A stretch of 39,585 nucleotides of DNA from Thermoproteota archaeon. GTDB lineage: Archaea > Korarchaeota > Korarchaeia > Korarchaeales > Korarchaeaceae. Below the pieces are notes generated by a model that was given only the letters and a program-made list of their open reading frames with translations, made no database searches and was not told the origin of the DNA. The stretch is taken from NCBI GenBank assembly GCA_037917625.1, contig JAVCBY010000112.1, positions 1 to 39,585 of the forward strand, in the 5' to 3' direction. The position numbers were made by a program, and so were the translations under genes. This document shows positions 1 through 39,585 of the stretch, one piece after another (the first letter of the stretch is position 1; the number at the start of each line of letters is the position of its first letter).

Positions 1-568
1 AACTGTAGAATATGAGGATTAGGAGTATCCCGTAGAACCAACCGGGTATAGCTGATGTCGGAGAGAGGTATATCGTCAACTTATCTAGGAATGAACCGAA
101 GTTCCTCGATAGGTAGAGCCCACCAAAGAGACCTATGAAGAATATTATAACGGTCGCTGTAGTGAATAGGAGTATAGTTTGGGGGAGCCTCTCCAATATT
201 ATGAGTCTCACTAATCTGGAGCCCGTATCACTAGTCATATACATGGATCTGCCCAAGTCCAAGGTCAGGGCGTTCCATAGGTAGATGAGGCTCCTTATTG
301 GGAAAGGCTGATCCAATCCCCTTAGCCTTATCTCATTTTCGACGAGCCTTTCGATGAGCTTATTCCTCTCCTCAATACTCAAGCCCTTGTAGAGGGGGTT
401 AGCGCTTACCCTCTGTGCGACATTAAATTTTATATCGCTTATTAGTATCTCATCGACATATCCTCCAGCATTAGCTATTAATATCGTCAGATAAGTGACG
501 ATAATGACCATTAGGAAAAGGACGAAGCCCCTCTTTATTAGTACCTTAGCTAGTGGAGGTATCCTCAT
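1..568 (-). CDS. Peptide/oligopeptide ABC transporter permease (DppB/OppB type), runs off the window start
   Basis: Not in the ORF track. Manual translation from the ATG at 568 gives MRIPPLAKVLIKRGFVLFLMVIIVTYLTILIANAGG...GLDQPFPIRSLIYLWNALTLDLGRS...ERLPQTILLF. AGGTGAG SD upstream; directly follows the binding-protein gene. Confidence 0.88.
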   Translation of the reverse strand, partial: MRIPPLAKVLIKRGFVLFLMVIIVTYLTILIANAGGYVDEILISDIKFNVAQRVSANPLYKGLSIEERNKLIERLVENEIRLRGLDQPFPIRSLIYLWNALTLDLGRSMYMTSDTGSRLVRLIILERLPQTILLFTTATVIIFFIGLFGGLYLSRNFGSFLDKLTIYLSPTSAIPGWFYGILLILIFYS

Positions 569-585
569 GAGAACTCACCTTATGA

Positions 586-3180
586 TCAAGATATTAAAGT
601 ATCCTCGAGGGATATCTCATTCTCATCTACAGCTCCATTCCTGTTGGTGTCCTGCCACTTAACGACGATAGTACCAGCGTTCACCTTGTTCTTCAGTAAG
701 TAGAGAAATGCTGCCTCAGTACCGTATCTGCTCATGCCTGCAACGTAGAGATTCTTATCTATCAGTGTAGCTATACCGTAGTCCAGGCTACCGTACTTCG
801 ATTCGTACTTCTCTCCAGTTGGGAGGCTCAGGGTCTTGGAGTCCATCTTTATCCCTGCCTTCTCGAAGGCTACCCTCGTATGTATATTTGTAACGGGTCC
901 ACCGAGCACTAAGCTCACGCCAGATGGTCCAGTCAGCACCTCGGCGGCTGGGAAGTACTTAAGTATTATATTCTTATCGTAGCCTGTCCCAACCAACGTG
1001 TATGGGAATATCTTGAACTCCTCTATGTTCGTAGCTAGCTTCTCTATCTTATATGGCAGTGCCCTGATCGACCTTATCGTGCAAGTATGAGCTATCGCAT
1101 CAGCCGCAGCTAGGTAGTAGGGACCATCTGATATGAAGAAGTGCTTGTTCTTGCTGTAGAAGTCGCTTAAGAGGAAGTACCTCCTCTTAGCTTCTTCAAC
1201 TTTTATGTAATCCTTGAAGAAGTTCGGATATGGTATCAATCCCTCATTATAAGCCTTGTCCAAGTACTTCTTAAGTATCCCAAGACTGGGTCCCGCTATA
1301 TAATTCATCCACTCGATCTTCAGGGCATTAGATTTATCAGCGCTGAATGCAAGCTCTTTGTTCTCCTCAGCTAGCACGCCTATGAAGTAGGAGTGCCATG
1401 GCATAGAGGGCCACATCGTGTAACTCGCTACTATCAGCTCAGCATCTAGATGTATATAATCGACGTAATACTCTATGATCAGAGGATCCGTGCTGACTAT
1501 CCTCCACGCCTTGAACTGCTCATATACGGAGCTCAGATAACCAACTACGGATTCATCGTATATCTTGCTCTCCGGATTCATCCTCTCGTGATCTACTACA
1601 TATCCGAATATGAAGTCAGCTAGGGATCTAGTGGAGCCATCATGATAAGCTACTTTGCCCAGGACTGGGCCATAATTGACTACGAACTTAACTTTAGCTT
1701 CAGTTACATTAGCCTCCTCTGCTGTGATCATACGCTGCTCCTTGATGTTCCATGAGGCCCAAGCTTTTGAAGGTACTTTAACGCTATCCACCCACTTCAA
1801 CGTGAGCCAGTACTTGCTTTCTTCATTCTGGTGCGTTGGGGTTCCCTTAACGACTTCCATATACACACTCTTCACGTTAAGAGGTATAGGTAAACCTGTC
1901 TGTGGGTGAAGCAGGAAAGCTGAATCTTGGAGAGCATATCCATATATCATCATATCGTAGATCCAGTTCGAAGCTCCGGCGTTAGGTCCAGCCGGGTTCC
2001 AAGGATCTATTATGACTTCAGCACTCGATATCCTCGCAGTCCCTCCTACCTTGCCCTTATTCGCTGTGAAAGCCCATGATGCTGCAGCGTAACCTGCGGC
2101 ATAATCCGCTACTAAGTTTATCCCCTTCCTGCGAGCCCATACAGCTGTCTGATCCACTATCCATAATCTGACGCTGTCCTCTATGGCCATCTTAATGGCT
2201 TTCCTCATCATCTGATCTCTCTCCTCTATCGTCTTGAACTTCTTCATGGCTAGCTTATTCGCTATATCCCTGAACTCCGGATCAGGAGTGTAGGCGCGCC
2301 AGAGCGGGCTCCAGGCCATCCCACTATCTTGAGTGTAAAAGAACTGGAAGTTATCCGAATCGTCCCTGCTTACAGCCGTCGTTATCCATCCTCCTGTGTA
2401 GAGATGCCACTTACCTTCAGCTGGGTCTCCCCTTATCCAAAGAGGTGATGCCTCTCTGCTCGTTTTGTACATCCTATCGACAGTAAAACCTAGTCTCTCC
2501 AACTGGTTTGAGATGTAATCTCCTATAGCCCTTCTGGCATCCTCAACCCTTATTATGAAGTGTAGTGTGACGGGCTTACCCTTATAGTACCACTTCCCTC
2601 CTACTAACTCCGCGCCCATCTTCTTCATCTCGCTCTCTATGATAGCCTTCCCCTTCTCGAAATCGTAAGCGTACTTACTCTCTATCTTACTTATCTCATC
2701 GAGATATCTCTGTCCTTCTGGAAGTAATTTGATGAACGGGACGAACTTGGGCATAGCTAAGCCGCCCATTATCTCATTGACTATGTAATTCCTGTCAATT
2801 ATGTAGTTCATAGCCTCCCTTATCTTCTTGTTACTGAATGGGTTGAGCTCCCCTGTCTTCGGGAAAGTCGGACCGACTGGATTGAAAGTTAGATCGTAGT
2901 AGAGCCCGAAGGAGAAATCATAAGCTAGTTCGGGGCTCTGCTTTATCTTCCTGTAGAGATCGGGCTCCGAAAGGTCTATGAAGTATACATCCATATCGCC
3001 CTTTATCATCATTTCCACTGCCTTCGCATGATCGCGCTCGCCGAAGAAGACTATCGAGTCAAACCAGCCATACTTGTTCGGTTTGAACTCAACTGGCGCT
3101 GCTGAAACGGGACTGAATGCTGGGAGCAAGAGCGCTATTAGTATAGCGGATAGGATGAGGCACATCACATTCCTACTCAT
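586..3180 (-). CDS. Family 5 (DppA/OppA-like) ABC substrate-binding protein with C-terminal S-layer-like domain
   Basis: Signal peptide; NPFSNKKIREAMNYIIDR and YAYDFEKGK-type family 5 segments; C-terminal LVLGGPVTN...VAGMSRYGTEAA...WQDTNRNGAVDENEI. Confidence 0.85.
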   Translation of the reverse strand: MSRNVMCLILSAILIALLLPAFSPVSAAPVEFKPNKYGWFDSIVFFGERDHAKAVEMMIKGDMDVYFIDLSEPDLYRKIKQSPELAYDFSFGLYYDLTFNPVGPTFPKTGELNPFSNKKIREAMNYIIDRNYIVNEIMGGLAMPKFVPFIKLLPEGQRYLDEISKIESKYAYDFEKGKAIIESEMKKMGAELVGGKWYYKGKPVTLHFIIRVEDARRAIGDYISNQLERLGFTVDRMYKTSREASPLWIRGDPAEGKWHLYTGGWITTAVSRDDSDNFQFFYTQDSGMAWSPLWRAYTPDPEFRDIANKLAMKKFKTIEERDQMMRKAIKMAIEDSVRLWIVDQTAVWARRKGINLVADYAAGYAAASWAFTANKGKVGGTARISSAEVIIDPWNPAGPNAGASNWIYDMMIYGYALQDSAFLLHPQTGLPIPLNVKSVYMEVVKGTPTHQNEESKYWLTLKWVDSVKVPSKAWASWNIKEQRMITAEEANVTEAKVKFVVNYGPVLGKVAYHDGSTRSLADFIFGYVVDHERMNPESKIYDESVVGYLSSVYEQFKAWRIVSTDPLIIEYYVDYIHLDAELIVASYTMWPSMPWHSYFIGVLAEENKELAFSADKSNALKIEWMNYIAGPSLGILKKYLDKAYNEGLIPYPNFFKDYIKVEEAKRRYFLLSDFYSKNKHFFISDGPYYLAAADAIAHTCTIRSIRALPYKIEKLATNIEEFKIFPYTLVGTGYDKNIILKYFPAAEVLTGPSGVSLVLGGPVTNIHTRVAFEKAGIKMDSKTLSLPTGEKYESKYGSLDYGIATLIDKNLYVAGMSRYGTEAAFLYLLKNKVNAGTIVVKWQDTNRNGAVDENEISLEDTLIS

Positions 3181-3379
3181 ACCATCACCCCTGAGGGGCT
3201 AGGAGTAGTAAAAGATGTCATACTTATAAAACTTTCCCTCGGCCCTCCCTTCAATTTCATTTCACTTAAATTCCCGAAAAAAATTCAACAATAATTGGGC
3301 TCCTCGTCAGGAGTGATTGAATCCGAGGACGTTTAAGTCGCTTCGAAGAGGGACTCATGAGGATCTCCATCAGTGAGAT

Positions 3380-3808
3380 CTATTCCTTCAACCGCTCAAG
3401 TATCCCACTCCTCTCCCTCATCTCATCGTAATCCCTGCACACCAGATCTATCGCCTCCTTATACTTCCCCTTCATATTCACTCCCGAGCTCTTATAAAGC
3501 CCCTTCCTCCTCACTCGATAGCATACCTCACACGTGAGTAATGATATCTCATATTTATCCAGATCGCCCTTAACTAACCCCTCAGCGATCCTCCTAACTA
3601 TTTTCATTATGTCCTCATCTGAGCTAAAGTCCATTATCCTCCCCCTTGCTCCCCTCATGTACTGACTTATGGCAGCTTGCGTGACCCCCAGTAAGTTAGC
3701 TACATCCATCTGCCTCAAGCCGTGCTTCTCTATGAGCTCTCTCGAGACAGCTGCCCTGACGGAAGGTATCAGGGTCTTCACAATTACTTCACACGGTTGT
3801 ATCAGCAT
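3380..3808 (-). CDS. Archaeal XRE-like HTH transcriptional regulator (COG2522-like)
   Basis: PCE N-terminus, HTH LRQMDVANLLGVTQAAISQYMRGARG, CEVC motif. Confidence 0.8.
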   Translation of the reverse strand: MLIQPCEVIVKTLIPSVRAAVSRELIEKHGLRQMDVANLLGVTQAAISQYMRGARGRIMDFSSDEDIMKIVRRIAEGLVKGDLDKYEISLLTCEVCYRVRRKGLYKSSGVNMKGKYKEAIDLVCRDYDEMRERSGILERLKE

Positions 3809-3832
3809 CTCGATAACGATAGCATTTTCAAA

Positions 3833-4933
3833 TTATAATGATTCCGATTCTATGGAGAGCAGTGGCTTATTGACGCTTCTCAAGTCCTTGATCATCTGGG
3901 GCATGACAGCCCAAGTGCTGTGGAGGAGCACTTCCTCCCATTCCGAGTTAACGAGGCCCATTGAAATCGCTGATAGCAGTATCCTATCGAAATCCCTCTC
4001 CTTAGAGAGTTTCAACTCATCACTGAGTAACTCAATTATTTTGAGGGCGATGATAGATTCCTCCATCCTCTCAGCTAGCTTACCCTTGCTCAGGGAAGCT
4101 GGCATCCTAGCTAAGCTGATGAGCTCTGAGCTCAGATCCCCTAAGATCTTAGATGATAGGAAGGATATCTCAGCCTCTACCTCCATTAAAGCCAATCTCT
4201 CATCATCTAAAGGTAGGTCCTTAGCCACTATCTCAGCCTCCTTATCTAAAGCTTCCTGAAGCCTAGATCTCCCAGACTCTAGGAAGTCTAAAGCTTCGCT
4301 CTTTATGGAGTTGAAGCACTTCCATCTAGATAGTTCTATCGGCTCCTCCGGAATCAGTTCATCTGGATCGAAGCTAGCATCCTCCTTGGATAGCATGGCA
4401 TCCAACACTTCATCCATCTCGAAGAAGACAAGGGCTTCCCTTATAGCAGAAGCTGGATCATCTGCAGCATGTATTATATTTAGGGCTCTATTAGCTCCCT
4501 TCATATCATACCTCAAGTTCCCGGGCTTCCCAGCTTCTGGAGTAGTAGGTCCTATGAGTTCCCTGAGCTCGGAGCAAGACTCCCCCTCTGACTCGCTGAC
4601 CAACATCACAGCAACCACGGGAGCTTGGCTGAAGACCTTGGGCATTATCCACCAAGAATCCCTGTATCTCTGCTTCACGAACATGTAAAGCTCATCTATC
4701 ATCGGAGGATCCATCTCAGTCAGCTTTATAGCCCCTATTATGAAGTTCTCCTTGAGCCTCTCAACTATCTCCGGCGCCAAGCCCCTGGCGAAAGCATCAG
4801 GCTTTATCATAGCGAATGAGAAATATGGAAGGGATCTTATGTGCTCATCATCGGCTTCAGATAAGAACCTCTCCCTCAAATCCATGAATACCTGCCTCTC
4901 TATAGGATCCCTCCTCTCGAAGTAAGAGCTCAT
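3833..4933 (-). CDS. Nucleoside-diphosphate kinase domain protein with ~190 aa helical C-terminal extension
   Basis: MIKPDA, LRELIGPTTP, PGNLR, NIIHAAD (canonical NxxHGSD), REALVFF. ATGA overlap with the aglB stop. Confidence 0.75.
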   Translation of the reverse strand: MSSYFERRDPIERQVFMDLRERFLSEADDEHIRSLPYFSFAMIKPDAFARGLAPEIVERLKENFIIGAIKLTEMDPPMIDELYMFVKQRYRDSWWIMPKVFSQAPVVAVMLVSESEGESCSELRELIGPTTPEAGKPGNLRYDMKGANRALNIIHAADDPASAIREALVFFEMDEVLDAMLSKEDASFDPDELIPEEPIELSRWKCFNSIKSEALDFLESGRSRLQEALDKEAEIVAKDLPLDDERLALMEVEAEISFLSSKILGDLSSELISLARMPASLSKGKLAERMEESIIALKIIELLSDELKLSKERDFDRILLSAISMGLVNSEWEEVLLHSTWAVMPQMIKDLRSVNKPLLSIESESL

Positions 4934-6951
4934 CCTCCCTTCACCTTGAATATAGCTACCTCAACGTACCCCTGATTCTTACCCAAGTGAACGAGCTCGA
5001 AGTAGTTCATCTTACCGAAGCCTATAGATGCTAGGGCCATCTTGTAGAGGGTGGTGTTGAGGGCGTAATCAGTCGGTATGTACCTCCCCGACATACTATC
5101 ATAGTAGAAGAACTTCCTCAAGTCCTGGGTGAGCCATTTGCTGGATTCATCCGATCTATAAGGGCTATGCTGGAACTCCCCCGCTATCCAAGCTATAGCT
5201 ATCCACTTCCCCCCTCCCTGGAAGTTCCCAACTTCCGCGGGGACATCTACGACCACGTAACTCGCGTTCATCCTGCTAGCTAAATCTAGCATCCTCTCCT
5301 CGGGTCCCATGAAGCCCTTGGCGATTAGGGCTATCTGACTGGAGTTTATAGTCAAGCCATCAGCTATCGTGACCTTCCCCGAGCCGAACTGCATCCAGTA
5401 ACCGTAGTCCCACCAGGATATAGCTATCTCATCAGACTTAGTGTTATTCTTCAACCAGTTAAGGGCGTCGATCCATCCCTCGCTGAAGCCCAAAGGGTAG
5501 TTCATCGCTTCCTCATATGATAGAGCGTAACTGTAGAAAGATCCTCCGTACTCCCTTATGTGTCCTTGGAGCGATACGGGGAGTATTACGAGGATTAAAA
5601 TGAGGATTATCGGCACTCTTAACATGTATATCTTCCTTTTGAGGGGAAGAGAAGCTCCTCTCCTCTCCTTAGATCTCTCTAGAGCCCTAACTTTTTTAAT
5701 ATATGGCTCGGAGAACATGAGGAGCCTCTGAGTGAAGTAACCCGCGCATAAGGCTAGGAAGGGAGCCGCTAGAGGAGGGAGCCTCACTATGCTGACCGCG
5801 AAGTATAGGGAAATCAAAGTCATTAAAGTAAGCATCAGCTCCTCATCCCTCCTCCATCTCTCTATTATTAGGAAGAAGAGACCCAAAGAAGCTGGAATGA
5901 GGAGAGTGGTGAAGGATTCGAAGCTCTCACCAGCTCCATGCTCAGCTACAGTCTCAACCACATTCCCCTGAGGCAGCTTGACTAAGGGGAAGAGCACCCT
6001 CATGAGCCTACCTGTCAAGGGCTGATATATACCGAGGCCCAGGAATATGGCGAGGAGGGCGACGCCAGCTATTATGGATACCTCCCTCCTCCTCACTAAC
6101 TTGGGGATCCTCCCAGAGAGCAAGTAGACGAGAGCTGCGAGTAGGGATGCCCATACTAAAGTGCTCTCGAAACTCATGTAGAGCTTCCTGTAAGCTAAAT
6201 TAGGTAGAGCACCGAATGAAGCTATGAGGACGTAGAGAGGAGGAATTCCCAATGCTAAAGCTTTCCTCCAATTCAACCTATTTAAGAGGAGCAATATGAA
6301 TAGGATGAGAGCGTATCCATCATAAAGAGCCCTGAAGCCAGCCCATACACCGGAGGCATATACTAAGAAGGCCCCGCTTAAGCCTGAGTATATTATGGCT
6401 TTCCAGTCCTCATCTGATCTCATCGCTTTCAGCGTGAAATAGAGAGATGCCATTAGAAGAGGGATCGCGAACTGCTCATGCCTGTACCAGCCTGCTAGAG
6501 ATCTGCTTAGGTAAGCCCAGGATAGGGAGATTGAGAAAGCTGAGATCATGGCAGCTGCCCTCCCCCAGAGCTCCTTAGCTGTCAGGTAGAGGGGGATGAC
6601 GATGAGGGGCGCGAAGAAAGCTGGGATGTAGACGACCACCGTATAAAGATCTTTGAAGCCGAAGAGGGAGACTAGCTTATATATAGCTGCCCCAGTGTAA
6701 TAGTGAAGGACTGGCAGTACTTCAGTAGGATTGTAGCTCCATGGGTGCCAAGAGAGGGGATCGTAACTCGGTAGATGGCCCGTCTTAATTAAGTAATCGG
6801 TTATCCTGTAATGGAGGAGGGGATCGTCTGCCGTTAAGTTAGCCCCGTACTTGAAAGTCGGGAGGATGCGGATGAATGCTCCGAGGGAATATGATAGTGT
6901 TAAAGTCAAGATATCCGTAATTAGTCCCCTCATCCTTCTCTCATCCGCCAA
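4930..6951 (-). CDS. aglB: Oligosaccharyltransferase AglB (STT3 family)
   Basis: Multi-TM N-terminus, DDPLLHYR, TVAEH, SWWDYGYW and ADG motifs. Confidence 0.92.
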   Translation of the reverse strand: MADERRMRGLITDILTLTLSYSLGAFIRILPTFKYGANLTADDPLLHYRITDYLIKTGHLPSYDPLSWHPWSYNPTEVLPVLHYYTGAAIYKLVSLFGFKDLYTVVVYIPAFFAPLIVIPLYLTAKELWGRAAAMISAFSISLSWAYLSRSLAGWYRHEQFAIPLLMASLYFTLKAMRSDEDWKAIIYSGLSGAFLVYASGVWAGFRALYDGYALILFILLLLNRLNWRKALALGIPPLYVLIASFGALPNLAYRKLYMSFESTLVWASLLAALVYLLSGRIPKLVRRREVSIIAGVALLAIFLGLGIYQPLTGRLMRVLFPLVKLPQGNVVETVAEHGAGESFESFTTLLIPASLGLFFLIIERWRRDEELMLTLMTLISLYFAVSIVRLPPLAAPFLALCAGYFTQRLLMFSEPYIKKVRALERSKERRGASLPLKRKIYMLRVPIILILILVILPVSLQGHIREYGGSFYSYALSYEEAMNYPLGFSEGWIDALNWLKNNTKSDEIAISWWDYGYWMQFGSGKVTIADGLTINSSQIALIAKGFMGPEERMLDLASRMNASYVVVDVPAEVGNFQGGGKWIAIAWIAGEFQHSPYRSDESSKWLTQDLRKFFYYDSMSGRYIPTDYALNTTLYKMALASIGFGKMNYFELVHLGKNQGYVEVAIFKVKGG

Positions 6952-7031
6952 AGCGTTCCACCTCAGATGAGCTGAGGTCCCTTTATAAAAAATTTACCCG
7001 AGGCTTGTACGGGATCTGAGATGGAATACTT

Positions 7032-7288
7032 GTGAGCTACCCACCCCTGAAGGGTGTGGGCTTCCAGCGTTTAGAGTAGGCTTTGCGCCTACCTCCTCAT
7101 CTGCTGGTTCGAGGGGCTCACATCTCCTCCATCCCATAGAGCTCGTTACCCCATGGGCTATTCTCATTTATCCACCTCAGCAGATGCTTCATAGGTCATC
7201 GGAACATCCTCAAACTAATTGGGCTCTTTAGTTTTTAAATTTTCGCATTCATCTCACTCGAATGGCGTGGGTTTTCCGGCGAAAACTT
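7032..7288 (-). mobile_element. Non-autonomous IS200/IS605-family (IS1341/tnpB-type) element, PATE-like, with probable omega-RNA scaffold
   Basis: Minus-strand right end GGAAGCCCACACCCTTCAGGGGTGGGTAGCTCAC; degenerate copy of the same subterminal palindrome at ~7247-7277; internal stems; no transposase ORF. Ends approximate. Confidence 0.75.
7232..7245 (-). promoter_or_regulatory. BRE+TATA promoter inside the IS remnant
   Basis: Minus strand reads CGAAAATTTAAAAA. Confidence 0.55.
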
Positions 7289-7314
7289 ATAATATAAACC
7301 TAAAACTTCCCATT

Positions 7315-8325
7315 ATGATATTCAGAGCTGTAACTCTCCACTTAAGGGATCCCGAGCTCTATTCCTCTTATTCCGATTACCTAATAAAGCTATCCTCTAA
7401 GCTCAACTCACTCTCCTCGAGAGTAGTGCTCCCCAGAGCTTATGATGAAGTCGACTTGGATCTCAAGGCTGTCTATTCTGGGGAGGGATCCGGGGCATTT
7501 AAAATAGCGTGGGATCTCCTCAAAGAGGGATACTTCACCTCAATATCTCTGAGTAGCGATTCCTCTGAGATCTATAGGGCTTCGGAGTTTCTCTTCAGGG
7601 TATCTGAGGAGCTGGGGCCCGAGTATGCGACTATGTTCGCCTTAGGATCAGGGAAGCCACCAGAAACACCCTACTTCCCACTAACTAAATCTGAAAATTT
7701 CGGATTGAGCTTCTCCCTCCTCTACCCATCCGATCTCTACGGGGCCTTAATTGAAGCTGAGGAGCCACATTTAACGCTCATGTATGCGCTCTCTAGGGTA
7801 TTCAGGGAGGCTACTCATAGGGTGGAGAGGGCCATAGAGGAACTAGGCGAAGCTATTCCAATACTAGGGATCGATTTCTCCTTAAGCCCTTGGATGGAGG
7901 AGAGCGCAGCTAAGGTAGTCAGCTTAGTCGCGAGATCTCCATTCTTAAGCCCTGGCACGCCATCAGCTCTCTTAGAGATAAACGAGGCTATTATGGAATC
8001 ATCAGAGGGGATGAAGAGGATCGGTTTCAACGAGACGATGCTGCCGATGGCGGAAGATGACCTCCTGAAGGAGTTATCATTAAAACTCGAGATTAGAGCT
8101 AGGGATTTAGCTCTCCTCACACCTTATTGCTTAGCAGGTCTCGATATGGTAGTACTTCCCTTGAGCGTCGGTAGAGATGATGTAGCAAAGCTGATAAGAG
8201 ATTTAATCGCATCTAGCCGCGTCAAGAATAGGACTATAGGCCTCAGGATGATCTTAGTGGATGCCGAACCCGGGGATTATTTTGAGTTCAAGAGGTTCGG
8301 GAAGGTCCCTGTGATGATGCTCTAG
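7315..8325 (+). CDS. DUF711/UPF0210-related protein (divergent paralog)
   Basis: GIDFSLSPW, GFNETMLPMAEDDLL, CLAGLDMVVLP, IGLRMI match the C-terminal motifs of the paralog at 9594-10967. Start moved to ATG 7315, about 25 nt after CGAAAACTTATAA. Confidence 0.75.
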   Translation: MIFRAVTLHLRDPELYSSYSDYLIKLSSKLNSLSSRVVLPRAYDEVDLDLKAVYSGEGSGAFKIAWDLLKEGYFTSISLSSDSSEIYRASEFLFRVSEELGPEYATMFALGSGKPPETPYFPLTKSENFGLSFSLLYPSDLYGALIEAEEPHLTLMYALSRVFREATHRVERAIEELGEAIPILGIDFSLSPWMEESAAKVVSLVARSPFLSPGTPSALLEINEAIMESSEGMKRIGFNETMLPMAEDDLLKELSLKLEIRARDLALLTPYCLAGLDMVVLPLSVGRDDVAKLIRDLIASSRVKNRTIGLRMILVDAEPGDYFEFKRFGKVPVMML

Positions 8326-9277
8326 CGTAAGCTCCTCCGAATATCCTATCGTTTATATCTACGGCAGCCCTCACACCATCCCCAACGGCTTTCGCTATCT
8401 GCAATGGCTCCCCAGTGACATCACCGACAGCATAAACACCTGGTATGTTTGTCCTTTGCCAGCAATCTACCTTTATGAATCCCCTCTCACCCGTCTCCAC
8501 TCCAGCCTCCCTAGCTATCCCACTCCTAGGTTCCACCCCTATCAGTATGAAGACACCATCAGCTTCGATGAAGCTCTCCTCCCCGCTCTCCAAGTTCCTG
8601 ACTTTTGCTCCCTCTACTCTGCTCTCCCCAACTATAGCTGTCAGAACGCTATTGAATAGGAACTTCACGTTCTCCTTGCTCATCAAGTTATCCACTAACG
8701 CCCTCTCAGCTCTCATCGAGGATCTCCTGTGGACTAAGATAACCTCTCTAGTGATCTTAGATAAGTAGATAGATGATACAGCAGCTGTGTTTCCACCTCC
8801 AACTACTATAACCCTCTTCCCCTTGAAGAGAGGACCGTCACAGACAGCACAGTAGCTAACGCCTTTCCCAAAGAGCTCCTCCTCCCCAGGTACCCCAAGC
8901 TTCCTCTCCTCAGCTCCCGTGGCTATAACTACAGCTCTAGCTTGAAACTCCTTGCCCGAGCTCGTATAAACTCTCTTGAGCTCTCCAGTTAACTCGAGCT
9001 TAACGACCTCCTCAGGCGAGAGTATCTTAGCCCCTGACTTGAGGGCATGATCATGCATCCTCCTCGCTAACTCCTCCCCGCTTATCGATTCAAAGCCAGG
9101 ATAGTTCTCTATAACGGGGTTCACATTGATCTTACCACCAGGCATGCTTTTCTCAATGACTAAAACCTTTAGCCCATATCTAGCTAAGTAAATAGCTGCC
9201 GTCAGGCCTCCAGGACCGCCTCCAACGATTATAACGTCATTATCCCTCTCCACTCTCGCTTGAGGCATGAAGAACAT
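8288..9277 (-). CDS. trxB: Thioredoxin reductase
   Basis: GGGPGG FAD motif, GVSYCAVCDG, GGGNTA, GVYAVGD. Confidence 0.92.
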   Translation of the reverse strand: MFFMPQARVERDNDVIIVGGGPGGLTAAIYLARYGLKVLVIEKSMPGGKINVNPVIENYPGFESISGEELARRMHDHALKSGAKILSPEEVVKLELTGELKRVYTSSGKEFQARAVVIATGAEERKLGVPGEEELFGKGVSYCAVCDGPLFKGKRVIVVGGGNTAAVSSIYLSKITREVILVHRRSSMRAERALVDNLMSKENVKFLFNSVLTAIVGESRVEGAKVRNLESGEESFIEADGVFILIGVEPRSGIAREAGVETGERGFIKVDCWQRTNIPGVYAVGDVTGEPLQIAKAVGDGVRAAVDINDRIFGGAYARASSQGPSRTS

Positions 9278-9592
9278 CTAACCCCTCCCGATTAGATCGA
9301 ACTTTATCATCTTCAATCTCCTATTAAAAATCTCATCCCCATATATAGATGCGAGCTCATTTATGAGATCTTCTACGCTCTGAAATCCATCTTCCCTCGC
9401 TAGATAATCATCAAGCTCCTCTAAGCTTAGCTCCCTCACCTCCCTTATTATAGCTTCACCTATCCTCTCCTCCCCCGCCTCTAAGTAAACTAGATCCCCA
9501 GGATTAAGGATAGTCTCCATTCTTATCGTGCTCCTCTTCCTCCCAGAGATTATCGAATCCTTATATTTCCCTTTGAACTTCAGGACCTTCAT
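9278..9592 (-). CDS. ASCH domain protein
   Basis: IISGRKRSTIR, AREDGF motifs. Confidence 0.8.
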   Translation of the reverse strand: MKVLKFKGKYKDSIISGRKRSTIRMETILNPGDLVYLEAGEERIGEAIIREVRELSLEELDDYLAREDGFQSVEDLINELASIYGDEIFNRRLKMIKFDLIGRG

Positions 9593-9593
9593 C

Positions 9594-10967
9594 CTATCCC
9601 CTCAGTAGCCTGTTCACCATTGGAGGCACGATCCCCCCTCTAGCTAATAGGACCTTAGAATCAAACTTGGAGATTCCGAGGACAGGAGAAGACCCCAGAA
9701 TACCACCAAAATCTACTTCATCTCCCTCCTTAGCTCCAGGTACCGGGATGAGCCTTACCCCGAGGACCTTATCTAAAGTCACAGCTACGGCCATCACATC
9801 ACCTATTATCGCTGAGATCTTATCGGCTTCAACATCCCCAGGTATCGGCACCATATCGATGCCCGTGCTACAAACAGCTGTCATTGAGAGGAGGGCTCGA
9901 AGGTCGAGAGCTCCTCTCCTAACGGCCTCAGCCATACCGGAGTCCTCGCTCACTGGTATGAAGGCCCCGCTCAACCCCCCTACTGAGGATGTAGCCATAG
10001 CGCCTCCCTTCTTCACGGCATCCGTCAGTATCGCTAAGGCCAATAGGCTCCCAGGAGCTCCTACCTCCCCTACTCCCATTGCTCTCAAAATTCCAGCGAC
10101 GCTATCACCGATAGCTGGTGTTGGGGCTAGGGAAAGATCGACAGATCCGAATTTAGCTCCCATGACCTCAGCGACCTCCCTCCCGACTAACTCGCCCAAT
10201 CTAGTTATCTTGAAAGCGACCCTCTTAATAGCATCGTGGATCGTCCTGAGATCCTCCCCCTCGAGGAGCCTCACTACGCTTTCCACGACACCGGGACCGC
10301 TTATCGCAACGTTTATCACAGAATCGTTCTCCCTTCCATCATGATAGGCTCCCGGTATGAAGGGAGTCCCCCCTATCGCGTTCGCGAAAACCCCCAGCCT
10401 GGTGCATCCCCTATAATTGAGCTCAGCTAGCTCCTTTATTATACCTCCCATGATGGATACAGCATCTACGTTTATCCCGTGGACAGTCGATGCGGCATTG
10501 ACTAGAGAGGAGACCCTCTCGCTCTCTGAGAGAACTTCAGGTATCGAGTATATGACTCCATAGTCCCCTATGGAGAATCCTGAGTCTACGAATGCTGCAT
10601 GTCCGCCGACGTAATCCAATTTGAGCTCTTCAGATACTTTCTCCAGGGAAAATCCTATCTCAACAGCGATTTCCCTAGCCTCATCCTTATCAGAGGCCAA
10701 GGAATCCACTAAGTAGCAAGTTGGGGTAACTGCTAACCTCTTCGTTACTATCTTGACTCCCAATCTCCTTGCTACTGTATCAACAGCTTCCCTAAAGCCG
10801 GAAGCCTTCTCCTCAATCACGCTGATTATACCTTCCTTTATGTCATCATATCTCAGCGAGGGCAGTATATCTATACCTAACGTCACCGCCCTTATATCGA
10901 GGTTCTGGAAGGAGAGCATCTCTAATATCTCAGATATCTCACTCACCTCATATCTAGGCATTCTCAC
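9594..10967 (-). CDS. UPF0210/DUF711 PFL-like protein
   Basis: LDIRAVTLGI, KRLAVTP, SGPGVV, DLSLAPTP, GGLSGAFIPVSED, VCSTGIDM. Confidence 0.9.
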   Translation of the reverse strand: MRMPRYEVSEISEILEMLSFQNLDIRAVTLGIDILPSLRYDDIKEGIISVIEEKASGFREAVDTVARRLGVKIVTKRLAVTPTCYLVDSLASDKDEAREIAVEIGFSLEKVSEELKLDYVGGHAAFVDSGFSIGDYGVIYSIPEVLSESERVSSLVNAASTVHGINVDAVSIMGGIIKELAELNYRGCTRLGVFANAIGGTPFIPGAYHDGRENDSVINVAISGPGVVESVVRLLEGEDLRTIHDAIKRVAFKITRLGELVGREVAEVMGAKFGSVDLSLAPTPAIGDSVAGILRAMGVGEVGAPGSLLALAILTDAVKKGGAMATSSVGGLSGAFIPVSEDSGMAEAVRRGALDLRALLSMTAVCSTGIDMVPIPGDVEADKISAIIGDVMAVAVTLDKVLGVRLIPVPGAKEGDEVDFGGILGSSPVLGISKFDSKVLLARGGIVPPMVNRLLRG

Positions 10968-11245
10968 ACCCTCTGCATGAACCTAAAGACTTTCTCATGA
11001 ATCAAGATGACGTTAACCCCTACTTTCCTCCCCCTCTCTTCCAGCTCCTCCCTCAGCTCCTCCAAGCCCTTCTCACTTGAGGAGATATCAACTACCATTA
11101 TCATCGTGAAAAATCCCCTAAGAACGGTCATTGAAATATCAACTATGTTTGCATTAGCCTCTGCTAAGGCAGAGGATATCTCTGAAACTATCCCGGGCCT
11201 ATCGACTCCTAGGACGGATATGACTATGAGCTCACCCTCGGGCAT
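10964..11245 (-). CDS. ACT domain protein (UPF0237)
   Basis: VISVLGVDRPGIV, NIVDISMT, VFRFMQRV; the usual partner of UPF0210. Confidence 0.88.
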   Translation of the reverse strand: MPEGELIVISVLGVDRPGIVSEISSALAEANANIVDISMTVLRGFFTMIMVVDISSSEKGLEELREELEERGRKVGVNVILIHEKVFRFMQRV

Positions 11246-11543
11246 GAGCTCATTGAGGCATCATGAATAATTAAGCCTAGAGGTCGATAGCTCATAGCAT
11301 TAACTCCAAAATTACCGGGAGCTTACTCGTGGAACTCAAGATAAATCGGGTAGTAGATCCCCTACTGAGCTAGAGCTAAAGTACCGAAGTGGTTAGTCTT
11401 ATATACGACTTCTTGCATCAGGAGTTAATATAGAATTCCTCTAGGCTCATATTTAAGCTCCCGGATCCTATATTTCTCTGGGAAGGGGCTTCATTCGAGA
11501 GGCGTCTGCATATAGAGATGAGCATCCAGCTTTAAAATATATC

Positions 11544-12827
11544 ATGGAGCTCAACTTGATGATAGAAGTAAGGCCCTCCCAAGCTCAAGGTAAGGTCAGA
11601 GCCCCACCATCTAAGAGCTACTCTCATAGGGCTCTAGCCGTCTCCCTACTGTGCGAGGGCCCCTCTAAGATAGAGAATATCTCGAGAGCGAGAGACGTGA
11701 TAGCGACGCTAAATGCTATAAGATCCTTCGGAGCAAATATATCGGATGAACTGATTGAACTCAAGATAAAGCCGCCTCAGAAGCCCTCGATTCCTGATGA
11801 TGTGATCGATTGCGGGGGCTCCGGCACCACCATCAGGTTCTTCGCTCCCATCTCAACGCTCACAGAAGGAGGCTACACTGTGCTCACGGGGAACGATAGC
11901 TTGAGGAGGAGGCCCATGGGCCCGATAATAGATGCTATAAATAAACTGGGGGGATGGGCAGTTAGCTCCAGGATGAACGGACTTCCACCACTCATAGTGA
12001 GGGGAGGAGGCCTTAAAGGCGGTGAAGTCGAGATCGATGGGAGTATAAGCTCCCAATTCTTCTCAGGATTGATGATAGCATCCACATGCTTCGAGAAGGG
12101 CTTGAGGGTGAGGCCCATTGGGGAGCTAGTCTCGAGGCCCTATCTCGAGATGACGAGGGAGGTCCTGAGGAGGAGCGGATCTCAAGTTGAATTGAATGAG
12201 GAGATAAAAGTAGAACCAATGCCACCTAAGAGTCTAGAATTCAAAGTCCCCGGAGATTACGGTCTAGCGGCTTTTCATATGTTGACCGCTTCCGTTACTG
12301 GAGGGAGTGTCATCGTAGAGGATTTAGATAGTACAATGCTCCAAGCTGATTACGCTGCTATAGATGTTCTCAAGAGCTTCGGTGTCGAAGTTCAGGAGGT
12401 CGGAAGTAGCGTGATTGTGGAGGGAAGGCCTAAGTACGGGGTGAAGTTGAACCTCAAGGATTCTCCTGATGTATTCCCTATAGCATGCGTTTTAGCATCT
12501 TTCGTTAGCGAGGTCTCTGAGATAAGGGGGGTAGCTCACGCTAGGGTGAAGGAGAGCGATAGAGTAGCGAATATGTCCTCTGAGCTCAAGAAGGTAGGTG
12601 TTGAAGTGAAAGAGCTCTATGATGGGCTTGTTATAAGGGGAGGTAACCCAAAGGGAGGAGTCAAGCTCGATTCTCACGGGGATCATAGGATCTTCATGGC
12701 CCTCCTAGCTCTAGCTGCTGCCACGAGGGAAGGATGCATCATAGAGGGAGAGGACTCGGTCGCTGACTCCTATCCAAGCTTTCTTGAGGATTCAATGAAG
12801 CTCGGCATCGATATTAGAAGTACTTGA
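11544..12827 (+). CDS. aroA: 3-phosphoshikimate 1-carboxyvinyltransferase (EPSP synthase)
   Basis: SKSYSHR, CGGSGTTIR, SLRRRPM, SSQF, SRPY, KESDR, DHR, SYP. Confidence 0.93.
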   Translation: MELNLMIEVRPSQAQGKVRAPPSKSYSHRALAVSLLCEGPSKIENISRARDVIATLNAIRSFGANISDELIELKIKPPQKPSIPDDVIDCGGSGTTIRFFAPISTLTEGGYTVLTGNDSLRRRPMGPIIDAINKLGGWAVSSRMNGLPPLIVRGGGLKGGEVEIDGSISSQFFSGLMIASTCFEKGLRVRPIGELVSRPYLEMTREVLRRSGSQVELNEEIKVEPMPPKSLEFKVPGDYGLAAFHMLTASVTGGSVIVEDLDSTMLQADYAAIDVLKSFGVEVQEVGSSVIVEGRPKYGVKLNLKDSPDVFPIACVLASFVSEVSEIRGVAHARVKESDRVANMSSELKKVGVEVKELYDGLVIRGGNPKGGVKLDSHGDHRIFMALLALAAATREGCIIEGEDSVADSYPSFLEDSMKLGIDIRST

Positions 12828-12838
12828 GCGTAGCATTT

Positions 12839-13165
12839 TCAACTGTACTCCCTCCAGGAGTAACCGCATTTCGTACACTTATATATCCTAGTGGGAGGCT
12901 CATCCGCTGCTCTCGTTTGCACTATTTGGAAGTAAGCTTTATCATTACCGCATTTAGGACATCTTGCCTCAACTATGGGGGCAGATATTTTCTCAGATTC
13001 CTCCTCTATTATCACATCACCGCTCTCCGGTGTCACTTTCGTGATCACTTGCGAATTTCCCTTAGGAGGGCTCTCACTCTCATATCCACAGCTCGGGCAG
13101 TAATATACTAACTTCTTTCCGGACTTTTTAGGTCTCAAGAGGGTCCCGCATTTAGGGCAGAACAT
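12839..13165 (-). CDS. tfs: Transcription factor S (RpoM/TFIIS-like)
   Basis: MFCPKCG zinc ribbon and C-terminal CPKC...QTRAADEPPTRIYKCTKC with the acidic DE pair. Confidence 0.92.
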   Translation of the reverse strand: MFCPKCGTLLRPKKSGKKLVYYCPSCGYESESPPKGNSQVITKVTPESGDVIIEEESEKISAPIVEARCPKCGNDKAYFQIVQTRAADEPPTRIYKCTKCGYSWREYS

Positions 13166-13228
13166 ACAGACCCTCCCCTCTCTGAGCGTAGCTTATTTAA
13201 GTAAATGCATACACTCACACCAGAGAAA

Positions 13229-13732
13229 ATGAAGGTACTGAAGGGAGTCAAAAGGAAAAAAGTGAAGCAGCTCGCGGTCATAGTTGATGGGCCAAATATG
13301 CTAAGGAAGGAATTAGGCACAGATTTGGAGGAAATTAGGAAATTGGCTGAGAGGGAAGGTAGGATAAGATTGGCCGTTGTCGTATTAGATAAGAAGGCGC
13401 CTGAGAAATTAGTTGAAGCTGTGACTAATGCGGGCTTCAAACCTTTGATCTCCACGGGGAAAGTAGAGGTGGATTTCTCCATAGTTTGCATGGAAGCTAT
13501 AAATGATGAGAAGGTAGATATGATCGTGATGGCCGCTAGGAGCGCTGCTTACATGCCCCTCATACATAAGGCGAAGGAATCTGGGAAGGAGGTGATGATA
13601 ATAGGGGCTGAGCCAGGTTTCAGCGTCGCGTTGAAGAAAGCGTGCGATCAATACATATTACTTCCATCCTCTTCCCCTGAGAACCTCACCGAGCCTGAGG
13701 GTAAGGATGAAGGAAGAGATAGCGACGATTAA
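13229..13732 (+). CDS. NYN/LabA-DUF88 (PIN-like) domain protein
   Basis: VIVDGPNMLRK, G-K-V-E-V-D, ALKKACD. Start could be 13205 or 13229; overlaps the convergent gene by 75 nt. Confidence 0.8.
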   Translation: MKVLKGVKRKKVKQLAVIVDGPNMLRKELGTDLEEIRKLAEREGRIRLAVVVLDKKAPEKLVEAVTNAGFKPLISTGKVEVDFSIVCMEAINDEKVDMIVMAARSAAYMPLIHKAKESGKEVMIIGAEPGFSVALKKACDQYILLPSSSPENLTEPEGKDEGRDSDD

Positions 13733-14743
13733 AGCGCCTAAAAGATCTATCATTAAGCCCAGGAGCCCTATTGCCCCCTCCAAGTACTGACCCATTGAGT
13801 AGAAGGATATCCAGAATGATACTATGAGACCCGTCACCACTAGCCTCTCTAGAGAGTCTATCCTCCTCTCCGCGGCCCTCTCGATGGAGCTACCTGAGAA
13901 CATAATAGCTAGAGATAGTGCTAGAAAGCTACTCGTCTCTTGGAGCAATCTCGCTACTATCAGCTCCATCGGATAACCTTGGGAGGCTAGGGACAGCGCT
14001 CTAGTGTAAGATAATGATACCGTGATGAAGATACCTATCAATCCGATCACGAGGGAGGAGAAACCTACATGCCTACCGAAGTAGTTTACCCCCCTCATTA
14101 TCGCTTCCTTCGGTGAGAACCCTTTCTCAAGGAAGAAGAGGCCAGCTAATATAGATATCCCTATGTACAGATACTTCTGGAATTCTATGAGTGAGAAGAT
14201 GCCATATAAAATGAGGATAGCTCCAGGTAGTCCGAGAACTATGGATCTGGAGGAAGGGGATCTCATGAGCTTCTCAAAGTACCTCTTTATCAGTATGTAA
14301 GTGTGCTCTATCTCCCTGCTCTGCTGGACTATTACTCTCCTCACGCTCCTTATCGGAGCGTACTTCATTAAGATAGGGATCACTAGCTCATCATCAGCTC
14401 CATCAGAGACTAAAACTATACTTGTTGGCTTAAATATCCTCGAAACTTCATCCATCTGCTTATTTATCTCCTCGTCCGCTCGGAGCTCCTTCTCCTCATC
14501 CCCAGTTATAGTGACGATCTCGACCTGGGTGGATCCCGGGAATATGGACTTAGCTTCATCATATACCTTTATGGCCCCGAAAATAGCATTTGCATCCGCT
14601 TCCGTAGGATCAGCGAGAGCGAGCTTTGATGCAGCTTCAAGATTAGCCTCCCTTCCGATCACAGGACCCTTTATTCCGGTCTTGACCCCTAGGTCATTAT
14701 CCCTATCCACGCAGACTATAAGCACTCTTTCCTCCAGTTCCAT
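13658..14743 (-). CDS. DUF373 family archaeal membrane protein
   Basis: VCVDRDNDLG, ADPTEADAN, VSDGADDE, VQQSREIE followed by TM helices. Confidence 0.85.
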   Translation of the reverse strand: MELEERVLIVCVDRDNDLGVKTGIKGPVIGREANLEAASKLALADPTEADANAIFGAIKVYDEAKSIFPGSTQVEIVTITGDEEKELRADEEINKQMDEVSRIFKPTSIVLVSDGADDELVIPILMKYAPIRSVRRVIVQQSREIEHTYILIKRYFEKLMRSPSSRSIVLGLPGAILILYGIFSLIEFQKYLYIGISILAGLFFLEKGFSPKEAIMRGVNYFGRHVGFSSLVIGLIGIFITVSLSYTRALSLASQGYPMELIVARLLQETSSFLALSLAIMFSGSSIERAAERRIDSLERLVVTGLIVSFWISFYSMGQYLEGAIGLLGLMIDLLGALIVAISSFILTLRLGEVLRGRGWK

Positions 14744-14774
14744 TAGTCTTTACGTCACCTCGAAAAATAAAAGC

Positions 14775-15677
14775 TCAGCTGGGAGGTTTCTCCAGGAGGC
14801 CCATCTCCACGAGCAACTTGAGTTCCTCTATGGATAGCTTCTCTCCCCCTCTGTATTTCTCCAATGCTTCCTCAGCGAGCTTCTCTTTCATCTTCTTCTC
14901 AGCCTCTTTGCTGCTAGCTAAAGTCGCTTCAAATCTCTTCTTTATCTCCTCTTGAATACCAACCATATCAGCCCTTGTTTTCTCGATCTCCTCATTCAGT
15001 TTATCCACTTTTTCACTTCTCTTCTTTATCTCCTCGGTAAGATCATCTATCTCCTTATTCATCTTCTCTAGAGCTTCCTTCCTGCTAGTTATCTCATCAT
15101 AAACTTTATTTAGCTCCTCTTTTATCCTCCCAATCCTCTCCCCAGCGTCCCTGACGAAGAACCTCCATTTCTCCATTTCAGCCATCAGCTCAAGAATCTT
15201 CCTCTTCAGGGATTTCGCTCTGTTTAGGTTCTGCAACATCGCCTCATATTGGCTTATCTGCATCACTAAATCTCTCTCTTGATCTCTGTTAAGTGGGGAC
15301 GTCTCTATCCTCCTCTCTAATCTCGCTATCCTCCTCCTCAAGACCTTCTCCGGGATGCCGACGGAACTTATGAGGTACTTATACTCCTCCTTGAGCTTGA
15401 TCACTTCATCCCTCACTTCCTTGAATCTTTCAAGGGCTTCCCTTCTCTCATTCCTTATCCTCTCAAGATCGTCCTGCATTTTCCTCTTTCTCTCAACAGC
15501 TTCTCTGAAGCTCTCCCTCTCCTTCCTAACTTTATCTATTAGCTCGAATCTCTTCGCTCTGAGCTGTCTTATCTCATCAATTAAAGATCTCTTCTCCTCT
15601 TTGAGCTTAAAGAGCGTTTGCCTAAGCTCACTCTCCCTCTGCCTGAGGGATCTGACGGATTCATTCAGCACTGTCAT
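14775..15677 (-). CDS. Archaeal coiled-coil protein (COG1340-like)
   Basis: E/K/R-rich heptads, IETSPLNRDQERDLV, C-terminal GEKLSIEELKLL. Confidence 0.75.
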   Translation of the reverse strand: MTVLNESVRSLRQRESELRQTLFKLKEEKRSLIDEIRQLRAKRFELIDKVRKERESFREAVERKRKMQDDLERIRNERREALERFKEVRDEVIKLKEEYKYLISSVGIPEKVLRRRIARLERRIETSPLNRDQERDLVMQISQYEAMLQNLNRAKSLKRKILELMAEMEKWRFFVRDAGERIGRIKEELNKVYDEITSRKEALEKMNKEIDDLTEEIKKRSEKVDKLNEEIEKTRADMVGIQEEIKKRFEATLASSKEAEKKMKEKLAEEALEKYRGGEKLSIEELKLLVEMGLLEKPPS

Positions 15678-15888
15678 GCGGTCTCCTCCTTAGCATCGTG
15701 GGAGTACGATACTGTCAAGCTATCCCTCTACTTAAAAATTATTCGGTGACCCCTCCTCGCAATGAAGCTAGCTAATATCGATATTTATATTAAAATTATA
15801 AATATATATCGGAACGGATAAAAATGAACAATACGACATTCTATTGAAAGCTTTTAATGAACACGCTCCACTTGAGTTGGTGTCGAAG

Positions 15889-16398
15889 ATGCTAGTGGAC
15901 GATGGGATGAGGGTCCTATGGCTGGCTAGAACCGGTTGGATGCAGTCGGGCGTACCTGTAGCGATAGCCGAGACTGTAGCTCAGCATACATTCATAGCGT
16001 CCCTTATAGCTTTAGATCTATTCCCAAAAATGAGAGCATCTGGAAAAACTTTTAATGAAACTAAGGTGCTTAAGATGATACTTGTTCATGATATACATGA
16101 GGGGCTCTCCGGGGACTTGCCGAAGTGGATCGGTGAGAGGATAAACAGGAGGGTGCTGGAAGAGGAAGCTATCTCAAATATGAATCTCCCTGAGGAGATC
16201 AAGATTATTCTGAAGGAATACACACTCATGAAATCCGATGAAGCTAAGATCGCGAGATTAGCTGATCTCATGGCGACTTGGAGGATGGCGATATATTACA
16301 AGCAGCTGGGTTATGATGTCGATGATATACTGAGGAGCTCTCAGACTGAATCAATGAAGTTAGCGAAGGAGCTAGGGTTAGTAGTGGAAGATCTTTAG
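15889..16398 (+). CDS. HD-domain hydrolase (YfbR/YGK1-like 5'-nucleotidase)
   Basis: RTGW, ETVAQH, VHDIHEGLSGD, ADL. Start moved to ATG 15889. Confidence 0.82.
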   Translation: MLVDDGMRVLWLARTGWMQSGVPVAIAETVAQHTFIASLIALDLFPKMRASGKTFNETKVLKMILVHDIHEGLSGDLPKWIGERINRRVLEEEAISNMNLPEEIKIILKEYTLMKSDEAKIARLADLMATWRMAIYYKQLGYDVDDILRSSQTESMKLAKELGLVVEDL

Positions 16399-17327
16399 AC
16401 TTCTAAGACATCATCATATTTAGGGGAAGATCCAGGAAGCTTGTGAAGAGGTTCCCTCAGCCTGACGAACTCCTTGAATCTCTCAAAAATCTCCTCATCG
16501 CTTCCTCCATTCCTTATGATGCTGATGAAGTCCACTAGGGAATCCTCCCTAAATATGCAGGTTTTGAAAAACCCTTCCGCTGTCACCCTAAGTCTAGTGC
16601 ACCCCATACAGAATAGTGGATTTCCGCTGCCCTTAACGATCTCCACAGTAACTCCATCTAGCTCGAAGATAGGTCTATTTTGGAAGTCCCTGACCTCCCT
16701 CCTCAGGGCGACTTCATCGAGCTCCCTCTCGAAATCATCGAGTGGGAAGTAGTACTCACTTGACGTATCGAGCAGTTCTATCAGCTGGACCTTGAGCCCC
16801 TTCCTCCTCCCTAACTCCACTATATCCCAAAGCTCCCCCTCATTGATCCCCTTGAGAGCAGTGAAGTTCAGTTTAATGGGCTTCAATCCCCAGAGAAGGG
16901 CCTCATCTATGCCCTTAAGCACTTTCTCCAGACCATCAACACCAGTTATCCTCTCATAAACATCTCTCTTCAGGGAATGGAGGCTGACATTTATCCTATC
17001 GAGCCCAGCTTCCCTCAGGCCTCTAGCTCTCTCAACTAGGAAGTAACCGTTCGTGACTAAGCTCACTTCCTCCGCGCCTGAGGACTTGAGCTCTCTCACT
17101 ATCTCCTCTAGGTCCTCCCTCATGAGGGGCTCCCCTCCAGTCAACTTGACCCTCTTAACGCCATGCTTCGAGAGAACTCTCATCAATCTGCCTATCTCCT
17201 CAGGCTTCATCTCCTCCCCTCTGACGTAATGCCCCTCCCTATGGCAGAAGAAGCAATTGTAATTGCAGGAATTCGTGACTGATATCCTTAAATCCGTGAC
17301 CGGCCTCCCCCATCTATCTATCAACAA
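16395..17327 (-). CDS. moaA: GTP 3',8-cyclase
   Basis: DRWGR, LRISVT, CNYNCFFC, TGGEP, FCMGCTRLRVT...KTC. Confidence 0.93.
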   Translation of the reverse strand: MLIDRWGRPVTDLRISVTNSCNYNCFFCHREGHYVRGEEMKPEEIGRLMRVLSKHGVKRVKLTGGEPLMREDLEEIVRELKSSGAEEVSLVTNGYFLVERARGLREAGLDRINVSLHSLKRDVYERITGVDGLEKVLKGIDEALLWGLKPIKLNFTALKGINEGELWDIVELGRRKGLKVQLIELLDTSSEYYFPLDDFERELDEVALRREVRDFQNRPIFELDGVTVEIVKGSGNPLFCMGCTRLRVTAEGFFKTCIFREDSLVDFISIIRNGGSDEEIFERFKEFVRLREPLHKLPGSSPKYDDVLEV

Positions 17328-17784
17328 GGGATTTCACCTTCCTATCCACAAATATCTCCTCTATTCTAGTATGAGGGTAGTTCCCGCTCTCATCTTTCTC
17401 CAGATACTTCACCATATCCCATACGTTGAGGAGGGCTGAGGAGACAGCGGTGAGGGCTTCCATCTCCACACCAGTTTGAGCTATAGCTTTCACCTTGACG
17501 CTAACTTCGATGTAATCCTCACCTATCTTGAAGTCGACGTCAGTCGAAGTTACTTGTATCGGGTGGCATAACATTATGATCCTCGGAGTGTCCTTAACGG
17601 ATTGAATAGCTGCAACTCTAGCTACAGTCAGCACATCACCTTTCTTCACCTCTCCAGCTCTTATCTTCTCTATAGTTTCCTTCTTGAGCCTTATCCTCCC
17701 CCTAGCTACCGCTTCCCTATACGCGAGGGGCTTTTCCGTTATATCTATCATCGAGGCACCTCCTGGGTCAGATATTAAACCCAT
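17314..17784 (-). CDS. moaC: Cyclic pyranopterin monophosphate synthase
   Basis: MIDITEK, KKGDVL, LCHP, TGVEMEALT, WDMVK. Start moved to ATG 17784. Confidence 0.93.
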   Translation of the reverse strand: MGLISDPGGASMIDITEKPLAYREAVARGRIRLKKETIEKIRAGEVKKGDVLTVARVAAIQSVKDTPRIIMLCHPIQVTSTDVDFKIGEDYIEVSVKVKAIAQTGVEMEALTAVSSALLNVWDMVKYLEKDESGNYPHTRIEEIFVDRKVKSLVDR

Positions 17785-18392
17785 CTCTCCCTCCCATCTG
17801 AGAAGATCTCCTTCTTCCATATGGCTACGCTCCTCTTAACCTCATCTACTATCCATTTCGCGGCCTCGAAAGCTTCCTTCCTATGAGTGGACTTAGTCAG
17901 GACGAGGAGCGAGATATCGCCCGCTGGGACATCGCCCACTCTATGGAGTATGAGAGCATCCCTCAATCCGAATCTCCTTATAGCTTCCTCCCTGATCCTG
18001 ATGAGTTCCTTTTCGGCGATCTCCGGATAGCAATCGTAGAATATCTTATCTATGCGACCCTCATCAGATTCCCCTCTCACGATCCCTAGGAAAGCAACTA
18101 CAGCTCCTACATCACTATATCCAGCTTCGAGGAAAGGTTCGGGAGATATCCTCCCCCTGACTATTCCCACGCTTCCCCCTGAGAAGCTCGGGAATATAGC
18201 TACGAGATCCTCCCCGTGAACTCTAGTGGAGAGATCCCTCTTGAGCTCATGATTCACAGCGACGTTTATCCCATCGATCTCCCTTACCCCTAATCTCTCC
18301 AATAGCTCCTTTAAGCTTCCATCGAAGTCCAATTTCTTTTCCCTGAATCCCAGAAGATCCGAAAGCCTTCCATAAACTTTCACTAGGACCAT
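17775..18392 (-). CDS. moaE: MoaD(SAMP-like)-MoaE fusion, molybdopterin synthase
   Basis: N-terminal ubiquitin-like domain ending AIFPSFSGG, then GAVVAFLGIVR, HRVG, HRKEAF, IWKKE. Confidence 0.88.
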   Translation of the reverse strand: MVLVKVYGRLSDLLGFREKKLDFDGSLKELLERLGVREIDGINVAVNHELKRDLSTRVHGEDLVAIFPSFSGGSVGIVRGRISPEPFLEAGYSDVGAVVAFLGIVRGESDEGRIDKIFYDCYPEIAEKELIRIREEAIRRFGLRDALILHRVGDVPAGDISLLVLTKSTHRKEAFEAAKWIVDEVKRSVAIWKKEIFSDGRERWV

Positions 18393-19568
18393 TCATCCCA
18401 CCAGCTCAACTGCCATGCTCTGAGCTCCTCCTCCCCCGTGGCATATAGTAGCTAGTCCCCTCCTCTTACCCCTTATCCTCAAGGCATTGAGCAAAGTGAC
18501 CACTATCCTAGCTCCGCTCGCCCCTAACGGATGGCCCAGAGCTACAGCACCTCCGAATGGATTAAGCTTTTCTGGAGGTATTTCCAGCCCCTTAGCAACT
18601 ACTAGGGTCGCTAGAGCGAAGGCTTCATTATGCTCTATTATGTCGAACTCATCTATACTCATCCCTATCTTATCAAGTAATTTCTTCGTTGAGATTATAG
18701 GAGCCTCTATGAAATCCTTCGGCTCTAAGGAGGCTGAGGAGAAGCCTATTATCCTAGCTATCGGCTCTAGACCTCTCTCCTCCACGACCTCCCTATGAGC
18801 TAGGACTAGGGCAGCTGCTCCATCGCTCAATTGAGAGGCGTTCGCAGCTGTTATGACTCCGTCAGGTCTGAAAGCAGGCTTAAGCCTAGCTATCCTCTCA
18901 ATAGTAGTATCTGGCCTTATACCTTCATCGCTCTCTATAGGAAAATCTTTAACTCTCTCCATCTCCTTAGAGAAGTACCCTCTCTCAGTCGCTTCCTTAG
19001 CTTTCATGTGGCTGGATACTGCGAACTCATCGCATTCCTCTCTAGATATCCCCCATTTCCTCGCAGTCTCCTCAGCTTCCTCCCCCATCAGAAGGCCCGT
19101 ATGAGGATCCGTGAGCCCATCGTAGACCATGAGATCTATCAGCTTCTCTCCAATGAAGGAGAACTTCACCCCCCACCTCCACTGAGGGGGTAGAGCATAA
19201 GGGGCGTTGCTCATGCTCTCCATTCCCCCAGCTACTACTACTCTATTCTCCCCGAGGGCTATGCTCTGAGCAGCGAGAGTTATTGCCTTCATTCCAGAGG
19301 CGCATACCTTATTCACGGTAAATCCAGGGACCTCCTTAGGGATGCCAGCTAGTATAGCTGCCTGCCTCGCTGGATTCTGGCTTACCATAGCTTGTAAAAC
19401 GTTCCCCATTATCACCTCATCTACATCACTGGGCTCCAAGCCGCTCCTCCTAACGGCGGCCTCTATGGCTATTGCACCTAACTGAGGCGCGGACATCTTA
19501 GATAAGGAGCCTCCGAACTTCCCTATGGGGGTCCTAGCGAAACTGACGATGAGAACATCGCTCAACAT
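18393..19568 (-). CDS. Acetyl-CoA C-acyltransferase (thiolase)
   Basis: NKVCASG, NEAF, GHPLGASG, ICHGGG. Confidence 0.93.
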   Translation of the reverse strand: MLSDVLIVSFARTPIGKFGGSLSKMSAPQLGAIAIEAAVRRSGLEPSDVDEVIMGNVLQAMVSQNPARQAAILAGIPKEVPGFTVNKVCASGMKAITLAAQSIALGENRVVVAGGMESMSNAPYALPPQWRWGVKFSFIGEKLIDLMVYDGLTDPHTGLLMGEEAEETARKWGISREECDEFAVSSHMKAKEATERGYFSKEMERVKDFPIESDEGIRPDTTIERIARLKPAFRPDGVITAANASQLSDGAAALVLAHREVVEERGLEPIARIIGFSSASLEPKDFIEAPIISTKKLLDKIGMSIDEFDIIEHNEAFALATLVVAKGLEIPPEKLNPFGGAVALGHPLGASGARIVVTLLNALRIRGKRRGLATICHGGGGAQSMAVELVG

Positions 19569-19572
19569 ACCA

Positions 19573-20478
19573 TCACCTGAGTTCCCTCAGCTTCTTTATG
19601 AGTGCTGGGATGAACTCATAGAGATCCTTAACTACACCATAATCAGAATTTTCGAATATTGGAGCCCCTGGATCATTATTTACAGCAACTATCACTCTAG
19701 AATCGATTATCCCAGCTGAGAACTGCTGCTGTCCAGATGCTCCTATTACGAAGAGGAGCTTTGGAGCTATCCTGATCCCGCTTATCCCTATCCAAGATTC
19801 CTCAGGCATCCACTTGAGATCAGCTGCTAAAGGCCTCGTGGATCCCACGACACCATTCAAAATTTCGGCTAACTCGTGAGCGAGCTTCAAATCCTCTTTC
19901 CTCTTAAAACCCCTTCCTACAGCAATTACCACATCCGCCTTATCTAAAGGTATCCCTAGCTTCGGCTTGGGCCTCCTCTCCAATACTTCATAAGATCTCA
20001 CGGTCTCAAACTTATAATGCAAGGTTTCATGAGTTGAATCAGTATCCAGAGGCTTGAATTTACCCTTCTGTACACTAATGACGGCTGGTAGGGAAAGCTC
20101 CTCTACAGAGATTGCCTTCCCACCGTAAGTCATCCTCTCCACGATAAGCTTATCATTGCTCAAGCTCAGGGATGAGACCTCAGTCGCTACAGCACGCTCT
20201 AGTTTCTGTGCTACCTGCCCTATTAACTCCCTCCCCCTCTTATCGCTCGAAAGTATGAGTAGATCGTAGCCATCAGCGAGCGATGTTATAGCTTTGAGGA
20301 GCCCCGCTTGATCTTCTGAGCTCACATCACATATTATTACTTTCTTAGCTCCCTTAACCTCTCCCTCCAAATCCCTCTGATCTGAAGTTAGGAGGAGGGA
20401 GACATCCCCAACCCTGCTTCCCGCTGAGATGAGCTCTTTAGCCAGTTCGAAATAATGACTGAATACTAGGACGTTCAT
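19573..20478 (-). CDS. etfA: Electron transfer flavoprotein alpha subunit
   Basis: YGGKA, ADVVIAVGRG, GSTRP, GASG, AVNNDPGAPIF, DYGVV. Confidence 0.9.
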   Translation of the reverse strand: MNVLVFSHYFELAKELISAGSRVGDVSLLLTSDQRDLEGEVKGAKKVIICDVSSEDQAGLLKAITSLADGYDLLILSSDKRGRELIGQVAQKLERAVATEVSSLSLSNDKLIVERMTYGGKAISVEELSLPAVISVQKGKFKPLDTDSTHETLHYKFETVRSYEVLERRPKPKLGIPLDKADVVIAVGRGFKRKEDLKLAHELAEILNGVVGSTRPLAADLKWMPEESWIGISGIRIAPKLLFVIGASGQQQFSAGIIDSRVIVAVNNDPGAPIFENSDYGVVKDLYEFIPALIKKLRELR

Positions 20479-21254
20479 CCTCTCACCTCGAGAAGACCCT
20501 CACTCCTCAAAGCATCAATAAGCTTCTCTATAGCTTCCTCTAGCTCTCCCTCAATGATAATCCCCTTCCTCTCAACCTTCAGGGCCTTGACCTCTCTAAC
20601 CTTGACCTTAGGTTCCATGGACGCTTGGACTTCCTTCTGCACTATCGGTTTCTTCGACGCTTTCATTATGTGGAGGACAGTCGGTATCCTAGGTTGGTTT
20701 ATCTCCTGAGTCACAGATATTACAGCGGGGAGCTTCAGGGATATGACCTCATCGTAATCCTCTAAGCTCCTCGTGACTTTTAGCTCCTCTCCATTAACCT
20801 CTATACTCGTAGCGTAAGAGATGTAAGGCCAACCGAGCTCTGCTGCTACTCTAGCTGGTAGAACTCCCGAGAAATTATCCTCGCTCCCCTCACCAGCTAA
20901 TACTAACTGATATTTCCCCCTTATCTCCTCTGAAAGCAACTTAGCAGCTAAATAAGTATCCATGTACTGATTGCTCAGGAGGAGCAATGCTTCATCAATT
21001 CCCATCGCTAAAAGCCTCGTTAAAGCTTCTCTCGCTTCCTTCAATCTCCTCCCTGAGGAACCGAAGCATGAGAGCATCATAGCGACAGCCTTACCCCCTA
21101 CTCTCTCCTTTATCCTCACAGCCTCCTCAGCGGCATTGAGCTCTATGTCCCCGGCTTTCGTTGGGGCTTCATCTACGTATATCTTCCCGGTCCTACTATC
21201 TATAGCTAGCTGCTGAACATCTAGGGACTGTTTGACGAGTACAGCTATATCCAT
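20475..21254 (-). CDS. etfB: Electron transfer flavoprotein beta subunit
   Basis: IAVLVKQ, AEEAVRIKE, AMGIDEA, NQPRIP. Start moved to ATG 21254. Confidence 0.9.
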   Translation of the reverse strand: MDIAVLVKQSLDVQQLAIDSRTGKIYVDEAPTKAGDIELNAAEEAVRIKERVGGKAVAMMLSCFGSSGRRLKEAREALTRLLAMGIDEALLLLSNQYMDTYLAAKLLSEEIRGKYQLVLAGEGSEDNFSGVLPARVAAELGWPYISYATSIEVNGEELKVTRSLEDYDEVISLKLPAVISVTQEINQPRIPTVLHIMKASKKPIVQKEVQASMEPKVKVREVKALKVERKGIIIEGELEEAIEKLIDALRSEGLLEVRG

Positions 21255-21395
21255 GAGGACACCCAAATTTGATGCGGATGTTTAAGAAAAAGTTTGACCT
21301 CAATGAGCCGAGCCCCCGCTAGGACCCATCGAAAAGCTCGGGCTCCCTAAAGCTAAACTTTTTAATTTTTAGGTGCGCAGTTCGTGGGTGATCGT

Positions 21396-22601
21396 ATGGT
21401 GGACTTCTCATTCACTGAGGAGGAAGAGGTATTCAGGAAAACCCTGAGGGAGCTGCTATCTGATGTTCTAGCCCCTAGGGCTAGGGAGATAGACAGGGGC
21501 TGCAGGATACCGAGGGAAGTGATAGATGCCCTAGCTGAGAGCGGGATCCTACTCCTCACCGTGAAGCCGGAATATGGGGGGCAGGGAGCTAGCTGGGTCA
21601 TGGGTGCGATAGCTACTGAGGAGATAGCGAGAGCAGATCCCAGCGTAGCTACGGCCGTTTTCCACTTAGTCGAGGCCTCCTGGGGGAAGATAGTTGAGAG
21701 GTATGCGAAACCCGAGCTGGCTAAAGAGGTCCTCAGCAGGGCAGCTAGGGGGGAGGGGTTCGTGGGAATCTGCTCAACAGAGCCCCAGGGAGGGAGTGAT
21801 GTAGCTGGATTCAGGACGATAGCGAAGAAGGAAGGAGATCATTGGGTCCTCAACGGTGAGAAGACTTATATAAGCGGTATAGTTGAGGCGAAGGAAGTGG
21901 ATGGAGGTTACGTAACACTAGTGAAGACGAAACCTGAAGCTGGATCTAAGGGGATAAGTCTCTTCTACCTACCGATAAATGCTCAAGGCATAGAGACGGG
22001 TCTCTTCGATGATATGGGGAGGTGCGGTATAAGCACTGGGTGGATCAGGCTGAACAACGTCAAGCTACCGGAGGATCATCTGATAGGAGGAGTTAATGAG
22101 GGGTTCGAGATAGCTATGGAGGGTTTCAATAGGGCTAGGGTCTTCGTCTCAGCGGGGTGCACCGGCTCAGCTATGGCTATGTTCGATTACACTAGGGATT
22201 ATGTCAAGAACAGGGTAATTTTCGGGAGGACTTTAGCTTCATTCGAGGGTATCCAGTTCCCACTAGTCGATTACTACTCTAAGATAGAGGCAGCCAGGCT
22301 CGTGATGTACAAAGCAGCTTGGATGGTTGATCAATACGATCAGGGCAACGCTACTCTGAAGGATGTGGGCTTCTGGGCTGCGATGGCGAAGTTACTCGCA
22401 CCCGAGATAGCTGTTGATGCTATAAAGGAGTTCATGAAAGCGACCGGAGCTTACGGATATACGAAGGATACGCCGCTAGAGATGGCTATAAGGGGAGTCC
22501 TGAGCTATTACGTCGGTGCTGAGGGAGGGCAAAACATAATGAGGCTCATCCTGGTCAGGTTCCTCTTCGGATCTGAGCATCTCCCATATAAGCAGAGATA
22601 A
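21396..22601 (+). CDS. Acyl-CoA dehydrogenase
   Basis: STEPQGGSDV, LNGEKTYIS, RVIFGRTLASFEGIQF, GAYGY, EGG. Confidence 0.92.
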   Translation: MVDFSFTEEEEVFRKTLRELLSDVLAPRAREIDRGCRIPREVIDALAESGILLLTVKPEYGGQGASWVMGAIATEEIARADPSVATAVFHLVEASWGKIVERYAKPELAKEVLSRAARGEGFVGICSTEPQGGSDVAGFRTIAKKEGDHWVLNGEKTYISGIVEAKEVDGGYVTLVKTKPEAGSKGISLFYLPINAQGIETGLFDDMGRCGISTGWIRLNNVKLPEDHLIGGVNEGFEIAMEGFNRARVFVSAGCTGSAMAMFDYTRDYVKNRVIFGRTLASFEGIQFPLVDYYSKIEAARLVMYKAAWMVDQYDQGNATLKDVGFWAAMAKLLAPEIAVDAIKEFMKATGAYGYTKDTPLEMAIRGVLSYYVGAEGGQNIMRLILVRFLFGSEHLPYKQR

Positions 22602-22620
22602 CCCTTTAAGGGATTTCACC

Positions 22621-23751
22621 TTGACCCTTTTTAAATGTCCTAGGTGCGGCGCCACATCTAGCTCGGATTGGATCTGTAGATGCGGCTTCCCAATGGAAAT
22701 AGTACCTGAGAGGCTAATTTGGTCAATCGATGAGAGAGAGCCCTCTATTTGGAGGTATAAAAGTCTTCTACCTCGTGCTGAGAGGATAGTTAGCTTGGGG
22801 GAAGGCCTGACTGACTTAAGGAGGGTGGATGGAGTTCTCGTCAAGGATGAGACGAGGAACCCCACTGGATCCTATGTTGATAGAGGGTCCTCAGTCATGG
22901 TCAGCTCCTCGAATATAGCTATTGAGGAGCTCGAGTTCCTGCAGGACGTCACTATCTCTCTAGCATCTTACTTAATCGCTTCTGGTGAGGGAGTGAGAGT
23001 TGTCGTCAATCCCGAGAGAGTGGATGTTAGCGAGCTCCTTTACCTCTCTCAGCTCAATATACCAATATCCTTCGGCATCAGGGAAGCTGGAGCCTCATAT
23101 GAGAACCCCTTCATGATAGAGGGATTCAAGACTATAGCTTATGAGCTCTACGAGTTCAAGGGTAAATTTGACGGGGCAGTCATACCTTCGGAATCCGGTA
23201 TCCTGGCTTTCGGGATAATCAAGGGATTCAGGGAGCTGGAGGAGATGGGCTTGATGAAGATGCCTCAGATATACTTAGTCCACTACAGCGGTATCGGAGG
23301 GGAATTTATCGAGTTTCTGAAGTCCCTCGGAGCTAGGACGATGAGCTTAGATACGAAGGATGTGATGGAATCCCTCATAAAGCTAGCGAAACTCGGCATA
23401 TATGTGAAGCCCATTTCAGCCATGGCTTACTCAGCAGCCTCTAGGCTAGGGAGCGAATATGTAGCCCTATTAACGGGATCTAGCATGAGGAGGTGGAGGA
23501 ACCTCAATTCACTCGCTCCCCTCACGGAACTCCAGAGGAGGATCTTAGAGGTCATGAGGAAGGGTGAGGAGATGACTGCTTATCAAATATGGAGACTCGT
23601 TGGAGGGGCGACTCTGCAAGGCGTTTATAAGGCCCTCCTCAAGCTTTCGAAAATGGGCTTAGTCTCCTCAGAGAGGAAGTTACATAAGAGGAGGATGAAG
23701 AGAGTTTACAGGCTTATAAAATCAACAACATGCTCTAAGGAGGTGATATAA
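22621..23751 (+). CDS. Threonine-synthase-like (fold-type II PLP) protein lacking the catalytic Lys, fused to a C-terminal winged HTH
   Basis: Zn-ribbon CPRCG..CRCG, SIWRY, SLGEGLT, NPTGSYVDRG (canonical SFKDRG), EGFKTIAYE, LLTGS, then an HTH segment. Confidence 0.75.
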   Translation: MTLFKCPRCGATSSSDWICRCGFPMEIVPERLIWSIDEREPSIWRYKSLLPRAERIVSLGEGLTDLRRVDGVLVKDETRNPTGSYVDRGSSVMVSSSNIAIEELEFLQDVTISLASYLIASGEGVRVVVNPERVDVSELLYLSQLNIPISFGIREAGASYENPFMIEGFKTIAYELYEFKGKFDGAVIPSESGILAFGIIKGFRELEEMGLMKMPQIYLVHYSGIGGEFIEFLKSLGARTMSLDTKDVMESLIKLAKLGIYVKPISAMAYSAASRLGSEYVALLTGSSMRRWRNLNSLAPLTELQRRILEVMRKGEEMTAYQIWRLVGGATLQGVYKALLKLSKMGLVSSERKLHKRRMKRVYRLIKSTTCSKEVI

Positions 23752-24399
23752 GTGAGTCTGATGGAAAAGGAGATTCTATTAAAGGATTCTTTGGTCAATC
23801 TGGATGAGGAAAGTTTCATGAACTGCCTCGAGGAGCTCATCTCCTCAGGGGAGGATCCTTGGAGGATAATACTGGGTCCGATGAGTGAGGCGATGGAGGA
23901 GATAGGGAAGTTATTCGAGGAAGGCGAATACTTCATAGCGGAGATGCTGAGGGCAGCATCCATATTCAAGAAAGCTCTCGATAAGTTAGGGATAGAGGCT
24001 GAGGGAGGCGGAAGCTTAGGAACTGTTGTCATAGGGACAGTTAAGGGAGATGTTCATGATATAGGGAAGAGCTTAGTGGCGACTATGCTGAAGGCTGCGG
24101 GCTTTAAGGTAATCGATCTCGGAGTAGATATAGATGCTGATACCTTCATAAGGACCGTTAGGGAGCATAAAGCTGACATATTGGCGATGAGCTCCCTCCT
24201 AACGACGACCAGGGATTACATGAGCGTTGTGATAAGGAGGTTAGAGGAGGAGGGGCTGAGGGAGAGGGTAAAAGTGCTTATAGGAGGCCTCTCCACCTCA
24301 CCAGAGTTCGCGAAGTCAATAGGAGCTGATGGATGGGCAAAAAATGCTATAGAGGCGGTAGAGGTCGCCAAGAGCTTACTGAAAAATGTAAAAACTTAA
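23752..24399 (+). CDS. Corrinoid (cobalamin-binding) protein, MtaC/MtbC/MetH cap + B12-binding domains
   Basis: FEEGEYFIAEM cap, GTVKGDVHDIGK, DLGVD, SSLLTTT, IGG, IGADG. Confidence 0.9.
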   Translation: MSLMEKEILLKDSLVNLDEESFMNCLEELISSGEDPWRIILGPMSEAMEEIGKLFEEGEYFIAEMLRAASIFKKALDKLGIEAEGGGSLGTVVIGTVKGDVHDIGKSLVATMLKAAGFKVIDLGVDIDADTFIRTVREHKADILAMSSLLTTTRDYMSVVIRRLEEEGLRERVKVLIGGLSTSPEFAKSIGADGWAKNAIEAVEVAKSLLKNVKT

Positions 24400-24462
24400 T
24401 CATCTCATAATAGAAGCCTCTTTCTTAATTTTCGCTGCTCTAATCCGGGTGCCTCGGGGAAG

Positions 24463-25530
24463 CTAAAGATAGGTTAGACCTGGAGATTTGAGCTTTAAAG
24501 GAATTAGAGTGATGAAGAAGAGGGAGAGCAGGGGGATCGCGTAGTTGAGGGAGCTCATGAGGGAGGGATATATCCCATAGAATATCGCATATGATAGGGA
24601 GCTCGTCGCTATCGGTAGGGATATAGAGAGACCTTCAGACCTTCCTGTGAGCTCAATAGCCAACTTGTTCCTGGATGAGTAGTGGAATGGTTGGATAGGG
24701 ACGAGAAGGAGATACATAAGAATAATCCCATCTTCAAGGAATGTGCATAGGGTTAAGTGCGCTAAGAGAAGTAAGCTTGAGGAGAGGAAGGATATTATTC
24801 CCCCGACCTTATCGACTATCTTTCCCATTACTGGTCCAAATATTATATCTAATAGCATTGACAAAGAAAATAATAATCCAATTATGGAGCTAGATCTCCC
24901 GAAAAATTCATAAAGCTTTATTTCCAGTAAAGTGTATATGAGCGGGGTTACTAAACCCTCTAGGGTCAGGATGGGCATGAGAAGGCCGATAATACTCGAA
25001 TTTAGCTCCCACTTTGCTTTCCTACTATCCATCACTTTGGGAACGATCATCGAGGATAACAGGCATATTATAGAGGATATCAGCAGTAAATTCTTAGTAC
25101 CAATGCTATCAACGAGGAACCCACCTATCAGGAGGCCTAATACACTCCCCAGCCCTGAAATGGTGTAATAAGTCCCAGACGCCTCGCCTCCCTCCATCTC
25201 CCCGAAGAGGGATTCCAGGATCAGTGGCTCATAGCATGATAGCAAGTTGAGGAGGACGCTCATGATGAAGTAATTAGGGCTATTGAGGGCGAAGTATAGT
25301 AAGAGAGACGAGGAAAGGATTATCGAGATTAAAATGAATCTCCTATATCTGATAAGGCTGAAGATCAGTGTTCCGAGGAAATTGACTACAGCACCTAAGC
25401 TTACGGCGAGGAAATAGCCACTAATGCCGTAGAGATCATAGATCTCCAGCATCAGATAGATATAACTCAGGCCCCAAGCGAGATCGAGCGAGAATGTCAT
25501 GGCTAGGAAGCGCAGGTTTTCCATAGTCAT
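24463..25530 (-). CDS. MFS transporter
   Basis: About 12 hydrophobic segments, GGFLVDSIG and GKIVDKVG motif-A-like repeats. Confidence 0.75.
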   Translation of the reverse strand: MTMENLRFLAMTFSLDLAWGLSYIYLMLEIYDLYGISGYFLAVSLGAVVNFLGTLIFSLIRYRRFILISIILSSSLLLYFALNSPNYFIMSVLLNLLSCYEPLILESLFGEMEGGEASGTYYTISGLGSVLGLLIGGFLVDSIGTKNLLLISSIICLLSSMIVPKVMDSRKAKWELNSSIIGLLMPILTLEGLVTPLIYTLLEIKLYEFFGRSSSIIGLLFSLSMLLDIIFGPVMGKIVDKVGGIISFLSSSLLLLAHLTLCTFLEDGIILMYLLLVPIQPFHYSSRNKLAIELTGRSEGLSISLPIATSSLSYAIFYGIYPSLMSSLNYAIPLLSLFFITLIPLKLKSPGLTYL

Positions 25531-25694
25531 TTACCATCCCCCCGTCACGGATTTTTCTTGATAAAGATCTATAAGGGAAATTCTTAGCATATAGAGTGAT
25601 TATGTTGTAATAAATTACTGTTAGAGGCGCTACGCCTCCAGAAGATAGATCAATTTCATAAATATAAACTTTTCGTTAAAAAAAGAATGGAGGC

Positions 25695-26354
25695 TCAGAT
25701 CTTCTTATAGCAGAACCACCAATCATAACACTCTATTTCTTTCGCCTTGGCGAGCTCTAATCTCTGCTTTGCCGTCTCAACATCACCTGCAGGCCTTATT
25801 ATCACTTTATCGCCTATTAACTCATTGTTCGGCCAATCCGCAGGCGTGGCGACCTCATACTTATCGGACGTCTGCAGAGCCTTCAAGGCCCTCAGGATCT
25901 CATCTATGTTCCTACCTATCTCCTGCGGATAATAGAGTATCAGCCTTATGAATCCATGGGGATCCACTATGAAGACAGCTCTCACAGTATTCGTCCCCTT
26001 ACCCGGATGTATCAATCCCAGCTTTCCTGCAACTCTGCCAAGATCATCTGCGATCACTGGGAACTCTATCTTAACTCCTAGTTTCTCCTCTATCCACTCA
26101 ACCCATTTTATGTGACTGAATACCTGATCTATACTGAGCCCTATGAGCTCTGCATTGAGCTTCCTGAACTCATCATACTTCTTCTGGAAGGCGAAGAATT
26201 CCGTCGTGCATACCGGTGTGAAATCAGCTGGATGACTGAATAGGATGAACCATTTGCCCTTATAGTGATCTGGCAGCTTAAAGACTCCATGCGTGGTCTT
26301 GACCTCTATCTCGGGGAACTTCTCCCCTAACAGCGGGATCCTTCCCTCCTCCAT
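25695..26354 (-). CDS. Peroxiredoxin (Prx6/archaeal type)
   Basis: [36 protein letters not shown]. Start moved to ATG 26354 based on promoter position. Confidence 0.93.
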
Positions 26355-26628
26355 GGTCTCACTATTAATCATTGAGTTAGTACTTTAAAAAGATTTCGTT
26401 CGTAAAAAGAATCAAAGGAAGAGGAGATGCGTAGTGCAAATGGGCCTTATTTGTTTAATAAATTCTTTAATAAATTCATTATAAGGAAATTATCAGAAAT
26501 TTATTATATCATAGTGTGATTACTATTATAATCTCTGAAGCACTAGAGGGGAAGTGAGAACCAGAATATCTTAAAAATCCCTTGAGTCATCTCAGGGGAT
26601 TGACATAGCCTCCGGTAGACTCGTTGAG

Positions 26629-28131
26629 ATGGTGAATATAACGAAGAGATTTCACAATGTTGTAGCAAATAATAGAGTTCATTTTGATTTAAGGGAAGGA
26701 GAAATACATGCTTTGTTAGGGGAAAATGGGGCCGGTAAGACAACGCTGATGAACATACTCTACGGATTATATCGTCCTGATGAGGGCGAGATCTACGTAA
26801 GGGGTAAGAGGGTCAATATAAGGAGCCCGAGGGATGCAATAGAGTTGGGCATAGGTATGGTCCATCAGCACTTTCTCTTCGTCGAGGACCAGACAGTCGC
26901 TGAGAATCTAGCTCTTAGTTGTTCTAGAAGTTCCATCAATCCATTGAAGGATTTGGAGGAGGGATTAAGGGAGATGGAGAAGTATGGAATAAAGCTAGAT
27001 TTAGGATCATATATATGGCAGCTTTCACTGGGGGAACAGCAGAAGGTTGAGATAGCTAAAATATTGCTCTCGGGAGCTGATATAGTAATATTAGATGAGC
27101 CTACATCGGTCCTCACACCAAAAGAAGTGAACGAGCTATTCGAATGTTTGAGGATGATGAGATCGGATGGCAAGGGCATTATCTTCATAACTCATAAGCT
27201 CAATGAGGTCTTCTCCATAGCTGATAGAGTTACTGTAATGAGGAAAGGTAGCGTGGTCGCTACTTTACCGATAGAGAGAGCAACCAAGGAGGAACTCGCC
27301 AAAATGATGGTAGGAAGGGAAATATCATTCGAATATCAGAGATCCGAAGCAGCTAAGGGAGATCCCGTGCTTGAGGTACGGGGACTCTATGTCATCGGTG
27401 ATAGGGGGAAAGAGAGCGTTAAAGGAGTTTCGTTCAATGTTAGGGGCGGGGAGATATTTGGAATAGGAGGAGTCTCGGGGAACGGTCAGAGCGAGCTAGT
27501 AGAGTCCATAGTTGGGCTGAGGAAAGTTAAGAGAGGTAGGATAGTAGTTATGGGGAGGGATGTCACGAATAAGTCCTCTAGGGAGATCTCCGAGCTTGGA
27601 GTAGCTTATATACCGGAGGACAGGATGAGGTTCGGGATAGTTCAGAACATGAGTATAGCTGAGAACGCTGTGCTCAAGAGATATCATAAGGAGCCCTTTA
27701 GCTCGAGGGGGATCCTGAGGTATGAGAGGATAGTGGAATTCGCTGAGGATTTGATGGAGGAATTCGGCATAGTCGCGCCTTCAGCACATACACAGGCTAA
27801 AAATCTCTCGGGAGGTAACGTACAGAGGCTCGTGGCTGGGAGGGAACTCTCCGGGAATCCTAAGCTAATAGTAGCCTCGAATCCAACGCATGGTCTTGAT
27901 GTATCCGCCACTGAGTATATAAGGAACCTCCTCATTGCCCACAGGGATAATGGATCAGCGATATTACTCATATCGACAGATCTAGGGGAGCTACTCGAAT
28001 TGAGTGATAGAGTAGCTATAATGTTTGAAGGAAGGTTCTCCGGTATCTTTAAACCAGGAGAAATCTCATCAGAGGAATTGGGCCTGATGATGTCGGGAGG
28101 AATGTCTCTTGAAGTTAGTCAAGAGGGTTGA
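26629..28131 (+). CDS. Nucleoside/sugar (CUT2) ABC transporter ATP-binding protein, two ABC domains
   Basis: GENGAGKT, DEPT, ITHKL, LSGGNVQR, PTHGLDV. The true start may lie upstream. Confidence 0.92.
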   Translation: MVNITKRFHNVVANNRVHFDLREGEIHALLGENGAGKTTLMNILYGLYRPDEGEIYVRGKRVNIRSPRDAIELGIGMVHQHFLFVEDQTVAENLALSCSRSSINPLKDLEEGLREMEKYGIKLDLGSYIWQLSLGEQQKVEIAKILLSGADIVILDEPTSVLTPKEVNELFECLRMMRSDGKGIIFITHKLNEVFSIADRVTVMRKGSVVATLPIERATKEELAKMMVGREISFEYQRSEAAKGDPVLEVRGLYVIGDRGKESVKGVSFNVRGGEIFGIGGVSGNGQSELVESIVGLRKVKRGRIVVMGRDVTNKSSREISELGVAYIPEDRMRFGIVQNMSIAENAVLKRYHKEPFSSRGILRYERIVEFAEDLMEEFGIVAPSAHTQAKNLSGGNVQRLVAGRELSGNPKLIVASNPTHGLDVSATEYIRNLLIAHRDNGSAILLISTDLGELLELSDRVAIMFEGRFSGIFKPGEISSEELGLMMSGGMSLEVSQEG

Positions 28132-29173
28132 GGTCCCTAAGAAGCTTTTAATAGCTGTGAGGATTTACTCTATAGCTCTGGCCTTGATCCTATCATCCAT
28201 CCTCCTCCTAACGCAGGAGATCAATCCATATGAATTCTTCTCTAGTCTCCTGTTGAACATCTTCGGGACCAGGGTCGGCCTGACGGAATCCATCGTCAGG
28301 ATGATACCCCTACTCCTCATAAGCTCAGGATTATCGATCTCATTTAAGGCTGGCTTCTGGAACATAGGGGCTGAGGGGCAGCTGTTAGCTGGAGCTATGC
28401 TCGGTTATATATTAGCATCAAACCTAGATCTCCCTAGCCCCATTCAAATCCCCCTGCTCTTCATCTCAGGCTGCTTCGCTGGGGCAGCTTGGGGGGTTAT
28501 TCCGGCCCTACTGAAAGCTAAGCTCAATATGAATGATGTAATATCGACCCTCATGCTTTACTACGTGATCTACTGGATCTTCCAGCATATGATACATGGC
28601 CCATGGAAGGCTGTAGAGACAGTAGGTGGGCTCACTTACGGAGGATTCGCTCATACGAGCGTTATACCGGCCAACTCCCAGCTACCGGTGATAGAGGGGA
28701 CTAGGATACATTGGCCGACACTTCTAATAGCATTGTTCTCAACCTTCTTGGTTTACTTCATCCTCAAATGGACGACTTGGGGCTTCGAGATAAGGGCGAT
28801 GGGAGGCAATCCTGATGCTAGCAGAGCGGCTGGGATAAGTAGCACTAAGGTCTTACTGATAGTCGCAATGATAAGCGGGAGCCTCTCTGGAATAGCAGGA
28901 ATAGGAGAGCTTTGCGGGATTCAAAAAAGGTTCACACCGGAGTTCCTCTCAGGTTACGGATTTTCAGCAATAATAACTGCTTGGTTGAGTGGGACGAATC
29001 CTCTCAGCTTGGTGATCGCTAACTTCCTTTATGGAGGTCTATTGGTAGGCGGGAATTATGCTATGATATCTTACAAGCTTCCCATAGGATTCATAAATAT
29101 GTTCAACGGGATCATACTGCTATCCGTCCTGGCCGGCGATTTCATGGTGAGATACGAACTGAGGAGGGATTGA
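28109..29173 (+). CDS. Nucleoside-type ABC transporter permease 1
   Basis: NIGAEGQ, GFEIRAMGGNP, GYGFSAI. Confidence 0.9.
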   Translation: MKLVKRVEVPKKLLIAVRIYSIALALILSSILLLTQEINPYEFFSSLLLNIFGTRVGLTESIVRMIPLLLISSGLSISFKAGFWNIGAEGQLLAGAMLGYILASNLDLPSPIQIPLLFISGCFAGAAWGVIPALLKAKLNMNDVISTLMLYYVIYWIFQHMIHGPWKAVETVGGLTYGGFAHTSVIPANSQLPVIEGTRIHWPTLLIALFSTFLVYFILKWTTWGFEIRAMGGNPDASRAAGISSTKVLLIVAMISGSLSGIAGIGELCGIQKRFTPEFLSGYGFSAIITAWLSGTNPLSLVIANFLYGGLLVGGNYAMISYKLPIGFINMFNGIILLSVLAGDFMVRYELRRD

Positions 29174-29174
29174 G

Positions 29175-30101
29175 ATGGAGCTAGTAATAATAGAAAACAT
29201 CCTTTGGATAGGATTCAGGTCAGCTGTTCCCCTCCTTCTAGCGGCTCTTGGAGAAATATATGCAGAAAGGTCCGGAGTACTTAACTTAGGTGTAGAAGGG
29301 ATGATGGTCCTAGGGGCTGCTGCTTCCTTCATAGTCACGATGCAAACTAGGAACCCGTGGTTGGGCATATTATCTGGTCTCTCGGTGGCTGTGTTACTCG
29401 CTCTAGTGCACTGTTTTATCAGTATAACCCTGAAGTCCAATCAGGTAGTTTCGGGGCTAGCTCTCTCGATGCTGGGCCTCGGGATAAGCAGCCTTATAGG
29501 AAGGAATTACGTTGGAGCCCGGTTATCACCCGAAGTTAGGCTACTCCCGAAGCCCCTGGACCCTCTATCTAAAATTCCCTTGATCGGCAAACCGATATTC
29601 GATCAGGACCCAATGTTTTACATGAGCCTCTTCCTCACAGCGATCCTCTGGTCAATACTCTTCCGCACGAGGTATGGCATCATAGTGAGATCAGCTGGAG
29701 GAAATCCAGCGGCTGTGGATGCTGCCGGTATATCGGTAGCTAAGGTGAGATATGCTTCAACTATACTAGGAGGCGCATTATCAGGGTTAGCTGGAGCTTA
29801 CCTCTCGATATCGTACAATCCAGTTTGGATAGAGAACATAACGGCCGGTAGGGGGTGGATAGCTATAGCTCTCGTCATATTCTCCCTCTGGGATCCAGCT
29901 AAAGCTTTACTGACATCCTTCCTATTCGGGTCAATAGAAGCATCTAGCTACACTCTGCAGGCCCTAGGTTATAGCCAATGGCTCCTGAGTGCTCTACCCT
30001 ATCTCCTGACGCTCATAATATTGATGATAGGGTCCTCCAGTAGGTTCAGGAGGAGGATGGGAGCACCCCGCTACCTCGGGGTCCCATATGAGAGGGAGTG
30101 A
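29175..30101 (+). CDS. Nucleoside-type ABC transporter permease 2
   Basis: ERSGVLNLGVEG, AGRGWIAIA, LPYLLT, AP..LGVPY. Confidence 0.9.
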   Translation: MELVIIENILWIGFRSAVPLLLAALGEIYAERSGVLNLGVEGMMVLGAAASFIVTMQTRNPWLGILSGLSVAVLLALVHCFISITLKSNQVVSGLALSMLGLGISSLIGRNYVGARLSPEVRLLPKPLDPLSKIPLIGKPIFDQDPMFYMSLFLTAILWSILFRTRYGIIVRSAGGNPAAVDAAGISVAKVRYASTILGGALSGLAGAYLSISYNPVWIENITAGRGWIAIALVIFSLWDPAKALLTSFLFGSIEASSYTLQALGYSQWLLSALPYLLTLIILMIGSSSRFRRRMGAPRYLGVPYERE

Positions 30102-30173
30102 GAGGGGGAGGCCAACCCCCCATGAGGCTTGAAAAGCCCGGCCTCCCCCAGGCCGCCGCCCACGGCGGCCCAC
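30100..30173 (-). ncRNA. Putative GC-rich structured small RNA
   Basis: 8-bp and 10-bp perfect GC stems; BRE/TATA on the minus strand about 20-25 nt upstream; 12-nt complement to the BMP leader. Ends approximate. Confidence 0.6.
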
Positions 30174-30190
30174 TAACTTGGAATTCCATC

Positions 30191-30205
30191 CTTAAAAATT
30201 TTTCG
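30191..30205 (-). promoter_or_regulatory. BRE+TATA promoter for the putative sRNA
   Basis: Minus strand CGAAAAATTTTTAAG with no minus-strand CDS downstream. Confidence 0.6.
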
Positions 30206-30226
30206 TCGCGCCCAGCTGAAGGCATA

Positions 30227-30243
30227 GGGAAATTTTTATAAAA
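30227..30243 (+). promoter_or_regulatory. BRE+TATA promoter of the BMP gene
   Basis: GGGAAATTTTTATAAAA; SD GAGGTGA at 30273-30279. Confidence 0.6.
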
Positions 30244-30283
30244 TGATGTCGCAACACGTCATAGCCCCCCATGAGGTGATCTT

Positions 30284-31576
30284 ATGTCGTATAGGTGGCT
30301 CGCACTCTCTCTTATCCTCCTGTTACTGGGTGTCGTAGGGGGATACTTCCTAGCCCCCAAGGGGACCACGCAAACGGTCACACAGACCTTGACGCAGACA
30401 GTGAAGGAGACCTCAACTCCCGTTCAGGAGAAGAAGGTGAAGGCAGCATTCATATACATAGGACCCATAGGGGATTACGGCTGGACTCATGCCCATCATC
30501 AAGCCAAGGAAATGATAGATAAGAAATACGACTGGCTCGAGACAACTCAAGTGGAATCCGTAACTCCTGCAGCATCAGCAGGCGTAATGGAGCAGCTAAT
30601 CTCTCAAGGATATAGCGTCATATTCACGACGAGCTTCGATTTCATGGATCCGACACTTGAGGAGGCCAAGAAGCACCCTAATATAATATTCTGGCACTGC
30701 TCGGGTTATAAGAGGAGCGCTAACATGGGAACCTATTTCTCGGAGTTCTATCAAGTCTACTATCTGAATGGGCTCATGGCAGGCGCCCTGACTAAGACGA
30801 AGAAGATAGGTTACGTAGCCGCTCATCTCATACCTGAAGTGGTCAGGCACATAAACGCTTTCGCTATAGGGGTGAATGAGGTCTGCCCGGACTGCAAGGT
30901 CTATGTCAGGGAAATAGGAGCATGGGTAGATCCGATAAAAGCGAGACAGGCTGCGGAGGCCTTGATATCTGAGGGAGTCGATGTACTAGCTTTCACGGAG
31001 GACACCCCTACGGTCGTCCAAGTCGCTGAGGAGCACTTCATGAGAGGCGAGAGGATCCTCGCATTCGGTCACTACAGCCCGATGAAGGAATACGGGAAGG
31101 ATGTATGTGTCAGCGGACAGATAGCCCACTGGGAAGTCATGTACGATGATATACTCTCGAAGATATACGCGGGCTCCTACACGAATGAGAACTTAGAAAA
31201 CGTTGATTACTGGTGGAAACTGAAGGAGGGATCCGTTGAGCTCGGTTGTGCTCATAATGAGCCCGTGAATCCGAAGTTCATAGATGAACTGAGATCGGTA
31301 AGGGTAAAGGGGGATGTTCAGTTGCCGAATGGTACTGTGCTGAAGGATCCTGATGTGTACACATTGATCTTCGCTAGACTAGCTCAAATGGGTGCTATCT
31401 GGACGGGAAATGGATGGAAATACGTGAATGATGAGACCTTCGATCCATTCACGGGGCCTATATATGATAACAAGGGTAAGCTCAGAGTACTGCCGGGTCA
31501 GAGGATAGGACACGATGAACTCTGGTCGATGCAATGGTGGGTCAGTAATATTGTGGGCCCCGAACTCGGGGGCTAA
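30284..31576 (+). CDS. BMP-family ABC substrate-binding protein (purine/nucleoside type)
   Basis: N-terminal TM and Thr-rich linker, GPIGDYGWTHAH, IPEVVRHINAFAIG, DPFTGPIYDNKG. Confidence 0.9.
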   Translation: MSYRWLALSLILLLLGVVGGYFLAPKGTTQTVTQTLTQTVKETSTPVQEKKVKAAFIYIGPIGDYGWTHAHHQAKEMIDKKYDWLETTQVESVTPAASAGVMEQLISQGYSVIFTTSFDFMDPTLEEAKKHPNIIFWHCSGYKRSANMGTYFSEFYQVYYLNGLMAGALTKTKKIGYVAAHLIPEVVRHINAFAIGVNEVCPDCKVYVREIGAWVDPIKARQAAEALISEGVDVLAFTEDTPTVVQVAEEHFMRGERILAFGHYSPMKEYGKDVCVSGQIAHWEVMYDDILSKIYAGSYTNENLENVDYWWKLKEGSVELGCAHNEPVNPKFIDELRSVRVKGDVQLPNGTVLKDPDVYTLIFARLAQMGAIWTGNGWKYVNDETFDPFTGPIYDNKGKLRVLPGQRIGHDELWSMQWWVSNIVGPELGG

Positions 31577-32454
31577 TCCTTTTTTAATTGCATCCTCATC
31601 CACTTAATGCGTTTTATCGCTTCAAAACCGGCTGCTTCGAAAGCTCCCCTGTACTTGCACCATGTCTGGGTCCTCACTTTAGTTGCTCCCATATCATATG
31701 CTATCGATAGAGCCATCTCAGCTGAGTCGAAAATCTGGCCTAAGCTTGCCCTCTCAGGCCCCCATATCAGAGCATATAAGTAGTTATCATCAGCTGTCGG
31801 CCTGAAAAGTCCCAAAACGAACTCCCAAAGGCCGACCCTCACCTTGAAGACCCTGGGAGGCGGAAGGCCCACTGCTTCTCTACCCCAGAGGAGCTCCCAA
31901 AGGAGAGCTGATGGTCTTGTCTGCCCTGCTAACATCTGGACAGCTACTGGAAGCTCTCTCTTTCCTATCTCCTCTATCTTAGGCTGCTCAGGGGCCGGTC
32001 TGGGCTTAGCTTCCATGAGCACCTGGGATTCTATCTCCGAGAATCCGAGGGCCTCGAAGAAGGGAATGGCCTCATCATATGGTATTGTATCGAGAGCATA
32101 GAATCCCATCTCTCTCGCTAATTTGCCGCATTCTTCAACGAGCCTTCTCCCAACTCCTATACCCCTCTCCCCTTCCTTAACCCAGACCATCTGTAGGTAA
32201 GCGTGATCCCCTACGGGACACTTCAACCTCTCAGGGACGATCTCCGCCTCTCCTATCAAAGTATCATCCTTCAGAGCCATCAATATTTTCCCATCAGATG
32301 ATAATAAAGCATCTATGTACCAACTGAAGACCTCCGGATCTCCCCAGTAACCGCAATCCCTTATCCTCATGCTCAATGGCATCTCCTTCCACTTAGGGCA
32401 GTGGATGGAGATTACGTCCTCAAGGAATCTATGATCGAACTTAACTATCCTCAA
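31573..32454 (-). CDS. GNAT family acetyltransferase (GNAT plus degenerate second repeat)
   Basis: VWVKEGERGIGVGRRLV acetyl-CoA motif, FFEALGF, and a second FEAAGF near the C-terminus. Confidence 0.78.
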   Translation of the reverse strand: MRIVKFDHRFLEDVISIHCPKWKEMPLSMRIRDCGYWGDPEVFSWYIDALLSSDGKILMALKDDTLIGEAEIVPERLKCPVGDHAYLQMVWVKEGERGIGVGRRLVEECGKLAREMGFYALDTIPYDEAIPFFEALGFSEIESQVLMEAKPRPAPEQPKIEEIGKRELPVAVQMLAGQTRPSALLWELLWGREAVGLPPPRVFKVRVGLWEFVLGLFRPTADDNYLYALIWGPERASLGQIFDSAEMALSIAYDMGATKVRTQTWCKYRGAFEAAGFEAIKRIKWMRMQLKKD

Positions 32455-33203
32455 GGGATCCCCTCCAGTATCTCATTAAGGGCGATCAATGCCCTACTAG
32501 CCCCCTCCTTCATCCTGAACTTAGCGAATCTACTTAAATTGGTTTCCTCTGGATTTATCTCAACTAAAGTGGCTTTGTTCTCCAGTGCTATCATCGGCAG
32601 GGTTGCTGCTGGCATAACGAGCCCACTAGTTCCTATTATCAGCAACAAATTAGCTGATCTCATCATATCCTCCGCTCTAATCCACTCATCTCGAGGGAGC
32701 GGCTCGTAGAACCAGACGACATCCGGCCTCATGATGGAACCGCATCTATCGCACTCAGGCGGTACCCTCTCCGGCAAATTCCCGAAGCCCAAATAGATCT
32801 TATTATCACAAGAAGTACATCTTATCCTCCAAATCGAACCGTGAAGCTCCACTAAGTTCTTTGAGCCCGCTTTTTGATGGAGACCGTCCACATTCTGCGT
32901 TACCACACCCCTCAAAATACCCCTATCTTCCCAGAGAGCGAGTATCTCATGAGCTGGTGTAGGTTGAGCCCTCGCTATAATGGACATCCTCCATAAATAC
33001 CAATCCCAGACGAGCTTAGGGTCTCTGAAGAATGCATGAGGGGTCGCGAGTTCCTCCGGATTATATCTCTCCCAAAGACCTCCCTTCCCTCTGAAAGTCG
33101 GTATTCCTGCCTCAGCTGAGATACCTGCTCCTGTGAAAGCTACAACATTACCAGAGTTCCTCCTTATGAGCTCAGCTACTGATCTAAGCTCATGGAAGCT
33201 CAT
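32451..33203 (-). CDS. cobB: NAD-dependent protein deacylase, sirtuin class III
   Basis: GAGISAEAGIPTFRG, TQNVDGLH, LHG, CxxC/CxxC, RPDVVWF, GTS. Confidence 0.93.
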   Translation of the reverse strand: MSFHELRSVAELIRRNSGNVVAFTGAGISAEAGIPTFRGKGGLWERYNPEELATPHAFFRDPKLVWDWYLWRMSIIARAQPTPAHEILALWEDRGILRGVVTQNVDGLHQKAGSKNLVELHGSIWRIRCTSCDNKIYLGFGNLPERVPPECDRCGSIMRPDVVWFYEPLPRDEWIRAEDMMRSANLLLIIGTSGLVMPAATLPMIALENKATLVEINPEETNLSRFAKFRMKEGASRALIALNEILEGIP

Positions 33204-34500
33204 GGGGCTCGACCTCAGGGGGCTTCAATGGATAGTTCCTCACTTCAGCCTCTAAGGGGCATCCTCCTCTGCAGAAAGTGAGGAGGGGGCAGCTCTTGCA
33301 GGCATCTCCTACATAAGCCGCCTCCCTTATGCTGAGACATTCCTTAGAGTACCATATGTCCATCCATCTATCCCTCAGTATGTTCCCAAGCTTCAAGTAG
33401 TGACTCTGGCACGGTATAACAGTGCCATCGGGCTCTACAGCTAGGTTGATGCTGCAAGCGGAGCAGAACTTCAGTCCAAGACCCGCATTTATGGGATCCA
33501 TCTCACAGTACCTCGTAACTCCATACCAGGTGAAATCGAGGTCCAGTTCTATAGCTAGTTCCTTAGCTTCAGTTATTATGTTCATCATCTCCTCGAAGCT
33601 CGGCTCCATATCTAGAGTAGCTCTCCCACTGTAAATGACTCTATCGAGGGAGTAACCGTGGACCCCCAATTCCGCAACGAATCTAATAGTATCCAATATA
33701 GTCGGTGAGTTCATCTTCAGTAGCGTTGAGTTGACGCTCACATAAACTCCAGTATTCACCATATTCTTTATCCCCCTGACGGTCCTCTCCCAGCTCCCCC
33801 TGACCCCAGTGATGGAATCGTGGATATAAGGATCCTTCGACTCCAAAGTTATCTGAGCGTAATCTAAGCCAGCCTCCGCTAATCTCCTAGAGAGATCTTC
33901 ACTCAGCAAAGTCCCATTCGTCACGATCCCAGATACCATTCCTAGCTTCTGAGCTTCAGAGACTAGATCGACGAGATCCTCCCTTAAGGTGGGCTCCCCA
34001 CCCGTGAAAGTGACTTGAGGTACCCCTAGCTCATGAAATATCCTCAAAACTTTTTTCCAATCTTCAGAGTTCAGTTCCTCCGTTTCCCTAGGGCTCGATG
34101 AGTAACAATGGATGCAATCATTATTGCACCTATAAGTGAGGTTTAGGTCGACTCTTAGAGGAGCCGACATGACGGTCACATCCGGTAGCTGATACTTGAA
34201 TCCCAGATCCGTGACAGGATCACCATAACCATCTATGAACATCCTTATTTTCTCAGTTATCTCAGTGAAGTGCCTCCTAACTTCACTTTTCTTCATCCCT
34301 CTGTAGTAATTCTTGAGCTCTCTAGCTGCTTGCTTCCAATCGCCACCTAGAAGAAATGCCTTAATCATTATCGCTGCTGTGTGATTGAGATAAGCTACTC
34401 TACTTGCGTCCACGATGAGAGAGCTAATTCCATAAGGATCTATCCTTAGCTGAATCCTATGCCCCTTGTAGTTGAGCGCCAAGAGCTCCCTCTCGCTCAT
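33190..34500 (-). CDS. Radical SAM/SPASM enzyme with N-terminal PqqD/RRE-like domain
   Basis: CNNDCIHC, FTGGEP, SPASM CSAC..DGTVIPC..CKSCPLLTFCRGGC, N-terminal YLNHTAA..ARELKNYY segment. Start at ATG 34500 (ATGA overlap). Confidence 0.88.
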   Translation of the reverse strand: MSERELLALNYKGHRIQLRIDPYGISSLIVDASRVAYLNHTAAIMIKAFLLGGDWKQAARELKNYYRGMKKSEVRRHFTEITEKIRMFIDGYGDPVTDLGFKYQLPDVTVMSAPLRVDLNLTYRCNNDCIHCYSSSPRETEELNSEDWKKVLRIFHELGVPQVTFTGGEPTLREDLVDLVSEAQKLGMVSGIVTNGTLLSEDLSRRLAEAGLDYAQITLESKDPYIHDSITGVRGSWERTVRGIKNMVNTGVYVSVNSTLLKMNSPTILDTIRFVAELGVHGYSLDRVIYSGRATLDMEPSFEEMMNIITEAKELAIELDLDFTWYGVTRYCEMDPINAGLGLKFCSACSINLAVEPDGTVIPCQSHYLKLGNILRDRWMDIWYSKECLSIREAAYVGDACKSCPLLTFCRGGCPLEAEVRNYPLKPPEVEPHELP

Positions 34501-36149
34501 CCCACACCACCTCCAGCGCAAGCGCAAGCACAACTAACGCACGCGCATGCACAAGCGCAACTTACACAAGCGCAGGATATAACGCGCCTCTTGCTGCTCC
34601 CCCTCGGTCTCTCAGGTGTTATAGTTCTCGCGATCTTGTCGGAGAAATCCTCCATGTTCCTCACGATGGAGGAGGAGAAGCCCTCAATGGATCTAGCTAT
34701 GGAATCGGCCGCTTTCTCTATACTTATGACGGGGGCTTCCGCTTCGGATCTAGCGCCTCCCTCAGACCGACTTCTAACTGGCTCCCCGGGGTAGGGTATG
34801 TAGATAGTACCTCCTCTCGGGACCCAGATCCAAGTATCCTCCGGGGTCCAGGTGCCCCCTAAGGGGTGGGAAATTTGATCAGGAGATAAGCCCTCCTTCA
34901 GATACCTCTTCAGATTCCTCTCAAAGTTCTCATCTGTGAGCAACCATGAGAGATTCTCCTTCAAGATCTCGAGTCTCTTCTCCATTGGAGCTTGAGAAAT
35001 TTCCTTCCAAATGGAATTGACGAGCTTCTCATAATGAGCTATTGTACCGAGCCTCGAGTAACCAGCTATCTCCCTATTGACTCTCCTATGTAAGCTCTTG
35101 ATCACGTTCACTAGACAATCTTCAGAAGGGACGCCTCCATCCAGGCAATCGAGGAAGACCTTCTCGTAGGCCCTCAGTTGAGAGGAGGCGTTGTTCAATT
35201 TCTCCATCTCCAACGGCTCTACACTCTTCACCCTAATGAACCCCTTACTCGATAATTCCAGCGCTATAGTAGCTAATATCTTCCCATAACTTATCTTTCT
35301 CCCCTCCAGCTTCTTCAGATAAGCGACCTCCGGGGGCCTCAAGTTCTTATTCACTCCTAGGCTCTCGACAGAGACTTCAGGAGGCTTATAGATGGACTTC
35401 TCGATCAGGGCCTTCACGTACCTCACTATGAGGAATATCGAGAGGACGACGGCCCCCAGGAATATGAGACCGATTGCAGTGTAAAGGAGATCCTCACCCT
35501 CTGATCCCTTAACGTAAGATCTCACATATCCCTTTGGGAATGAGACACCGACGTCTAACTTGTAATTCGGTGGTAGATCGTATCTCTCCCAGTAAAGGGC
35601 TAGTCTACCATCTTCAAGTGGTATCAGATTATCGTAGTCCGGTTGACTCTTGATCTCATTACTATTGACTCCAGGGGGGAGTATTATCCAGAGCCTCAGG
35701 GCTCTAACTCTAGCATCGAACCAAGATGGGATGAACTTAAGCCCAACGTTCCCCGGGTTTGTTGAATCCTCATGAAGGAAATCTTTGAGCACTACCTCTA
35801 AATGATAACTTCTAGATTCCCCTGCATTTATTGGAGTTATAGGGTGCATTTTCACAGCATAATAAGATTCCTCAACGACTTTATCATAATCTACTTCCCT
35901 AGCCTCTCCGTTTATCATTTCTAGAGCTTTCAACACATCGAACCTAGAGTTAGGCATCCCTATGGTGACGTATCTAGCTACAGTACCGGAGGTCACGTGG
36001 ATCGTCAAGTTGTATGATAGGAATACATCCCCGGACTCATCTATCTCAAGTATTACTGCCTCATCTTCCACTTCATAGCTTATTTGAGCCAATGTCACGA
36101 TGGGAGCGATCATCAGAAGGGACAAAGCTATTAAGCATAGGTAACGCAT
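34497..36149 (-). CDS. DUF2207-like membrane protein with Cys-rich C-terminal tail
   Basis: Signal peptide, beta-rich ectodomain, TM helix, LRPPEVAYL/ATIALEL..KGFI segment, ends SCACVSCACACACVSCACACAGGGVG. Confidence 0.8.
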   Translation of the reverse strand: MRYLCLIALSLLMIAPIVTLAQISYEVEDEAVILEIDESGDVFLSYNLTIHVTSGTVARYVTIGMPNSRFDVLKALEMINGEAREVDYDKVVEESYYAVKMHPITPINAGESRSYHLEVVLKDFLHEDSTNPGNVGLKFIPSWFDARVRALRLWIILPPGVNSNEIKSQPDYDNLIPLEDGRLALYWERYDLPPNYKLDVGVSFPKGYVRSYVKGSEGEDLLYTAIGLIFLGAVVLSIFLIVRYVKALIEKSIYKPPEVSVESLGVNKNLRPPEVAYLKKLEGRKISYGKILATIALELSSKGFIRVKSVEPLEMEKLNNASSQLRAYEKVFLDCLDGGVPSEDCLVNVIKSLHRRVNREIAGYSRLGTIAHYEKLVNSIWKEISQAPMEKRLEILKENLSWLLTDENFERNLKRYLKEGLSPDQISHPLGGTWTPEDTWIWVPRGGTIYIPYPGEPVRSRSEGGARSEAEAPVISIEKAADSIARSIEGFSSSIVRNMEDFSDKIARTITPERPRGSSKRRVISCACVSCACACACVSCACACAGGGVG

Positions 36150-36211
36150 CGCAGTTACTACCTCTCCTACTATATATACTTGATTTAAATTATTAGAAGA
36201 GCTTCTGAGTG

Positions 36212-36886
36212 ATGCGTGTAGCGAGGGATATCGAATTCCTAGAGGGTGAATTGAGGCTCCTGGCTAGCGGTGAGGAAATAAAACCTGAGATCAGAAGCCT
36301 CAATGAGCTAAAATCTGTCTTAATGAAGCCCGAATCCTTGGAAAAAGATGATGCAGCTTATATGATGTACAGGGACCTTCCCCCTCTGAGGGATAGCCCC
36401 ATTAGATTGGATTTAACGGTAATACCCCCTTGGAATGTGGGAGGCGAGCTCGCAAAAACGAAAGGTCATTATCATCTCCCTCTGAACGGGAAGCTCCTCC
36501 CTGAGGTTTACTGCATCCATTCCGGAAGGGCCATCTTTCTACTGCAGAGGAGGGGGGCATCCATATATGAGGTGGAGGACTTCATACTGATGGAAGCTGA
36601 AGCAGGGCGTTATATCATAGTACCACCGGGATACGGGCATGTGAGCGTTAACGCAGGAGCTGATACGCTTGTGATGAGCAACTTGATCCATAGAAGAGTG
36701 ATACCTGATTACGGGCCCTATGAGATGACGAGGGGTGCGGCATATTATTTGACATCAGAAGGGCTAGTCAGGAACCCGAGATATGCGAAAGTCCCTGAGC
36801 CTAGATATGAGGAAGGCCTCAGATACAGCTCCTTGGATGATCTAATGAACGATAGGGAGATCTTAGAAAAGCTAACGGATCCCTAA
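36212..36886 (+). CDS. Cupin-type glucose-6-phosphate isomerase family protein
   Basis: YMMYRD, KTKGHYH, PEVY, VPPGYGHVSVN, GAAYY, NPRY. Confidence 0.82.
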   Translation: MRVARDIEFLEGELRLLASGEEIKPEIRSLNELKSVLMKPESLEKDDAAYMMYRDLPPLRDSPIRLDLTVIPPWNVGGELAKTKGHYHLPLNGKLLPEVYCIHSGRAIFLLQRRGASIYEVEDFILMEAEAGRYIIVPPGYGHVSVNAGADTLVMSNLIHRRVIPDYGPYEMTRGAAYYLTSEGLVRNPRYAKVPEPRYEEGLRYSSLDDLMNDREILEKLTDP

Positions 36887-38127
36887 TGTACTCTGTATTC
36901 AACTCCTCCTTTCACATGGCCGAAGCCTATCAGCCTCCACCTATTCCCTACCCTCGCTGAGATAGCTACCCTCTGATCCAACTCCGCTACAGCAGGGATC
37001 CTAACAAGGAGCTTCATAAAATCATTATTTATCTCCCTAAGGACAGCTGGGGCAGTAGCTGTACCTATATTCAACTGGATGAAATCCCCAGCTTTGGGCT
37101 TAGTTACTGAGATCTCCTCCTTCATCCCTACTATCTTATCGAAGAACTTCGCCTCTATATCGAGCTCCGACCAAGTAGGCGGCAATTCATTGGGCATGCC
37201 AACGACACTTCCCACCATATTATCAGCTTTCGTCAACGCTGGATCTAGGAGAGTCCCCACGCCTATCAGCCCACCCGGATAGGCTTCCTCGAGAGGGGTA
37301 TCCTCGCTCTTCAGACTCACTATCTTAGTAGTTAAGGGGATGAACTTACCTCCCCTGTAGGCCCCGGGCCTTATCTCTATCTCATCCCCCAATCCGAACC
37401 TGCCCTGAATGATGGTCCCCCCTAGAACACCCCCTACTAGTTTCTCAGGCCTCGTACCTGGCCTATTGACATCGAACGATCTCGCGACGTACATCTTTGG
37501 GGTCTTCGTCGGATCCCTCTGCGGAGGGGTGAATCTCCTCACCATCTCCCTTATCAAGAAGTCTATATTAACTCCATGCAGAGCCGATACAGGTATTATA
37601 GGCGGTATTTCATCTAAATTTGCCTCAAGAAATCTAAGGATCTGCTCATAATTTCTTATAGCCTCCTCTTCACTCACTAGCTCTATCTTAGTTTGAACTA
37701 CTATTATCTGCTTCACCCCCATTATCTTCAGGGCCATCAAGTGCTCCCTAGTCTGAGGTTGGGGCACGGGCTCGTTCGAGGCTATTACGAAGAGAGCTGC
37801 ATCCATCAAAGTCGAGCCAGCTAGCATAGTCGCCATCAAAGTATCGTGGCCCGGGCAATCCACTAGAGATATCTTCCTGAGCAATATAGTCTCACTACCA
37901 TCGATAGGACACCTCTTAGAAGTCGTATAACACTTAGGCTCATCGCACGAAGGGCACTTCCTGAGGTCGGCATTAGCATAGCCTAACTTTATAGTTATAC
38001 CCCTTCTCAACTCCTCACTATGTCTCTCAGGCCAGACCCCCGTCAGGGCTTGGACTAGGGTGGACTTGCCATGGTCGACATGACCAGCAGTGCCCACGTT
38101 CATCTCCGGCTGAAGGATCTCCCTCAT
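36883..38127 (-). CDS. eif2g: Translation initiation factor 2 gamma subunit
   Basis: QPEMNVGTAGHVDHGKST, RGITIKLGY, DCPGH, PQPQTREHL, RSFDVNRPG, RWRLIG. Confidence 0.95.
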   Translation of the reverse strand: MREILQPEMNVGTAGHVDHGKSTLVQALTGVWPERHSEELRRGITIKLGYANADLRKCPSCDEPKCYTTSKRCPIDGSETILLRKISLVDCPGHDTLMATMLAGSTLMDAALFVIASNEPVPQPQTREHLMALKIMGVKQIIVVQTKIELVSEEEAIRNYEQILRFLEANLDEIPPIIPVSALHGVNIDFLIREMVRRFTPPQRDPTKTPKMYVARSFDVNRPGTRPEKLVGGVLGGTIIQGRFGLGDEIEIRPGAYRGGKFIPLTTKIVSLKSEDTPLEEAYPGGLIGVGTLLDPALTKADNMVGSVVGMPNELPPTWSELDIEAKFFDKIVGMKEEISVTKPKAGDFIQLNIGTATAPAVLREINNDFMKLLVRIPAVAELDQRVAISARVGNRWRLIGFGHVKGGVEYRVH

Positions 38128-38136
38128 TCGATCACC

Positions 38137-38556
38137 TTAAGAAGCCTCGCTCTTTCCTAATATCTCCTCTAGGGGTTTATCCCCCTTCTTAATCACTTTA
38201 AGGTTTATCTGTCTCATAGCATCTGAGATAATGCCTCCTCTAACGAGCTTAGCCCTCCTCTCTCCTTCCCTCTTAGGATGGAAGCCGGGTGGGGAGGATA
38301 GGAGGAGCCTCTTCTTCCCCATCGTGGGTAAGGAGGGGTGCATGGGGAAGCCATCCCTATCAGTCCCTCCAGTTATCTTGAAGGCGTGCCCGGGCAAGCC
38401 GAAGGGATCGCCAGAGATCTCCTCACCTATCCTCTTGCCTATGAAATACCTGAGGCTCTCCTTGGGCAGTTTGAGGTGAAAAGTTTTTCCAGTACTTGGA
38501 TCTCCTATATCGAGCACTAGGAATTCCTCAACGACACCTCTCCTCCTGCTGGACAT
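38137..38556 (-). CDS. rps6e: 30S ribosomal protein S6e
   Basis: KITGGTDRDGFPM, GERRAKLVRG, QINLKV; conserved infB-rps6e-eif2g order. Confidence 0.93.
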   Translation of the reverse strand: MSSRRRGVVEEFLVLDIGDPSTGKTFHLKLPKESLRYFIGKRIGEEISGDPFGLPGHAFKITGGTDRDGFPMHPSLPTMGKKRLLLSSPPGFHPKREGERRAKLVRGGIISDAMRQINLKVIKKGDKPLEEILGKSEAS

Positions 38557-38766
38557 ATTGGATCACCACGGTGAAGACCGAGGAGAATATATAAGCTTCA
38601 GCCATCCAGAACTACATAACGGCTTTGAGTTCATGAAGCCTCTCACTTCGAGAATGAGAGTCCCCTAGGCTATGATCGATGGATATCAAACCCTACGTGG
38701 ATTTCCTCCCTTCATAATCTTGAGACCATGCAGGCAGCTCATCCATGAAGCTCAGGGGAATCCAGC

Positions 38767-39402
38767 TCAATCCTCCCTCTCAGCTCTTCCTGAATACTTT
38801 ATCCAAATTATCCTCCTGTAAAGCTCTTTCTCCTCATCACTCATCTTACTGAAGTAGATCTCCCTCGATCTCTCATCCTCGAATTCACTGACCTCTGTAT
38901 AAAGTGTTTTTCCTTCTTTAACGTTCCTCCCCACGATACCGCCCCTTATCGATACAGCTACCCTCTGCCCCTTCCTCGCCTCCGGTATCCTATTGCCCTC
39001 GTGTTGTATGTCCAATATCGTACCGACCCTCCTCCCGCTCTCGCTTATGAGAGGATAACCGGGCCTTATTGAACCTAAGATAACCTCGACACCAACTATA
39101 GCAGGATCGCTCCTCCTGAAAATGAAATTAGGTAGAACTAAGATCTCCGCAGGAAAAACAGCATGAGAAAGTACTCTTTCCTCCTCTTTTCTCCTCAAAT
39201 CCTCTAAATAAGACTTGAATTTCTCTATAAGGGTATAGATTATCACGTCCTCGAAGATAGAGACTCCCCTAGATAGGGCCTCCCGCTTTATCTCCTCGCT
39301 CACCCTCACGTTGAAAGCTAATATAGCTGAGTACCTCTCATCGCTCCCCCTGATGACAGAAGCTTCGAATACATCTGCTTTCGTCACCTCCCCTATATCG
39401 GC
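38767..39402 (-). CDS. infB: Translation initiation factor aIF5B/IF-2, C-terminal part
   Basis: ADIGEVTKADV, ILAFNV, VIIYTL, FRRSDPAIVGVEV, VAVSI, VGRNV. The first ~47 aa of the ORF-track protein are not IF2-like. Confidence 0.9.
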   Translation of the reverse strand, partial: ADIGEVTKADVFEASVIRGSDERYSAILAFNVRVSEEIKREALSRGVSIFEDVIIYTLIEKFKSYLEDLRRKEEERVLSHAVFPAEILVLPNFIFRRSDPAIVGVEVILGSIRPGYPLISESGRRVGTILDIQHEGNRIPEARKGQRVAVSIRGGIVGRNVKEGKTLYTEVSEFEDERSREIYFSKMSDEEKELYRRIIWIKYSGRAERED

Positions 39403-39585
39403 TCCTGATCTAGAGGGCGTACTAGCCGGTTCTCCAATATACGTGGTGAGGGATCCCGCGATGCTTGAGGAGATGAAGAGGGAGGTGCAGGAGGAAGTTG
39501 AGAGGATCGTGATAAAAACGGATAGGATAGGTGTGATAGTCAAGGCTGATGCATTGGGGACATTGGAAGCCTTAATATCTCAACT
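39401..39585 (+). other. infB: Inverted internal segment of infB
   Basis: Plus frame from 39401 reads APDLEGVLAGSPIYVVRDPAMLEEMKREVQEEVERIVIKTDRIGVIVKADALGTLEALISQ, the aIF5B segment that normally lies shortly upstream of ADIG. Confidence 0.88.

Follow-up and report, generated by a model that had tools for sequence, protein, structure and literature searches.

The DNA upstream of a gene for a BMP/PnrA-like ABC substrate-binding protein in a korarchaeal genome probably encodes, on the minus strand, a trans-acting small RNA (sRNA) that would mask the translation start regions of two mRNAs, those of the binding protein (BMP) and of an adenine deaminase. This reading draws on conservation, structure, complementarity and promoter-like signals in genome sequences. 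The gene would be ~75-85 nt long, restricted to one korarchaeal genus, probably transcribed from the minus strand and arranged back-to-back with the BMP promoter. In its product, a hairpin at the 5' end would precede a long stem rich in GC, and the large internal loop of this stem would expose the seed (C)AUGGGGGG(UU). On the BMP mRNA, the predicted duplex with the seed takes in the 12-16 nt at the 5' end and with them half of a Shine-Dalgarno-like site. In the clade to which the analysed DNA belongs, the seed is also predicted to pair with the adenine deaminase mRNA, over its initial 14 nt including the AUG. In a second subclade, pairing would extend to BMP codons 2-7 as well, so that a duplex lies on either side of the BMP start codon. 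With ribosome access blocked on both mRNAs, the cell would lower purine nucleoside uptake and adenine salvage in concert.

Structure and distribution of the element

The window (the whole stretch of DNA analysed, 39,585 nucleotides) contains the following features:

26629-28131, plus strand: ABC ATPase (among the Pfam PF00005 and PF02653 matches for 26629..30101)
28109-29173 and 29175-30101, plus strand: two permeases (among the same matches)
30101..30173, minus strand: candidate sRNA, structured core of ~73 nt (match to covariance model R1, and fold)
30104..30113, minus strand: stem 1, arm adjoining the permease stop codon at a distance of 2 nt (pairs with 30140-30149)
30116..30127, minus strand: seed, CCUCAUGGGGGG, in the internal loop of stem 1 (comparison of 19 genomes)
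30140..30149, minus strand: stem 1, second arm (complementarity and covariation)
30151..30170, minus strand: hairpin H2, 8 bp with a 4-nt loop, 5'-terminal on this strand (fold and pair changes)
30190..30205, minus strand: BRE/TATA-like box for the minus-strand RNA (matrix score 9.6, top 0.02% of genome windows)
30230..30241, plus strand: BRE/TATA box of the BMP gene (matrix score 10.6)
30263..30278, plus strand: BMP target site, where the mRNA is predicted to begin, with the exact 12-mer at 30265-30276 and flanking A-U and G.U pairs (duplex scan)
30273..30280, plus strand: Shine-Dalgarno-like GAGGTGAT, half under the duplex and separated by 3 nt from the ATG at 30284 (read from the sequence)
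30284..31576, plus strand: BMP/PnrA-like ABC substrate-binding protein, 430 aa (Pfam PF02608, E 4e-38)

By its sequence, GAGGTGAT is a putative Shine-Dalgarno site. The 12-mers, the 10-bp stem, the hairpins and the AT-rich boxes that a first-pass annotation had described in this region are all present at the positions it gave.

The two arms of stem 1 are 10 nt long and 100% complementary. The internal loop between them is asymmetric and one-sided, and in the fold it presents the seed, whose last two to four bases, in window coordinates, are shared with a small hairpin (30126-30138) that is present in the folds and pairs GGCT (30126-30129) with AGCC (30135-30138). For the window's genome, the computed probability that the G-run of the seed is unpaired is 0.48-0.81 at 80 °C versus 0.03-0.17 at 37 °C; the prediction that most of the run is base-paired within the RNA at the lower temperature counts against the proposed reading. 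The element is single-copy: within the window's korarchaeal genus, 19 of 21 genomes each give one match to the covariance model, and a search of 19 further Korarchaeia genomes, all from other genera, gave none. A small protein was considered, since in the window a 39-codon frame begins at an ATG within the element, but it was rejected: as the element differs by 10-12 nt between clades, neither frame nor peptide is preserved.

Both helices covary. In an alignment fitted to the covariance model, a procedure that favours the structure, 98.3% of cells are paired and eight pairs change on both sides, counts that overstate independence since the genomes are relatives; none of 500 shuffles reaches the observed value, and slid controls are 44-61% paired. 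Three of the eight pairs of H2 change on both sides across genomes, as do four pairs of the stem 1 helix. This alignment replaced a plain MAFFT alignment, in which the clades were out of register at the 3' arm, so that RNAalifold did not recover stem 1.

Seed and target sites

The 12-mer CCCCCCATGAGG is found exactly at 30116-30127 and 30265-30276, and three times in the whole 1,223,236-base assembly. With at most one mismatch allowed, the window holds three matches versus 0.35 expected, a number reached in only 1 of 100 shuffles, and across the 21 genomes of the genus the exact 12-mer occurs 52 times versus six for a reversed control pattern. The repeat is not due to chance. Where the first-pass annotation had counted 12 Watson-Crick pairs between seed and BMP leader, and about 16 pairs with flanking G-U/A-U, the duplex fold contains 16 paired positions.

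Seed and BMP site occur together in all 19 element-bearing genomes, although the spacer between the two copies cannot be aligned across genomes and varies in length between ~150 and ~800 nt. Eighteen of the 19 share an identical seed, and the remaining one (G003) differs at one end position. The annotation had considered that complementarity might be lost in related genomes while the stems persisted; instead, both 12-mers are exact in 16 of the 19 genomes and near-exact in the other three, where the change affects position 1 or is a C-to-T that keeps a G.U pair. All six internal substitutions on the target side are C-to-T and lie opposite a G of the predicted RNA; they fall in the BMP site (G008/G018), in the adenine deaminase site (two in G017, and G019) and in codons 4 and 7 (G003, G019). 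Because the seed is invariant, only wobble-compatible changes on the target side are seen; true covariation would take matching changes in seed and target, and none is observed. The parts of the annotation's proposal that are open to sequence comparison all behaved as anticipated, and the stems covary. One metagenome contig departs from the pattern: a G-to-A change at position 6 of its seed is unmatched in the BMP leader, which leaves an internal C.A mismatch.

At the BMP locus of an element-free genome of the genus (G002) and at four BMP loci of other genera, the 12-mer was absent, as was any variant within two substitutions. In a tree of the BMP proteins, which may not follow the species tree, the motif-free sequences (G002 and three from other genera) nest among the motif-bearing ones, at a fork that the tree does not resolve.

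The third genomic copy of the 12-mer lies across the ATG start codon of a gene for an adenine deaminase of 594 aa, assigned by TIGR01178 (483 bits; cut-off 472.5). The site is present in all nine orthologs, six of them exact; the three inexact sites have 11 paired positions, with one or two G.U wobbles and position 1 unpaired, while the rest of the promoter diverges among the orthologs. When duplex energies were scanned over 4818 start regions of the genome, the BMP and adenine deaminase genes were the top two at both temperatures, BMP being first at 80 °C and second at 37 °C. With regard to further candidate targets, a wobble-tolerant pattern has 178 matches in the genome, and C5 runs near start codons are rare (14/629).

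A further pairing region is found in one subclade of 11 genomes, in which a second block of 16 bp, made up of 9+7 bp around one bulge, is predicted between the RNA and BMP codons 2-7; its z-scores range from -2.3 to -4.5, and in 10 of the 11 genomes it lies below all 200 shuffles. Third-codon positions are 82-100% identical in codons 2-7 versus 36-100% in codons 8-16. The block is absent from the window's clade and its sister clade (eight genomes, z +0.4 to -1.3), and no second block was found for adenine deaminase (nine genomes, z +0.7 to -1.2). With the loop antisense to the first bases of two purine-salvage mRNAs, translation of both would probably be switched off by the candidate RNA, and we infer repression rather than protection of their 5' ends.

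Transcription, strand and competing explanations

The back-to-back promoters proposed earlier are borne out by comparison. The minus-strand box lies 29 nt before H2 in the window and 29-33 nt before it in all 19 genomes, where it ranks within the top 0.02-0.16% of genome windows, according to a matrix whose training set was 629 upstream regions from the window's genome, which also supplied the distance norm. Its sequence differs between the three clades, and in the four genomes of clade B the box stays with the element and not with the BMP promoter. The AT-rich boxes at 30193-30201 and 30230-30238 are inverted copies of each other. On the plus strand, the BMP TATA box precedes the first base of the 12-mer by 31 nt in the window and by 29-33 nt in 19/19 genomes, a distance that matches the genome-wide peak of TATA-to-ATG distances and therefore places the target site at the predicted transcription start. 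A shared operator upstream of both promoters, AGCTGAAGG, was considered and rejected, as it has 47 copies genome-wide, mostly in coding sequence. We infer that the RNA is made and that its 5' end lies near H2; a consistent terminator was not found on this strand (T≥4 within 110 nt past stem 1 in only 4/19 genomes), and the 3' end may be generated by trimming back to stem 1.

Several measures bear on which strand is structured as RNA. One H2 pair has followed a C-G / U.G / U-A path, in which the intermediate is a wobble only if read on the minus strand. Wobble pairs in the modelled structure number 16 on the minus versus one on the plus strand, a count biased because the structure was drawn on the minus strand; by column pairs, the test gives five versus two. 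The minimum free energy is lower for the minus strand in 18 of 19 genomes, a comparison that is not decisive because G-rich strands generally fold better and because the z-score against shuffles is better for the plus strand (-5.28, versus -3.07 for the minus strand). Since both strands beat shuffles, folding alone does not tell the strand.

The better plus-strand z-score favours a rather unlikely alternative, in which the functional molecule is the plus-strand RNA: a structured 3' UTR of the ABC operon mRNA, acting as terminator or stabiliser, with a copy rather than a complement of the BMP 5' end. This copy might serve, for example, as a decoy for a protein that recognises both the BMP and the adenine deaminase mRNA at the 5' end. 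The location fits, as the element begins 2 nt past the permease stop codon in the window and directly past it in 15/19 genomes, and in 13/19 the plus strand has a T4-5 run 29-31 nt beyond H2, so that the operon transcript may run through the element. The junction pair (34/79), if counted, adds nine U.G cells, in nine genomes, that fit only the plus strand, as does one G.U in G003. In the four clade B genomes, however, 22-113 nt separate the stop codon from the element, with a T6 run in the inserted stretch of one of them (G004), upstream of the element, and no T4 run past H2, yet the element and its AT-rich box are intact. On the plus strand, H2 of G009 and G001 would also contain tandem C.A / A.C mismatches. 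Nor does a plus-strand function explain why every target change is C-to-T. A plus-strand RNA would find nothing to pair with, as a whole-assembly search found no other occurrence of the 12-mer's reverse complement. A decoy would call for a binding protein of a kind neither known nor indicated.

Transcription start sites are typical sites for archaeal repressors, and the BMP and adenine deaminase copies of the 12-mer both begin at a predicted start and belong to functionally linked genes, as would be expected if the 12-mer were a DNA operator bound by a transcription factor of a purine-salvage regulon, with the third site in the hairpin by chance. We regard this as improbable: the 12-mer is not a dyad, its three copies all have the same orientation relative to the genes, the third lies in the loop of a stem with covarying arms, the 16-bp second block within the BMP coding sequence is left unexplained, and no regulator gene is nearby. 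Shared ancestry without function offers another account, in which the BMP 5' end was once partially duplicated in tandem and the element is a relic of that event, its hairpin having no regulatory role. Read on the plus strand, the element does repeat the order of the BMP 5' end in 11 genomes (12-mer, spacer, CCTCTACCC, G(C/T)GGGCC), but a relic would be expected to decay, whereas the 12-mer is unchanged in 18/19 genomes while its flanks and the stem arms change, and conservation of the 12-mer extends to an unrelated gene, adenine deaminase; we consider this account very improbable. Duplication may nevertheless bear on the origin of the minus-strand sRNA favoured here. Tentatively, its gene could have arisen by partial tandem duplication of the 5' end of its target, read backwards from the back-to-back promoter, and have become both a two-block clamp on the BMP start codon and, through the shared 12-nt seed, a regulon-level switch coupling nucleoside import with adenine deamination, in archaea that are reported to be incapable of purine synthesis. 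Plant microRNA genes, which are thought to arise from their targets, would be a parallel.

Known systems and biological context

The annotation had recognised no known family, and a search of the whole window against Rfam accordingly gives no match at gathering level; the best sub-threshold match is mir-9201 (21.5 bits versus a threshold of 95.5), and the microRNA matches are at chance level. Archaeal guide RNAs resemble the candidate in being small, GC-rich and structured and in presenting an internal-loop sequence, but the candidate's loop is one-sided, it has no Rfam match, and neither a C box (TGATGA), a D box (CTGA) nor an ACA box is found in the minus strand of 30101-30173; a guide RNA of the C/D box or H/ACA type was therefore rejected. 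GcvB-type bacterial sRNAs repress mRNAs of ABC-transporter binding proteins, using a G-rich single-stranded seed on C-rich sites at or before the ribosome-binding site; they are Hfq-dependent and reach many targets, several functionally related mRNAs being served by one seed. The korarchaeal candidate differs in having two conserved targets, no known chaperone and no homology to GcvB.

Among archaeal sRNAs, sRNA154, sRNA41 and sRNA162 of Methanosarcina mazei have loops that mask ribosome-binding sites and repress translation initiation, according to published work (PMC5867862, PMC3510493). As described there, they are small structured RNAs with start-masking loop sequences, as our candidate is predicted to be. 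Methanosarcina mazei belongs to a different phylum, and its sRNAs have no sequence or Rfam relationship to the candidate; the candidate's site is also at the extreme mRNA 5' end, for one target at the AUG of a near-leaderless mRNA, and its gene adjoins its main target. Within the same broad lineage (Thermoproteota), an intergenic sRNA of Saccharolobus solfataricus likewise acts by base pairing, but binds the 3' UTR of its target mRNA (PMC5867862), whereas the candidate's site is in the translation start region.

Compared with the first-pass annotation, the adenine deaminase target, the block on BMP codons 2-7 in one subclade, the C-to-T-only internal target changes and the presence of the minus-strand box upstream of the first hairpin in every element-bearing genome are new. 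Korarchaeia are archaea of hot environments, uncultured or barely cultured, and a literature search found no description of a regulatory RNA in this class. If the proposed reading is correct, it would provide the first concrete post-transcriptional circuit for Korarchaeia, and one tied to purine salvage; the related Korarchaeum cryptofilum is reported to lack purine synthesis and to depend on salvage (PMC3261824, PMC12787533). It would also provide a clean case, at ~80 °C, for sRNA action on the extreme 5' end of archaeal mRNAs with short leaders or nearly none. As the predicted pairing is short and exact, it is directly testable in vitro.

A conserved structured element between the permease and BMP genes

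All of the features described in the first-pass annotation (stems, hairpins, AT-rich boxes and a repeated 12-mer) were found within the 182-nt gap between the last permease gene and the gene for a BMP/PnrA-like ABC substrate-binding protein (BMP). The ~73-nt candidate small RNA gene, here called the element, occupies 30101-30173 on the minus strand.

Genes and sequence features of the locus
26629-28131, plus strand: ABC ATPase
28109-29173, plus strand: permease 1
29175-30101, plus strand: permease 2
30104-30113 and 30140-30149: 10-bp stem (stem 1)
30116-30127 and 30265-30276: the 12-mer CCCCCCATGAGG
30126-30138: small hairpin
30151-30170: hairpin H2
30193-30201 and 30230-30238: AT-rich boxes, inverted copies of each other
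30284-31576, plus strand: BMP/PnrA-like substrate-binding protein

Tail-to-tail with BMP lie genes for a GNAT acetyltransferase and a Sir2 deacetylase (31573-33203, minus), followed by a 550-aa ORF (34497-36149, minus) without a Pfam match at E ≤ 1e-5 and, at the window end (36883-39543, minus), by genes encoding eIF2-gamma, ribosomal protein S6e and an IF-2-like protein.

A DNA search recovered the intergenic region in 16 of the 20 other genomes of the genus. A covariance model of the element, built from nine minus-strand sequences, matched once and only once in each of 19 of the 21 genus genomes. G002 (99% complete) and G013 (70% complete) gave no match, nor did any of 19 genomes drawn from six other genera of the class. 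The first-pass annotation had recognised no known family, and the Rfam search was likewise without a match. By sequence, the 19 element genomes form three groups: clade A (the window's genome, G016, G012 and G017), clade B (G014, G015, G006 and G004) and clade C (the remaining 11).

When the 19 copies were aligned under the guidance of the model, 98.3% of cells were paired and 8 of 24 pairs showed changes on both sides, figures not usable as a probability, as the alignment was fitted to a structure that we drew and the genomes are relatives. None of 500 shuffles matched this level of pairing and covariation, and sliding the partner by 1-3 columns as a control lowered pairing to 44-61%. Three double changes in H2 were already visible in a plain MAFFT/RNAalifold run. 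Judged by sequence comparison, the predicted structure is real.

The 12-mer at two predicted mRNA starts

The putative seed of the RNA is the minus-strand complement of the 12-mer inside the element, and the second copy of the 12-mer lies in the BMP leader. Both copies are exact in 16 of the 19 element genomes; the element copy of G003 has T at position 1, and the leaders of G008 and G018 read ACCCTCATGAGG. Where the element is missing, in G002 and at four BMP loci of neighbouring genera, the C-run is missing as well. Across the 19 element genomes, seed-target complementarity, which might have been lost in relatives, is retained. The genus as a whole has 52 occurrences of the 12-mer, versus 6 of a reversed control. 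The two copies are 148-165 nt apart in clades A and C and 184-795 nt apart in clade B, with unalignable sequence between them; in G015 (locus L006, 1580-2040) and G004 (L008, 590-1260), 460-700 nt from the AT-box of the element to the BMP promoter cannot be aligned. In the BMP protein tree, G002 and three neighbouring-genera BMPs, all without the leader motif, nest among motif-bearing BMPs, which could reflect co-loss of RNA and site or gene-tree conflict.

A BRE/TATA matrix derived from 629 upstream regions of the window's genome has the consensus AAGTTTTTAAAT, and AT-only 8-mers there are most frequent 29-33 nt ahead of start codons. Because the BMP TATA core begins 29-33 nt ahead of the first base of the 12-mer in all 19 genomes, the 12-mer is predicted to form the first dozen bases of the BMP mRNA, where the first-pass annotation had placed it. 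The proposed overlap with a Shine-Dalgarno-like sequence is also seen: the 12-mer shares bases with GAGGTGAT, a stretch that ends 3 nt upstream of the ATG.

The exact 12-mer occurs just three times in the 1.22-Mb assembly of the window's genome (116 contigs, 84% complete, 47.5% G+C), and the only copy outside the window is on contig C29 (9549-9560, minus strand; locus L036/L139). There it sits 21-22 nt downstream of a TATA box and spans a start codon, ATG AGG being codons 1-2 of a 594-aa protein whose score exceeds the curated TIGR01178 (adenine deaminase) cut-off. This site is conserved across nine orthologs (79% identity or more), with the exact 12-mer in six and the pre-ATG variants TCCCCC (G004), ACTCCT (G017) and ACTCCC (G019), while the promoter outside the 12-mer has diverged; other genus genomes have only a 42-46% identical relative in which the motif is absent. 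When the 20-nt seed region was run against 4818 candidate start regions of the genome, BMP and adenine deaminase gave the top two duplex energies at both 37 °C and 80 °C. At 80 °C these duplexes are predicted to remain favourable (-15.0 and -12.7 kcal/mol vs a median of -3.4). C5 runs are otherwise uncommon near start codons (14 of 629).

Several related sequences were noted. At the end of contig C95 (~85-100, plus), CCCCTTATGAGGCT lies downstream of a TATA-like box, apparently at too short a distance, and ranks about fifth in the 37 °C scan. A one-mismatch copy of the 12-mer, CCCCTCATGAGG, at 17118-17129 (minus) contains the perfect palindrome CCTCATGAGG and falls inside the span of a listed ORF (16395-17327). 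Upstream of both promoters is AGCTGAAGG, at 30214-30222 and, on C29, ~60 nt ahead of the TATA box of adenine deaminase; in G015, G014 and G004, related forms precede the TATA box of that gene by 14-17 nt. As there are 47 copies genome-wide, mostly coding, no shared operator is demonstrated.

Within paired positions, all observed target-side changes convert a C that faces G in the predicted RNA to T, in six states: BMP position 5 (G008/G018), adenine deaminase positions 3 and 6 (G017) and 3 (G019), and BMP codons 4 (G003) and 7 (G019/G003). Position 1 of the 12-mer is loose, with A in three sites and T in one. The pattern fits RNA pairing with G.U tolerance, although transitions are common anyway and the events few. 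A counter-example comes from one short metagenome contig, L182, related to G008/G018, whose element, ~200 nt upstream of BMP, reads ACCCCTATGAGG on the plus strand and whose BMP leader reads ACCCTCATGAGG; pairing is gained at position 1, and position 6 becomes an internal C.A mismatch.

Strand of the candidate RNA

Pairing partners exist for the minus strand only. In all 19 genomes a minus-strand BRE/TATA-like site, within the top 0.02-0.16% of genome windows, precedes H2 by 29-33 nt; it differs in sequence among clades, and in clade B it remains beside the element with the BMP promoter up to 700 nt off. One H2 pair runs through the series C-G, U.G and U-A, with the wobble on the minus strand alone, and G009/G001 have a second H2 wobble; the plus strand would give C.A and A.C mismatches instead. 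Over the structure, the minus strand has 16 wobbles and 7 mismatches and the plus strand 1 and 22, and the L182 stems contribute two further minus-only wobbles. Evidence in the other direction comes from the stem junction in nine clade-C genomes, C.A when read on minus but U.G on plus, and from one G003 pair that is possible on plus alone. By column pairs, the tally is 5 minus versus 2 plus. Regular oligo-T is lacking past the putative minus-strand RNA (present in 4 of 19), and in 13 of the 19 genomes the plus strand carries a T4-5 run downstream of H2. Transcription of both strands is quite possible, in which case the small RNA would be perfectly antisense to the 3' end of the operon mRNA.

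Proposed action and a second predicted pairing block

The most economical reading of these sequences is a trans-acting antisense small RNA that would occlude both sites. The predicted RNA, whose seed is predicted to be mostly unpaired at 80 °C, would cover the 5' terminus of both mRNAs, together with the Shine-Dalgarno-like site in BMP and the AUG in adenine deaminase. We infer repression from where the duplex would sit; alternatively, it may shield the mRNA 5' end from exonucleases. Such masking of ribosome-binding sites is described for the Methanosarcina sRNA154, sRNA41 and sRNA162 (PMC5867862), which resemble the candidate in proposed mode of action, although it has neither sequence nor Rfam family in common with them. 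Full-text literature searches, one of them judged by title or abstract, returned no paper dealing with regulatory RNAs in Korarchaeia. Two papers list Korarchaeum cryptofilum among archaea without purine synthesis that must rely on uptake and salvage (PMC3261824; PMC12787533), which provides a rationale for co-regulating adenine deaminase and a putative nucleoside-type binding protein; the sole NCBIfam match of the BMP protein is far under cut-off.

Cofolding predicted extra pairing in the 11 clade-C genomes, between the RNA segment GGCCCGCGGGUAGAGG (GGCCCACGGGUAGAGG in G008/G018) and BMP codons 2-7 (CCUCUACCCAGUGGGCC), as 9+7 bp with one bulged A. Its energy is below that of all 200 target shuffles in 10 of the 11 genomes (G003, z -2.3). 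The eight clade-A and clade-B genomes show nothing like it (z +0.4 to -1.3), and nothing comparable is seen for adenine deaminase. Across clade C, third positions of BMP codons 2-7 are 82-100% identical, compared with 36-100% over the nine codons that follow. The plus strand of the element is laid out like the BMP 5' end, which points to an origin of the element by partial duplication of that end.
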